A stretch of 62,839 bases of DNA, the filler included, from Gemmatimonadota bacterium (GTDB lineage: Bacteria; 4572-55; J002), in the NCBI GenBank assembly GCA_003697105.1. It is 6 parts of 5 records of this genome, joined end to end, with 100 filler letters (N's around TTAATTAATTAA, not from the genome) between each part and the next. Parts side by side here need not be neighbours in the genome. Positions count along the whole stretch, not along the records: positions 3,488 to 16,977 come from RFFQ01000095.1; 5 more parts are not named here. One strand, given 5' to 3'. Numbering within the stretch: position 1 is the first letter of the stretch; the number at the start of each line of letters is the position of its first letter. Positions 1-62,839 of this stretch are shown here, piece by piece. Below the pieces are notes generated by a model that saw only the letters and a list, made by a program, of their open reading frames with translations, ran no database searches and was not told where the DNA came from. The translations under genes were made by a program, and so were the position numbers.

Positions 1-156
1 GTCTTTCAACTCTTTGTCGGCATTCATCTTCTCAGTATTCAGCATCACATCCAAGTGGTGCTAAATCTCAATGAAACACACTAAACTATTCTGGACGGTC
101 TCGGACCCCGATATAAAAATGTCTATTCATAACATAGGGGGTGCGGAATGTCGGGC

Positions 157-1080
157 TTATGGGCGATAGAGGTGCTTCAATACCTGATGGTAATGATCCT
201 CAAATAGGGTTAGAATCTTATTTTTGTGATCGTTGGAGTGCTTTTTCAAATAGCCGGTTTCCAACTTCATTCCACTGATCTTCCCATGTTGAATCTGCTT
301 CCGCAAGTAATTTCCGTGGTGTTGAAATAACTGATGTTCCACGATGTTCCCCACCGGTGAGGCTAATATCCGTTCCCAAACTTTCTTTTGATAACGTTGA
401 CCTGCCGTAGGCATAAATTGGTAATGGTTCGCTTCGGAACACCGGGCATTTGGGAAAAACCGGTGTATCCACTGATTTTGATCTAGAAACTGCCGGTAAA
501 CGGCATAACCAAAAATTGGTTTTAAGCTAATGACTTGGTGTGCCGTAAAAAGGTCTTCTTTTAAAATATGATAGTGATTTGTATCGATGATAAAATTATG
601 GCAAAGTACTTTTGCTTGCTTTGAAAGCTTGTGAAACAGGGTTATCCCAAAATTTACGGTCCAAGCTCGGTTTTTTTCGGCAATGATAAACAGATCGATG
701 TCATCCCCGTAGCGGGAATTTTCAAAACTGGTTGCGCCGGAAAATGCTACCATGCGTACAAACGGCATGGCAATCACCGTATTGATCACCTGTTGGTACT
801 TGTTTAGCAGTTCGCGCGTCTGGTGCTGCCGGATTTTCCGTTCTGTTACCAAAGCTTCTCGACCCTGAAGCAGATAAAAATCATCAATGTGATTCAAGTA
901 GCCGCGAAGGAGGGATGATTCCGTTAATACGCGCTGCAACTCTTCTTTCGCTATCTGAAATTCAAATAATCCCTGATGGATTTCATCGAGCGTCAGGGGA
1001 TAGCTAAACATGTCTGCATAGCAGATCGTCTTTAAAATCGCCTCTTCTGCACTGGTAAATGGCGTTGGATAGGACATCAT
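157..1080 (-). CDS. Nucleotidyltransferase-domain protein with N-terminal helical/wHTH-like region
   Basis: 307-aa ORF; Pol-beta NTase-type motif 'FSGATSFENSRYGDDIDLFII' (hG[G/S]...DxD); N-terminal 'YADMFSYPLTLDEI' segment. Confidence 0.6.
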   Translation of the reverse strand: MMSYPTPFTSAEEAILKTICYADMFSYPLTLDEIHQGLFEFQIAKEELQRVLTESSLLRGYLNHIDDFYLLQGREALVTERKIRQHQTRELLNKYQQVINTVIAMPFVRMVAFSGATSFENSRYGDDIDLFIIAEKNRAWTVNFGITLFHKLSKQAKVLCHNFIIDTNHYHILKEDLFTAHQVISLKPIFGYAVYRQFLDQNQWIHRFFPNARCSEANHYQFMPTAGQRYQKKVWERILASPVGNIVEHQLFQHHGNYLRKQIQHGKISGMKLETGYLKKHSNDHKNKILTLFEDHYHQVLKHLYRP

Positions 1081-1257
1081 ACTAACCTTGCATAAACATC
1101 TTGATCCCGACGTGCCGATTTCGCATATTAATAAGACTGCATTTCAAGATCAGACGGTTTTTTTCCGTGGGATCGAATATAGAATGGCACGCATCGGTCT
1201 TGAAAACTACCGCATGAACGGTAATAACCCCCAGACTTATCTAAAAGGATACTTCGC

Positions 1258-1728
1258 ATGCCGATCTATGAGTATGAATTAATTGAGGGTACTTGTGACG
1301 TCTGCCCCGGTCGATTTGAAGCCCGGCAGTGGATGAAAGATGAGCCGCTCGCCGTCTGTCCTCGATGCCAAAAACCGGTTCGTCGTTTGATTTCCAGAGT
1401 TGCGATTCATCGACCGACAACGGCGACAGACCTTAAGTCGCAAGGGATGACCCGTTTAGTACGGCGAGATAAAGGTGTGTACGAAATTGAAGGTGCCAAT
1501 TCCGGCATTGTAGATTTATCACGCCACATTGAGGCACAGGAACAGCACCAAGCGGACGAAAATGTCTATGACCTCAGTGATTATGCGCCGGCAGATGTTG
1601 GCAGCCCGCCAGATATGGAACCCAAACAGGCGGCGGGTGTTGAAGCTCCGCTGAAACGGCAACCTGACACTAAATTTCAATCGCTTCCCTTTTATGATAT
1701 GACGCGCGTCCAACCGGATCAGGCGTGA
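1258..1728 (+). CDS. FmdB-family zinc-ribbon protein with acidic/Pro-rich C-terminal extension
   Basis: 'MPIYEYE...CDVC...FEARQWMKDEPLAVCPRCQKPVRRLIS' signature; AAGGA RBS upstream. Confidence 0.8.
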   Translation: MPIYEYELIEGTCDVCPGRFEARQWMKDEPLAVCPRCQKPVRRLISRVAIHRPTTATDLKSQGMTRLVRRDKGVYEIEGANSGIVDLSRHIEAQEQHQADENVYDLSDYAPADVGSPPDMEPKQAAGVEAPLKRQPDTKFQSLPFYDMTRVQPDQA

Positions 1729-3350
1729 TACACAATTTCGCCATCAAACACCGTCATCGTCACTTCGGTCTGCAAAATGCCGGCAGGCTCAATGGTAAAA
1801 ATATCCTGTGAAAGGAGTACCATATCCGCCAGTTTGCCGGCAGTAAGGCTCCCTTTAATCGCTTCTTCGCCGGAGGCGTATGCCGCCCCGAGGGTATAAC
1901 CTCGCACGGCATCTTCCACCTGGAGCCGCTCAGCAGGCAACCAACCCCCTTCAGGTGTACCATCTCGTCGCTGGCGGGTTACTGCCGCGTGAATTCCCAG
2001 AAGCGGATCGCAGGTCTCAACCGGCACATCCGACCCCAGAGCCAGTGGAATCCCTGCCGTCTGTATTTGCTTAAAAATATAGGTCTTCTCCAATTTATCC
2101 GGCCAATACTGCTCGGCGGTGGCAATATCTCCCGGTAAATGAATGGGCTGTACTGAGGAAATCAACCCTAATTGCTGAACCCGCGGCAATAATTGGGGAT
2201 CAATGCACTGCATGTGCTCGATTCGATTGCGAAAATAGCGATTTTGCCGGTTGTGCGAGTGGGCTGTTTCGCGGGTGATTTCTTCAAATACTTCCAATAC
2301 CTCCCGGTTACACCGATCACCAATGGCGTGAACGACACCACAAATCCCGTTCTCCGCGGCTTTTTTCAAATTTGCTTTGAGCGTGTCTCGCGGGATCGCC
2401 AAAATCCCGCAGGATTCTGTGCCGGGATAGGGGGTTTCCATGTACGCGGTTTGTGAACCCAGTGCCCCATCCGTCAGTTGTTTTAAGCCACCTAAACGTA
2501 AGTATTCATTCCCAAACCCGGAACGGATCCGGGCATCAATCACCGCATCGAGCATATCCAGCGTGATGGAACACCAAAACCGGAAACCCAAGCCCCGCCC
2601 GCCTTCACGATGATATATATCTTGTAACACCGGAAAAGGTGAGAACATTTTCGCTGTGGACATGTCCTGCGTACCAACTAAACCCAGTTTATGTGACTCT
2701 TGTATGGCGCGCTTGATCGCTTTTTCCTGTAATTCTGGGGTTGAGGATGGAATTAGGGTATCGATTCGTCTGCGGGAGTCTTCAAACAAAATACCGGTGG
2801 GGTTGCCCGCCGTATCTTTCATAATTTCATTATTGGGATCGGGCGTGTGGCGATCCACACCGGCAATTTCCATCGCTTTGGAATTAACCCAGATCGAATG
2901 TCCTTCCTTGCCGTGCAATAAAATCGGGTTTTCTGGCGAAAACGCATCCAAATCGGCAGCGGTGGGAAACCGTCCCAGTTGCCAGACGTTTTTGTTCCAG
3001 CCATAACCGGTAATCCATTCCCCCGGTGAGGCGTTTTCGACAGCGGCGCGAATTTGATCCAAAGCTTGGTGAAAATCGGTCGTTTGGGTCAGATCAACCT
3101 GAAAAAAAAGTTCACCATATTGCAAAAAGTGGCTGTGCGCATCGATCAAGCCCGGTATAAGGGTCTGTCCCTGACAGTTGATGATCTCGCGCTGGGGCAG
3201 CCCACACCCTAGAATCTCCGTATTTGACCCTACCGCAAAGATTTTATTCCCCGTCGTGGCGATTGCTTCCGCACGGGGTTGGTGGTTATCCATCGTATAT
3301 ACATTCGCATTGATAAAGAGTTTATTTTTTGCCATAACCGGTACTTTCAT
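1719..3350 (-). CDS. Amidohydrolase 3 family (YtcJ-like) metal-dependent hydrolase; start may be 3335
   Basis: PGLIDAHSH, DGALGSQTA, HAIGDR, RIEH, GSDVPV and GKLADMV motifs. Confidence 0.9.
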   Translation of the reverse strand: MKVPVMAKNKLFINANVYTMDNHQPRAEAIATTGNKIFAVGSNTEILGCGLPQREIINCQGQTLIPGLIDAHSHFLQYGELFFQVDLTQTTDFHQALDQIRAAVENASPGEWITGYGWNKNVWQLGRFPTAADLDAFSPENPILLHGKEGHSIWVNSKAMEIAGVDRHTPDPNNEIMKDTAGNPTGILFEDSRRRIDTLIPSSTPELQEKAIKRAIQESHKLGLVGTQDMSTAKMFSPFPVLQDIYHREGGRGLGFRFWCSITLDMLDAVIDARIRSGFGNEYLRLGGLKQLTDGALGSQTAYMETPYPGTESCGILAIPRDTLKANLKKAAENGICGVVHAIGDRCNREVLEVFEEITRETAHSHNRQNRYFRNRIEHMQCIDPQLLPRVQQLGLISSVQPIHLPGDIATAEQYWPDKLEKTYIFKQIQTAGIPLALGSDVPVETCDPLLGIHAAVTRQRRDGTPEGGWLPAERLQVEDAVRGYTLGAAYASGEEAIKGSLTAGKLADMVLLSQDIFTIEPAGILQTEVTMTVFDGEIVYHA

Positions 3351-3387
3351 GGTGATTATTGTTGAGGCGTTTCCATTTCGGTGTTAT

Positions 3388-3487
3388 NNNNNNNNNNNNN
3401 NNNNNNNNNNNNNNNNNNNNNNNNNNNNNNNTTAATTAATTAANNNNNNNNNNNNNNNNNNNNNNNNNNNNNNNNNNNNNNNNNNNN
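3388..3487. other. Artificial contig linker (N44-TTAATTAATTAA-N44)
   Basis: N run with six-frame stop cassette; identical at five positions. Confidence 0.99.
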
Positions 3488-4544
3488 CAACCAGTTTTTG
3501 CACGCCTTCTACGGGCATGGCGTTGTAGATCGATGCCCGCAGACCACCTACGGAACGGTGACCTTTTAGCGTCACCAACCCTTCGGCTTGAGCTTCTGTA
3601 ATGAAGGCTTTTTCAAGGTCTTCATTTGGCAAGCGCCACGTAACATTCATCCAGGAGCGGCTATCTGCCTCGGCAGTACCCTTGAAGAAGTCTGGATGCT
3701 CATCGATTTTACCATAAATCAGGTCAAATTTCTCTTTGTTCCAGGCGCTGATCGTGTCTAGTCCACCGATGCTTTGGATGTAGCGCAAGACTTCATTAAT
3801 CACATAGATCGGAAAGCACGGCGGTGTGTTGAACATGGAGTCTTTTTCAATATAGGTTTTGTAGGTCAGCATCGTCGGTAGTCCATCAGCGATGCGATCC
3901 ACCATGTCATCTCGAAGCAACACCAATGTCACCCCGGCGGGACCTAAATTTTTCTGCGCGCCGGCGTAAATCATGCCAAACGGGGTAAAATCGATCTTTT
4001 TATACATAATGTCGGATGACATATCAGCGATGATCGGGATACCTCCGGTATCCGGGATGGTGTGATATTGTGTTCCAAAAATTGTATTGTTGGTCGTGAT
4101 ATGTACAAAGCGAGCATTTTTATCGAGGTTCAATTCTTCTTGTTTGGGGATGCGGCGGTAAACACCATCTTCACCCTTTGTAGAAGCGGCAACACGGTAC
4201 GATTTGCCCTGAATTTTGGCTTCTTTAATGGCTTTTGAGGACCACGAGCCGGTATCAATATAGTCAGCACTGCCTTCCCCCAAAAAATTCATCGGGATCA
4301 TGGCGAATTGCATACTTGCTCCGCCGGTGGTGAATAAAATATGGAAATTTTCCGGAATTTCGTAAACCTCACGGAGCATAATCTTGGTATCTTCAAAAAT
4401 CTTCTTAAACTCTTTGCCGCGATGGCTCATTTCCATCACGCCCATACCCGTGCCTTGATAATCGATAAAATCGCGCTGAATCTGTTCAAGTGCAGGGAGC
4501 GGAAGTGTCGAGGGTCCCGCACTAAAGTTATATACACGTCCCAT
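3488..4544 (-). CDS. serC: Phosphoserine aminotransferase, last few codons cut by contig end
   Basis: YNFSAGPS, EMSHR, ADMSS, YAGAQKNLGPAG (PLP Lys), NTPP, KGHRSVGGLRASIYNA. Confidence 0.97.
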
Positions 4545-4562
4545 GGATAGATTCTCCTTATG

Positions 4563-5459
4563 TTAGAATTGGATGTGCTTGACCATTTCGATATAATCCC
4601 GAACCATATTTACCACAATATCGCTGATCCGCAGTAGATTTTCTTTGGAATTGGCGCCGATATGGGGCGTCATAATGACGTTCGGAGCGGAAAGCAGCGG
4701 TGAATCCTTCGCCGGTGGATCACTCAGCCAGACATCGGTGGCGTAAGCGTGGACTTTACCACTTTTTAGCGCTTCTGCCATGTCGGCTTCATTCACCACT
4801 TCGCCCCGTGCCGTATTGATGATCGCGACACCATCTTTCATCATGGCAATCGTCTCTTTATTGATCATGCCGATGGTTTCCGGTACGGCGGGAACGTGCA
4901 ACGAGATATAATCCGCATTCTTAACCGCTTCTTCCAGTTTCTCAAACATGATGATCTCGCGCACTTTGGGAGTATCTTTGGCGTAACCAATGACTTTCAT
5001 CCCGAAAGCGTATGCCCGCTTAGCAACTTCTGACCCGATGTTTCCCGTCCCGATTAAACAGAGGGTTTTGGTATATAATTCGGTACGTTTTAGGTTTTTC
5101 TTTTCCCATTTACCGGCTTTCATGCTCTCGTGGGCTTCGATAAGCCGTGTCGGGATGGAGAGCATCAGGGCAAATGCCAATTCTGCCACGGCTACCGAGG
5201 AGGCAGACGCCGTATTTTTAACGATGATGTTTTTCTCTTTAGCATACGCCAGATCGATATTATCCAAACCCACGCCTCCCCGAATAATCAACTTCAAATT
5301 TTTGGCTTGGTCAATATACTCTTTGGTGCATTTAGTTGCACTACGCACCAACACGATATCTGCTTCCGGCAGGCGCGACTTATCCTCGGTGACGTCGCCA
5401 TACGGTTCCAACCGTTGGGGTAAAGAGGGATCAAATTTATCAGAAATTAAAATTTTCAT
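4563..5459 (-). CDS. serA: D-3-phosphoglycerate dehydrogenase, short form without ACT domain
   Basis: VRSAT, GVGLDNID, GTGNIG Rossmann motif, INTARG, TPHIGA; co-oriented with serC. Confidence 0.85.
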   Translation of the reverse strand: MKILISDKFDPSLPQRLEPYGDVTEDKSRLPEADIVLVRSATKCTKEYIDQAKNLKLIIRGGVGLDNIDLAYAKEKNIIVKNTASASSVAVAELAFALMLSIPTRLIEAHESMKAGKWEKKNLKRTELYTKTLCLIGTGNIGSEVAKRAYAFGMKVIGYAKDTPKVREIIMFEKLEEAVKNADYISLHVPAVPETIGMINKETIAMMKDGVAIINTARGEVVNEADMAEALKSGKVHAYATDVWLSDPPAKDSPLLSAPNVIMTPHIGANSKENLLRISDIVVNMVRDYIEMVKHIQF

Positions 5460-5522
5460 GATGACATCCTCACTAACATTAATGAGTCCATAAAATGTCG
5501 CAAGTTTAGGCTTGCGCTGAGT

Positions 5523-6773
5523 TTATTTCAACAGATGAACCACTAACCCGCTTCGTAGTTTAGGCTCAAACCACGTGGATTTGGGCGGCATAATTTTTCC
5601 AGCATCCGCGACATGGATTAAATCCTCAATGGAGGTGGGATACATGGAAAAGGCGACGGTGTAGCCTGTTTCGTTCACCCGGCGTTCCAGTTCTTTCAAT
5701 CCGCGAATCCCGCCTACAAAATCAATCCGGTCATCCGTCCGCGGGTCGCCGATTGCTAGCACCGGCTCAAGCACGTTGGCTTGCAAAATGTGTACATCCA
5801 GACGCTCAATGGGGTCCTCGGGGTTGAACGTGCCCGCTTTTGCCACCAACTTATACCAGGCCCCCTCCAAGAACATTCCAAAATGATGCTTATCTTCGGG
5901 GGCGTAGGGATCGGTGCCCCATTTTTCCACTTCAAACTTTTCGCGGATACGCTTTAGGAATTCATCTGCGGAGTGCCCGTTTAAATCCTTGACCACCCGA
6001 TTATAATCTAAAATTTTGAGCTGGTTATGCGGAAATAACACGGCAAGGAAAAAATTAAACGGCTCTTCACCGGTGTAATTGGGGAATTGCTGGCGTCGCA
6101 TCACGCCCAGATTCGCCGCGGAGGCACTCCGGTGATGCCCATCGGCAACGTACATGGTGGATATCTGATCGGCAAAAAGCGCGGTGATGCGATCCATGAC
6201 GGCGGTATCATCGATCACCCAAAACCGGTGATAGATGCCGTCTTCTGCCATAAAATCATTTTCCGGCTCGTGGTGTGTTTGCCAATCAGCAACCAGTTGA
6301 TCGATTTCATCATGGGCGCGGTAGGTCAGAAAAACGGGACCCGCATTGCAATTGGTTACATCCAAATGGCGAGTACGATCTTCTTCTTTGGCTTTACGGG
6401 TTAATTCGTGTTTTTTGATATGGTCATTAAGATAATCATCCACGGATGCCGCCACAACCAGCCCAACTTGTTTGTGGTCACCCATCTGCTGTTCGTATAA
6501 ATAATAATGAGGGGTCTCATCTTGAACGAGTATCCCCTCTGCCATGAATTTTTGTAGATTTTCAGCCGCTTTGGCATATACCCGGTCATCATACAAGCTA
6601 ATCGAGGGATCAAGATCGATTTCCGGTTTGTTGATATGCAAAAAACTATAAGGATTCCCTTTGGCTATCTCGCGAGCCTCTTCAGAATTGATTACATCAT
6701 ACGGGTAAGATGCCACTTTCGCGGCGAGTTCTTTCGGGGGACGAACCCCTTTGAAGGGTCGAATGTGAGCCAT
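5523..6773 (-). CDS. DUF1015 family protein
   Basis: Start MAHIRPFKG after AAAGGAGG RBS; PYDVI, IKKHELTR, YVADGHHRSA, MPPKSTWFEPKLRSGL. Confidence 0.92.
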   Translation of the reverse strand: MAHIRPFKGVRPPKELAAKVASYPYDVINSEEAREIAKGNPYSFLHINKPEIDLDPSISLYDDRVYAKAAENLQKFMAEGILVQDETPHYYLYEQQMGDHKQVGLVVAASVDDYLNDHIKKHELTRKAKEEDRTRHLDVTNCNAGPVFLTYRAHDEIDQLVADWQTHHEPENDFMAEDGIYHRFWVIDDTAVMDRITALFADQISTMYVADGHHRSASAANLGVMRRQQFPNYTGEEPFNFFLAVLFPHNQLKILDYNRVVKDLNGHSADEFLKRIREKFEVEKWGTDPYAPEDKHHFGMFLEGAWYKLVAKAGTFNPEDPIERLDVHILQANVLEPVLAIGDPRTDDRIDFVGGIRGLKELERRVNETGYTVAFSMYPTSIEDLIHVADAGKIMPPKSTWFEPKLRSGLVVHLLK

Positions 6774-6831
6774 ATAACCTCCTTTCGGCGTAGAATCTGA
6801 TAAAAAATTACTGTACCTAAAACTCCGAAAA

Positions 6832-6860
6832 ATATTACGGATTCCACCGGAAATTGTCAA
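6832..6860 (-). promoter_or_regulatory. Sigma70-type promoter of DUF1015-serA-serC
   Basis: TTGACA-17 bp-TAATAT on the minus strand. Confidence 0.65.
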
Positions 6861-6948
6861 TAAAAATCCCCCTTTGCTATTGACAGAAATTCCGCTCGGG
6901 ACGTTATTATCTAACCTATTTCAACCTCACAACATAACACCGGTATGT

Positions 6949-9057
6949 ATGGCACCAAAACGAGCACATCTTTTATTTTTTCTAAGCCTTTGGGGGTTTT
7001 ATGTGTGGCTTCTTTGCCCAACACTTTATTGGGAGGATAGTGGCGAATTTATCGTCGCGGCGACTAATTTGGGTGTGGCGCACACACCCAGTCATCCCCT
7101 TTATGTTCTGTGGGGCAGGATTTTTTCGTTACTTCCATTGGGTTCGATTGCCTTCCGGTTAAACCTGATGTCCGCCGTATTTGCCGTCGGTACGGTGGTA
7201 GGGATCGCCTATTTACTGCCGAATCGATTCAATTTTTGGGGGGCACTGATTGCCGCCGTGACGGTACCCTATTGGGAGTTTGCCTTTGCTGCGGAAGTTT
7301 ATACCCTTAATAATTTCCTTCTTTTTTGGTGTCTGTTTTTCCTGATTCGCTACCGGCTGACGGCAGAAGCACACCAACTTTATGGCTTTGCCTTTTTTTA
7401 TGGATTGGCGCTGACTAACAATCCGAGTCCTATCTTTTTCGCACCGATTTTTGCCCTTTTTTTACTGATTTTCCACTGGCGTTCTGGCGGTATCCGCGGG
7501 GGGGTTCTGGGGACGGCATTGGTTTGCTTTGTATTACCCTTAACGCTCTATGGCTATGCTCTAGTTCGCTCCCCCGTGGACCCGGTCCCGGATTGGGGCG
7601 ATGCGGAATCCCTGAAAAATTGGTGGTGGTTGCTGAGCGGTAGTGAATTTGGACCGAAAGTGACCGCTGCCTCTGATGTGCCGGAAACCGGATTTTGGCA
7701 GTCCGTGCTTCAATTTATACAAGATTTGCCGGCAACGCTCAATTGGGGCGTACTGGGGCTGGCGGGGATAGGTCTTGCGGTGCTTTTTACTACCCAACCT
7801 CTCATTTCAGGGGTGTTTGTTCTACTGGCAGGAATGAATGTTCTTTTTTCCTTCCGGTTCTGGGGGGTGAGTTTTGCGTTACCGGGCTATCTAGGGATAT
7901 TTTATTTACTTTCGGCGGTTTTTGCAGGTTATGGGGCATCGTTTCTGATCCAGCGGTTTCGGTGTTTTTCTCCTATCGTCCGGGGGGTTATGTGGGCTGG
8001 TCTGGTGGGGTTGGTGGTGCCTAATGCGCTTCAATTGATCGAACAACATCCGGCACGAAAAACATCGGCGTATCATTATAGCCGGGGGGTGCTGGCATCG
8101 ATTCCTGAAGCGTCTAATGTCATCTATTTGACCGAGAACACCATCGATTGGTTTGGAGTATTGTATTTACAAGTGATCGAGCGTCGCCGGGAAGCTGTGG
8201 TGACGGTCTATGCTCCCTATTTACGCTATCACTGGTACCGGACGCAGGTGGGTGCGGGTTATCCTGCTTTGGTGGTGCCGGCGGAGGGGGGGATTCATTC
8301 TTTTTGTAATGAAAATTTACATAATTTCAGGATCGTCTATACTCCAGACCAAACGTTTGCTTTACCACCGCGCCAAACGCGTATTCGTGGCTTGGTGTAT
8401 GAGCTTTTACCGGCGCCGTCTCGTTCCCCGCATGATCGGAATTTAGGCGATTACACCTTCGCCCGAATCAATGATGGCTCCGAGGCGGTTAAACGACGAT
8501 ATTCCTTGCTTCATGGCTACCGGGGTGACTTTCTCCTCCGCCGGAACCAACCGGGTTTAGCACTTCGAGAATACCGGCAAGCCATTCAAATCGACCCGGA
8601 AAATGCGAAATTACACTATAATTTAGGGGTGGTGTACCAACAACAGAATGCCACTGACCTTGCCAGACAGGCGTACCGGCATGCGATAGCCTTAAATGCG
8701 AACTTTGCACCCGCCTATTATAATTTGGGTACACTGGCTCAAGATCAAAACGATTTTGCTCAGGCAGAAGCATACTACCGACAGGCAATTGAACGCGACC
8801 CCACCTATGCGCGGGCGTATGATGCTTTAGGTGACCTGTATCTGCGTCAACGCCGTTTTGATGTTGCTCAGCAAATGTATCTTCATGCTATTGAAGTCGA
8901 TTCTACGTATGCAGATGCGTATAAAGCACTCGGTTTATTGAGCTTTCATATTTTCCACCAACCCCGGCAAGCCCGTTTGTATTTGGAGCACTATCTCCAA
9001 CTCCGCCCCCATACTCAGGAGGAAGAGGTACGTTCGGTGTTGAAGTCCTTGCCATAA
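6949..9057 (+). CDS. DUF2723/TMEM260-like GT-C membrane protein with C-terminal TPR repeats
   Basis: 'PTLYWEDSGEF...LGVAHTPSHPLY', AEVYTL, many TM helices, several TPRs (HYNLG, AYYNLG, AYDALG). Confidence 0.85.
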   Translation: MAPKRAHLLFFLSLWGFYVWLLCPTLYWEDSGEFIVAATNLGVAHTPSHPLYVLWGRIFSLLPLGSIAFRLNLMSAVFAVGTVVGIAYLLPNRFNFWGALIAAVTVPYWEFAFAAEVYTLNNFLLFWCLFFLIRYRLTAEAHQLYGFAFFYGLALTNNPSPIFFAPIFALFLLIFHWRSGGIRGGVLGTALVCFVLPLTLYGYALVRSPVDPVPDWGDAESLKNWWWLLSGSEFGPKVTAASDVPETGFWQSVLQFIQDLPATLNWGVLGLAGIGLAVLFTTQPLISGVFVLLAGMNVLFSFRFWGVSFALPGYLGIFYLLSAVFAGYGASFLIQRFRCFSPIVRGVMWAGLVGLVVPNALQLIEQHPARKTSAYHYSRGVLASIPEASNVIYLTENTIDWFGVLYLQVIERRREAVVTVYAPYLRYHWYRTQVGAGYPALVVPAEGGIHSFCNENLHNFRIVYTPDQTFALPPRQTRIRGLVYELLPAPSRSPHDRNLGDYTFARINDGSEAVKRRYSLLHGYRGDFLLRRNQPGLALREYRQAIQIDPENAKLHYNLGVVYQQQNATDLARQAYRHAIALNANFAPAYYNLGTLAQDQNDFAQAEAYYRQAIERDPTYARAYDALGDLYLRQRRFDVAQQMYLHAIEVDSTYADAYKALGLLSFHIFHQPRQARLYLEHYLQLRPHTQEEEVRSVLKSLP

Positions 9058-9102
9058 ACCATGATTTTGGGGGTGGCAGGCTTCAAAATCAAATTTTCTC
9101 CC

Positions 9103-9131
9103 TTGACAGTTCTGATGGTGGGTTTTATATT
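9103..9131 (+). promoter_or_regulatory. Sigma70-type promoter of the ABC exporter operon leader
   Basis: TTGACA (9103-9108)-17 bp-TATATT (9126-9131). Confidence 0.8.
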
Positions 9132-9172
9132 CGGCTAACTTGCAGTAAAACTCGATTTTTTGAGGAATTATA

Positions 9173-9325
9173 ATGATAATCCGTATGAATCATTTTCACT
9201 TTAATCTCTGGCACATGAAAGGGTGCGTTTTCATGATGAACATGAACGCTAATTTTTGTTCCCTTCGCCGGCTGGTACCTACCGGCGATATTGGTGTTTC
9301 AGGGGAGGAGTCTATCCATCGGTGA
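9173..9325 (+). CDS. Putative 50-aa leader peptide (uORF), not in ORF track
   Basis: GAGGA RBS then ATG; MIIRMNHFHFNLWHMKGCVFMMNMNANFCSLRRLVPTGDIGVSGEESIHR*; lies between the promoter and tandem terminators. Confidence 0.55.
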   Translation: MIIRMNHFHFNLWHMKGCVFMMNMNANFCSLRRLVPTGDIGVSGEESIHR

Positions 9326-9354
9326 GATTCAGCGGTAACTAAGAGATTGAGCAC

Positions 9355-9399
9355 AAGCCACGGATATGACTTCTACCGTATCCGTGGCTTATTTTGTTT
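9355..9399 (+). terminator. Leader terminator/attenuator hairpin 1
   Basis: AAGCCACGGATATG / CGTATCCGTGGCTT 14-bp stem (1 GU), 8-nt loop, followed by ATTTTGTTT. Confidence 0.75.
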
Positions 9400-9424
9400 A
9401 AACGGCAACCTCTCTTGGGTTGGT

Positions 9425-9465
9425 AAGCCACGGATTCAAATACTGAGTCCGTGGCTTTTCTTTTT
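9425..9465 (+). terminator. Leader terminator/attenuator hairpin 2
   Basis: AAGCCACGGATTCA / TGAGTCCGTGGCTT 14-bp stem (1 GU), 5-nt loop, followed by TTCTTTTT. Confidence 0.85.
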
Positions 9466-9527
9466 GGTGTGATCTACGAAATCGGGATTTGTACTCATCA
9501 TTTAACATCCAAAATGGAGATAGAACA

Positions 9528-11408
9528 ATGGGTCACAAGCTCAAACAACTTTGGCGTTTGATGCAGGGTGAAGAAAAACGGTACTGGGGAGCGATTTTAG
9601 CACTCGGTTTTGCTACTGTATTTGTATTTATGGTGCCGCTGGTGGTACGGATCACCATTGATTCGATCATCGGTGATAAACCCCTTGATGCGCCCGGCTG
9701 GATTGTCTCCGCCATTCACCGGGTGGGGGGCGTTGAGTTTTTGCAACACCATTTATGGGTGATTGCCTTGATAATGGTTGTGTTGACCGCCGGACAGGGC
9801 GTGTTCATGTATCTTAAAGGTCGTTGGTCGGCAGAAGCAGCAGAATCTATGGCAAAACGACTGCGAGAGCAGTTATACGACCATTTACAAAAACTCCCAT
9901 TTGCCTACCATTCCCGGGCGGAAACCGGTGACCTCATTCAGCGGTGTACCTCGGACGTAGAGACGATCCGCCGCTTTTTTGCGGTGCAATTTGTGGAAGT
10001 AGGACGGGCGCTAATGATGCTTGCGTTGGTCTTGCCCATTATGCTTTCCTTAGATGTGCAGATGACTCTGGTGGCAATGGCGGCGGTGCCGGTTATTATT
10101 GCTTTTGCCGTCTTCTTTTTCATTAAAGTGAAAGCCGCTTTTCAACTTTCGGATGAAGCTGAAGGTGAACTTTCTACCGTGTTGCAGGAAAATTTAACCG
10201 GTATTCGTGTGGTACGGGCGTTTGCGCGGCATGATTATGAAATCGATAAATTTGATGCGAAAAATGTTGATTTTCGGGATAAAACATACCGTTTGATTAC
10301 CCTGTTAGCACTGTATTGGGGGCTTTCGGATTTAATTTGTCTAAGCCAGATTGCGGCAGTGCTTGTTGCGGGGGCATACTTTGCTACACAAGGCACGCTG
10401 ACGCTGGGCACCGTGGTTGTGTTTGTCACGTATGAGGGGATGTTGTTGTGGCCTATCCGTCACATGGGACGGGTACTGACCGATATGGGCAAAGCGTTAG
10501 TCTCTATCGGGCGAATTCAGGAGATTCTGGATGAACCTCAAGAGGATATGCTCCAGGGGTATCCACCTGAGGGACATGATACATTGAAAGGTGAGTTGGT
10601 TTTTGACCGGTTGTCGTTTGGTTATACTCCAGATTTGCCGGTGTTGAAGGAGGTTTCCTTCCGCATTCAACCGGGACAAACTGTGGCGATCATGGGTCCC
10701 ACAGGAGCGGGTAAATCGACTCTCGTCAACCTAATTCCGCGCCTGTATGATTACCAGCAGGGTTCTATCCGGCTGGATGGGCGTGAATTGAACACGTATG
10801 ACCGTCACTGGCTACGCCAACAAATCGCGATTGTCCTCCAGGAGCCTTTTTTGTACTCCAAAACGATCCGTGACAACATCCGCTTGAGCCGCAAAAGTGC
10901 ACCAGACCGCGAGGTGTATGACGCCGCTTCGGTTGCATCGATTCATGACGTCATCCTTGATTTTGAAAAAGGGTATGATACCGCGGTGGGAGAGCGGGGG
11001 GTAACGCTTTCCGGTGGGCAGAAACAGCGGATTGCGATCGCCCGGGCAATTTTGCAAAATGCCCCCATCCTCATTTTTGATGATTCGCTCAGTGCGGTGG
11101 ATACCGAAACTGAAGCCAAGATTCAACGGGCATTGGCGCAACGAGCCGGACGGGCAACAACGATCATCATTGCGCACCGCTTGACGACGGTGAAACATGC
11201 GGATTTGATTCTGGTACTGGAAGACGGGCGGGTAACGCAAATTGGTAATCATGACCAACTTATGCGGCAAGATGGCTTATACCGCCGCATCTGGAACATC
11301 CAACATGCTTTGGAGCAGGATATTGCCGATGAAATCGGTGAATCGAACGAATTTTATCCGGTGGATGATGATTCCCGGATCGATGAACCGGTCTTAACCC
11401 GTTCGTAA
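9528..11408 (+). CDS. Heterodimeric type IV ABC exporter, subunit 1 (TMD+NBD)
   Basis: TM domain, GPTGAGKS, LSGGQKQR, degenerate Walker B ILIFDD; GGAGA RBS. Confidence 0.95.
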   Translation: MGHKLKQLWRLMQGEEKRYWGAILALGFATVFVFMVPLVVRITIDSIIGDKPLDAPGWIVSAIHRVGGVEFLQHHLWVIALIMVVLTAGQGVFMYLKGRWSAEAAESMAKRLREQLYDHLQKLPFAYHSRAETGDLIQRCTSDVETIRRFFAVQFVEVGRALMMLALVLPIMLSLDVQMTLVAMAAVPVIIAFAVFFFIKVKAAFQLSDEAEGELSTVLQENLTGIRVVRAFARHDYEIDKFDAKNVDFRDKTYRLITLLALYWGLSDLICLSQIAAVLVAGAYFATQGTLTLGTVVVFVTYEGMLLWPIRHMGRVLTDMGKALVSIGRIQEILDEPQEDMLQGYPPEGHDTLKGELVFDRLSFGYTPDLPVLKEVSFRIQPGQTVAIMGPTGAGKSTLVNLIPRLYDYQQGSIRLDGRELNTYDRHWLRQQIAIVLQEPFLYSKTIRDNIRLSRKSAPDREVYDAASVASIHDVILDFEKGYDTAVGERGVTLSGGQKQRIAIARAILQNAPILIFDDSLSAVDTETEAKIQRALAQRAGRATTIIIAHRLTTVKHADLILVLEDGRVTQIGNHDQLMRQDGLYRRIWNIQHALEQDIADEIGESNEFYPVDDDSRIDEPVLTRS

Positions 11409-11494
11409 GGGGGGACGTGACGCCACTCACCCATTTTGATCTAGTTGTTTTAGGATTGTCCGTTATTTTTGCCCTATTTAATCCGGAGGGGATG

Positions 11495-12268
11495 ATGAAA
11501 AAAGCATTCAAAACCACTTTTGATGAGATCCCAGCCTTGTATGATGAAGTTCGTCCAACGTATCCAGCACCTTTAATCGAGGATATTATCACGTTGTCAA
11601 ATTTGCGGGACAACGCCTCGATTGTTGAGATTGGGTGCGGAACAGGTCAGGCGACAACGCCTTTTTTAGAACGGGGTTATTCCGTGCTCGCAGTGGAGTT
11701 AGGGCAACATCTGGCGGAATTTACCCGGCAAAAATTTGCAAATTATGCCCATTTTGCTGTTGAAGTGGCGAGTTTTGAAGCGTGGCAACCCCCAGATTCG
11801 CAATTTGATCTGTTGATCGCCGGGCAGGTGTTCCACTGGATTGAACCGGAATTGGGGTTGAACAAAGCGGCATCCATCTTAAAGCCGAATGGGTCGATTG
11901 CCCTCTTTTGGAATACAGATGTCTCTTGGGAAACGCCGTTTTACCACGCAACAAACGCCATCTATGAACGTTTCTATGTGGAACGTCCTAAAGCCCAAAA
12001 ACCGGGTACAGGGTCGGATTTATACGCCGAACATCTCGCCCAACATCCTGACTTTATAAAATTTCAGACCCGTATCTATCCGTGGCAGGAAACGTACACC
12101 AAAGAACGGTACTTTAAACTATTGGATACCTTTTCCCCGCACCGGGTTCTTGAACCGGAGGTACGGCATCAATTTTATGATGAACTGGCACAAGTGGTTG
12201 ACCAATTTGGGGGAAATGTTACTCGATTTTATGAAGCTGTATTGCTCATCGCTAAACGAAAGGACTAA
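11495..12268 (+). CDS. Class I SAM-dependent methyltransferase
   Basis: YDEVRPTYP, VEIGCGTG motif I, FDLLIAGQVFHW, LKPNGSI; GGAGGG RBS supports start at 11492/11495 rather than 11417. Confidence 0.9.
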   Translation: MKKAFKTTFDEIPALYDEVRPTYPAPLIEDIITLSNLRDNASIVEIGCGTGQATTPFLERGYSVLAVELGQHLAEFTRQKFANYAHFAVEVASFEAWQPPDSQFDLLIAGQVFHWIEPELGLNKAASILKPNGSIALFWNTDVSWETPFYHATNAIYERFYVERPKAQKPGTGSDLYAEHLAQHPDFIKFQTRIYPWQETYTKERYFKLLDTFSPHRVLEPEVRHQFYDELAQVVDQFGGNVTRFYEAVLLIAKRKD

Positions 12269-12271
12269 CTC

Positions 12272-12820
12272 ATGTTTAAATGGCAGATTGATGACCATCT
12301 GGAATTAGGTCTGTTGGAGTGGCGTCATGCTGAAGAATTATTCGCTGTGGTCGATGCGAATCGAGCCTATCTGCGGGAGTGGTTGCCGTGGGTGGATGGA
12401 TCGAAAACGGTCGCGGATTCTCTGGATTTTATCCAGCGCAGTGCCCAGCAATGGGCAGATAACCGCGGTTTTCAAGCGTGTATCCTCTTCAAGGGCAATA
12501 TTGCCGGAATGATCGGCTTTCATCGGGTCGATTGGCAGGATCACAAGTGTGAAATCGGTTATTGGCTTCGGGCAGATTTACAAGGGCAGGGTATCGTGAC
12601 TAAATGCTGTCAGGCATTAGTTGACTTTGCCTTTACCGAATGGCAGATGAATCGAGTTGAAATCCACTGTGGTGCCGGAAACATCAAAAGTCAGGCAATT
12701 CCGGTACGGTTGGGGTTTGTGCAGGAAGGTATTCAACGTCAGGCGGCAAAATTGCGCGATCAGTTTGTTGATCATGTCATCTTTAGCCAGTTAAGGGACG
12801 AATGGAGTGCCAGACGTTAA
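12272..12820 (+). CDS. GNAT N-acetyltransferase, RimJ/RimL (YdaF-like) family
   Basis: NRAYLREWLPW, EIGYWL, QGQGIVT, NIKSQAIPVRLGF. Confidence 0.92.
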   Translation: MFKWQIDDHLELGLLEWRHAEELFAVVDANRAYLREWLPWVDGSKTVADSLDFIQRSAQQWADNRGFQACILFKGNIAGMIGFHRVDWQDHKCEIGYWLRADLQGQGIVTKCCQALVDFAFTEWQMNRVEIHCGAGNIKSQAIPVRLGFVQEGIQRQAAKLRDQFVDHVIFSQLRDEWSARR

Positions 12821-12932
12821 TACGTGTCTCTCCTGAATGGTTTGAGCCGGTAACAAAGTTAAATACGTGCCGGTTTTGCACCAAACGGGTCTTGAAACAG
12901 CCGTTTTAACTACCATGTAACGAGGTGTAACA

Positions 12933-14828
12933 ATGTCATCTTATGAAGCATTTCAAGAAGAAGATTATTCCAAACGGTTTGATCTCGCACTTTGGAAGAA
13001 AGTGTTGCGGTTTACGCTACCACACAAAAAGTATATGATTTTACTGGCAGTATTTATGGTTTCACTAGCGGCATTGGATGCATCCTTGCCCTTGCTCACG
13101 ATGTACGCCATTGATCATTTTATTGCCAAGAACACGCTGGAGGGGTTACCTCTCTTTGTGTTGATTTATCTGGTGATTATTATCGGATTTTCGTTGGTTG
13201 TGTTTTGCTTTATTTCGATTGCCGGACGGATTGAAACGTATGTCTGTTATGATATTCGTACAGCCGGTTTCAAGCGGTTGCAGGAACTTTCCTTCAGTTA
13301 TTTTGATCGAAAACCGGTCGGTTGGTTAATGGCACGTATGACCTCCGATATTCAGCGTTTATCGGATACCATTGCTTGGGGTGTGGTCGATTTTGTCTGG
13401 GGAACAACGATGATGGCAGGTATTGCGCTGGTGATGCTCTATCTCAACTGGAAAATAGGGCTGATTGTGCTGACCGTTGTGCCGATGCTGGCGATTGTGA
13501 GCCTCTATTTCCAAAAGATGATCCTCAAATCGTACCGTAATGTTCGTAAATTGAATTCCCGGATTACCGCGAGTTTCAATGAGGGCATCATGGGGGCAAA
13601 AACGACGAAGACGTTGGTGCGCGAAGCAGAAAATCTGCAAGAATTCAAGGAACTCACTGGCGGGATGTACCGGTCTTCCGTTTTAGCGGCGGTACAGTCG
13701 TCGCTCTATTTACCATTTGTGCTGGTGATTGGTGCCATCGGATCGGGATTAGCCATCTGGTTTGGGGGTTCGGGAGTCATTGCGGGCACCCTCACCTACG
13801 GAACGTTGGTTGCGTTTATCTCGTATGCCCAGCAGTTTTTTAATCCGGTACAGGAACTTGCCCGTATTTTCGCCGAGTTGCAGAATGCGCAAGCGTCTGC
13901 CGAGCGAGTGATGTCTATGATTGAAACCGAACCGGAAATTAAAGATGACCCGCAAGTTCTACAACAGTACGAAAGGGTACACCATCCACCCCAAAATGGG
14001 AAGCAACGCGGTGTAAGTACTACCAGAGTGATGTCCCAACAAGACCGGAGTGTCCCCCGGATGAGAGGTCAGATCGAGTTTTGTCATGTGGATTTTGCCT
14101 ACAAGGAAGGACAACACGTCCTCTCGGACTTTAATCTGACCGTCCGTCCGGGGGAAACCATCGCCTTGGTAGGCGAGACCGGTGCCGGGAAAAGTACCAT
14201 TGTGAATCTGGCTTGCCGGTTTTACGAACCCACCGGCGGGATCATCAAAATTGATGGTACGGATTACACCCGGTTACCGCTCCACTGGATTCATTCAAAC
14301 TTGGGTGTGGTGTTACAATCTCCCCATTTATTTAGTGGTACCATTTTGGAAAACATCCGCTATGGGCGGTTGGATGCCACCGATGAACAGGTGGTAGAGG
14401 CGGCAAAGTTGGTACATGCGCATCACTTTATCACTACGTTTGAAAACGGCTATCATACGGAAGTGGGCGAGGGGGGTAGTTTGCTCTCCACCGGGCAGAA
14501 GCAGTTGATCTCGTTTGCACGTGCGATATTAGCCGATCCTGCCCTGTTTATTTTAGATGAAGCGACTTCTTCAGTGGATACGGAAACTGAGCAACTCATC
14601 CAAAAAGCGATTGATCGCGTACTGGAAAACCGTACCAGTTTCATCATTGCCCACCGGCTTTCAACCATCCGGGCGGCAGACCGAATTTTAGTGCTCGAAT
14701 ATGGCAAGATCATCGAACAAGGCAACCACCATGACCTATTGTTGAAAAAGGGTCATTACTATAACTTGTACACCCAACAGTTTGTGCATGAACATGAGGA
14801 AGTCATGCTCGGGGCTTGTCAAGCGTGA
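12933..14828 (+). CDS. Heterodimeric type IV ABC exporter, subunit 2 (TMD+NBD)
   Basis: GETGAGKS, degenerate signature LSTGQ, canonical Walker B FILDE, IAHR. Confidence 0.95.
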   Translation: MSSYEAFQEEDYSKRFDLALWKKVLRFTLPHKKYMILLAVFMVSLAALDASLPLLTMYAIDHFIAKNTLEGLPLFVLIYLVIIIGFSLVVFCFISIAGRIETYVCYDIRTAGFKRLQELSFSYFDRKPVGWLMARMTSDIQRLSDTIAWGVVDFVWGTTMMAGIALVMLYLNWKIGLIVLTVVPMLAIVSLYFQKMILKSYRNVRKLNSRITASFNEGIMGAKTTKTLVREAENLQEFKELTGGMYRSSVLAAVQSSLYLPFVLVIGAIGSGLAIWFGGSGVIAGTLTYGTLVAFISYAQQFFNPVQELARIFAELQNAQASAERVMSMIETEPEIKDDPQVLQQYERVHHPPQNGKQRGVSTTRVMSQQDRSVPRMRGQIEFCHVDFAYKEGQHVLSDFNLTVRPGETIALVGETGAGKSTIVNLACRFYEPTGGIIKIDGTDYTRLPLHWIHSNLGVVLQSPHLFSGTILENIRYGRLDATDEQVVEAAKLVHAHHFITTFENGYHTEVGEGGSLLSTGQKQLISFARAILADPALFILDEATSSVDTETEQLIQKAIDRVLENRTSFIIAHRLSTIRAADRILVLEYGKIIEQGNHHDLLLKKGHYYNLYTQQFVHEHEEVMLGACQA

Positions 14829-14849
14829 ACATGTTGAACCAAATTTTTT

Positions 14850-14888
14850 GATGCGGCTCAAATTTTGTGTCGAGCCGCATCTTTTTTG
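14850..14888 (+). terminator. Intrinsic terminator of the ABC operon
   Basis: GATGCGGCTC / GAGCCGCATC 10-bp stem followed by T7. Confidence 0.85.
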
Positions 14889-15006
14889 GTTTGGCTTTGG
14901 GCGTGTTTCTGTTATATTGCAAACTGGCATGGTGCCACATACCACCCATGAATTGGGGTATAACTCTTATCCACGACGATAACTTGCCCACTATGAGGAA
15001 GTTACG

Positions 15007-15834
15007 ATGAAATTTATCAGCCTTTCTATTGCCAAATACCGACTATCACTGTGGATTCTGGCAGTGATCATCACCCTAAGTTCCGCATATTACCAGCGCC
15101 GTACCGGACCCAGTTATCCGGTAAAAGGTCAGATTAAAATTGATCAGACCAATGTAAGATTTAAATTGATTCGTAGTGAAACGGTCGGGAGGGATGCTGT
15201 GGTGAAATTGATCGTACCGCTGGAGCATGTTGGTGGGTTCGTGAAATATCGTCGATACCGTTCGAATGATGGCTGGTCAGAAATTCCATTGAGGCGTGAA
15301 GGTGACCACTTGATCGCGCATTTGCCCCAACAGCCCGCGGCGGGAAAACTCATGTATTACGTCTATTTGCATATAAACGGGCAGCACGTTTCACTTTCGG
15401 GGGAAAACCCCGTAATCTTACGCTATAAAGATGCTATTCCGGTGGCAGTGCTGGCCTCCCACATCGGGTGTATGTTTATCGCCATGCTCTTTTCCAACCG
15501 AATCTTGTTGGAGGCTCTGGATGCTGAGGGTAATACCCGTGGTTTGCTCAATTTGACCATTGGATTTTTGATTTTGGGAGGGATGATCTTAGGTCCTATC
15601 GTCCAAAAATTTGCATTTGGGGCATACTGGACAGGGTTCCCCTTGGGTCACGATTTGACCGACAATAAAACCTTGATTGCTCTTACAGGTTGGGTAGTTG
15701 CATGGGTGAAACATCATCAGCGTCAGCAGGATCGATTCTGGATTTTCGCGGCGGCTGTGTTGATGCTGGTCGTTTATTTGATTCCGCATAGCCTGTTGGG
15801 TTCCGAGCTGGATTACATTCAAATTGATCCTTAA
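15007..15834 (+). CDS. Hypothetical membrane protein
   Basis: N-terminal TM, soluble domain (YQRRTGPSYP...PQQPAAGK), about 4 C-terminal TMs (WTGFPLGHDLTDNKT). Confidence 0.75.
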   Translation: MKFISLSIAKYRLSLWILAVIITLSSAYYQRRTGPSYPVKGQIKIDQTNVRFKLIRSETVGRDAVVKLIVPLEHVGGFVKYRRYRSNDGWSEIPLRREGDHLIAHLPQQPAAGKLMYYVYLHINGQHVSLSGENPVILRYKDAIPVAVLASHIGCMFIAMLFSNRILLEALDAEGNTRGLLNLTIGFLILGGMILGPIVQKFAFGAYWTGFPLGHDLTDNKTLIALTGWVVAWVKHHQRQQDRFWIFAAAVLMLVVYLIPHSLLGSELDYIQIDP

Positions 15835-15882
15835 TCTCTATTGCGCTTCGGGTTTGGTTATGACGAAGGCGCACAAAATGAA

Positions 15883-16701
15883 ATGAAAAAAATGGTTTAT
15901 CTGATTCCGTTGATTATAACCGGCGTGTTGTTGGTGATCTTATTTCTGTATTACCACTTTCAAGACCGGTTGATCTATTATCCTTACCGCGAACATGTCA
16001 ATGAACCTCCGCCAATGACGGAAGTGGTGCGCTTAACCAGCCGGTACTCGCACCAAATTGAAGGTTGGTTTGTGCCGGTGGATTTATCCCGGGGTACTGT
16101 TTTGTTCTGCCATGGTAACGGAGGGAATATCTCTCATCGGGTGGAAACGATCCGTATCATCAATAGCTTGGGTCTGAATATTTTTTTATTTGATTATCAG
16201 GGATATGGTAACAGCGAAGGCAAACCCTCCGAACAAAACACTTACGCAGATGCCCAAGTCGCATGGGAGTATCTTACGCAAACTCGCAAGATTGCACCGG
16301 ATTCCATCATTATTTGGGGACGTTCTTTAGGTGGCGCTATTGCGACGGAATTAGCGTTGCATCATAATCCCCAAGCGCTGATTTTAGAGTCCACGTTCAC
16401 CTCGTTACCCGAAATCGGTGCAGAATTGTATCCCTACTTACCAGTACGCCGATTTGCTCGCTATCGTTATGATACAATCTCGAAAATCACTCAGATTCAT
16501 TGCCCCCTTTTGATCATCCACAGCCGTACAGATGGGTTGATTCCATTTCATCATGCGGAGCGTCTCTTTCAAGCCGCAAACGAACCCAAATCATTTTTGG
16601 AAATTCAAGGTGACCACAATCACGGTTTTCTGGAATCGGAAATGGTTTATCGGGCAGGAATCGACCGGTTTATTTCCGCCGTTATGGCGGGTGGAATCTA
16701 A
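15883..16701 (+). CDS. Membrane-anchored alpha/beta hydrolase (ABHD13/BEM46-like)
   Basis: HGNGGN, DYQGYG, GRSLGG nucleophile elbow, D and GDHN triad residues. Confidence 0.92.
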   Translation: MKKMVYLIPLIITGVLLVILFLYYHFQDRLIYYPYREHVNEPPPMTEVVRLTSRYSHQIEGWFVPVDLSRGTVLFCHGNGGNISHRVETIRIINSLGLNIFLFDYQGYGNSEGKPSEQNTYADAQVAWEYLTQTRKIAPDSIIIWGRSLGGAIATELALHHNPQALILESTFTSLPEIGAELYPYLPVRRFARYRYDTISKITQIHCPLLIIHSRTDGLIPFHHAERLFQAANEPKSFLEIQGDHNHGFLESEMVYRAGIDRFISAVMAGGI

Positions 16702-16703
16702 AC

Positions 16704-16732
16704 TTGCCAATTGACTTTATCTGGTGTATATT
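16704..16732 (+). promoter_or_regulatory. Putative sigma70 promoter
   Basis: TTGCCA-17 bp-TATATT. Confidence 0.5.
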
Positions 16733-16780
16733 GAACCCATAAACACGGGTTTTATTTCGCTTATAATTGGGGTGATGGAC

Positions 16781-16977
16781 ATGTCTAACGAATTAAATGA
16801 TCGGGAATTCAAATCAGCCGTTTTAGAGGGTCTGGCGGTTTTAAAGGCGAGTTTTGTCCAACTGGATGAGCGGATGAATTACTTGCAAGGCGACGTGAGT
16901 ATCCTCAAACGAGATATGGTTGAAGTGAAACAAGATATTGCTGTTTTGAAAGAAGATGTTGCCGTCTTAAAGAAAGA
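16781..16977 (+). CDS. Heptad-repeat coiled-coil protein, truncated by contig end
   Basis: DVSILKR-DMVEVKQ-DIAVLKE-DVAVLKK heptads running into the gap. Confidence 0.7.
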
Positions 16978-17077
16978 NNNNNNNNNNNNNNNNNNNNNNN
17001 NNNNNNNNNNNNNNNNNNNNNTTAATTAATTAANNNNNNNNNNNNNNNNNNNNNNNNNNNNNNNNNNNNNNNNNNNN
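16978..17077. other. Artificial contig linker
   Basis: N44-TTAATTAATTAA-N44. Confidence 0.99.
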
Positions 17078-17138
17078 AACTCACAAACTCATCAAACTCA
17101 CAAACTCATCAAACTCACAAACTCATCAAACTCACAAA
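17078..17138. repeat. Perfect 17-bp tandem repeat (AACTCACAAACTCATCA) x3.6, truncated by contig start
   Basis: Read directly; alternating 8- and 9-mers with AACTC core. Confidence 0.95.
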
Positions 17139-17151
17139 AACGGAGGTTGTT

Positions 17152-20100
17152 ATGCGTAAGTTTTGGCTTGTTCTAGGCATGTTGATATTCTTTGGGGGAA
17201 TATGGTACATCTGGTACATGCACAACAAAATAAAGGTTTCAGAAGAAGAATCGGCGCCAATGATGATCATGGGACCGGAAAAAGTCAAAGGCGAACCTAA
17301 AAAAGCACCGAACGAGTGGTTTTACCGGCAGCGGGCATATCCATATCCTGAAATCCGGCAGGAGAGTTTTCAACAAGCGTTAGGTCAGGCAAAGCGGGAT
17401 TATGCTGCCACATCTGCGCATTTACGCACGCCAGAATGGGAATTTGCCGGACCCACCAACATCGGAGCACGGATTACGGATTTAGCAGTACATCCAGATG
17501 ATCCAAATACGATTTACGCGGGTGCGGCAAGCGGGGGAATCATCAAATCCACCGATGGGGGTACGACGTGGCAACCCATTTTTGATGATGTCGCTCCTGC
17601 ACCAATGGGTGCGGTTGCGATTGATCCCAACAATCCTGATATTTTGTATGCCGGAACGGGTGAAGCCAATGCCTCTAGTTATAGTTTTTTTGGTGTTGGA
17701 ATGTTCAAATCTACTGATGCAGGAGCCACCTGGAGCGGGATTGGGCTTGAGGACACTCGCTATATTGGGCGTATCGCCATCGATCCGGAAAATTCAAACC
17801 GATTATTTGTAGCCGCTTGCGGTAAGCTCTTCGGGACAAATGCGGAACGTGGCATCTATCGCTCTACGAATGGCGGTGATAGTTGGGAACGGGTTTTGTT
17901 TGTCAGCGACTCTACCGCGGCAATTGATGTCGCACTCAAACCCGACAATCCAAATGTGGTTTATGCCGCCATGTGGGAACGCGTTCGTGGCTTGAATTAT
18001 CGCAAATCCGGTGGTCACACTTCCGGCTTATGGAAATCCACAGATGGTGGCAATACTTGGAGCGAGATGACTAATGGTCTGCCACAGGGAAGTAATGTCG
18101 GACGTCCGGCAATTGGAGTGACTCCAGATGACCCAAACTATGTTTACGCCATCTATGCCGATGATCCGGGTTACTTTTTGGGCGTTTATCGCTCTACCGA
18201 CGCCGGATCGTCTTGGACCCAACTGAATAGCAATGGTCTGGAAAATATGTACCGTAGTTTTGGCTGGTATTTTGGACGAATCCAACCCAGCCCACTTGAT
18301 AAAGATTTGGTTTACGTACTCGGCGTCAGCCTTCATCGCACCACAAACGGTGGGCAAAGTTGGGTTACCTTGGCAGATTACGGGATTGGCGATATTCACG
18401 TCGATCACCATGCGCTTTGGATCAATCCCGCAGATGGAACTGTAATCAATGGGAACGATGGTGGAATTTACGCCAGTACAAACAACGGCACTAGTTGGAC
18501 AAAATTTTATGATTTGCCCATCAGCCAATTTTATGCAATTGCAATTGATCACAGCAACCCCCACCGCCTTTATGGCGGCACTCAGGATAACGGTACACTT
18601 CGCACCTGGGATGGTAGCACCGATAATTGGGATCATATTTTGGGGGGTGACGGCTTTTACTGTCTCGTCCATCCACAAAACTCAAATATCATCTGGGCAG
18701 AATCCCAATACGGAAATCTTCAAAAATCGACCGATGGTGGCAATGATTTTAATTCCGCCTTATCTGGAATCGATAATAATGATCGGACGAACTGGTCAAC
18801 CCCGGTGGTGATGGACCCGACCAATCCCGATGTGATGTATTACGGCTCTATGCGCGTTTATCGCAGTACAAATGGCGCAAATTCGTGGACGCCAATCAGT
18901 GGCGACTTGACCAACGGTTACAGTGGCTCCCCTAGCTTTAACACGATCACCACCATTGCCGTGGCAACCACGGATCCCAACGTGATTTATGTCGGTACAG
19001 ACGATGGCAATGTGCAGGTGACGTTTGATGGCGGCGATAACTGGCACCACATTTCGGCAGATTTACCCAACCGCTGGATCACGCGAGTCGCCGTAGACCC
19101 GACAGATGCGTTGATCGCGTATGTCACACTCTCTGGTTTCCGTTGGGAGGAGGAAATACCACATGTGTTCCGTACCACGGACGGCGGGAACAGTTGGACG
19201 AATATTTCCGGAAATTTGCCGGAAGCACCGGTCAATGTGCTGATTATTGATCCCGAAAATACGAATGTTCTTTATGTTGGGACAGATTTTGGTGTGTATT
19301 ACACCCAAAATCTGGGAGGGTTTTGGCGCCGTTTAGGAGGTAACCATCCTCTCTGTCCGGTGGTTGATCTGAAACTGCATAATCCTACCCGCAAGTTGGT
19401 TTCGGGTACATACGGGCGTTCCATGTTTACCCTCGATCTAGAATCCATTGACACCGAAGGTTTCCAAGGATACATCACCGATAGTAACAGCGGTGATCCA
19501 GTCAATCACGTCCGGGTATTCGTCCCAGATCAGGGTTATGAGGCATTTAGTGACGAAAATGGACATTATTTTTTACCGACACCCCCGGGAACATACACCT
19601 TGCACGCGGAACGGTTCGGTTATGCGGACTGGCTCTCTGAAATGGAATATACGGTCGCTGTAGAAGAAACGGTTGAAGTGGATATTACCCTAACACCCCA
19701 TACCACCGGTCATTTTTCGGGTAGTGTCAGCAGTTCACGGGGCGGTATGGTTGCCGGCGCCCAATTTACGGCATCCGGCGTGCCGATTGATCCATTTTAT
19801 ACGGATGAACGTGGGATGTTTGCCACCAATTTACCCGGAGATTACGAGTACACGTTTACTATTTCCGCACCCGATCATGATCCGCAAGAATTGACGGTAT
19901 TTATCCCCGCCGGTGGCGAGACGGAAGAGACGTTGCAACTCAATTTTGTGCAAAGTTTTGAGAGCAGTGATGGCGCATTCACTCGCAGTAATGGTTTCAA
20001 TGAATGGGAGTGGGGAACACCTACCGAAAATGGAGGTCCTCCCGCCGCTTACGAGGGTCAGAACGTATGGGGCACGGATTTGGATGGTCTGTATGATCCG

Positions 20101-20793
20101 GTACGGAATTATGCGTTATTCTCCCCGGTGTTTTCCTTAGCCCAAACCGCGGATGAAACCAAACTGGTGATTCAAACGTGGTACGAGACCAACGAAGGTT
20201 GGGACGGGGGCAATGTCGCCATTTCAGTTGATGGGGGAACAACGTGGCACCGGATCGATCCCACCGGCGGGTATCCGAGCCACTCCATCGTGGCGATGAG
20301 TGGCCAACCCGGCTTTAGTGGCAGCAGCAACGGCTGGAGACGAGTGGAATTCCCGCTGGACGATTACCGCGGCCAATCCGTGAAATTTCGATTCCGGTTT
20401 GGAGCAACCAATTCCCAAGGTCGGGGTTGGTTTTTCGATAATTTCGCCGTTTATGGCGCAACGGATTTTTACACAGCGATTGACGGTCTCAAATTAAATC
20501 AACTTGCTACGCCAGCCGTGGTACAATTGGGTCAAAATTATCCGAACCCATTTAATCCTTCCACCACGATTCCTTTTGCGTTACCGGAGGCGGCATCCGT
20601 GTCGGTCAAAGTGTATGATATGAATGGCAAATTGATACGGGTGTTGGCAGATGGTATCTTTGAAGCGGGACATCACCGGCTGGTGTGGGATGGTAAAAAT
20701 GAGCAGGGACAAGCCGCTCGTTCCGGAGTGTATGTGTACCGGCTGGAAACCGGTAATCAAGAACAGAGCAAATCAATGCAATTGATCAAATAA
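17152..20793 (+). CDS. Secreted BNR/Asp-box beta-propeller protein (GH74/VPS10-like) with carboxypeptidase-regulatory-like domains, a beta-sandwich module and C-terminal FlgD/Por-like domain
   Basis: Many [S/T]x[D/N]GGx[T/S]W Asp-boxes, HVDHH, GGTQDNG, GGDGF; WEWGTP and WDGG modules; QNYPNPFNPSTTI...WDGKNEQG...SGVYVYRL. Confidence 0.85.
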   Translation: MRKFWLVLGMLIFFGGIWYIWYMHNKIKVSEEESAPMMIMGPEKVKGEPKKAPNEWFYRQRAYPYPEIRQESFQQALGQAKRDYAATSAHLRTPEWEFAGPTNIGARITDLAVHPDDPNTIYAGAASGGIIKSTDGGTTWQPIFDDVAPAPMGAVAIDPNNPDILYAGTGEANASSYSFFGVGMFKSTDAGATWSGIGLEDTRYIGRIAIDPENSNRLFVAACGKLFGTNAERGIYRSTNGGDSWERVLFVSDSTAAIDVALKPDNPNVVYAAMWERVRGLNYRKSGGHTSGLWKSTDGGNTWSEMTNGLPQGSNVGRPAIGVTPDDPNYVYAIYADDPGYFLGVYRSTDAGSSWTQLNSNGLENMYRSFGWYFGRIQPSPLDKDLVYVLGVSLHRTTNGGQSWVTLADYGIGDIHVDHHALWINPADGTVINGNDGGIYASTNNGTSWTKFYDLPISQFYAIAIDHSNPHRLYGGTQDNGTLRTWDGSTDNWDHILGGDGFYCLVHPQNSNIIWAESQYGNLQKSTDGGNDFNSALSGIDNNDRTNWSTPVVMDPTNPDVMYYGSMRVYRSTNGANSWTPISGDLTNGYSGSPSFNTITTIAVATTDPNVIYVGTDDGNVQVTFDGGDNWHHISADLPNRWITRVAVDPTDALIAYVTLSGFRWEEEIPHVFRTTDGGNSWTNISGNLPEAPVNVLIIDPENTNVLYVGTDFGVYYTQNLGGFWRRLGGNHPLCPVVDLKLHNPTRKLVSGTYGRSMFTLDLESIDTEGFQGYITDSNSGDPVNHVRVFVPDQGYEAFSDENGHYFLPTPPGTYTLHAERFGYADWLSEMEYTVAVEETVEVDITLTPHTTGHFSGSVSSSRGGMVAGAQFTASGVPIDPFYTDERGMFATNLPGDYEYTFTISAPDHDPQELTVFIPAGGETEETLQLNFVQSFESSDGAFTRSNGFNEWEWGTPTENGGPPAAYEGQNVWGTDLDGLYDPVRNYALFSPVFSLAQTADETKLVIQTWYETNEGWDGGNVAISVDGGTTWHRIDPTGGYPSHSIVAMSGQPGFSGSSNGWRRVEFPLDDYRGQSVKFRFRFGATNSQGRGWFFDNFAVYGATDFYTAIDGLKLNQLATPAVVQLGQNYPNPFNPSTTIPFALPEAASVSVKVYDMNGKLIRVLADGIFEAGHHRLVWDGKNEQGQAARSGVYVYRLETGNQEQSKSMQLIK

Positions 20794-20800
20794 GATTAAA

Positions 20801-20838
20801 AAACCGGCGATCATCATGGATCGCCGGTTTCATTTTTT
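20801..20838. terminator. Bidirectional intrinsic terminator
   Basis: AAACCGGCGATC / GATCGCCGGTTT perfect 12-bp stem flanked by A and T tracts between convergent genes. Confidence 0.9.
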
Positions 20839-20842
20839 AGAA

Positions 20843-20920
20843 TGGGGAGGGAGAGGAGATTTGAACTCCCGACCTCTTGATCCACAGTCAAGCGCTCTAA
20901 CCAGCTGAGCTACACCCTCC
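20843..20920 (-). tRNA. tRNA-His (GUG)
   Basis: Reverse complement folds as a cloverleaf: anticodon loop CUGUGGA, TTCAAAT T-loop, encoded CCA, G-1:C73 identity pair. Confidence 0.97.
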
Positions 20921-20995
20921 ACCGGTATTTCTGGTTACGTGGTGACGTGAAAACTATATGATGGGTTTGATTTTGTCAAGTTCAAAATCAGGGGG

Positions 20996-21361
20996 TTATT
21001 CACCAAGTTTTTCTTTGAGCATCTCCAACAAGGTATCAATTTCCACCGGTTTGACCAGATACCCCGCTGCGTTTTCCCGCATTTCCCGATCCAGTTCAGT
21101 ATCCCCCCCTTTAGCGGTTAAGAAAATGATCGGGATGTGAGCCGTTTCTGGGTCTTCGCGTAAAACACGAAAGACATCATAACCGTTCATATTCGGCATC
21201 ATGATGTCACATAAAATTAAATCTGGCTTGAGCGACCGCGCTTTTTCAATCCCCACATCGCCATCTTCTGCCGTATGAGCGTCATATCCCCCCAGGTTCA
21301 AAATCTGCACAATAATATCCCGATTGAATTCTTCATCTTCAATCAGCAGAACCGTTGCCAT
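20996..21361 (-). CDS. Single-domain response regulator (REC)
   Basis: LLIEDE, PDLILCDIMMP, FLTAK, YLVKP. Confidence 0.93.
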   Translation of the reverse strand: MATVLLIEDEEFNRDIIVQILNLGGYDAHTAEDGDVGIEKARSLKPDLILCDIMMPNMNGYDVFRVLREDPETAHIPIIFLTAKGGDTELDREMRENAAGYLVKPVEIDTLLEMLKEKLGE

Positions 21362-21531
21362 CAGTGGTCTCACATCTATTATTAAAAGTGAATGCGTTAG
21401 AAACGCCTAAGTGTTGCCACAATACATGAAAACAGCAGACGTGTCAATGACAAAATCGAGTGCTACCTCATTTTTTCTGTGAACCGCAAACGGATTGGGT
21501 TTGTTCAGATCATCATCGTCTCTTATTGGGG

Positions 21532-23311
21532 CTAAGGTAGCGGTACTAAATCCGCATCCATGACAAAAACATTTTCGATAGCTAATCCCTCCGACCCTCG
21601 TATATCTTGCGTACCAACAAACGTGATTTTTTCCCCGGCGATATGAATCTCTCCGGCGTTGGACAGTTCCATCTTAAGGGGGACCTCCGCCGTCGCTTTA
21701 CTGATAGTATTGACAACCTTCAACCCCCCTTTTTTGGGTAATCCACTCTCTTGTACATGGTCGGCATAAATAAAATGGATGTTATCAAGCCATGCCGCAC
21801 CATTCCCAACGAAATGTTGCTCTAGTTCGCCAATATCGGTTGTACCTAAGCCAAATTTTTCTTTTTTCTGGGTACTGACATCATAAACCCACAAATAATC
21901 CGCTTTAGAATACAAAATTTGAGTGGCATTAGGGGAAACCATCGGTATTAAGCGCCGCGTCCAGACCGATTCCTGAAAACCGGCTTCAATCTCCTGCACA
22001 CTTGCCACATCATCCAGCGGTTGTAAGACCATCCGGCGTTTGTTCTGGGTATAAATGATAAACTCATCCGTAAGCCAAACGGGATAGCTGGCATTCGGCA
22101 ACGTTTTTAAAACCGTTTTGGGGTTGGCAGTACGCGGCGTATAAGAGACAAGTTTCCCCTGATAATCATACGCCAAATGCTTTCCAGAAGGCGACCATTG
22201 GGGATGACGCCCGTGAAGTTCGATCAGTTTGGGAATCGCACGACCATCACGAAGGTCATGAAATCGATGAAAGATGAAAATAGCATGCGCCGCAATGGTA
22301 TCGGTCTCTATGACAACCGTTTCGTATGTTTCAAACGCAAATTGATCACTATTTGGATGCCAATCCACGGTTAGAATTTTTCCGGACGTGCGATAGATTT
22401 CTTGAGTCGTTCGATCCGGCACCGGTCCGGCGAAAACACTCATCATCAGAACCTGCTCGGCACCATCCAGATTAACATAAGTCACTTTTAAGCCATCCGG
22501 AGATAAACGCGGATAATGGCTATACGCAGAAGGCTGGTCTGCAGTGACATGAACAAAACTGGGCGATCCTAAAATCGATTCCATGAGATCGGGATTGAAA
22601 ACATACAGCATCACCCCTACCGCAATCAAGAGGAGAAAACTCACCAACACAACCGGCAGAATCGCCAGCGATTTCTTTTTAGTTTTCAAAGGCTCCCGCC
22701 GGCGGGGCTTCGGCGCGGTAGCTTTTTTCTTCATCTCTTCTGCGGATTTCATTCCGTGAAAGTCGAACCGACACTCCTGACACCGCTCACTATTCGGAGG
22801 ATTGGGTGCCCCACAACTAGGACATTGAATACCATCTTCATAGTACGTTGGCTCTGCCGGAGCACTGGATGACGGTTCAGATACCTCTTCTTCAACCGGC
22901 ATATCCGGTTCAACACTAGATGGCGGTGCTTCTAGCTGCAAATTGGATAAATCTATGCCTCCCATATCGGGTGTGGCAGGAGGTGAATCTGTTGGCGGCG
23001 AGGGTGCCTCTTCCACGCTGGGAACATCAAACGAAGGAACATCGATCTCAATCCCTGCCTCGCTGGCGGGAGAACTACCGGCTTCCACGGTGGGAATTTC
23101 CGGTATTTCAATCCCTTCCGGCGCTGCCGGTTCAGAAAATGTCGGTGCGGGGCTAGAATCAAACCCCGGCACACCCGGAATTTCCGGTATCTCAATCCCT
23201 TCCGGCGCTACCGGTTCAGAAGATGCCGGTGCGGGGCTAGAATCAAACCCCGGCACACCCGGAATTTCCGGTATCTCAATCCCTTCCGGCGCTACCGGTT
23301 CAGAAGATGCC
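21532..23311 (-). CDS. Membrane protein: Pro/Glu-rich repeats, zinc ribbon, TM, TolB/PD40-like beta-propeller; 5' end lost at contig end
   Basis: CPSCG...CQEC ribbon, hydrophobic helix after KKK, PRLSPDG / PQWSPSG / VSPNA repeats; frame open to the gap. Confidence 0.75.
23093..23311. repeat. 84-bp coding tandem repeat (28-aa Pro/Glu-rich unit), about 2.6 copies visible
   Basis: GGAATTTCCGGTAT recurs at 23093, 23177 and 23261. Confidence 0.92.
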
Positions 23312-23411
23312 NNNNNNNNNNNNNNNNNNNNNNNNNNNNNNNNNNNNNNNNNNNNTTAATTAATTAANNNNNNNNNNNNNNNNNNNNNNNNNNNNNNNNN
23401 NNNNNNNNNNN
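23312..23411. other. Artificial contig linker
   Basis: N44-TTAATTAATTAA-N44. Confidence 0.99.
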
Positions 23412-23599
23412 AATGGGTATCCATTTCATTTCCCTCCAAAACGGTGAAATGATAAGATAACTCACATTCCGAAAAATACAATTTCTAAAAACAGGGGTAC
23501 GGAAAGTCAGGTTTATACTGAAATGACTGAAATGAACTATTTTTTTACCGGTGAACCCATGTTGGCCGGAGCGACCCAATCATGACGAAGGAGTACAAT

Positions 23600-24937
23600 A
23601 TGACCGTTCGTAATATCTTGCTGGTACTATTAGTTAGTACAATTGGAGCCATGCAAGCGGTTGCCCAATCCGAAGTAGTGCATCTTTCGCTGGACGAGGC
23701 GCTGGATTTGGCGCAGCGGCAAAATCATCAAATTTTGATCGCCCAGCAAGAGGTGATTCAGGCAAAAGGGGCACACAAAGAGGCGTGGAGCGGCTTTTTG
23801 CCTCAAATATCTGTAAGCGAGACCTATCTGAAATCAACCGATCCGGTAGCCGCTTTCGGAACAAAATTGCGGCAAGGTGTGTTCACCATGCAAGATTTTG
23901 ACATTGATGCGCTGAATCACCCAGATGAAATCGATGATTTTGCGAGTCTGGTGTCCATCCAGCAACCGTTGTTCAATCTGGATGCTATTTACGGCAAACG
24001 GGCCGCGAATATGGCGTTAAACGCACGGGAACAAGGCATGATTCGCACGCAGGAGACGATTGTACTGGAGGTCAAAAAAGCCTATTTTGGATTGATTCTT
24101 GCCTTTCGCCATCGGGACGCGATTGCGCAAGCGATTCAAGCGGCGGAAGTCCATTATCAGGAAGTATCTGTCGCTTATGAAAAAGGACTGGTGACGGAGT
24201 CCGACCGGTTAGCCGCACAGGTGCGTATAGGAGAACTTACCGAACAGCACGTTATGGCAGAACATCAGATTGACCAGGCAAGTGATGGGCTTTGTTTTTT
24301 GCTCGGTTTAGAGCAATACACCCGAATCCAACCTACCGGCAGTCTGGAGGTGACGGAAGCGCTACCATCATTGGATGTAGCGGGTATTGATACCGGCGTT
24401 TCGCGAGCCGATTTGCGCGCCTTAGCTTATCAGCATAAAGCGGCACACTACCAGCACAAAATGGAACTCGCCAGTTGGCTACCTCGCTTGAATGCTTTTG
24501 GAACGGCAGAATGGCATGGCACAGACCCTTTTGGTACAGCAGGTGACCACTGGACACTAGGCGCCCGCTTGGAGTGGAATCTATTTGACGGCTTAGGGCG
24601 TTATGGTCGCTGGGAACAGACCGCCGCGGCTGCTAAAAAGGTTGAAATTCAGTACCGGCAAGCCTCCGAAAAAAGCAAAATAGACCTCCGGCAAAGCTGG
24701 CGGGCAATGCAATCTGCCCAAAAACGGATTCAGGTAGCGCGGCAGGCGGTAGAACATGCCGAGGAGGGTTTGCGGATTGTTGAGGAACGTTTCCGCGAAG
24801 GGTTGGAAAAATCTTCAACCGTGCTGGATCATGAAGTGGCGCTGACCCGTGCCCAGTTGCGTTTGGTGCAAGCTCAGTATGATTTTAAGATCGCTTATAG
24901 TGAATTTGAATTTTATCAAGGACAACCGGTAGATTAA
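23600..24937 (+). CDS. TolC-family outer membrane efflux protein
   Basis: AAGGAG RBS, signal peptide, LSLDEAL, FLPQIS and WLPRL repeats, WNLFDG. Confidence 0.92.
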   Translation: MTVRNILLVLLVSTIGAMQAVAQSEVVHLSLDEALDLAQRQNHQILIAQQEVIQAKGAHKEAWSGFLPQISVSETYLKSTDPVAAFGTKLRQGVFTMQDFDIDALNHPDEIDDFASLVSIQQPLFNLDAIYGKRAANMALNAREQGMIRTQETIVLEVKKAYFGLILAFRHRDAIAQAIQAAEVHYQEVSVAYEKGLVTESDRLAAQVRIGELTEQHVMAEHQIDQASDGLCFLLGLEQYTRIQPTGSLEVTEALPSLDVAGIDTGVSRADLRALAYQHKAAHYQHKMELASWLPRLNAFGTAEWHGTDPFGTAGDHWTLGARLEWNLFDGLGRYGRWEQTAAAAKKVEIQYRQASEKSKIDLRQSWRAMQSAQKRIQVARQAVEHAEEGLRIVEERFREGLEKSSTVLDHEVALTRAQLRLVQAQYDFKIAYSEFEFYQGQPVD

Positions 24938-24962
24938 GACCTAAAAATTGCAGGAGGATGTG

Positions 24963-26057
24963 ATGAATTTATCCCTTCGTACCAACCATTTTGGATGGTT
25001 TAGTATCATGTTTTTTTTCTTTGTCGGCTGTGGTCATAAAGAAGCGGACGTCGCTAAAATAGAAGACCTGCCACCCGTGGTGGTTTCAGCAGTGCTAGTC
25101 AACTCGCAAGTTACCCAAGCGCCGGTAGTCTATTCCGCGACAATTGAGCCGGTAGATCAGGCGCAGATCGCCACGAAAGTGATGGGACAAATCAAAGCCA
25201 TTCACGTGGAAGAAGGCGAAGCGGTGCAACGGGGGCAGTTGCTGGTTGAACTGGACTCCAACGACATTCAGGCAAAGTTGGCGCAAGCAGAAGCGGGCAT
25301 TGCAGAAGCCACCGCTCATTTTGGAAACGCCGAACGCAATCTGGCGCGTTTTGAGGAGCTATTTGCCAAAAATGCGGCGACTCAAAAGGAAGTTGATGAT
25401 GTTCGGGTCATGTTTCAGAGTGCCAAAGCGCGTCTGGAAGGCGCAAAGCAGATGAAAAAGGAAGTTGAAGAGTTGTTGCAGTACACCCAGTTGTTGGCTC
25501 CGTTTAGTGGGGTTGTCACCAAAAAACATGCGGCTGAAGGGGATTTGGCAAAACCGGGTTTCCCTATTATAACCCTTGAAAATAACCGCCAAGTGAAAAT
25601 CACTGCCCTAATTCCCGAAAATCGGATTCATTTAGTTCGGGAAGGTATGCCTGTGCGGGTGGTCATTCCCAGTGTGGGCGAAGGGAATGCCACTTATGAT
25701 GCGACTATTGACCAGATTTTCCCCTCTGCCGATCCGCAGAGCCACCAGTTTGAAATCAAAGTGGTAATGGAAAATCCAAGCGGTGACCTCAAAGCCGGCA
25801 TGTTTGCGCGAGTTTTGATTGAAAAATCCCGTCAAGAGACGATCCGGATTCCGCGGGAAGCGATCTTTCAGCGGGGGCAATTAGAGGGTGTATATGTGGT
25901 GAGCGAGGATAATCGTGCCCGGTTGCGGTGGATTCGCACCGGTCGTTCGTTTGGCAGTGATGTGGAAGTGATAGCGGGGTTGGATGCCGGTGAACGCGTT
26001 ATTGTGAATTATGAGGGTAACTTGAAAGATGGGCAGCGAGTGGAGGTGCGTTCATGA
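24963..26057 (+). CDS. RND periplasmic adaptor (MFP), probable lipoprotein
   Basis: FVGC lipobox, VEEGEAVQRGQLL, APFSGVV, LKAGMFARV; AGGAGG RBS. Confidence 0.93.
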   Translation: MNLSLRTNHFGWFSIMFFFFVGCGHKEADVAKIEDLPPVVVSAVLVNSQVTQAPVVYSATIEPVDQAQIATKVMGQIKAIHVEEGEAVQRGQLLVELDSNDIQAKLAQAEAGIAEATAHFGNAERNLARFEELFAKNAATQKEVDDVRVMFQSAKARLEGAKQMKKEVEELLQYTQLLAPFSGVVTKKHAAEGDLAKPGFPIITLENNRQVKITALIPENRIHLVREGMPVRVVIPSVGEGNATYDATIDQIFPSADPQSHQFEIKVVMENPSGDLKAGMFARVLIEKSRQETIRIPREAIFQRGQLEGVYVVSEDNRARLRWIRTGRSFGSDVEVIAGLDAGERVIVNYEGNLKDGQRVEVRS

Positions 26058-29000
26058 AAAGCGGCATTGCGGGCAAACTTGCCCAGATGTTCATTGATTC
26101 CAAACTAACACCGTTGTTGATGGTGGCGGCATTGTTGGTTGGGCTATTTTCCACCTATCTAACGCCGCGTGAAGAAGAACCGCAGATTGTGTTGCCGGTT
26201 GTGGATATTTACATCCCGTATCCCGGTGCTTCCGCAAAAGAAGTAGAAGCGCGGGTCACTAAACCCCTCGAAAAGATCGTCTCCAGCATTTCGGGGGTAG
26301 AATATGTGTACTCGACTTCCCAACCAAATTTCGCTTTACTCACTGTGCGCTATTATGTGGGTGAAGATCGGGAAGAGAGCCTCGTAAAACTCTGGGCGGA
26401 AATCATGCGCCACTTGGATAAAATGCCGGCGGGCGTGCAATTCCCACTGTTCAAAACCGTTAGTATTGATGATGTGCCGGTACTGACCCTAACTTTGTGG
26501 AGCCATACATATGATCCGCACCAATTGCGACGGGTAGCAATGCAATTGGGGGATGAGATCAAAACCATCCGTGATGTGGCAGAGGTTACTGTTAAAGGCG
26601 GCTTAAAACGCCAATTAAAAGTAACCTCAGACCCTGCCCGTGCCAGAGCGTATCAGATTACCCCTTTGCATATTGCCCAGCAGATTCAAGCCGCGAATCA
26701 GCAGGTTACAGCGGGTGAATTTCAGCGCTCGAATACCGAATTTGTGGTGAAAACCGGCCAGTTTATTGAGACGGCCGAAGATTTGGAAAATTTGGTGGTC
26801 GGAGTTTATAATGGCAGTCCGGTTTACTTGAAAGATGTGGCAGATGTGACGGACGGTCCCGAAGAGATCAATAATTACACCTTTTTTGGTTTTGGGGTCG
26901 CCGGCAAAACCGGTAATCCAGCACAGTTTGAGGCGGTAGATTGGACGCAAGAATACCCTGCGGTGACACTCACCATCACAAAGCGCAAAGGTGCGGATGC
27001 CATGCGTGTGGCGGATCGGGTACTGGAAAAAACAGATGCCCTACAAGGTCAATTGATCCCCTCGGATATTTACCTCACGGAAACCCGCAATTACGGGGAA
27101 ACGGCTTCGGAAAAAGTGTTCACGTTGCTGGAACATCTGTTAGGAGCAATCATCGCGGTGACGATTGTGGTCGGGATTTTTCTTGGCTGGCGCGGGGGTC
27201 TGGTAGTTTTCGCTTCGGTGCCGATCACCTTTGCTTTAACCCTGTTTGTGTACTACTTGTTTGGGTACACCCTCAACCGGGTGACGCTGTTTGCTCTGAT
27301 TTTTGTCACCGGTATTGTGGTGGATGATTCAATCATTATTGCAGAGAACGTCCACCGCCACTTTTTGATGCGGCGTTTACCCAAATTACAAGCCGCCATT
27401 GCCGCAATTAACGAGGTGGGCAACCCGACAATCCTTGCTACATTTACGGTGATCGCCTCCGTCCTACCGATGGTTTTTGTGCGGGGTTTGATGGGTCCGT
27501 ACATGAGTCCCATGCCGATTGGGGCATCCTTGGCGATGCTGTTCTCCTTGTTGATCGCCCTTGTCGGGACGCCGTGGCTAGCGTATCGTCTGATCAAAGA
27601 TACCGGGCACGATGAGGAATACGATCTGGAAAAGACATTTATCTTTAAGGTGTATGACAAAACGTTGCGTCCGGTTCTGCGCCGTCCGGTGTTGGGGTGG
27701 AGCATGTTAGGCGGGGTGGGGGTTATTCTGCTTCTGGCGATCAGCCTTTTTCCGTTGCGTGTAGTCGAAGTTAAGATGTTGCCCTTTGACAATAAAAGTG
27801 AATTTCAGGTGATTATTGACATGCCGGAGGGTACCCCACTGGAACAGACCGCTCGGGTAGCAAAGGAGATTGCCGCTTATATCCGCACCGTCCCCGAAGT
27901 GATGAATTATCAATACTATGTGGGTACGGCGGCGCCGATGAGTTTTAACGGTTTGGTGCGTCATTATTACTTGCGGCAAGCGCCCCACATGGCAGATATT
28001 CAGGTCAATTTGGTACACAAACATTACCGCCAAGCTCAATCGCATGATATTGCCAAACGGGTACGAGAACCGGTTCAGGCGATTGCTCGTCGTTATCACG
28101 CCAATGCCAAAATTGTGGAAGTGCCACCCGGACCCCCGGTACTTTCTACCCTCGTGGCAGAGATTTACGGACCCGACTATGACGCTCAAATTGCCCTTGC
28201 CCGGCAGGTGCGGGAAGTGTTTGAAAATACGCCCGGCGTGGTCGATGTGGACTGGATGGTTGAAGCCGATCAGGAAGTGTTCCGCCTGAATGTGGATAAG
28301 GAAAAAGCGGCTTTGCGCGGGGTCAATACAGAGCAAGTGGTGCAATCTCTCCGGATGGCGCTTACCGGAGCAGAGGTCGGCTTGTTGCATTCTCCCACTG
28401 AATTGGAGCCGGTTTCGATTTATCTCCGGTTATCTCCAGAGCATCGCACCTCCATTGAAGATTTGGAGAACATTTATGTCCGGTCTGTGACGGGCCAGTT
28501 GATCCCCATCTCCGATGTGACACGTGTTCAACGCGAAATTGAAGATAAAAGCATTTTCCGCAAGAACTTACAGCGGGTGATATATGTCACCGGAGATGTC
28601 GCCGGTGTCGCGGAAAGCCCGGTCTATGCTATGTTGGATATGGATAAACAATTGGCGGCATTAACCACACCGGATGGAAAAACCGGTATTAGACCGCTGT
28701 ACACCCACCAGCCTTTCATGGAAGATGATTTTGCCATAAAATGGGATGGTGAATGGCAAATCACCTTTGAAGTCTTTCGCGATTTGGGGATTGCTTTCGC
28801 AGTGGTCTTGGTGATTATTTATTTGTTGATCATCGGCTGGTTTCAGTCCTTCAAAACCCCATTAGTGATGATGATCGCCATCCCACTTTCACTTGTCGGT
28901 GTGATTCCGGGACATTTTGTACACGGTGCCTTTTTTACGGCAACGTCGATGATTGGGGTGATCGCATTGGCGGGGATCATGGTGCGAAACTCTGTCTTGC

Positions 29001-29311
29001 TGATCGATTTTATCGAGTTGCGTCTCTCGGAAAAGGCGAGTTTACAACAAGCGGTGATTGAATCCGCCGCGATTCGGACACGCCCCATATTGCTCACCGC
29101 CGGAACGGTTGTTATCGGTGCGGTTGTGATTCTGTTTGACCCAATCTTTCAGGGTCTGGCGATCTCACTGATGTGGGGGGCGTTCGGGTCCACTGCGTTG
29201 ACTTTGGGGGTAGTACCGCTGGTATATTATCTTGTCGAACGCCGTCACTACCCGCTCCAACCGGATGAAATAAGCTCTCCGGATGACGATGACACCGAAG
29301 AACTCCAATAA
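26054..29311 (+). CDS. RND efflux permease (AcrB/CusA superfamily)
   Basis: PREEEPQI, GIVVDDSIIIAEN, RTRPILLT; 1085 aa; ATGA overlap with MFP. Confidence 0.95.
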   Translation: MKSGIAGKLAQMFIDSKLTPLLMVAALLVGLFSTYLTPREEEPQIVLPVVDIYIPYPGASAKEVEARVTKPLEKIVSSISGVEYVYSTSQPNFALLTVRYYVGEDREESLVKLWAEIMRHLDKMPAGVQFPLFKTVSIDDVPVLTLTLWSHTYDPHQLRRVAMQLGDEIKTIRDVAEVTVKGGLKRQLKVTSDPARARAYQITPLHIAQQIQAANQQVTAGEFQRSNTEFVVKTGQFIETAEDLENLVVGVYNGSPVYLKDVADVTDGPEEINNYTFFGFGVAGKTGNPAQFEAVDWTQEYPAVTLTITKRKGADAMRVADRVLEKTDALQGQLIPSDIYLTETRNYGETASEKVFTLLEHLLGAIIAVTIVVGIFLGWRGGLVVFASVPITFALTLFVYYLFGYTLNRVTLFALIFVTGIVVDDSIIIAENVHRHFLMRRLPKLQAAIAAINEVGNPTILATFTVIASVLPMVFVRGLMGPYMSPMPIGASLAMLFSLLIALVGTPWLAYRLIKDTGHDEEYDLEKTFIFKVYDKTLRPVLRRPVLGWSMLGGVGVILLLAISLFPLRVVEVKMLPFDNKSEFQVIIDMPEGTPLEQTARVAKEIAAYIRTVPEVMNYQYYVGTAAPMSFNGLVRHYYLRQAPHMADIQVNLVHKHYRQAQSHDIAKRVREPVQAIARRYHANAKIVEVPPGPPVLSTLVAEIYGPDYDAQIALARQVREVFENTPGVVDVDWMVEADQEVFRLNVDKEKAALRGVNTEQVVQSLRMALTGAEVGLLHSPTELEPVSIYLRLSPEHRTSIEDLENIYVRSVTGQLIPISDVTRVQREIEDKSIFRKNLQRVIYVTGDVAGVAESPVYAMLDMDKQLAALTTPDGKTGIRPLYTHQPFMEDDFAIKWDGEWQITFEVFRDLGIAFAVVLVIIYLLIIGWFQSFKTPLVMMIAIPLSLVGVIPGHFVHGAFFTATSMIGVIALAGIMVRNSVLLIDFIELRLSEKASLQQAVIESAAIRTRPILLTAGTVVIGAVVILFDPIFQGLAISLMWGAFGSTALTLGVVPLVYYLVERRHYPLQPDEISSPDDDDTEELQ

Positions 29312-29383
29312 GATAATGAAAATAAAGCCTTAGGGATATTATCCCCTAAGGGTGTAGTAAACCAACAAATAGGGAGAGTCGTC

Positions 29384-29683
29384 ATGAAATTGGTTGCATT
29401 GATGGCACTTGCCAAAGATATGGATTGCATAAAACGGGTGTTTCAAGATCATCATGTGCAGATTTATAGCGAGGTAGAGATCACCGGGCACACGTTTGCC
29501 ACCTTGAAACAGTATGGATGGTTTTCCAAACGGGATATCCCGACGTATTCATCCCTCTGTTTTGCTCTTGTCCCCGCGGATGTGGCGCAAGTTGTAATGG
29601 ATGAAGTCGAGCAACTCCAGCAGGAAAATCCCAGTGACCATCCGGTGCATGGGTTTGTGATCGATGTCGAAAAAATGATTTAG
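29384..29683 (+). CDS. Small P-II-like protein
   Basis: 99 aa, MKLV..., EITG, HGFVIDVE pattern resembling P-II-fold proteins; GGAGAG RBS. Confidence 0.55.
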   Translation: MKLVALMALAKDMDCIKRVFQDHHVQIYSEVEITGHTFATLKQYGWFSKRDIPTYSSLCFALVPADVAQVVMDEVEQLQQENPSDHPVHGFVIDVEKMI

Positions 29684-29690
29684 CAGAAAG

Positions 29691-29824
29691 GAGTTTGGGA
29701 GTTAGGGAGTTTTACGAGTTGGGGAGTTCGGGAGTTGGGGAGTTTTATGAGTTTGTGAGTTTTACGAGTTTGTGAGTTGCGATTTTCGTTCCCCCTAATC
29801 CCTGCTTCCTAACCCCTGATCCCT
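29691..29824. repeat. Degenerate GAGTT-core 8/9-mer array (11 units) followed by C-rich heptamer array
   Basis: GAGTTTGG GAGTTAGG GAGTTTTAC ... GAGTTTGT; then CCCCTAA TCCCTGC TTCCTAA CCCCTGA. Confidence 0.9.
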
Positions 29825-32527
29825 TCAAATGAGTTCTATTGTCGCTTTGACGACGTCCTCATCAAAATCGTGGCGCAATGTGAACCCCACTTTTTTGCTA
29901 ACGATTTGCATACCCCGATTTTCCGGCAGAATGTCTGCCACAATGCGGGTTAATCCTTCTGCCCGGCCAATTTCCACTAACTTGCGGAGTAAATGGGTGC
30001 CTAATCCCGACCGTTGGGCGTGATCACTAATGATAATGGCATATTCTCCCTCGGTAGTGCCAGTCCGTTTACTAAGTCGCCCGACACCAATAATTTTGTT
30101 CTCGTGTACGGCGACCAATGCCATTTCGCGGTCATAATCGATGAAACACAGCCGGGAAAGGCGTTCGTGTGCTACGCGTTGTTCCAATCCAAGGGGATGA
30201 AAATAGCGGAAGTAGATGCTTTCATCAGACAGCGTGCGATGAAAATCAACCAGCAACGGTTCATCTTCTGGACGAATGGGGCGGATCAATACATCTAACC
30301 CATTTTTTGTTGTCCAATGTTCCATCAGATGGCTGGGATAAGGGCGGATTGCCGGACGCGGTAGTTCATCATCTTGGACCTGAGGTGGATGGAGTACCAT
30401 CCGCGCATCGAGAGCAACAATGCCTTGCGGGGAAATCTGTAATGGGTTGATGTCAATAGCTCGAATACGGGGCTGATCGAGTACAAACTGGCTGAAACGC
30501 ACCAGTATTCCTTCCAGTTCTGCGGCACGTTTGGTACCGTGGGGGAGTTTTTTCAGGATGTTGTAAATCTGAGTTTGTTCCATCATCCGCCGGGCGAGTG
30601 TGGAGTTTAGAGGGGGTAATCCAACCGCCCGGTCGTGGTATGCCTCTACCAACCGCCCTCCTAACCCGAAGAGTAATGCCGGTCCGAATTGGAGATCGAT
30701 GTCACTGCCAATAATTAATTCAATACCGCACGTGCGCACCATGGGTTGTACCGTTACGCCCGCAAAATGACCACTCCCCAGTTGGCGGGTAACTGTTGTT
30801 TCAATTTGCCGGTAAGCCCGGCGTACTTCCGCTTCATTCGGAATGCCAAGAATGACACCGCCGATATCGGCTTTGTGAGTGATGGTTTGAGAATACAGTT
30901 TAAGCACCACCGGGAAACCGATCTGGTTTGCCCATCTAACGGCTTCGGTTTCATTTTGGGCAAGATAGGTCTCGACGGTTTGGATGCCGTATTCATTTAA
31001 AATCTGTTTAGATTCCACTTCCGTCAGCATACAACGGTCTTGTGTCAGGGCATTCTCGATAATCGTGCGGATTTTCATTTCGTCGGGGGGGTGATCCGCA
31101 TCATAATTGTGGGGGAGGGGGGTTTCGTAAATCCCTTTTAAGGTATAGGCGTAGCGCCACATGTAGTTAAATATCCGGGTGGCGGTATCGGGAAAGGGAA
31201 CGGTGGGGATGCCGGCATCATTTAGCATGGTTTTACAGGCATGGATTTCCCTACCGCCCATTGTACTGGTCAACACCGGTTTATCGGAATGGGGGAGGAT
31301 TTGCACCAATTTTTGGGCGATTGCCGCCGGATCACTCGTTGCTTGGGGGGTAATGATTGTTAGCAGTCCATCAACTTGATCGTCGTTTAAGAGTGGAATG
31401 AGCGTGTTCGCGTACTGTTCTGGAGTAGCGTCGTTCATCATATCTACAGGGTTTTGCTGGCGCCAGTTGGGGGAAAGAACCCGGTTCAGATGCTCGATGG
31501 TTTCAGGGCTAAACTCGGCTAATTGTCCACCTTCCCGGATGAGTGAATCGGTTGCCAAGACTGCCGGACCGCCAGCATTGGTGATGATGGCAAGCCGGTT
31601 GCCTTGTGGGATGGGCTGTTTGGAGAGTACCTCTGCTAAGGCAAAAAGGTCTTCCACGCTATCCACGCGCAACACACCTGTACGTCGGAAAGCGGCGCTC
31701 AAAACCTCATCACTGGCTAAAATAGCGCCGGTATGGGCGGTGGCGAGTCGTCCGGCATCACTGGTTCGTCCGGCTTTAATCACAATAATGGGTTTGGAGA
31801 GTGCCACTTCCCGCGCGGCAGAGAGAAATAAGCGGGCATCACCGATGGATTCCATATAGAGTAAAATACTGTTCGTGTGATGATCATCACCAAAATAACC
31901 GATCAGGTCACCCCAATTGATGTCCGCCATCGTCCCAATTGAGACAAAGGCACTGAAACCGGCATTTTCCTGTAAACTCCAATCCAAAATGGCATTGCAA
32001 ATTGCCCCACTTTGACTGATAAATGCGACGCTACCCGGTTTTGCCATCTGGTGAGTTATGGAGGCATTCAATCTACTGTGGGGACGCATTAGCCCGATGC
32101 AGTTGGGCCCGATCACCCGGATGCCATTTTGACGGGCGCGGCGGAGCACTTCCGCTTCCCGTTGCGCGCCCGTTTCGCCAGATTCCCGGAAGCCGCTGGA
32201 GATGATGATGGCGCCTTTAACACCATTTGCGCCGCATTGGTCGATCACCGGGGGTACCCGTTCTGCCCGCACCGCGATCACCGCAAGATCGATGCTTTCC
32301 GGAATCGCATCCACTTCAGGATATGCTCGGATACCAAGGACACTTTTACGCGTCGGATGGACGGGAAAGACGGTTCCCCCGAACGGGTTACGGATTAGAT
32401 TCCACAGCAGGAGACGGCCGACACTGTTCTCCCGATCTGTCGCACCGATCACAGCAACCGTCCGCGGGGCAAAAATGGCGTCGAGTGACCGCCGGTCATA
32501 ACGGTTTTTCGTGGTAACAGGTGGCAT
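29825..32527 (-). CDS. Acetate--CoA ligase-like/GNAT fusion (Pat/PatZ-type protein lysine acetyltransferase)
   Basis: VAVIGA, GPNCIG, SQSGA, TNAGGP, ATP-grasp (HKADIGGV), C-terminal GNAT ([22 protein letters not shown]). Confidence 0.92.
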
Positions 32528-32602
32528 TAATGACCCCCCCTCCTGAACAGAACAATGATAAAATTAAAACCGCAGAGAGATGTCTTTCCTCTGTTTTGAA
32601 TT

Positions 32603-33802
32603 TTACACTAACCCAATGTTTTTCAAGCATTTATGGATGCGATCAAAGCTCAGTTGAATATTGTGATCCAGCCCGACAGACATCCGAACGAGCCCGCCAC
32701 TGAGTCCGATTTCCTCTTGTTCTTCTTTGGGGATTTCCGAAGAGGTGCTATGACTGGGGGAACTAAACAATGTCTTAAAATAGCCCAAACTCACTGCCAA
32801 ATAGCCCACTTTTTCTTCTTGCATTAATTTCATCAACTGATCGGCGGTTTCATCATCTTTGGCATCGATTGCTAGCATTCCACTGTAGCCAAAGCCTTCA
32901 TTTTTCAGTTGGTTCATCAAGTCGTGCTGTGGGTGAGATGTTAAACCCGGATAAAAAACGGTTACTCCCAATTTTTGCAGGTGTTCCGCCAGAAACAGTG
33001 CGTTTTCACTATGTTTCTGCATTCGGATATGCAGGCTATGCAAATTTTTGAGAATACTTGCGGCGCGATAGCTGTCCAATACGGGTCCCAACAACATGGA
33101 CGCGCCGGCGTTAATATCGGTCAACGCATGGATGAATTCTGAAGAAGAGCAGACACAGCCAGCAACACAATCACTGGTGCCATTGATGTATTTGGTCATA
33201 CTGTGGATGACGACATCCGCGCCCCACTGGATCGGCGAAATGATCATCGGACTAAACGTGTTGTCGATGACGAGCGTCAGGTTGTGTGCTTTGGCAATCC
33301 GGCTCAATTCGGGGATATTGGCGACTTCCAGCAAAGGATTACTGACGGACTCACCGTACAGCATTTTGGTGTTCTCCGTGATCGCCGCCTTGACCTCGTC
33401 CAAGTTGGTCATATCCACAAACTTGACGGTAATGCCCAATTTCGGCAGGAAATTTTTAAAGAAGGCATACGTACCACCGTAAATAGTATGGCTGGCAACA
33501 ATTTCATCACCGGCACGGCAAATTTGGAGAGTTGTGCTACTGATCGCACCCATTCCAGAAGCGGTGACAAGTGCCATTTCACTGCCTTCCATTGCCGCTA
33601 GGGCTTCGGATAGATGTCGGTTGATTGGATTCCAATGCCGGGAATATAAAAAGCATCCCTCAATTTCATGATCGAAGATTTCGTTCATCGTCTGCGGGTC
33701 TTTAAATGTAAAGGTAGATGAATCGGTGATAGAGGGGTTTACATCACCGTATTCTCCGAAGACTAAAAAATCTTGGATGCCACGAGTTGGATCGAATGCC
33801 AT
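32603..33802 (-). CDS. Methionine gamma-lyase-like Cys/Met metabolism PLP enzyme
   Basis: FGEYGDVNPSI, YSRHWNP, ASGMGA, DNTF, HSMTKYING, AVSLGY, GLVRMSVG. Confidence 0.88.
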   Translation of the reverse strand: MAFDPTRGIQDFLVFGEYGDVNPSITDSSTFTFKDPQTMNEIFDHEIEGCFLYSRHWNPINRHLSEALAAMEGSEMALVTASGMGAISSTTLQICRAGDEIVASHTIYGGTYAFFKNFLPKLGITVKFVDMTNLDEVKAAITENTKMLYGESVSNPLLEVANIPELSRIAKAHNLTLVIDNTFSPMIISPIQWGADVVIHSMTKYINGTSDCVAGCVCSSSEFIHALTDINAGASMLLGPVLDSYRAASILKNLHSLHIRMQKHSENALFLAEHLQKLGVTVFYPGLTSHPQHDLMNQLKNEGFGYSGMLAIDAKDDETADQLMKLMQEEKVGYLAVSLGYFKTLFSSPSHSTSSEIPKEEQEEIGLSGGLVRMSVGLDHNIQLSFDRIHKCLKNIGLV

Positions 33803-34019
33803 GATTATGTGTCCTTTCTATTATAAGGGTTTATAAGTGCATACGATAAGGGATTGATCTGGAGGCTTATCTCAATGTTCGCCGGCGTTCGTTATAGAAT
33901 ATTAGAAAAATCGACCGATAAGCCGTTTTCTGAAACATAATATGCGGCGGATCAAAAAGCAATGATCTTCGGGATATTTTTGGTAATTCTCGGAGAAGGG
34001 TCACGGGTACACAAACTGC

Positions 34020-34048
34020 TTGACTTTATTCCTGTCTCGTTCTACTAT
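34020..34048 (+). promoter_or_regulatory. Putative sigma70 promoter of comF
   Basis: TTGACT-17 bp-TACTAT. Confidence 0.6.
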
Positions 34049-34105
34049 TGCCATGATATGGATATTTTGGGTTTCTGGTAGCCGTAAAAGTGTAGGGTTC
34101 GCGGT

Positions 34106-34852
34106 ATGGCTGGGTTTATCAGTGCTTTGATCGACTTTTTTTATCCCCCGTATTGTCTTCTCTGCGACAACCGGTTGGATGGTGTGGAGAAGTTCATCTG
34201 CCCCATCTGCTGGAATCGATTAGAGCCAGCGGAGATTTCCGAATATGATCTCCGGCGGACAGGTGGCTGGATCGACCAACTGGTCTCTCTGGCAGCGTTT
34301 CGGGAGAAGGCGTTTTTTAATGAACTGGAAGATGAGATTTATGAGCCGGTCATGCAACAGATGCTTCATTTGCTCAAATATGGAAACAAGCGCAGTTTAG
34401 GGGTTCAGTTAGGGCGTAAACTGGGGCAGGTCATCCGTAGGGCAGAATGGCACGAGGCGGTAAACCGGATCATACCGGTGCCGTTACACTCTGTACGTTA
34501 TCGTGAGCGGGGATATAATCAAAGTGAACGGATTGCGCGGGGTGTTGCGCAAGTGCTGAATATACCCGTGGATACCACCTCGTTGAAGCGCACCAAAATG
34601 ACACAATCCTTGACACATCTCAATGCGTATGAACGGCAACGGACGGTGGCGGATGCGTTTCACATCGCGAACGGGTCTGACATCGATGGGCAAGTGGTAT
34701 TGCTGGTGGATGATGTGTTCACCACAGGTGCCACCTTAACCGCGTGTGCCCGTACCCTGAAAAACCAAGGCGGTGTTGCGATTGTCATGGCGGCGACGGT
34801 TGCGAAAACCCCCCTCACCCCAAAGGAAGAAGAGGATGATGGCAAATCATAA
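34106..34852 (+). CDS. comF: ComF family protein (zinc finger + PRTase)
   Basis: CLLC/CPIC, PVPLH, RGYNQS, LLVDDVFTTGAT. Confidence 0.93.
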   Translation: MAGFISALIDFFYPPYCLLCDNRLDGVEKFICPICWNRLEPAEISEYDLRRTGGWIDQLVSLAAFREKAFFNELEDEIYEPVMQQMLHLLKYGNKRSLGVQLGRKLGQVIRRAEWHEAVNRIIPVPLHSVRYRERGYNQSERIARGVAQVLNIPVDTTSLKRTKMTQSLTHLNAYERQRTVADAFHIANGSDIDGQVVLLVDDVFTTGATLTACARTLKNQGGVAIVMAATVAKTPLTPKEEEDDGKS

Positions 34853-36005
34853 CGATTTATTGCGGAATATTTCATTTTTTAAAATGCTCTCTGACGCGGA
34901 TTTAAGTGAGATCAGTGCCGTACTCACGGAGGAATTTTATCCGGCAGGGACGTTGATCTTTGAAGAAGGAAGTGTGGGGCATACCTTTTATATCATTAAA
35001 TCTGGGCGGATCGAAATTACGAAGCGCGTGGGCGAGAGCAAGGAGCATCTTGTGGCGATTGAGGAAGTCAACGACTTTTTCGGTGAAATGGCACTGTTAG
35101 AACATAAACCCCGTTCCGCTACGGTCAGATCACTTGAAGATACATATTTATTAGGCTTATCCCAAACGGATTTTGATCAACTGTTAGCAAAAAATCCGGT
35201 AACATATTACCAGATTGCCCGGGCGTTAAGTTCCCGGTTGCGGGAGGCAAATGACCGGATGATCCGGGATTTGCAAGCCAAAAATCGAGAATTGCAGCAA
35301 GCCTATGATGAACTCAAACAAGCCAAGACAGAGCTGGTTGCCCGTGAGAAATTGGCAATGATCGGTTCGGTTACCAGCCGTATTGTGCATGACATCAAAA
35401 GCCCTATTACCTGTATCATGGGTTATGCGGAGTTGATTTACAAACAATCTCCGGAAAGTCGGAAATATTGCCAGACCATCAGCCATGAAGTGGAGCGGCT
35501 CACTGATATGATTCAGGAAGTTCTTGAATTTGCACGTGGAGATGATACCCAGCTCAATTTAGATCGCTATAACCTCACCCACTTTTTAGACCAAGTGATG
35601 GATTTTGTGCGGATGGATATCGAACGTTTACCGATTGACCTTGAAACCGATTACGATCTGGAAGTGTACGGGGTTTTTGATGGAGATAAGATGCGCCGGG
35701 TATTGCATAATTTGATCGCAAATGCCGTTGAGGCCGTTCATCAAGGTGGTTTAGTTCGGGTGAGCGCCGCCGTGGACGGGACGACCCTCATCTTACAGGT
35801 GTTTGATTCCGGCAGTGGTATTCCTGCAGAAATCGCGGAGCATTTGTTTGAGCCGTTTGTGACATTTGGTAAGCCGCGGGGCACGGGTTTAGGGTTGGCA
35901 ATCTGCAAAAATATCATTGAAGCACATCGCGGGACGATTTCGTTTCAACATGCCGCCGGTGAGGGCACAACTTTTACAGTCACGTTACCAGATGCGATCC
36001 GTTAG
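34836..36005 (+). CDS. Cytoplasmic histidine kinase with N-terminal cyclic-nucleotide-binding domain
   Basis: FFGEMALL...PRSATV cNMP motif, HDIKSP H-box, NLIANA, DSGSGI, GTGLGL. Confidence 0.92.
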   Translation: MMANHNDLLRNISFFKMLSDADLSEISAVLTEEFYPAGTLIFEEGSVGHTFYIIKSGRIEITKRVGESKEHLVAIEEVNDFFGEMALLEHKPRSATVRSLEDTYLLGLSQTDFDQLLAKNPVTYYQIARALSSRLREANDRMIRDLQAKNRELQQAYDELKQAKTELVAREKLAMIGSVTSRIVHDIKSPITCIMGYAELIYKQSPESRKYCQTISHEVERLTDMIQEVLEFARGDDTQLNLDRYNLTHFLDQVMDFVRMDIERLPIDLETDYDLEVYGVFDGDKMRRVLHNLIANAVEAVHQGGLVRVSAAVDGTTLILQVFDSGSGIPAEIAEHLFEPFVTFGKPRGTGLGLAICKNIIEAHRGTISFQHAAGEGTTFTVTLPDAIR

Positions 36006-36018
36006 ATGGAAAAACACG

Positions 36019-36047
36019 TTGACAGTGCCGAATTTTGCCAATATTTT
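36019..36047 (+). promoter_or_regulatory. Putative sigma70 promoter
   Basis: TTGACA-17 bp-TATTTT. Confidence 0.55.
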
Positions 36048-36097
36048 GATAGTTAGTGGGTGAATGTTATGTGGAACATTTGGCTAAGGGATTACCA

Positions 36098-36745
36098 ATG
36101 GCGACCATTTTGATTGTGGATGATGAGCCGGCAATTTTACGCCTCTGCTATGATTCGATTATGAAGCGGGGTTACGTAGCACTGACAGCGGAATCCGGTC
36201 CGGCGGCGTTAGCCCTGATGAAAGACCCCCAGACCACGGTGGATTTGGTCATCACGGATTTTATGATGCCCAATATGAACGGGGTGGAATTTATGACGGC
36301 GCTGCATCAAATCAAGCCCAATGTCCCCGTGATTGTGATGACCGCCCACCATACATTGGATAAAACGATGATGTCTATGGCGAAAGGAGCTTTTGATTAT
36401 ATCCGAAAACCGTTTCGAGTCTCTGCCCTAATTCAACTGATTGATCGAGCACTGTTGGAATCCGGTAAGCAACACCCCGGAACCCATGCGGCAGAGGCTA
36501 GTTCCGCATCACCGGTAGTGTCGCACCGTCCGCCGCCACAACTGGTTACCCCCAATCCTTCCGGTGAATCCAAAAACAAACCTACCATGAATTTCAACCA
36601 GTTATTTTGGGAAGGATACCGGCTATATAAGGCACAAAAGTACGAAGAAGCCCGCGAATATTGGAATCGTGCTTTGGCATTGAAGCCCAACGACCCCAAA
36701 ATATTAGCCAATCTTAAATTGCTGGATCAAAAACAGCCTTCTTGA
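36098..36745 (+). CDS. Response regulator, REC plus C-terminal TPR
   Basis: IVDDE, TDFMMP, YIRKP; Pro/Ser linker; TPR 'GYRLYKAQKYEEAREYWNRALALKP'. Confidence 0.88.
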   Translation: MATILIVDDEPAILRLCYDSIMKRGYVALTAESGPAALALMKDPQTTVDLVITDFMMPNMNGVEFMTALHQIKPNVPVIVMTAHHTLDKTMMSMAKGAFDYIRKPFRVSALIQLIDRALLESGKQHPGTHAAEASSASPVVSHRPPPQLVTPNPSGESKNKPTMNFNQLFWEGYRLYKAQKYEEAREYWNRALALKPNDPKILANLKLLDQKQPS

Positions 36746-36806
36746 GGTCTTCATTCCTGTTTTATGCCCCGATCCATTTCTTTTTTGTTCCGCGCAAAAA
36801 AACATA

Positions 36807-36835
36807 TTGACAAACCGCTATAAGTCTTCTATTAT
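36807..36835 (+). promoter_or_regulatory. Sigma70 promoter of the atp operon
   Basis: TTGACA (36807-36812)-17 bp-TATTAT (36830-36835). Confidence 0.85.
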
Positions 36836-36843
36836 TCACGCGG

Positions 36844-36865
36844 CTTTGAGAATAATTTCACAAAG
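36844..36865. promoter_or_regulatory. Putative Rex operator
   Basis: CT-TTGAGAA-TAAT-TTCACAA-AG; one mismatch to TTGTGAA-N4-TTCACAA. Confidence 0.75.
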
Positions 36866-36882
36866 TCATTTTTTTATCGGCT

Positions 36883-37254
36883 ATGGATACCGATTTTATC
36901 ACTCAAGTTTATCGCACTACTATTTACGTCGCGCTTGTTTTTATTGCGTTGTGTCTTTCGCAACAATTGTGGGCGTGGGTTTTAGGATTAAGCGCGGGTA
37001 CGTTACTGGGGCTTGGCGTTGTCAAATCGATAGAACTTTTTGTCGAGTATGCTTTGACACCTTCCCAACGGCGATTATGGGTGATTCCGTTGGTTTTATT
37101 GAAATACATTGGTATCGGGTTGCTTTTGTACGTGTTGTTACGCTATTTTGGTTTGAACCCGATTCCGCTGGCTGCCGGGTTCAGCATTATTTATCTGGTA
37201 ATTACCTTAAAAGCAGTGGGTCATATCATTTTGCAGTATCTTGAGAAGGAGTAA
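36883..37254 (+). CDS. atpI: ATP synthase protein I
   Basis: 123-aa four-TM protein immediately upstream of atpB. Confidence 0.8.
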   Translation: MDTDFITQVYRTTIYVALVFIALCLSQQLWAWVLGLSAGTLLGLGVVKSIELFVEYALTPSQRRLWVIPLVLLKYIGIGLLLYVLLRYFGLNPIPLAAGFSIIYLVITLKAVGHIILQYLEKE

Positions 37255-37257
37255 TGA

Positions 37258-37980
37258 GTGAAACATCCGCCGACTTGGTTTAGTATCGTATATGATTCCC
37301 TCACACATAGCCATCTAGCACCGATGGCGCAGATTTTAATTGTTACGGGCGTTGTTGCCGCCTTACTGATTTTTCTGTCATGGTGGTTGACCCGCGGGTT
37401 GACTGCTGGGGCTCCCTCCAAACGTCAAAATTTTGCCGAAGTTTTGGTTGAGCTTACCGAAAAAGGGGTAATCGATATTGTAGGCCCGCACGGTAAAGAA
37501 TACGCGGCATATATCGGTACCCTCTTCTTTTATATTTTGTTTCTCAATTTGTTTGGGTTGGTGCCCGGGTTTTTAGCGCCGACAAGCAGTCTGTCCACGA
37601 CCGCGGCACTGGCAATTGTGACGTTTTTTTATGTGCAGTGGAAAGGGATTAAAGCGCTCGGTGTAAAAGATTATAGCTTGCACTTTGTGGGCGAGCCACT
37701 TTGGTTAGCGCCACTCATGTTTCCTTTGCACATTATTGGTGAATTGGCAAAGCCACTCTCACTCGCCCTGCGTTTGTTTGGGAATATCTACGGTAAAGAT
37801 ATGGTCATCATTATTTTGCTGTGGTTCTCGGTTGACCTGTTCATGGGGTTTGTTCCGTTGCAACTTCCCATTATCTTTTTGGGTGTCTTGGTGAGTGCGT
37901 TGCAAGCGCTAGTGTTTGCGATGCTTTCTTGCATCTATTTGGCTTTGATTACCGTTCATCATGGTGATGACCATCATTAA
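37258..37980 (+). CDS. atpB: ATP synthase F0 subunit a
   Basis: NLFGLVPG, PLSLALRLFGN (essential Arg), LQALVFAMLS. Confidence 0.97.
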   Translation: MKHPPTWFSIVYDSLTHSHLAPMAQILIVTGVVAALLIFLSWWLTRGLTAGAPSKRQNFAEVLVELTEKGVIDIVGPHGKEYAAYIGTLFFYILFLNLFGLVPGFLAPTSSLSTTAALAIVTFFYVQWKGIKALGVKDYSLHFVGEPLWLAPLMFPLHIIGELAKPLSLALRLFGNIYGKDMVIIILLWFSVDLFMGFVPLQLPIIFLGVLVSALQALVFAMLSCIYLALITVHHGDDHH

Positions 37981-38056
37981 GAAATTAAAAAAACTCTATA
38001 TTCATTTGTATTCAATCCCTTTTTTGTGACACATCCGTTTAAGGAGGATTTTCAGA

Positions 38057-38350
38057 ATGTTGTATCTTAGCATGTTAGCGTTGGCTGTCGGTTTTGGTTT
38101 GCCTCTTGCCGCTTTTGGTGGTGCTTTGGGTCAAGGTAAAGGTCTGGCGGCGGCGATGGAAGGTATTGCTCGCCAACCGGAAGCTGCAGGTAAAATCCAA
38201 ACGGCATTAATTATTGGTTTGGCGCTGATTGAATCTTTGGTGATTTATGCGTTGTTGTCGTTTTTCATGTTACAAGGCAAATTACCGGCAGTTAACCCGG
38301 ATATGCTTCGGGAGCTTGCTGGTGCGGCGCTGAAAGCAGCGGGTCATTAA
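38057..38350 (+). CDS. atpE: ATP synthase F0 subunit c
   Basis: GGALGQG, ARQPEA loop, [17 protein letters not shown]. Confidence 0.97.
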
Positions 38351-38356
38351 ATTCTT

Positions 38357-38401
38357 AAGGGCTAAGCATAATCTGTAATGGGGGTTATGCTTAGCTTTTT
38401 T
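38357..38401 (+). terminator. Terminator-like hairpin between atpE and atpF
   Basis: GCTAAGCATAATC / GGTTATGCTTAGC 13-bp stem followed by T6. Confidence 0.75.
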
Positions 38402-38443
38402 ATGTGCATCCGGTTCACTCAACTAGCAAGAGATAGAGAAAAT

Positions 38444-39091
38444 ATGAAAACAAACAACTTGGTTTTCATCAGTCAATTGTTCTGTTTGATTTTGGTCTTT
38501 GTACTGGCATTTTCAGTCGCGACGGGGTTTGCGGCGGATGATGGCGGTCACGGCGGGGGCCATGATGAAGGACATAGTGAAAATCCGGTTTCCATTGATT
38601 GGGCGGCATTGGTTTCGCAAATAGTTGCCTTCCTGATTTTACTCTGGGTGATGAAGGCATTTATGTTTGGTCCGATTGGGCGTATTTTGGAAGAGCGTCG
38701 CTCCAATATCCAGACCCAATTGGAACAGATCGACCAAGACCGTCAGGATATGACCCGGTTGAAAGGGGAATATGAGTCTCGTTTAAGTGACATCGAGGCG
38801 GAAGCTCGCAAGAAAATCCAAGAAGCGATCAATCGTGGAAATGAATTGGGTGAGCATGTACAGGAGGAAGCCCGCAAAAAAGCGGATCAGATGCTTCAAA
38901 AAGCGCATGAGGCGCTAGAATACGAAAAAAATCGGGCTACCCTAGAAATGCGAACTCAAATTACGGAATTAGCCCTGGATATGGCGTCCCGTTTGATTCA
39001 CAAGGAACTGAATCCTGAATTACATAAAGAGTTAATCGATAAGTTTATTAACGAAGTGGAAGAAAAAGTGGCTCACGAGGGTAATGTATGA
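38444..39091 (+). CDS. atpF: ATP synthase F0 subunit b with N-terminal extension
   Basis: SQIVAFLILLWVMKAFMFGPIGRILEERR then coiled coil; operon position. Confidence 0.93.
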   Translation: MKTNNLVFISQLFCLILVFVLAFSVATGFAADDGGHGGGHDEGHSENPVSIDWAALVSQIVAFLILLWVMKAFMFGPIGRILEERRSNIQTQLEQIDQDRQDMTRLKGEYESRLSDIEAEARKKIQEAINRGNELGEHVQEEARKKADQMLQKAHEALEYEKNRATLEMRTQITELALDMASRLIHKELNPELHKELIDKFINEVEEKVAHEGNV

Positions 39092-39663
39092 GAGCAAAAG
39101 TTGCAAAACGCTATGCAAAGGCACTATTTGATGCGGCAATAAAGGCAAACGCGCTGGAAGCAGTTCATCAGGGCTACCTGCAATTGGCAGGCGTGGTCCG
39201 TGATTCCGAAAATTTGCGTTATTACCTCGGCGAACCCCGTATCCCTATTGAGCGAAAGCGAAAAACCATCCAATATATCTTTGATGAGTTTCGGAAATCC
39301 GTGACGGAGGATCAAAAAGCGGGTCTGGATTTGATCGCAGATTTTATCGATCTGCTATTGAAGAAAAACCGCCAAAGTATTCTTCTGGATGTCAATGATG
39401 AGTTGGATGAGCTTTATAATCGCCATCATAACCGGTTGCCGGCATATGTTACGACCGCCGTGCCACTCTCCGACGAGCAGGCAACGCAATTAAAGGCACG
39501 GTTGGAAGCTGCAACCGGTAAATCCATTGAACTGATTCAAAACATCGATGAACGCATTATCGGTGGGGTGGTGGTTCGGATTCAGGATTTGCTGATCGAT
39601 GGCAGTATTCAAAGTGCTATGCGGCATATGCGTCAAAGGCTTTTATCACGAGTGAGTCATTAA
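39088..39663 (+). CDS. atpH: ATP synthase F1 subunit delta
   Basis: VAKRYAKALF, VTTAVPL, IIGGVVVRIQDLLIDGSI. Confidence 0.96.
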   Translation: MRAKVAKRYAKALFDAAIKANALEAVHQGYLQLAGVVRDSENLRYYLGEPRIPIERKRKTIQYIFDEFRKSVTEDQKAGLDLIADFIDLLLKKNRQSILLDVNDELDELYNRHHNRLPAYVTTAVPLSDEQATQLKARLEAATGKSIELIQNIDERIIGGVVVRIQDLLIDGSIQSAMRHMRQRLLSRVSH

Positions 39664-39727
39664 TCGATTTTACCAAAATTAAACCGTATTCATCGACTGA
39701 TAATACAGAAATATGTAGGGAGATGAA

Positions 39728-41413
39728 ATGTCAGCTACAACTAATGTTGCAATTCGGGCTGAAGAAGTTAGTAGTATTATTCAGCGGGAATTAGAAGAAT
39801 ATCGATCCGAGATCGAGTCCGTAGATGTAGGCACCGTCCTCCAAGTAGGTGACGGGGTGGCGCGAGTCTATGGCTTAAAAAATGTGATGGCAAGTGAGTT
39901 ATTGGAGTTCCCGGGCGGTGTCATGGGGTTAGCACTGAACTTGGAAGAAGATAACGTCGGTTGCGTGTTGCTGGGTCCCGATACGGAAATTAAAGAAGGT
40001 GATATTGTCAAGTGTACCGGTCGCATCATGGAGGTTCCGGTCGGTAAGGAGCTTTGTGGTCGGGTGGTTAATGCGCTGGGGCAACCGTTGGATGGTAAAG
40101 GTCCGATTGCTTCGAATAAATCCTATCGCGTGGAAACCATTGCCCCGGGTGTGGTGGATCGAATGCCGGTGAAGGAACCCCTGCAAACCGGACTGAAAGC
40201 GATTGATAGTATGATCCCGATTGGACGGGGGCAGCGGGAATTAATCATCGGCGACCGCCAGACCGGTAAAACCGCGATTGTCGTTGATACCATTATCAAC
40301 CAGAAAGATACCGATGTGTTCTGTATCTATGTGGCGATTGGGCAAAAACAATCCACGGTGGTTCAAGTGGTTGAAACGCTGCAAAAACATGGAGCGATGG
40401 ATTACACGATTGTGGTGATGGCAAATGCTTCTGATCCAGCGCCGTTGCAGTTTATTGCCCCCTTTGCCGGTAGTTCCATGGGTGAGTATTTCCGGGATAC
40501 CGGACGTCATGCGGTGGTGTTCTATGATGACCTTTCCAAACACGCCCAAGCCTACCGCCAAATGTCGCTTTTGCTACGGCGCCCGCCGGGACGTGAAGCT
40601 TACCCCGGGGACGTGTTCTATCTGCACTCGCGCTTGTTGGAACGCGCCGCAAAATTGGAAGAAAAGTTTATCATTATCCCGAAAGGTAAACAAGATGACT
40701 CGCCCGAGACCGGTGTAAATGGAAAGCTCTACCGCAAACATATTGAAAGTAGCGCGGAAGAACTGGAAAAAGACCTTAAAGACCTCGGTGAAGATAAACA
40801 TGACGTTTACAAACTACCCAACAGCGGGGGTTCGTTGACGGCACTTCCGATTATTGAGACCCAGTTAGGTGACGTTTCGGCATATATCCCCACCAACGTG
40901 ATTTCAATTACGGATGGTCAAATCTATCTGCAAAGTGACCTCTTCTATTCCGGGGTTCGTCCGGCATTGGATGTGGGTATTTCCGTTTCCCGGGTCGGGG
41001 GTTCGGCACAGACCAAAGCGATGAAATCCGTCGCCGGTCGCCTGCGCTTGGAACTGGCGCAATTTCGTGAACTGCAAGCGTTTGCACAGTTTGCCTCTGA
41101 CTTGGATGAAGCGACACAGCGGCAATTAACACGAGGGACACGGTTGGTTGAAATCCTGAAACAACAGCAATACCAACCGCTTCCATTTGAAAAACAAGTG
41201 ATGATCATCTATGCCGGTACCAACGGCTTTCTGGATGATATTGATCTTGAACACATCGATGCCTTTGAGCGCGACTTTTATGAGTTTATGGATGAGAAAT
41301 ACCCTGATGTGGCGTTAAACATCAAAAAAACGCTCAAACTGGATGATGCGACCATCGATACCCTGAAAAAAGCCCTGAATGAATTCAAAAAAGATTTTGT
41401 TGAATCCCATTAA
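39728..41413 (+). CDS. atpA: ATP synthase F1 subunit alpha
   Basis: [35 protein letters not shown]. Confidence 0.99.
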
Positions 41414-41432
41414 ATGGAAAAGAGATTAGAGG

Positions 41433-42302
41433 ATGGCTGCAGGAGTACGCGAACTCAAACGTCGGATTAAGGTCGTTAAAAATACGCAGAAAATTACCCG
41501 CGCAATGGAAATGGTCGCGGCGGCAAAATTGAAAGTGGCTCAAACCAAGATTGAAGCCGCCGCCCCATATACGGATAAAATGCAAGGGATTTTAAATAAT
41601 CTGCTGGCATCATCCGGCACATTGGAACATGCCCTAACGGAAGTGCGTCCGACCGTAAACCGGATTTTATTGGTGTTACTCACCTCAGACCGGGGGTTGT
41701 GCGGCAGTTTTAACGCCAATATCAATCGTTTGGCTCAGAATTTCATCAAAGAACAAGGACAAGACCGGGTTGATATATTTGCGATTGGGCGGCGCGGACG
41801 AGACTTCTTCACGAAACGCGGTTATAATGTCGTGGATTCCGAAACCGGCTTAAACCCCAAATTGACGTTCATGGATGCCCGGCAGATTTCAGATCGTATC
41901 AAAACGGCGTTTATCCATGGCGGCTATGATGAAGTGCATATCTGCTATGCGGAATTTAAGAATGTCGCCGCGCAAATCCCAACACACTTCCGATTTTTAC
42001 CCTTGCAACCGGAAGCCACGGAAGAGATTCAACTAAACAACGATTACATTTTTGAGCCAGAGGCGGCGACGCTCTTCAATAGTTTGATCCCTCGCTATGT
42101 GGATACACAAGTGTATCGCTTGTTGATTGAATCCTTAACCAGTGAATTTGCCGCGCGGATGCGGGCGATGAAAACAGCAACCGACAATGCCAAAGATGTG
42201 ATCCGGACGTTGACGATCAAATACAACAAGACCCGTCAGGCGGCAATTACGGCGGAATTGATGGACATTGTTGGTGGAGCAAATGCTTTAGAAAATCAAT
42301 AG
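41433..42302 (+). CDS. atpG: ATP synthase F1 subunit gamma
   Basis: KITRAMEMVAAAK, SDRGLCG, RQAAITAEL. Confidence 0.98.
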   Translation: MAAGVRELKRRIKVVKNTQKITRAMEMVAAAKLKVAQTKIEAAAPYTDKMQGILNNLLASSGTLEHALTEVRPTVNRILLVLLTSDRGLCGSFNANINRLAQNFIKEQGQDRVDIFAIGRRGRDFFTKRGYNVVDSETGLNPKLTFMDARQISDRIKTAFIHGGYDEVHICYAEFKNVAAQIPTHFRFLPLQPEATEEIQLNNDYIFEPEAATLFNSLIPRYVDTQVYRLLIESLTSEFAARMRAMKTATDNAKDVIRTLTIKYNKTRQAAITAELMDIVGGANALENQ

Positions 42303-42320
42303 TATTATCAAAACTAATAA

Positions 42321-43739
<1,419 letters not shown>

Positions 43740-43747
43740 GGTGAACT

Positions 43748-44116
43748 ATGGCTCAGGAAAAATCATTTGTAATTGATATTGTCACGCCAGATAAAATGGC
43801 ACTCAGTTTGAAAGCGATTTCGCTTTCCGCACCCGGCGTTGAAGGATATTTTGGGGTGTTAGCAAACCATGCCCCGATGATGACCGAATTGAAACCCGGT
43901 AAACTTAAAATCGTTGAAGTGGATGATATGCGGGCAATTGTGGTCATTGGCGGCGGGTTTTTGGAAGTCGAAAACAACAAGGTGGTTATTCTCGCCGACA
44001 GTGTTGATTATGTAGAAGAGAAAAAAGTACGTGACTTTGACGGATTGAACATGGCTCAAGCCGATATCGCGCTGGCGGATGCAGAACAACGGTTGAAAGC
44101 CCTGCAAGCAAACTAG
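43748..44116 (+). CDS. atpC: ATP synthase F1 subunit epsilon
   Basis: [19 protein letters not shown]. Confidence 0.96.
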
Positions 44117-44138
44117 CCACAAATCAATCAGAATTGAG

Positions 44139-44173
44139 AGAAGCCCTTGATGCCCATCGTCAAGGGCTTTCTT
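44139..44173 (+). terminator. Probable atp operon terminator
   Basis: AAGCCCTTGA / TCAAGGGCTT stem followed by TCTT. Confidence 0.7.
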
Positions 44174-44196
44174 ACGTATGTAAGGAGACTTTTATC

Positions 44197-45270
44197 ATGA
44201 TAGATGCCTTAGAAAAGGCACTAAATCGCTACCAAGAATTGGAAACCCTGCTGGCAGACCCCAACGTGATTTCCGATATTGAACGGATGAGAACGATTGC
44301 CAAAGAACACAGCGACCTAGCCGACCTCGTCCAATTGTACCGGGAATATAAAGACGTGCTTCAAGAACTCGAAGGTGCAAAAGAACTTCTCAGCACGGAT
44401 GACCCCGAGATGCGAGAACTCGCTGAAATGGAAGTCGCCGAACTCTCTGAACGCGAAGAGCAAATGCGGAATGAACTGCGGAAATTATTGCTCCCCCAAG
44501 ACCCCAATGATAGCAAAAATACCATTGTGGAAATTCGCGCGGGTACGGGTGGTGAGGAAGCGGCGTTGTTTGCGGCGGAACTCTTTCGGATGTATTCTAA
44601 ATATGCAGAAAATAAAGGGTGGAAAATCGATGTTATGAGTTCCAATGAAACCGGCGTTGGTGGGCTTAAAGAAATTATATTTTTAGTGGAAGGAAAAGAT
44701 GTGTACCGCCGTTTGAAACATGAAAGTGGCGGGCATCGGGTTCAACGTGTGCCCGTTACCGAAACCAGCGGCCGGATTCATACCTCTGCGGCAACGGTAG
44801 CCGTTCTACCCGAAGCAGATGAGGTCGATGTCGAAATTAACATGAATGACCTGCAAATTGATGTTTATCGTGCGAGTGGCGCGGGTGGACAGCATGTCAA
44901 CACCACCGATTCTGCCGTTCGGATGACCCATATCCCCACCGGACTCGTGGTGACATGCCAAGATGAACGTTCCCAACACAAAAATCGAGCGAAAGCCCTG
45001 AAAGTACTCCGGGCGCGGTTGTACGAAAAGGCGCAGGCAGAAGCGGCGGCAGAACAGGCACAGGCACGTAAAAGTCAAGTGGGTAGCGGTGACCGTAGCG
45101 ATAAAATCCGAACGTATAACTATCCTCAAAACCGGGTTACCGACCACCGGATCGGCTTAACACTATATCGCCTCAATGAAATTTTAGAAGGTGACTTAGA
45201 TACCCTGATCGATGCCTTGATTGAAGATGAACAAGTTAAACGATTGGAAGCTCAAGCCCTGTCAACCTAA
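44197..45270 (+). CDS. prfA: Peptide chain release factor 1
   Basis: PVT anticodon mimic (QRVPVTE), [22 protein letters not shown]. Confidence 0.98.
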
Positions 45271-45924
45271 TGGTGAGGGGCGATGTTCGTGAGTTAAGTG
45301 ATACGTCAATCCTTCGAGTTCAATTGCCAGATTCACGTTGCGTAACTGAACATTGGAGGGCACAATCAGCGTCCGGGGAGCAAAATTCAAGATCGATTGA
45401 ATACCGCTGGCAACCACGATGTCGGCAACGGCTTGTGCCTCTGACAATGGAACGGCAATAATTGCAATTGTTACGGAAAGCGCTTGAACCGTATCACTAA
45501 ACTCATCCATATGCTGTATTTTGAGTTGGTTCCACATCTGACCCACTTTTGCGGGATGCTTATCAAATACTGCCACGATTTCAAATCCCTGACGCTTAAA
45601 ATTTTTGTACGAACAAAGCGCAGAACCTAAATTGCCCGCACCGATCAACGCAATTTTCCACTGCTGATGTAACCCCAGTATCCGAGCTAATTTCTCCTTC
45701 AATTCGGGTACGGTATATCCGAGTCCTCGCCGCCCAAAATTTCCGAATAGAGATAAATCTTTTCGGACTTGTGCTGATGTCACCCGACTTAACTCCCCTA
45801 ATGTTTCTGAGGAGACTACGGTCACGCCATTTTGATTCAGTTCATCCAAGATGTGGTAATAAATGGAAAGTCGCCGTACGGTAAAATCTGAAATGGTTGA
45901 GGGTGTTGTCAGTTTAATGGTCAT
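45262..45924 (-). CDS. rex: Redox-sensing transcriptional repressor Rex
   Basis: [20 protein letters not shown]...GLGY, GAGNLG, ILNFAP. Confidence 0.97.
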
Positions 45925-45938
45925 GGTGTCGCCTGTGA

Positions 45939-46349
45939 TTAGAGATCGAAAATAATTTGAGCCGTCCAGTAAGCCCCATTATACCCAACATGTAAATTAT
46001 GGTAGGTCACCGCTTTAATTTCGGTGTTTAGAATATGTTTTTGGGGGTCTAGTGGTTCACCCCAAATGGTCGCAGTTAGTGCCGTCTGACAGATCGTATT
46101 GATCGTAAATGAACAAAACAGCATTTGCTCGGTCTCGTGTAAAAAAAGGAGTTCCTCCAACCAATAGACCATCAGCCGTACCGGTGTAGAAGCGCTGACC
46201 TGAATTTTTTTCGACTGGCGGGGTTCTACCGTATCCAGATCAGCAATGATGCGAAACATGCCTTCTGCCGCTTCGGTAAATAAGGCGGAAAGCGTGTTTG
46301 CTTGTACCGCCAGTCCTACGTCCGCCGTGTGATCAAAATATGAAATCAT
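45939..46349 (-). CDS. Archease
   Basis: DHTADVG, WLEELLF, EIKAVTYH, C-terminal FDL. Confidence 0.95.
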   Translation of the reverse strand: MISYFDHTADVGLAVQANTLSALFTEAAEGMFRIIADLDTVEPRQSKKIQVSASTPVRLMVYWLEELLFLHETEQMLFCSFTINTICQTALTATIWGEPLDPQKHILNTEIKAVTYHNLHVGYNGAYWTAQIIFDL

Positions 46350-46453
46350 GATGAGATCGGTCTTGACAGGTAAAAGAGAATCGATTAACTTAATTCCCTA
46401 TACTTTTATGCTTAAAATTTTTAGATAATATAACCTCGACCTGTGCCCTATCC

Positions 46454-47542
46454 ATGAGATACTTCTTGCTATTTTTACGGTTTTTTGTCACGCTGGTGAT
46501 TGTCTTTTTTCATCTTCAGATGCCTGTGTTGGCGGCTGAAAATAGCGTGACAGTGATGTATACCGGAGATGTCATGCTGGGAGGGCGATTGATCTCCATT
46601 ATGGATGAGAAAGGCTTTGCCTACCCCTTTCAGGAAACCCAAGCCCTATTGGATAGTGCTGATCTGGTCATCTGTAATCTGGAAGCTCCATTCAGCGCAA
46701 ACGGCACACCGTTCCCCAAAGATTATCACTTCCGTGTTCCCCCTCAATACGCCCAAGCCTTAAAAATTGCTGGTTTTGATGTTCTTGCCATTGCCAATGA
46801 TCATATTTTAGATTATGGTGAATCTTCGTTAAGAACTACTCAGGAGAGTCTTACCGCTTTAGGTCTGAAGACCCTCGGGGCAGGGGATAATGTTGTGGAT
46901 GCCCGAACACCATTGGTTGTGGAAATTCATGGTGTTAAAATTGGTTTACTGGCATATTCCAAGAGTTTTCCCACATCCTTTTACGCTACGGAAGATCGGT
47001 ATGGTACCGCTCCCGGATTTGAGCAATTTTTACGGGAAGACATTCCGGCATTGCGGGATAGTGTAGATTTTCTGCTCGTTTCATTCCATTGGGGCACCAG
47101 CCAACGAAAATACCCCAAGCGGTACCAGCGTCATTTAGCGCATTTGAGTATTGATTTAGGTGCGGATGCGGTAGTTGGGCATCATTCGTACCACCTTCAG
47201 CCCATTGAAGCGTATAATGGCGGAGTTATTGTATATAATATTGGGAAGTATGTTGCAGGTTCGCTGGTTCGGGCGTCTCGCATGGGGGCACTGATCCGCT
47301 TTCAGATCCGGCAAGAGGGCCGCCATACGCTGGAAGTTATCCCCATCCATCCCGGGGAGTATCAATATTATTTTCAACCCATTATTGCCACTGGGGATAA
47401 AGCCCTTGATATCTTGGAATATATTCAGCACCAATCGATCAATTTGCCGTTCCAAATGGATCGGGGACGGGCTATCTATCACTTCGGAAGCCGTCAAATT
47501 CGTGCCAATTCGCCGGCTTCCAAAGTGATGCGTTCCGATTAA
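46454..47542 (+). CDS. CapA/PGA_cap family metallophosphoesterase
   Basis: [31 protein letters not shown]. Confidence 0.9.
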
Positions 47543-50034
47543 ACTTTTTCAATAATAGCTTGCGCCGCCGTTACGTCCTCATTGTTGTTTTCAACGCCAT
47601 TTTCGTCATCCTTTGTCGCCACTCGTGCGACATCCACCAAAAAGTCATCCGCATCGAGTGAGATCAAGCGGACGCCCTGTGTATTCCGCCCAATAATACT
47701 GATACTGTTGATCGGCACCCGGATGATGACCCCATTTTTGGTCATCAGCATGAGTTCATCTTCATCCATGACTTCCCGCAATGCAATCACGTGTCCATTC
47801 CGTTTGTTGGTTTTGATGGTGATAACACCTTTACCGCCCCGGTGTCGCACCGGATATTCTGAAATTTCGGTACGTTTACCATAGCCATTTTCGGTCACGA
47901 CTAAAAGAGTGCTACCGCGTTTGACCACGATCCCATCTACTACCTCGTCCCCATCACGGAGGTCGATCCCTTTTACTCCACGGGTACCGCGCCCGGTGGG
48001 ACGGACATCTTTTTCGGAGAAGCGGATAGCGAATCCTTTCCGGGTCCCGATAATAAGGTCTTGGCTTCCATCGGTGATAGAGACGGAAACCAAATCATCG
48101 TCTTCATCCAGATTGATCGCGTTAATGCCGGTGACTCGAGGGTTGCTAAACGCACTGAGAACGGTCTTATTCACCAGTCCCTTGCGGGTGAACATGGTCA
48201 CAAACAGGTCTTCCTTAAATTCCCGGATGGGCAACACGGCTTTAATCGTTTCGCCACTGCTAAAGTTAATCATATTAACAATTGCACGTCCTTTGCTGGC
48301 ACGACCACCTTGGGGGATGTCGAGTACTTTCAGCCAGTAGCAACGTCCTGTGCTGGAAAACACCACCAGCCAACTATGGGTGGATGCGACAAAGACACTC
48401 TCAACCCAATCATCATCTTTGGTGGTCATACCGGTCACGCCGCGCCCACCGCGTCCTTGTCGCCGGTAATTATGCACGGGTAACCGCTTGATATAGCCTT
48501 GATGGGTGATGGAGATCACGTTGTCTTCTTCGGCAATGAGGTCTTCAATGGTCAGTTCCGTGGTATCCGCGACGATTTCGGTGCGGCGTTCATCACCAAA
48601 TTGCTTCCGGATATTTTCCAATTCCTCCTTGACGATGGTGTACACTTTGTCCCGGCTTGCCAGAATCGATTTGAGATATTCAATTTTTTTCAGGATTTCG
48701 ATGTATTCATCTTCAATTTTTTGCCGCTCCAGACCGGTCAGCCGTTGCAACCGCATATCCAGAATGGCTTGTGCTTGAACATCCGTCAAGCCAAATTGTT
48801 CTATTAAACCCTCTTTGGCAACTTTGGGGTCTTTGGCGCCGCGAATCAACTTGATGATCGCATCCAAATTATCAAGTGCAATTTTTAATCCCTCTAAAAT
48901 GTGTGCTCGCGCTTCCGCTTTGGCGAGTTCATATTTTGTACGGCGAATAATGACCTCTTCCCGGTGGTGCAGGAAGTGAACCAGCATCTCTTTCAGGGTT
49001 AAAATTCGGGGAACGTTATCCACCAGCGCCAGCATTAACGCACTGAAATTTTGTTGCAGTTGGGTATGTTTGTATAATTGGTTCAGCAAGATGCGGGGTT
49101 CTGTACCCCGTTTCACATCGATCACAATTCGCATTCCATCCCGATCCGACTCATCCCGGATATCCGAGATACCTTCTAATTTGCGATCCCGTACTAAATC
49201 AGCGGTTTTCTCAATCAGACGTGCTTTATTGACGGTGTAAGGCAACTCCGAAATCACAATGGACGTTTTGTTGTTGCTGTGACTTTCAATATTTGCCCGT
49301 CCGCGCACTTTAATCGAGCCACGTCCGGTCGTGTAGGCATCAATAATACCGCGTTTGCCAAAGATGATCCCCCCGGTAGGGAAGTCTGGACCCTTCACAT
49401 AAGTTAGCAAATCTTCATTGGTCAACTCTGGGTTTTCGATCAATGCTACCAGCGCATCGACCAGTTCCCCCAAATTGTGAGGCGGGATGTTGGTGGCCAT
49501 GGCGACCGCAATTCCAGATGAGCCGTTCATCAATAGATTGGGAATGGCGGCGGGTAATACCTCCGGCATTTGAAGACTATCATCAAAGTTTGGCACCATA
49601 TTGACCGTCTCTTTGTCCAAATCTCGCATCAATTCGTCGGTAATGCGTGCCATCCGGCATTCGGTGTACCGCATTGCCGCCGGTGGGTCGCCGTCAATGG
49701 AACCAAAGTTTCCTTGCCCATCCACCAGCGTGTACCGCATGGAAAAGTCCTGTGCCATTCGTACAAGGGTATCGTAAATAGCGGCGTCCCCGTGCGGGTG
49801 ATACTTACCCATCGTTTCCCCCACCACGCGGGCACTTTTTTTATAGGGTTTGTTGTAACCTAAGTTCAGTTCGGTCATGGCGTATAATACCCGCCGGTGT
49901 ACCGGTTTTAAGCCGTCCCGGACATCGGGTAGTGCCCGACCAATAATCACGCTCATGGAATAATCCAAATATGCGTTTTTCATCTCCTCTTCAATGTTGA
50001 CCGGTATGATCTTTTGACGAACTTCAAACGCCAT
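47539..50034 (-). CDS. gyrA: DNA gyrase subunit A
   Basis: [28 protein letters not shown], GyrA-box QGRGGRG, CTD blades; AGGAG RBS. Confidence 0.98.
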
Positions 50035-50074
50035 AACGAGTCTCCTGATCTGTATAAATTTACACAATGACATG

Positions 50075-50108
50075 AAAAAAATAGCGGATTGCCGGTTGAC
50101 AACCCGCT
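50075..50108 (-). terminator. Terminator-like hairpin upstream of gyrA
   Basis: Minus strand AGCGGGTTGTC / GGCAATCCGCT 11-bp stem (2 GU) followed by A-T7. Confidence 0.7.
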
Positions 50109-50126
50109 GATACTTAATTGAGCCTA

Positions 50127-50155
50127 AATATAGTATTTTCAGTGACTTTTGTCAA
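50127..50155 (-). promoter_or_regulatory. Putative sigma70 promoter for gyrA overlapping the stop of the upstream gene
   Basis: TTGACA-17 bp-TATATT on the minus strand. Confidence 0.7.
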
Positions 50156-53100
50156 GGGGAATGTCGGGTTTGGCTGGGTATGATAAGATGTTTAATTGCT
50201 GTAATTTACGGATGATCTGCCGGTACACAATTGGGTTGAGGCTATAACCATGTGCCGGTGGGGTGGGTTGGTAAATCAAATAATGATGGTGAAGTTCTGC
50301 CAGTAATGCGGTCGCTTCTGTCCGATCAATGGCAAAGATTTCGGCAAGTTCTTCGACTTGAAGGGTGCCGTGTTGGGCGATAGCGCCCAGCGTCAATAAC
50401 GGCTCCCAGTCCAATTGTTCCAAAATGGGGACTTGGGGCATCACCGGTTCGACCGCGCGAAGTCGATTCTCATCGGTCTCATCATTGGTGATCGCGTGTA
50501 ACCAAACGTAGAGGGCGATAAAAATGTTTCCGTCTGCAATATCGGCTAACCGGTTAAAAAATTGTATCTTTTTCTGTTCTTCGCTTTCGGTGGGGGAGAC
50601 CGATTTTTCCCTGAATTTCCACCATGAGGGTGCGGGTGCGGTTTCGGGAGATGTGAACTCCAAGTGTTTACCACTGATGGTATGCCGAACTTCTATTGCC
50701 CGGCGGATATCCGTCGCCGAGAGGGTATCTACAAAAATGGGTTCGTTAAAAAAAGCGGCTAATGAGCTGGCATGTTGAAGGTAATCCCATGCATAGTGAT
50801 GGATACTGGTAATCCAAAGCACGTGTGATTGGGTCTCCTGCACAAGGTGCAAAAACGAATTTAAGACCGCGAATCCACCAATCTTCTTCAGATATAGCTT
50901 GTGCAGATGTTCGACGACAAACACCTGCTGTCCGCGCAATTTTAGCAGATGGGTGCGGATAGTTTCCAGTGTGGGGGCATCCGTGGGGGCTATCTCCAAT
51001 GCCTGTGCCAGATGTGCCGCTAGCTCCCGTTCGGAGCGAACCGTCTCTGTAAAAATGACCTGCCGGTGTGTCCAACCGGTAAAATGCGTTTTTAAGGCGA
51101 TATTGATCAAACTGGTTTTGCCACTTCCTTTTTCCCCTACAATGGCGATGTTGACGGGTGCGCCGTTGAGCCAATGCTGTTGGAGTAATTGAATCGTTGC
51201 TAACTCAGATTCCCGCCCTATCAGAAAATCCTCTATTTCCAGCGGCTTAAAGCTGAACAGGCGTTGGTAAATAAAGGATAGGTGTTGGGTCTGCGCCACA
51301 TTTAAGTGGTGTGGGTGGATGTGCTGAATTTCACGGAGCCGCTGTTCGATCCGCTGGTGCTGTAGCTCGGTGGCTGAGACCGGTGCCGGCGGGTGCCCGT
51401 ACCGGGTTTCCCACCAGTTTTCCAGACGTTCCCGCTGCCGGTTTAACGCACGGGTGGTGATCCACATCCATTGACGAAAGTTTTGATCCTCCGGTATCAA
51501 AACGGTACCTTGTTTGGAACCAAATTGGGTCAACTTCTCACCTAAACGCCGTACACTATATGCCGCTTTCTGGATGATGTTTTCCGCCAATTGATCGTTG
51601 AACGCATCCACTTCCTCGATCAATTCGTCCAAGCGGCTAATGACCGCTTTGATGCCCCCGATTGCCAATTTTTGGACATGCTGAATTGCTTCCCGTGCCG
51701 TAAGGGTGCCCTCGGGTTGCGGGTCTGAGGTGAACTGGGACGTTTCGCGGAGAAGATCGCCGAAATCGATTTCGGCATCATCCGGTAAAGCGGCAAATTC
51801 TTCTATGGCAGCGCCCAAATTAAATTCGATCACGCGCGTTGCTTCTACCACCATCTGGCTGATTTTCTCGGCTTCTTCCCGAATCTGGGCGCTAACATCC
51901 CCTAAACTTCGGGTAAATTCTATCTCCAAAAAGGAGCGCACCGTCTCCCGCAAGGGTACGTATTGCACGACGACCGTATCCGGTAAGGTGCGTTCATTGA
52001 GATCAAAGTAATGGGAATCCACTACCGGATAGGCGTCTGGGCTTTTACCGGATAGCTCGTGAAACCGGCGAAGCATAATGTCCACAAGCGATTCGAGCCG
52101 GGTGGTTGTTGGGATGTTGGCAATTTTTTGGACTGTCCGGTGTTGCAATAAATCCAGCAATTCGTCGCGTTCCGCTTGAACGGTATGCATCCAGTGGTGG
52201 CGATCAATGGTGTATGCTTTGACAATTGCTTCCATACTGGTTTGGCAGTGCTGTTTGGCATCCATCAGGAATTGCTTGAATTGGGAACTGGTGTTGCGCC
52301 GGATGTTGAAGTTGGTTTCATCGACGATGTTCCGAACTCGCCCTTCGATGAGTACGATTTCCATCCGCAGGCTAAACCGCCCGCAAAATCCTTGATGGAT
52401 ATTGCGCCAATTCCGAATATTTTCGGTGATTTCCGCCTTTTTACGCTCAGATTTAGCGTAAATTTGGGAGAAATTGAAACTTTTAGCCGGTCGTTCAACT
52501 GTGCCGACGATTTCGGTCTCGCGCAAAATTTGGTTATATGTTTCGACCAATACGCGGTGTAGCTCCTCGCTAATATCGGCTTCTAATCGATCCAATTCCG
52601 TCCGGGTGAATTCGTATGTTTCGCGCAGTTCTTTGCGTAGATTTTCCAAATAGGTTTTGAGGTCTTCGGCTACCAGAGTCTCGCCGGTAATGCCATCCAG
52701 ATACAGCAGGAGTGCTTGATTGCTGGCAATCATTTCCTCAAATATAATCTGGCTTTTTTGGAGCATAAAGAGCCGCTGGTAGCCGATCAAATTCATCAAA
52801 AAGAGGAATTTTTCTGGGAAGTCACGGCTCATCACGAATTTAATGACCGGCTGTAAAGGGACGATATGGGTAAATTGATAGTTCGCGTTGAACAGGCGGT
52901 ATAGCTCTCGCCGGATTCGTTTTAGTGCCTTTAGTACCCGGATTTTCGGCGAATCTCCCGGCTGCGGGGTAAAGCGTGCCTCATTTTGGTTTACCAGATA
53001 GGTTTTGCCCAGTTCCGAGAGGGTATCAATATCGTTTAGTAAATTTCGAGCAAATCGTTCGAGTGATTCCGTGTCCGTGTACTCCCGGCGGATGGTATCT

Positions 53101-54773
53101 ATCTCTTTAATGAAACGATAGGTATAATCGATGCGGTTAGCGCGGATAGCTTCTTTAAGCTGACCCACAGTTTGTTCATCCCCACTGAACACGCTACCGA
53201 GTTTTAACAGGCTGGCGGCACTCCACTTATGCAATTTTTCCACTGCCGCTTTTTGCTCACTGGTACGGGGATGCAAGAGATGATTCCGGAAGTGATGTTC
53301 GATCTCTTGAAATGCTTCGCGTAAATCCAGCAACGCTTCGTTCATCCGGCTGGACGATGACTGTGGTTGAGCATATTCCACCCGTGTTACCGGTTCCGCC
53401 TCCGGAGCGGTGGGCTCCGCAACGATACGGCTGGGTTCATCCTGAATGATGCTGCGCCGTTCCCGGGTCTCACCTACATGGGGGAGCAAGCCACGAAACA
53501 GAATCCCGCCACCGGTTAGATTGAGTAAAATGCCGGACATCCCAATTGGCAGGATCAAGTGCTGCAATTGGGGCATATCTGGAAGCCATGCCATTGCCAA
53601 AACCAGAATAAATTCCCCCTGTGGCAGAAATCCTGCCCACGCATTGCGGCGGAATGCCGCCGATTTTTTTAAGAGCCTTGCCGCTAAATAACCTCCGGTG
53701 AAAATGGCACATACCCGAATCAGAATGATCAGAATTGAAAGTAGCAATACGCTGTTGAACGGGACCGCCGAAAGTTCCAACTGGTGTGCCAGAAGTACGA
53801 AAAACATCAAGTATAGGATAGGTAACGCCGGTTTGAGTTGATCAATGAGGGCTTGCTTGCCGGTGTTGACCAGCACCACTCCGGCAACGAACGCCGAGAG
53901 GATCGGGTCGAATTGGAAAAACGGAATGTAATGATGGACGTAAATTGCGTGCAACGCGAGGGCGAGTATCCCGCCGGTAAGGACAATTAGGGTCTCTTGC
54001 GGGAAATAACGCTCAATAAACATCACCCCTAGCCCGAATAGCAGTCCCGTGAGGATGGACATGCCAATCTGCCCGAAAAGTGCCCCGGTCTGAAATGGGA
54101 TGCCAAAGGGTTCGCCAGAGAATAGATAAAATAGACCTCCCATTATTAGGATTGCCGCCACATTTTTGAGGACTACTGCTTGTAGAATTAGATCGGTGGC
54201 GGTGCCTTCGGATTCACTCTCGTGGATAATGGCGTGTGTGGTACTAGGTGAGGTCGTGCTCATTAGCACCGCACCAAATGCCGCGCCAACATAGATTATA
54301 CCGGAAGTCCGAATTCCAGCGGGGATCAACGCGGGAAAGAAGGTTCCACACAACATGATTACCCCGAAAACCGCACCCATTGTCAGAATCAGCGGAAACA
54401 GCATCCATAACAGACTTTCCACTTGAAGGCGCTGGCGAAAATGAAAATAACGGCTGATGTAAAGGATGATTAGAGCCAGGCAGGTATCGTACAAAAAGTG
54501 GAGGGGTTGGAGAAACAACGCCGATTGCCAGTTGGAGGGCACACCTAGCCACTGCCAGAGTATTGAAGTGGTTAATAACCCAACCCCAAACCCGGCAACG
54601 CTGGCCGGTATATCAATACGCTGTGCCAACCGCCCGAGGACATACGCCGTAAGAAAAACACCTCCCAAGCCCAAAATAGAGATCGCCCACATCGCTATTA
54701 CCGGCTGTTGCCATAAATAGGGCAGTAGGATAATCAAGCTGACAAAGAGGAGGATGAGAATACGTTTGTACAT
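50139..54773 (-). CDS. 1544-aa fusion: cation:proton antiporter (CPA2-like) TM domain, long helical region, C-terminal P-loop AAA+/STAND-like ATPase with wHTH
   Basis: About 13 TMs with STTSPSTT...ESESEG and GFLPQG motifs; LIGRESEL, Walker [21 protein letters not shown]. Confidence 0.8.
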
Positions 54774-54777
54774 GGGT

Positions 54778-55242
54778 CTAATGCGAGTGTCCCGTTATTT
54801 CATGGAACATCTCCAAAGCGTGTTGGTACTCCGCTAAATTCATAATCCACAGGCTGATGGTGGCTTTTCCCCAGTTTGTGTTGGCGTTATCAAAATCAGT
54901 AACCAACCTGTCTAGGATATCTTCGGGGAGTTGGGGTGGGTTTTCTAAGCTCTGCACAAGTGCCTTCGGATTTATTGGTTGGGACACTTCCAGATAGTCT
55001 AGAAATGCCATCGTCCATGCCGTAAAAATCTTGGGGTCCTCAACCTGGTATTTCTGTTTTAGCCAGTTTGTGACATTATTGACCTGAGTTAGCTCCAAAA
55101 AGCTCAAACTCTCGAGGTTTTGGGTTAGTTTCGGCATATATTTATGTAATGATTCCATTACCTCCGGCGGGATGGACTGTGCGGTGCGTTTATGGAAATT
55201 GTTTAGCAAGGCGTTAATCTGTTCCTGTGTGATTTTTTTCAC
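54778..55242 (-). CDS. Hypothetical helical protein (possibly 5'-truncated)
   Basis: GTG start 8 nt after AAGGAG; frame stays open to the contig end; stop 4 nt before the fusion gene start. Confidence 0.65.
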   Translation of the reverse strand: MKKITQEQINALLNNFHKRTAQSIPPEVMESLHKYMPKLTQNLESLSFLELTQVNNVTNWLKQKYQVEDPKIFTAWTMAFLDYLEVSQPINPKALVQSLENPPQLPEDILDRLVTDFDNANTNWGKATISLWIMNLAEYQHALEMFHEITGHSH

Positions 55243-55261
55243 CGGCAATTCTCCTTGAGTG

Positions 55262-55361
55262 NNNNNNNNNNNNNNNNNNNNNNNNNNNNNNNNNNNNNNN
55301 NNNNNTTAATTAATTAANNNNNNNNNNNNNNNNNNNNNNNNNNNNNNNNNNNNNNNNNNNN
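55262..55361. other. Artificial contig linker
   Basis: N44-TTAATTAATTAA-N44. Confidence 0.99.
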
Positions 55362-55435
55362 ATGTACGACTATTATATCAAAAAAGAAAACCCGTTTGTA
55401 TGGGATATTTCCGAAACCACCAAACAGGTGAAAGC

Positions 55436-55741
55436 CTAATCATCCGTCTGGATCAATTTGGATAAGGGCTTATGGTGAGGATTTTTAGCAACGACCCGGA
55501 TTGCCGCCGTAATCCCAAGAATCACATCCGTGATAAGTTGTTGTCCTTCACGGGATTGTGAAATTTTTTGAGCTTGCCCCCCGGTGGTATCAAAATAGCG
55601 GGGTCTAATGTGGTTGAGGGCATAGGTGGCAATATCCAGCTTGCACCGGTCACAGGTGCAAATGTCTTTCCACCGGTCAAGTTCCGTATCCAAATTTGCC
55701 CAAACCAATTCCTCCACATAATTCCGTAATTTATCTTTCAT
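55436..55741 (-). CDS. ComFB (late competence development) family protein
   Basis: NYVEELV, CTCDRCKLDIATYALNHIRPRY, VAKNPHH. Confidence 0.92.
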   Translation of the reverse strand: MKDKLRNYVEELVWANLDTELDRWKDICTCDRCKLDIATYALNHIRPRYFDTTGGQAQKISQSREGQQLITDVILGITAAIRVVAKNPHHKPLSKLIQTDD

Positions 55742-55989
55742 TATGTTGACTCCATCGTTGAGGTTTCAGAAAAGTCTATCGGAATTACTTTATTTCAAGA
55801 CGAGCAGATTGTCAAGTAAAAAGCAAAGCGAATATAGATCGAACTTAACACATTCAAAATAAAAGAGATAAACCCCTTCCACGCCATACGGAAAAAGCCT
55901 TGACAACACCTATCAATTATGATAATCTAAACGTCTCATTTATTAACCGAACTCACTCCTGATTGACTTTATACGGGAAAGGACGTGCA

Positions 55990-58098
55990 ATGAATCTTAA
56001 TCAAGTTAAAACGGATGATCTGCGTAATGTTGCCATTGTAGGACATGGTAATTGTGGTAAAACGACTCTGGTAGAATCGATGCTACACTTAGCGGGGATG
56101 AGTGACCGCTTTGGCAGTGTCGATAATGGTACAACGGTCTCGGATTATGATCCGTATGAAATTGAGAAAAAGCAGAGCATTAATCTCACCCCCTGTTATG
56201 CGGTTTGGCAAGATAAAAAGATCAATATTTTGGATACACCCGGTTACCCGGATTATCTGGGTGAAGTCGTTGCCGCAATCCGTGCGGTAGAAGCCGCCGT
56301 CATCGTCATTGATGCGGAATCTGGAGTAGAAGTGGTCACGGAAAAAGTCTGGCAATATGCCGAAGAGGATCAACTGCCAAAGTTTGTTTTTGTCAATAAA
56401 ATTGATAAAGAAAACGCTAAATTTGATGAAGCCATTGAATCCATTAAACACGATCTGGAAAAAGAAGTCGTCCCCTTGCAAGTCCCAATCGGTGAAGGGA
56501 AAAATTTTAAAGGATTTGTGGATTTGCTGAACCTAAAAGCCTACACTATTGATGATCCGGCATCCGGCAATCCGGCAACCGAAATGGATGAAATTCCCGC
56601 AGAAGCCCAAGAATTGGTGGCGAAATACCGTGATAAGTTACTCGATTCGATTGCCGAAACCGATGAAGAATTGATGATGAAGTATCTGGAAGGTGAAGAC
56701 ATGAGCGAGGAAGAGATCATCAAAGGCTTGCATGATGGTATCAGTGATTGCAGTATCGTACCGGCGCTGGTCGGTTCCGCATCGAACAATCGCGGCGTAA
56801 AATCGCTCCTCAATGCTATTGTGAAATACTTCCCGCACCCTCAAGATCATCACGCCATTAAAGCCAAAAAAGAAGGCAGTGATGACGAGGTCAAAATTCA
56901 TGCTGATCCCACCGCTCCGGTGGTGTTGCAAATTTTTAAGATGCTCTCCCAACAACATGTGGGTGAATTGGCATTTTTCCGGGTCTTCTCTGGAACATTG
57001 GAAACGGGTACAGACCTAGTCAATACGTTTAATAATGAAACCGAGCGCATCAACCAGATCGGGATTATGAATGGTAAAAAACGCACCGATGTGAAAAAAC
57101 TGGTTGCTGGCGATATTGGCGCCTTTCTCAAGCTTAAAAATTCCCACACGGGTGATACCTTGTGTGATAAGTCATCGCCGGTTGTATTGCCTGAGATTCC
57201 CTTCCCGAAACCGGTAATCAATAGCGCTATCGAACTGGAATCCAAAGGGGATGAGGATAAACTGGGTGAAGGGTTAGCGAAATTATCCCAAGAAGACCCC
57301 ACGTTTGTCTGGAAATATGACTCCAACATCAAACAGACGATCATCTCTGGGATGGGTGAAGGGCATCTGGACATTATGATGAAGCGTTTAAAAGACCGCT
57401 ATAATTTGCAAGTGAAAATGGTCGAACCGCGAATCCCCTACCGGGAAACCATCCGCCGCAAAGTAGAAGTACAGGGCAAATACAAAAAACAATCCGGCGG
57501 ACGCGGCCAATACGGGGATGCCTGGATCCGCTTTGAACCGCAGCCCCGCGGTGCCGGCTTTGAGTTTGTGGATGCCATTGTCGGTGGGGTCATTCCGGGT
57601 AAATTTCTCCCTGCCGTGGAAAAAGGAATCATTGGTGCAATGCAAGAAGGCGTCATTGCCGGTTATCCCGTAGTGGATATTAAAGCAACGGCATACGATG
57701 GCTCGCACCACCCGGTCGATTCTTCGGAAAATGCATTTAAGATGGCGGGTAGTTTGGCACTGAAAAAAGCCATGACGGAAGGAGGCGCTGATCCCGTCAT
57801 TTTAGAGCCGATCTACAACGTGGAAATTATTATCCCAGAGGAATATTTAGGCGACGTAATGGGAGACGTGAGCTCCCGTCGGGGTCGGGTGCAAGGCATG
57901 GAAGCTAAAGGCCGGAAACAGATCGTCAAAGCCCAAATTCCATTAGCGGAATTGTACAAATATTCCACCGTTTTGCGCTCCATGACGCAAGGACGTGGAA
58001 TGCATACCCGCGAGTTCAGCCATTACGAAGAAGCCCCCCGCGATGTGCAAAAAAAATTGATGGAGGAATACCAGAAAGCACGTGCCGAGGGTCACTAG
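55990..58098 (+). CDS. fusA: Elongation factor G paralog (EF-G II type)
   Basis: GHGNCGKTT, DTPG, NKID, GMGEGHL, KKQSGGRGQY, LRSMTQGRG; lacks the AHIDAGKTT/RGITI motifs of canonical EF-G I. Confidence 0.92.
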   Translation: MNLNQVKTDDLRNVAIVGHGNCGKTTLVESMLHLAGMSDRFGSVDNGTTVSDYDPYEIEKKQSINLTPCYAVWQDKKINILDTPGYPDYLGEVVAAIRAVEAAVIVIDAESGVEVVTEKVWQYAEEDQLPKFVFVNKIDKENAKFDEAIESIKHDLEKEVVPLQVPIGEGKNFKGFVDLLNLKAYTIDDPASGNPATEMDEIPAEAQELVAKYRDKLLDSIAETDEELMMKYLEGEDMSEEEIIKGLHDGISDCSIVPALVGSASNNRGVKSLLNAIVKYFPHPQDHHAIKAKKEGSDDEVKIHADPTAPVVLQIFKMLSQQHVGELAFFRVFSGTLETGTDLVNTFNNETERINQIGIMNGKKRTDVKKLVAGDIGAFLKLKNSHTGDTLCDKSSPVVLPEIPFPKPVINSAIELESKGDEDKLGEGLAKLSQEDPTFVWKYDSNIKQTIISGMGEGHLDIMMKRLKDRYNLQVKMVEPRIPYRETIRRKVEVQGKYKKQSGGRGQYGDAWIRFEPQPRGAGFEFVDAIVGGVIPGKFLPAVEKGIIGAMQEGVIAGYPVVDIKATAYDGSHHPVDSSENAFKMAGSLALKKAMTEGGADPVILEPIYNVEIIIPEEYLGDVMGDVSSRRGRVQGMEAKGRKQIVKAQIPLAELYKYSTVLRSMTQGRGMHTREFSHYEEAPRDVQKKLMEEYQKARAEGH

Positions 58099-58123
58099 AC
58101 GAGAAACCGAGTCTCCGAAATCT

Positions 58124-58166
58124 AAAAACCCCCCGCAGAATTCTTTCCGCGGGGGGTTTCATTTTT
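58124..58166. terminator. Bidirectional intrinsic terminator
   Basis: AAACCCCCCGC / GCGGGGGGTTT stem between convergent genes. Confidence 0.88.
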
Positions 58167-58182
58167 GGCACAACCCACAAAC

Positions 58183-59115
58183 TTACAGTTCCAACTTCTG
58201 CCGAAAGTACTCAATCGTTTTCTCAATTCCTTCTTCCAAAGATACTTTCGGTTCCCACTTGAGAATTTTCTTGGCTTTGCTAATATCGGGGCGCCGTACC
58301 GTCGGGTCATCCGTAGGTAATGGTTTGTACACAATTTCACTGGAACTCCCCGTCAATTGGATGATCGTCTCCGCAAACTCCAAAATAGACATTTCGTGCG
58401 GATTGCCGATGTTCGTTGGCTCATGCTCCTCGCTCCGCATCAAGCGGTAAATACCATCGATCAAATCATCCACATAACAAAACGAGCGTGTTTGCGAACC
58501 ATCGCCATACACGGTAATCGGCTCATTTTTCAGGGCTTGTTTGATAAAATTCGGCACGACCCGCCCGTCATTTAGGCGCATGCGGGGACCGTAGGTATTA
58601 AAAATACGGACAATCCGGGTATTGACGTTGTGATAACGGTGGTATGCCATCGTCATGGCTTCGGCAAAGCGTTTTGCTTCGTCATACACTCCACGCGGAC
58701 CGACCGGATTGACATTGCCCCAATATAATTCATGTTGCGGGTTGATCTGGGGGTCACCATACACTTCGGAGGTGGATGCCAAGAGAAAACCTGCCCCTTT
58801 TGCCTTGGCTAAGCCCAAAGCCTTATGTGTCCCTAATGACCCCACTTTTAGGGTTGGGATCGGCAATTCCAGATAATCAATCGGGCTAGCCGGACTGGCA
58901 AAGTGCAAAACAAAATCAACGTCACCTTCCACATAGATGTAATTGGTGACATCATGTTTAATAAACAAAAATCGTTCATCCCGAATATGGTCGATATTTG
59001 CCGTTGTTCCGGTTAAAAGATTGTCAATACAAATAACAGAATGTCCTTCTGCTAACAGCCGGTCACACAAGTGAGACCCCAAAAACCCAGCACCACCGGT
59101 CACTACCATTCGCAT
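58183..59115 (-). CDS. UDP-glucuronic acid decarboxylase (extended SDR)
   Basis: [43 protein letters not shown]. Confidence 0.95.
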
Positions 59116-59139
59116 AAACCCTCCAAAGCTTGAGTCAGT

Positions 59140-59670
59140 TCAAAGAGAACCGGCATGTTTCTCGTAAACCGGATTTTGGTTATATTCTTCTGATTTTCCC
59201 CGCGGAATGCTGAGAGATTCCCATGCCGGACCCACAAACACGCGAGCTAATAACACAATCTGACCCACATGATAGGCGGCATGCGCCAAAGATCGATGTA
59301 AGGCATCTGAGACTGTCAAATCCACTCCCCGGATGTGGACGGTTTTCGATAGATCGGCATCGGTTAGGGCGCCCACTTCACCCAATACGATCTCCCATGC
59401 CGCGTTCCACTGCTGGAGGAACTCCGCCCGGTCTTGCTGGGTCTCTTCAAACTCCCGATCCCGGTGACGCCACGGTTTTTCCCCATCTTCAGTTAAAAAA
59501 TGAGTAAATCGAGATTTGAGATTACCCGAAAGATGTTGTATTAAAATGGCGATAGAGTTCCCATCCTCACCTAAAACGCGATACAGATCGGCATCTTCAA
59601 CTTGAGCAATAGCACGTTCCACCAACGACTTATAGCGGCGATATTCAAATAGAATGGATTCAATGACCAT
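59140..59670 (-). CDS. DUF1572/DinB superfamily protein
   Basis: NSIA...HLSGNLKSRFT...DGEKPWRHRDREF, HAAYHVGQI, SLSIPRG. Confidence 0.9.
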   Translation of the reverse strand: MVIESILFEYRRYKSLVERAIAQVEDADLYRVLGEDGNSIAILIQHLSGNLKSRFTHFLTEDGEKPWRHRDREFEETQQDRAEFLQQWNAAWEIVLGEVGALTDADLSKTVHIRGVDLTVSDALHRSLAHAAYHVGQIVLLARVFVGPAWESLSIPRGKSEEYNQNPVYEKHAGSL

Positions 59671-59747
59671 CTAAAGAGTTCCTCCATTGGTTAGAGTAAA
59701 GGTAATGTACGATGTTTCACGCCGTTTACTGGATGACCCACCAAATC

Positions 59748-59847
59748 NNNNNNNNNNNNNNNNNNNNNNNNNNNNNNNNNNNNNNNNNNNNTTAATTAAT
59801 TAANNNNNNNNNNNNNNNNNNNNNNNNNNNNNNNNNNNNNNNNNNNN
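59748..59847. other. Artificial contig linker
   Basis: N44-TTAATTAATTAA-N44. Confidence 0.99.
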
Positions 59848-60190
59848 ATCAAAACCAAGCGTTTTGACCGGAAAAATCCTGATTTTTGACCGTTTTCCCC
59901 TGTTTTCAGGGCAGACGATCCCCTGAGGGCAAATCTCTGTTTTTTTTTGAGAAGCGCGCTGTCCGTGATTCAATCCTTCCGGCTTTCCTTTACTTTCGTG
60001 TCTTTTTCATGTAGGGTCTGAGAGCAGCACCGGTATTTACAGAAACGAGCGTCACCCTCATGGCTTTTTTTGCACAATTTCAGCTCTTTTTTCGTTTCAA
60101 TCGCTGATATTCTGTTTGCGGATGGACTCCTTTCAGATGGAGGATAAAATCGGGTTTACACCTCAAATCTGATGTTGGGAAGTCTGTCAA

Positions 60191-60253
60191 GGGTGAAGCG
60201 TTTGCGTCGACCGGCGACGTACCGCCAACGCGTAAAGACGGAACGCTTCACCC
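60191..60253. repeat. Inverted repeat / nested hairpin
   Basis: GGGTGAAGCGTT / AACGCTTCACCC 12-bp perfect arms with inner CGTC/GACG and GGCG/CGCC pairings. Confidence 0.8.
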
Positions 60254-60374
60254 GTTTAAATAAGATAGACTTCGTTATCTCTTATAAGCGTATAATTTAT
60301 CGACTTTTCCTCTTGACTTCTGCTGAAAATATACTATTTTCTGTTCCAGATAAGCATATCTATTTTTAGTTTAG

Positions 60375-60425
60375 ATGGTATCAACAGTGGTATTATATCC
60401 GGTTTACTACCACTGTTGATACCAT
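60375..60425. repeat. Perfect 18-bp inverted repeat with 15-nt spacer
   Basis: ATGGTATCAACAGTGGTA / TACCACTGTTGATACCAT. Confidence 0.95.
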
Positions 60426-60494
60426 TTTTAGCATACATTGATAGGGTTTTGATTTTATTATATCCCATACACCTATCATAAAGAGGCGTTTCAG

Positions 60495-60875
60495 ATGGGT
60501 GAGCAGAGCGTCCAAAGCTTGTTGCCACGTGTGGTGCCGGGAAAAACGGTAGATAAGCAAGAGATGATCGAACACATCAAAGAGCGAACCGGTTTTCATA
60601 AGAGTGACATTGTGGCAATGCTGGCGGAAATTGAAGATACCTTATTACATTTTTTAAAGATGGGGCGTCCGGTACGGTTGGAGGGGATTGGTCTCTTTAC
60701 CACCTCGGTGCGGCTCAATGGGGAAGTTAAGGTTCATTTCCGGTTGGAAACTCATCTGAAGGAGCAGTTAAATCTTAGTGGGGCATATACCGGTCAGATC
60801 AAAAATAAAAACCACATTGGTAAATCTTTAGCTGATTTGCAACAGATTGCCCAAAGTAATGGGGGGTCTTCTTAA
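60495..60875 (+). CDS. HU/IHF-like DNA-binding protein (Bacteroidota extended histone-like type)
   Basis: EMIEHIKERTGFHKSDIVAML...LKMGRPVRLEGIGLF...VHFR. Confidence 0.8.
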   Translation: MGEQSVQSLLPRVVPGKTVDKQEMIEHIKERTGFHKSDIVAMLAEIEDTLLHFLKMGRPVRLEGIGLFTTSVRLNGEVKVHFRLETHLKEQLNLSGAYTGQIKNKNHIGKSLADLQQIAQSNGGSS

Positions 60876-61054
60876 TGTCTGCTATTTTTGTGATGATTGG
60901 TGCCAGTTTAATTGTAGCACTGGGGTTTCTTAGTGCGTTTATTTGGGCGGTACGGAACGGTCAATTTGAGGATTCATATACCCCTTCCATCCGCATGTTA
61001 TTTGACGATAAATCCACTCAACATCCAACAAATCCATCTTCTAAAGAGGAGTAG
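60875..61054 (+). CDS. ccoS: cbb3-type oxidase assembly protein CcoS (59 aa, not in ORF track)
   Basis: MSAIFVMIGASLIVALGFLSAFIWAVRNGQFEDSYTPSIRMLFDD; WAVxxGQFED signature. Confidence 0.93.
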   Translation: MSAIFVMIGASLIVALGFLSAFIWAVRNGQFEDSYTPSIRMLFDDKSTQHPTNPSSKEE

Positions 61055-61061
61055 GTTCCGA

Positions 61062-62839
61062 ATGTCACAGACACGAGTTGAGTCGTTTAGCTACGATAAT
61101 GCGATCGTGCGCGACTTCGCCATTGCCTCGATTATTTTTGGAATCGTGGGCTTTACCGTGGGTGTGCTGATAGCCATCCAACTTTTCATTCCAGAAGCCA
61201 GTTTGGGCTTACCGTTTACCACGTATGGTCGAATTCGGCCGTTACACACCAATGCGGTCATCTTTGCCTTTGTGGGTAACGCTATTTTTATGGGAGTTTA
61301 TTATTCTCTTCAGCGCCTTTGCAAAGCCCGTATGTTCAGTGATGTCCTCAGCCGGATTCACTTTTGGGGATGGCAATTGATCATTGTTGCGGCAGCCATT
61401 ACACTCCCGCTGGGTATCACCACCAGTAAGGAATATGCGGAGCTGGAGTGGCCCATTGATATTGCCATCACTTTAGTGTGGGTCGTTTTTGGGATTAATA
61501 TGCTGGGCACGATTTTGAAGCGGCGGGAAAAGCATCTTTATGTTGCCATTTGGTTTTATTTGGCGACCTTTTTTGCGGTTGCCATGCTCCATGTGGTGAA
61601 TTCTTTTGAATTGCCGGTTCATTTTCTCAAGAGCTATTCGCTTTACGCCGGGGTTCAGGATGCTTTAGTTCAATGGTGGTATGGGCACAACGCCGTTGCT
61701 TTTTTTCTGACTACCCCCTATTTGGGGCTGATGTACTATTATCTTCCCAAAGCGGCACAGCGTCCGGTGTACTCCTATCGCTTATCTATTATCCATTTTT
61801 GGTCATTGATTTTCATCTACATTTGGGCAGGTCCGCATCACTTGTTATACTCAACGTTGCCGGATTGGGCACAATCATTGGGTGTGACATTCTCGATTAT
61901 GTTGATCGCGCCCTCATGGGGGGGGATGATCAACGGTCTCCTCACCTTGCGCGGTGCTTGGGATCGGGTGCGGGAAGATGCGATTCTAAAATTCATGGTG
62001 GTTGCGGTGACTGGTTACGGGATGGCGACGTTTGAAGGCCCCATGCACTCCTTGAAAACCGTCAATGCCATTTCACACTTTACGGACTGGATTCCGGCGC
62101 ATGTTCATGTTGGTACACTGGCATGGAATGGCTTCTTGACGTTTGGCATTTTGTATTGGCTCATTCCGCGCCTTTTTAACACCAAACTCCATTCACCAAA
62201 ATTAGCGAATGCGCATTTCTGGATCGGTTCGTTGGGGATTGTCTTTTGGGTGGTACCCATGTATATCTCTGGATTCACACAAGGCTTGATGTGGAAACAA
62301 TTTACCGCTGATGGCTTTTTGAAATACCCGATCTTTCTGGAAACAGTGACCCAACTTGTCCCCATGTATATGATCCGGGCAATCGGCGGTGCTTTTTATT
62401 TGATAGGGGCTGTGATTATGACGTATAATCTGTTCCGTACGATGGCGGCAGGCTCATTTGTGGCCAATGAAGAAGCCACTGCACCGGTTGTTCCCAAAGT
62501 AACCGCCCCGGTCAAAGCAAATACACACTGGCATCACTGGATTGAAAGTCGCGCCATTTTATTTTCCGTTTTGGTCGTAGTCGCTGTGGCGATTGGCGGT
62601 ATTGTAGAGATGGTACCCATGTGGGTGGTAAAATCCAATATCCCGACGATTTCCAGTGTACAACCCTACACACCGCTGGAATTAGAAGGGCGAGACCTAT
62701 ATATCCGGGAAGCCTGTAATAGTTGCCATTCGCAGTTGATACGTCCGTTTCGTTCGGAGACGGAGCGCTATGGGGAATATTCCAAATCCGGGGAATTTGT
62801 GTATGACCACCCCTTTTTATGGGGCTCGCGGCGAATGGG
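61062..62839 (+). CDS. ccoN: Fused cbb3-type cytochrome c oxidase subunits I/II (CcoN-CcoO), runs off the window end (not in ORF track)
   Basis: Manual translation: GRIRPLHTN, QWWYGHNAVAF, WAGPHHL, HVHVG; continues without a stop into PYTPLELEGRDLYIREACNSCHSQ (CxxCH of CcoO). Confidence 0.96.
   Translation, partial: MSQTRVESFSYDNAIVRDFAIASIIFGIVGFTVGVLIAIQLFIPEASLGLPFTTYGRIRPLHTNAVIFAFVGNAIFMGVYYSLQRLCKARMFSDVLSRIHFWGWQLIIVAAAITLPLGITTSKEYAELEWPIDIAITLVWVVFGINMLGTILKRREKHLYVAIWFYLATFFAVAMLHVVNSFELPVHFLKSYSLYAGVQDALVQWWYGHNAVAFFLTTPYLGLMYYYLPKAAQRPVYSYRLSIIHFWSLIFIYIWAGPHHLLYSTLPDWAQSLGVTFSIMLIAPSWGGMINGLLTLRGAWDRVREDAILKFMVVAVTGYGMATFEGPMHSLKTVNAISHFTDWIPAHVHVGTLAWNGFLTFGILYWLIPRLFNTKLHSPKLANAHFWIGSLGIVFWVVPMYISGFTQGLMWKQFTADGFLKYPIFLETVTQLVPMYMIRAIGGAFYLIGAVIMTYNLFRTMAAGSFVANEEATAPVVPKVTAPVKANTHWHHWIESRAILFSVLVVVAVAIGGIVEMVPMWVVKSNIPTISSVQPYTPLELEGRDLYIREACNSCHSQLIRPFRSETERYGEYSKSGEFVYDHPFLWGSRRM

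Follow-up and report, generated by a model that had tools for sequence, protein, structure and literature searches.

A conserved leader RNA with twin terminators that probably allows an efflux-pump operon to be transcribed only upon ribosome stalling

Why should the genes for an ABC exporter be preceded by a short open reading frame and by two terminator-like hairpins whose arms have the same letters? This question is raised by a locus of a Gemmatimonadota bacterium (assembly GCA_003697105.1) that lies in a stretch of DNA of 62,839 nucleotides, filler included, referred to below as the window. A first-pass annotation of this DNA had proposed a leader-peptide attenuator with interchangeable hairpin arms. 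The features of the locus are as follows, with positions counted along the window.

6874-9057: ORF of the upstream TPR gene, with its stop at 9057, just 5' of the terminator-like hairpin
9062-9091, plus strand: terminator-like hairpin of the upstream TPR gene, 11 pairs, tail AATTTTCTCC; it ends the preceding transcription unit
9103-9131, plus strand: predicted sigma-70-type promoter TTGACA-17-TATATT, 11 of 12 consensus positions
9162-9166, plus strand: Shine-Dalgarno-like GAGGA, 6 nt 5' of the uORF ATG at 9173
9173-9325, plus strand: leader ORF (uORF), 50 codons plus TGA
9197-9208, plus strand: candidate segment -1, upstream partner of segment 0 inside the uORF; weak here, 4 + 3 pairs
9302-9324, plus strand: segment 0, the uORF's 3' end, with complementarity to hairpin 1 (5' arm and loop); candidate antiterminator of terminator 1
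9322-9342, plus strand: mini-ORF of 6 codons whose GTG overlaps the uORF stop TGA; role uncertain
9355-9368, plus strand: segment 1, the 5' arm of hairpin 1
9377-9390, plus strand: segment 2, the 3' arm of hairpin 1; its U-rich tail is 9391-9399 (predicted terminator 1); alternative partner of segment 3
9425-9438, plus strand: segment 3, the 5' arm of hairpin 2, identical in its letters to segment 1
9444-9457, plus strand: segment 4, the 3' arm of hairpin 2; its U-rich tail is 9458-9466 (predicted terminator 2)
9516-9520, plus strand: Shine-Dalgarno GGAGA of the first ABC gene, with the ATG at 9528
9528-11408, plus strand: ABC exporter half-transporter 1 (ABC1), transmembrane and ATPase domains (PF00664, PF00005)
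11417-12268, plus strand: class I SAM-dependent methyltransferase, found between the ABC genes in this genome only
12272-12820, plus strand: GNAT acetyltransferase, RimL/RimJ-like, under the curated cut-offs
12933-14828, plus strand: ABC exporter half-transporter 2 (ABC2)

The elements named in the first-pass annotation were all located. The promoter sequence is present at 9103-9131; promoter-like sites between 8800 and 9800 number 2, against 1.8 ± 1.5 in shuffles, which is not above chance. The ribosome binding site and the 50-codon uORF are present with GAGGA six bases ahead of the ATG, as is the GTG mini-ORF that overlaps the TGA. The two 14-bp U-tailed hairpins with the same arms were confirmed at 9355-9390 (hairpin 1, 14 pairs, loop of 8, 7 G-C pairs) and at 9425-9457 (hairpin 2, 14 pairs, loop of 5, 7 G-C pairs), and their stems form identical 10-bp inverted repeats 70 bp apart. 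Three terminator-like sites were observed, compared with 1.1 ± 1.2 in shuffles. The fold energies of the two hairpins were determined to be -22.8 and -22.9 kcal/mol, and the proposed swap, in which the 3' arm of hairpin 1 pairs with the 5' arm of hairpin 2, is possible, folding at -25.4 kcal/mol (-22.6 kcal/mol for the 2:3 duplex). The minimum-energy fold of 9135-9530 has a z-score of -5.1, with 0 of 100 shuffles equally stable, and it contains the AAGAGA/TCTCTT outer helix that had been drawn around hairpin 1. Hairpin 2 ends only 71 nt from the start of ABC1, with no usable promoter within this interval.

A dispersed REP-like repeat had been named as an outcome that would count against an attenuator, and this candidate was rejected after a genome-wide search. 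The exact arm pattern occurs at this locus only in the 4.18-Mb genome, and with 2 mismatches allowed there were 29 matches genome-wide, against 32 for the reversed control. The genome contains 681 terminator-like hairpins, which give 10 same-strand pairs within 150 nt; the pair in the window is the only one of the 10 that is a tandem with identical arms (8/8).

The same plan recurs in relatives. The regions upstream of genes with an ABC1 protein at least 52% identical to the query, where upstream DNA was present, make up a set of 14 loci, and in 12 of these (L009-L014, L044-L046, L048, L069, and L070) a leader ORF is followed by hairpins of the same type. L045 closely resembles L012, and L046 closely resembles L014, so the 12 were counted as 10 distinct leaders. 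The hairpins are absent at the other two loci, L015 and L047, which are one Cloacimonadota sequence. Including the window, 11 distinct leaders thus have this layout upstream of orthologous heterodimeric ABC exporter genes, and they come from all three genomes examined of the window's phylum, from Firmicutes genomes, and from metagenome contigs. The comparison of orthologous upstream regions that the first-pass annotation had suggested therefore gave ten further leaders of this kind, with covarying stems. A hairpin model built without L069 and L070 recovered both hairpins of L070 and one of L069; against 54 sources, its other matches were confined to leader-bearing loci, plus one weak match in L023. 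A tblastn search of a plasmid collection with ABC1 returned one match at 48% identity and generic ABC proteins, with no information on leaders. A search of sequencing runs gave DNA runs only, all from a single hot-spring metagenome study, and one of these runs may be the source.

A leader ORF of 22-50 codons with a Shine-Dalgarno sequence is found at the equivalent position in all 11 ABC leaders, and its stop codon lies 17-61 nt from hairpin 1 (29 nt in the window). Neither the length (22-50 residues) nor the sequence of the peptides is conserved, although the ABC proteins are 52-65% identical; this is as expected for a regulatory ORF. No arrest motif or codon run common to all of the leader peptides was found. 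Several of the Firmicutes relatives contain a second small ORF between the terminators and the ABC gene.

The layout is not limited to exporter genes. A methyltransferase gene in the L012 genome also has a canonical copy of the leader (L076) ahead of it, and the module is therefore portable. The leader of a GNAT gene (L078) has the twin hairpins, but its 0:1 helix is not significant (125 of 300 shuffles as good), and for this reason it was not counted as canonical. Orthology between the methyltransferase and GNAT of the window and the leader-controlled enzymes of the L012 genome was considered and rejected, since the similarity is at the level of the superfamily only.

The stems are maintained as paired RNA. 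Eight of the 10 stem pairs have changed on both sides and 97.3% of the cells are paired; this value was reached by 0 of 500 shuffles, and controls with slid positions gave 34-49%. G-U pairs are present within the stems. The letters of the arms differ by lineage, being GCCACGGA in the window, GCCGCG in L069, GCCCGC in L048, and GCCAYAGG in Firmicutes, and yet they match between the two hairpins of one genome: within a genome the two stems differ on average at 3.7 of 20 positions, versus 6.2 between genomes. The loops vary in both letters and length (3-17 nt), with no conserved unpaired positions.

When the whole twin-hairpin region or entire leaders were aligned with MAFFT, several arms fell out of register, and the pairings of segment 0 with segment 1 (0:1) and of segment 2 with segment 3 (2:3) were consequently evaluated with RNAduplex on coordinates. 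The 2:3 pairing is available in 10 of the 11 ABC leaders, at -15.4 to -22.6 kcal/mol, the exception being L014 at -4.8. In L013, hairpin 2 has drifted yet remains complementary to arm 2. Cognate 2:3 pairs score only modestly above non-cognate pairs (9.4 versus 8.2 of 10 stem columns), a small gap that follows from the conservation of the arms. Some constraint other than the 2:3 pairing could also be what keeps the arms identical. The first-pass annotation had assigned the removal of both terminators to this swap. Its 2:3 helix is retained in 10 of the 11 leaders; by itself it cannot abolish terminator 1, since arm 3 has not yet been made when hairpin 1 folds.

The element that the first-pass annotation had missed is segment 0 (9302-9324), which is able to base-pair with arm 1 and the adjoining loop. 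In each of the 11 leaders, a search over the whole leader located the best partner of arm 1 plus loop in the final third of the leader ORF. The window's own 0:1 helix has an energy of -19.2 kcal/mol with 17 pairs in four blocks, and it is the best partner over the entire leader, the next best stretch reaching -11.5. It is also the weakest 0:1 helix of the set: 20 of 300 shuffles were as good in the window, compared with 12 in L044, 4-7 in L009, L010, and L070, and 0 in L011, L012, L013, L014, L048, and L069. Non-cognate segment 0 regions placed on hairpin 1 of the window gave -3.6 to -12.9, apart from that of L069, which at -23.2 beats the window's own. A 6-bp match to arm 1 at uORF codons 3-4 (9179-9184), seen in one prefix fold, was rejected as a second antiterminator because the best pairing there is the -11.5 stretch, compared with -19.2 for segment 0.

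Segment 0 has upstream partners as well. In seven Firmicutes-type leaders it also pairs with the leader's own Shine-Dalgarno sequence (0-5 of 300 shuffles as good), and in L070 and L048 it pairs with the first codons of the ORF at probabilities above 0.9. No helix sequestering the Shine-Dalgarno sequence is present in the leader of the window (40 of 300 shuffles as good), where the minimum-energy partners in segment -1 are 9197-9200 with 9321-9324 and 9206-9208 with 9302-9304, at probabilities of 0.6-0.97. The conserved letters fall in differing reading frames across the leaders, and L012 carries a triplet of quite different yet mutually matching sequences.

We consider it rather probable that these elements constitute a leader-peptide attenuator of transcription that senses the ribosome, acts as a relay, and controls the ABC1-methyltransferase-GNAT-ABC2 operon. 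The conserved leader RNA probably lets the efflux-pump operon be transcribed only upon stalling of the ribosome. Segments -1, 0, 1, 2, 3, and 4 would form a chain in which each can pair with either neighbor, and segment -1 in the Firmicutes relatives would be the Shine-Dalgarno region of the uORF itself. In the off state, the uORF would be untranslated, or translated smoothly to its stop, and segment 0 would be occupied, either through pairing with segment -1 or by the terminating ribosome on top of it; 1:2 and 3:4 would then fold, and RNA polymerase would stop at either of the two serial terminators. In the on state, a ribosome delayed early in the uORF would cover segment -1, and the freed segment 0 would catch arm 1 and the hairpin 1 loop as they emerge. 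Arm 2 would be left unpaired, so that terminator 1 would be absent, and it would catch arm 3, which has the letters of arm 1, before arm 4 is made, so that terminator 2 would be absent too. A single sensed event would in this way be relayed through both terminators.

We infer both the order of folding and the dependence on the ribosome. At equilibrium, holding arm 1 upstream costs the window 17.5 kcal/mol relative to the fold with both terminators. When arm 1 was sequestered in the equilibrium folding of 8 leaders, hairpin 2 was still obtained in 7 of them, with 2:3 found only in L009. The relay therefore depends on a kinetic argument. By analogy with bmrB-bmrCD and ermK, our guess is that the inducer may be a translation inhibitor or general translation stress.

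The genes of the operon were compared with known proteins. Both ABC proteins match PF00664 and PF00005 only (plus overlapping ATPase families), with no peptidase domain. Among solved bacterial half-transporters, Sav1866, TM288, and a TmrAB-type chain outscore BmrC and BmrD against ABC1, and the TmrAB-type chain and TM288 do so against ABC2; the TmrAB-type chain is described only as a multidrug-resistance ABC transporter. YheH matches ABC2 across the ATPase domain only. Assignment to the BmrCD orthologue group was rejected, the ABC proteins being no closer to BmrC/BmrD than to TM287/288 or TmrAB. The methyltransferase scored 46 bits against a cut-off of 212 and its nearest solved relatives are small-molecule methyltransferases, and an Erm-like assignment was rejected. 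A tie between the operon and the ribosome through an Erm-like methyltransferase and a RimL-like GNAT was likewise rejected as support. In the operons of relatives, the two ABC genes are adjacent and the methyltransferase and GNAT genes are absent. No regulator gene linked to the locus was found.

The same alternative helices could in principle answer to something other than the ribosome, with a protein or small ligand binding hairpin 1 or the leader and the uORF being incidental. This is unlikely in our judgment, and the evidence that speaks for it is the resemblance to the Rfam trpB motif (RF04312) and the rather conserved stem letters among the Firmicutes leaders. An E-value search of window positions 8900-9700 against Rfam gave sub-threshold matches only. 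In the three leaders of this phylum, the twin-hairpin region matches the full-length trpB motif, at 35 bits in the window, 30.2 in L070, and 29.3 in L069, but these scores are far under the gathering score of 59, and 0 of the 8 other leaders match at E ≤ 1. The motif was therefore rejected as a family assignment, at about half of its gathering score and with the inner P1 stem missing from the alignment. At gathering thresholds, Rfam 15 families gave no match in 16 related loci, and the earlier statement that the leader belongs to no named RNA family holds at this threshold. A binding site for a ligand or protein is also hard to reconcile with loops of 3-17 nt that have no conserved unpaired positions and with arms that change wholesale across lineages. 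Moreover, every leader has an ORF with a Shine-Dalgarno sequence and with segment 0 at the 3' end of that ORF, and a ligand switch needs neither.

There might also be no switch at all. The small ORF could encode a functional peptide, one that is exported or modified for example, and the hairpins could be a fixed tandem terminator whose leakiness sets the ratio of peptide mRNA to transporter mRNA at a high value. Bacteriocin operons are known in which a small gene and a partial terminator precede the genes for export and modification, and a methyltransferase and an acetyltransferase do accompany the exporter here. Nevertheless, this arrangement appears improbable: the peptides of 22-50 residues have no common sequence despite the identity of 52-65% among the ABC proteins, the conserved letters of the ORF fall in differing frames and pair with RNA partners, and the methyltransferase and GNAT genes are missing from the operons of relatives. 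The ABC proteins are without a peptidase domain, and a bacteriocin or RiPP precursor with its dedicated exporter was rejected on the absence of a C39 peptidase domain and the lack of peptide conservation. A fixed terminator would in addition leave both segment 0 and the matching arms of the two hairpins unexplained.

The mechanism given in the first-pass annotation differs from the proposed relay in how hairpin 1 is opened. There, a ribosome at about 9320-9360, either finishing the uORF or translating the GTG mini-ORF, would melt the base of hairpin 1 and the outer helix, after which 2:3 pairing would remove both terminators. The mini-ORF and outer helix do exist in the window, a ribosome ending at 9342 would extend to about 9355, and in L048 a GTG right after the leader stop opens a 26-codon frame across hairpin 1. 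However, the uORF stop lies 17-61 nt from hairpin 1 across the leaders, beyond the reach at which a terminating ribosome would cover arm 1. Apart from that GTG in L048, recurrence of the mini-ORF was not evident among the relatives that were read, nor was that of the outer helix, and reinitiation ORFs are not a recurrent feature of the leaders. The polarity is also reversed, in that read-through is predicted during normal translation and not during stalling. A leader-peptide attenuator with interchangeable arms is supported by the comparative evidence, and the route to hairpin 1 through the mini-ORF and outer helix, which was not seen to recur in the relatives read, we regard as quite doubtful.

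That the palindromes act as DNA, as two repressor operators with coincidental U-tails, is very improbable: two identical 10-bp inverted repeats at this spacing would suit such sites, and some attenuator-like palindromes have been reassigned to transcription-factor sites according to PMC2965389, but in all leaders the T-runs come after the repeats on just one of the two strands, the halves of a palindrome are separated by anything from 3 to 17 nt, pairing persists by way of G-U, which is meaningless in DNA, there is no linked regulator gene, and the sites are about 220-330 nt downstream of the promoter.

The ribosome-sensing relay can be put in a more general form, which we advance tentatively and with rather less confidence than the attenuator itself. 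The leaders may represent an undescribed, portable, cross-phylum class in which a swap at the initiation region of the leader ORF is passed along five exclusive segments (-1, 0, 1, 2, 3/4) and disarms two identical serial terminators. The loop of hairpin 1 would mimic the Shine-Dalgarno or start region of the leader in most members, and the device would report specifically on ribosome arrest at initiation or directly after it, the hallmark of inhibitors of the peptidyl-transferase center, and drive a small regulon of exporter, methyltransferase, and acetyltransferase. No published description of this leader was found in open-access full text and bioRxiv.

Leader-peptide attenuators that respond to antibiotics have been described for a handful of resistance genes, each of which was solved individually. 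As judged from sequence comparison, the leader described here is a conserved and readily recognized module, with comparative support extending from a small hot-spring phylum to Clostridia and Halanaerobiales. The design suggests a very low leak, from the two serial terminators, combined with a switch-like response from one ribosome sensor. The hairpins would be kept identical so that the antitermination signal can be handed from the first to the second. If this is true, the identity of the arms is explained, a searchable RNA family becomes available with which inducible genes for efflux and drug modification can be annotated in uncultured bacteria, and a compact part is provided for tight inducible expression.

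The trpB motif (RF04312) is a riboswitch candidate for which the right shoulder of P1 has been proposed as the antiterminator (PMC11109978). By the account in that source, it resembles the window in having two hairpins, the second an intrinsic terminator, and in its location in 5' UTRs, often of ABC transporter genes; its transporters are of the amino-acid type, unlike the type IV exporters of the window (PMC11109978). A closer parallel in gene content is bmrB-bmrCD of Bacillus subtilis, where a heterodimeric ABC exporter is under ribosome-mediated attenuation (PMC4191407). As described there, bmrB has, and the window is predicted to have, a short translated ORF ahead of a heterodimeric ABC exporter, followed by an intrinsic terminator and by alternative antiterminator and anti-antiterminator helices, with read-through proposed to occur when the ribosome slows (PMC4191407). 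The single terminator of bmrB is inside the coding region (nt 60-162 of bmrB; PMC4191407), whereas the window, in a comparison made with bmrB by description, has two predicted terminators with identical arms 3' of the stop codon and a proposed relay helix. The second small ORF that precedes the ABC gene in Firmicutes relatives recalls bmrX, as that ORF is presented in PMC10351889.

The ermK leader of Bacillus licheniformis is, as portrayed in papers that cite it, a leader-peptide attenuator with two adjacent Rho-independent terminators, as predicted for the window (PMC4335068, PMC5418344). It controls an rRNA methylase rather than an exporter. Translational attenuators of the ermC type resemble the Firmicutes relatives in having a helix that sequesters a Shine-Dalgarno sequence and is opened by a ribosome stalled early on the leader ORF. 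In the relatives, however, the sequestered sequence is the leader's own and not that of the resistance gene, and the output would be transcription termination; the leader of the window itself has no such helix.

The trp leader of Escherichia coli, as summarized in PMC4191407, shares with the model for the window a chain of mutually exclusive helices that is read by the position of the ribosome on a leader ORF, and in attenuators of this type, as proposed for the window, the 2:3 antiterminator forms first and is less stable than the terminator (PMC4191407). The window differs from them in that 1:2 is itself a predicted terminator, in that arms 1 and 3, and likewise arms 2 and 4, have the same letters, and in having no runs of one regulatory codon. 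Unlike in the trp leader, the ribosome in the window would never reach segment 1, so that the signal would be carried by segment 0 and segment -1.

The organization of the DNA upstream of the heterodimeric ABC exporter operon was determined to be as follows.

9057: end of the upstream TPR gene
9062-9091: terminator-like hairpin belonging to the TPR gene
9103-9131: near-consensus promoter, TTGACA-17-TATATT (11 of 12 positions)
Six bases 5' of the uORF ATG: GAGGA box
9173-9325: uORF of 50 codons
29 nt between the uORF and hairpin 1: gap
9355-9390: hairpin 1, 14 pairs, then a U-rich tail (-22.8 kcal/mol)
9425-9457: hairpin 2, 14 pairs, then a U-rich tail (-22.9 kcal/mol)
9528: ATG of ABC1, the first half-transporter, with GGAGA, 71 nt past hairpin 2

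The promoter, the ribosome binding site with its 50-codon uORF, and the twin U-tailed 14-bp hairpins with the same arms, all reported in a first-pass annotation, are present at 9103-9457, and that observation is confirmed. The outer ten letters of each arm are identical between the two hairpins. The whole leader is far more stable than its shuffled counterparts (fold z = -5.1). The stretch joins more than one contig; the leader is found on contig C165 (about 73,000-73,400 there), and positions 23412-55261 are contig C169.

The possibility that the hairpins are a dispersed repeat, which the first-pass annotation had named as an outcome that would refute its reading, was ruled out. Within the 4.18-Mb assembly the exact arm pattern was found at a single locus, the leader in the window, and with two mismatches allowed the number of matches (29) was equal to that for the reversed control (32). 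Among the 681 terminator-like hairpins returned by a whole-genome scan, 10 pairs lie on the same strand no more than 150 nt apart, and identical arms were found only in the pair from the window. The two-mismatch search also located a hairpin at 32579-32612 of contig C48 of the same genome, with arms that are one compensated pair off those of the window.

Relatives of ABC1 were sought in a set with a single genome for each species, which gave 36 loci, in metagenome contigs, which gave 25, and in two other genomes of the phylum. Upstream DNA accompanies an ABC1 that is at least 52% identical at 14 loci, 12 of which carry a leader ORF with a ribosome binding site, followed by hairpins (L009-L014, L044-L046, the metagenome contig L048, and L069 and L070 from the two genomes of the phylum). 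L045 closely resembles L012, as L046 does L014, and these loci therefore represent ten distinct leaders, or 11 with that of the window. Two hairpins are present in 10 of the 11; in L014 one is present and the other has decayed. A hairpin covariance model built without L069 and L070 recovered both hairpins of L070 and one in L069. This comparison of the regions upstream of orthologous ABC pairs, suggested with the initial reading, gave a hairpin layout conserved in ten distinct leaders besides the window. The leader element is real, and its conservation extends across phyla. In the upstream DNA of L015 and L047, a single Cloacimonadota sequence, the leader ORF is present and the hairpins are absent. 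At this ABC pair (54% identity) the Shine-Dalgarno (SD) sequence of the leader ORF can pair with the 3' part of the ORF, and there are no GCC-type U-tailed hairpins; this leader may represent the same sensor with another output stage. At L008, L016, and L050, where ABC1 has the same level of identity, the sequence ends at the gene start. At more distant ABC loci, neither reading of the upstream regions nor a scan of 54 sources with the hairpin covariance model showed the hairpins.

Fifteen hairpins were aligned; both sides vary in 8 of the 10 stem pairs, and 97.3% of the cells are paired. Neither value was reached by any of 500 shuffles, and pairing in the slid-partner control was 34-49%. G-U pairs are found in the stems, and the U-tails of the leaders occur on one strand only. 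The test for covariation proposed in the first-pass annotation was thus positive, and it shows that selection acts on the hairpins as RNA structures. The letters of the arms vary by lineage and are the same, or nearly so, within a genome: GCCACGGA in the window, GCCACG in L070, GCCGCG in L069, GCCCGC in L048, and GCCAYAGG or ACCACAGG in the Firmicutes leaders. Across seven genomes the stems differ on average at 3.7 of 20 positions within a genome versus 6.2 between genomes. Recent duplication fails to explain this likeness because the loops and spacers are not conserved.

For the discussion of pairing, the arms of hairpin 1 (terminator 1) are designated segments 1 and 2, and those of hairpin 2 (terminator 2) segments 3 and 4. 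It had been proposed that pairing of segment 2 with segment 3 would remove both terminators. This helix is available (-25.4 kcal/mol in the fold of the window; -15.4 to -22.6 kcal/mol in 10 of the 11 leaders), but it cannot by itself defeat terminator 1, since hairpin 1 has already folded by the time arm 3 is transcribed. The 3' end of the ORF in each leader contains a sequence, segment 0, with complementarity to arm 1 and to the hairpin 1 loop. A scan of each whole leader, starting 35 nt 5' of the ORF and stopping at hairpin 1, placed the best partner for arm 1 in the final third of the ORF in all 11 leaders, and the 3' end of segment 0 falls between 22 nt upstream and 10 nt downstream of the last base of the stop codon. 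The number of shuffles of the flanking region, out of 300, that performed as well was zero for L011, L012, L013, L014, L048, and L069, 4-7 for L009, L010, and L070, 12 for L044, and 20 for the window. Segment 0 of the window (9302-9324) pairs at -19.2 kcal/mol through 17 pairs in four blocks, and the next best site in the leader is at -11.5. In a nine-leader matrix the segment 0 regions of other genomes gave -3.6 to -12.9 kcal/mol with hairpin 1 of the window; that of L069, tested separately, gave -23.2.

Segment 0 also pairs with the SD region of its own leader in seven Firmicutes-type leaders (-16.6 to -24.5 kcal/mol; 0-5 of 300 shuffles), and therefore the loop of hairpin 1 mimics the leader initiation region in this type. 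The conserved letters of these leaders occupy different reading frames in different leaders, and in L012 the SD region, segment 0, and the arm and loop of hairpin 1 have a different yet mutually matching sequence. The upstream partner of segment 0, segment -1, is placed differently in the phylum of the window: it corresponds to the first ORF codons in L070 and likewise in L048, which has the same layout (pairing probabilities >0.9 in both), and lies beside the SD in L069. It is weakly present in the window (9197-9200 and 9206-9208), where the helices of segments 0 and -1 are the weakest in the family.

From this anatomy and the known attenuators we infer a chain of segments in which each could pair with either neighbor: -1:0, 0:1, 1:2, 2:3, and 3:4. 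Without a ribosome, -1:0 would form, followed by both terminators. A ribosome that reaches the stop codon would cover segment 0 during the synthesis of arms 1 and 2, and again both terminators would form. A ribosome delayed at initiation or shortly afterward would instead cover segment -1 and leave segment 0 free to take arm 1; arm 2 would then take arm 3, and the polymerase would pass both sites. Arms of the same letters would let one sensed event disarm two terminators, which would explain why they are kept alike. The mechanism would depend on the order of folding and not on equilibrium; when arm 1 was barred from downstream pairing, hairpin 2 was still in the minimum-energy fold of 7 of 8 leaders, and in the window this state is less stable than the two-terminator fold by 17.5 kcal/mol. 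The most probable reading of the element is a transcription attenuator that senses ribosomes and relays the signal through two terminators with the same arms. The core of the original reading as a ribosome-sensing switch is supported, and its mechanism is corrected by the addition of segment 0.

The gene order of the operon is ABC half-transporter 1, class I SAM methyltransferase, GNAT acetyltransferase, and ABC half-transporter 2. The nearest solved relatives of the methyltransferase are small-molecule methyltransferases. The methyltransferase and GNAT genes (11417-12820) separate the two ABC genes, which are adjacent in all relatives examined, and the two genes are therefore an insertion peculiar to this genome. 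The genome of L012, which also has an ABC leader, contains a canonical copy of the leader 5' of a methyltransferase gene (L076, 516-775; -1:0, -20.8; 0:1, -17.2, 2 of 300 shuffles; 2:3, -12.2 kcal/mol) and a twin-hairpin leader 5' of a GNAT gene (L078, 669-781), for which the 0:1 helix is not significant. Neither enzyme is an orthologue of those in the window. The same enzyme classes under the same kind of leader fit a response to a toxic small molecule; the module seems portable, and the genes that follow it may form a small regulon.

The leader peptides (22-50 aa) have no common sequence or codon run, which argues against the sensing of one amino acid. A similar Ile-Arg-x-Asn stretch starts four of them (window, L009, L010, and L015), with different Arg codons in the window and L009; this hints at a nascent-peptide effect, though the stretch is not general. 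The bmrB-bmrCD system is reported to respond to chloramphenicol, erythromycin, and lincomycin (PMC4191407), and the ermK and mef/mel attenuators are also described as drug-responsive (PMC5418344, PMC4335068). By analogy, translation inhibitors would be the likeliest inducers.

The window leader and 18 related loci matched no Rfam 15 family at the gathering score, in agreement with the initial view that no named family could be assigned. The nearest is the trpB motif, described in Firmicutes and Fusobacteria as a candidate riboswitch with two hairpins (PMC11109978), with full-length matches at 9357-9466 of the window (35 bits), 3455-3550 of L070 (30.2), and 3358-3469 of L069 (29.3); eight other leaders gave no match at E <= 1. 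Membership was rejected, since these scores are below the cut-off of 59, and the likeness is one of architecture. The trpB motif might itself be an attenuator of related design. A description of this leader was not found in searches of open-access full text and bioRxiv.

In several of the Firmicutes relatives, the region from terminator 2 to the ABC gene contains a second small ORF whose SD is strong, at the following positions.

L009, 2894-2950: second small ORF
L010, 2893-2949: second small ORF
L011, 552-620: second small ORF
L013, 1499-1552: second small ORF

The peptides from L009 and L010 are nearly identical, and no counterpart is evident in the window. An element of roughly 100 nt with a potential long hairpin is located 3' of terminator 2, twice in L010 (about 2590-2800) and once in L009 (about 2747-2850), and the L009 genome has a similar one 3' of an unrelated terminator (L080, about 800-900); it looks like a small dispersed repeat. 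The second small ORF recalls the cryptic ORF bmrX described for the bmrBCD mRNA of B. subtilis (PMC10351889). The ABC proteins of the window are type IV half-transporters of a generic kind and do not correspond to BmrC/BmrD in particular. In its working mode the leader would resemble the ribosome-mediated attenuators bmrB-bmrCD and ermK, and it has two terminators in common with ermK as described (PMC4335068). It differs from bmrB in that two terminators are present, outside the ORF, with identical arms that would be linked by a relay helix.
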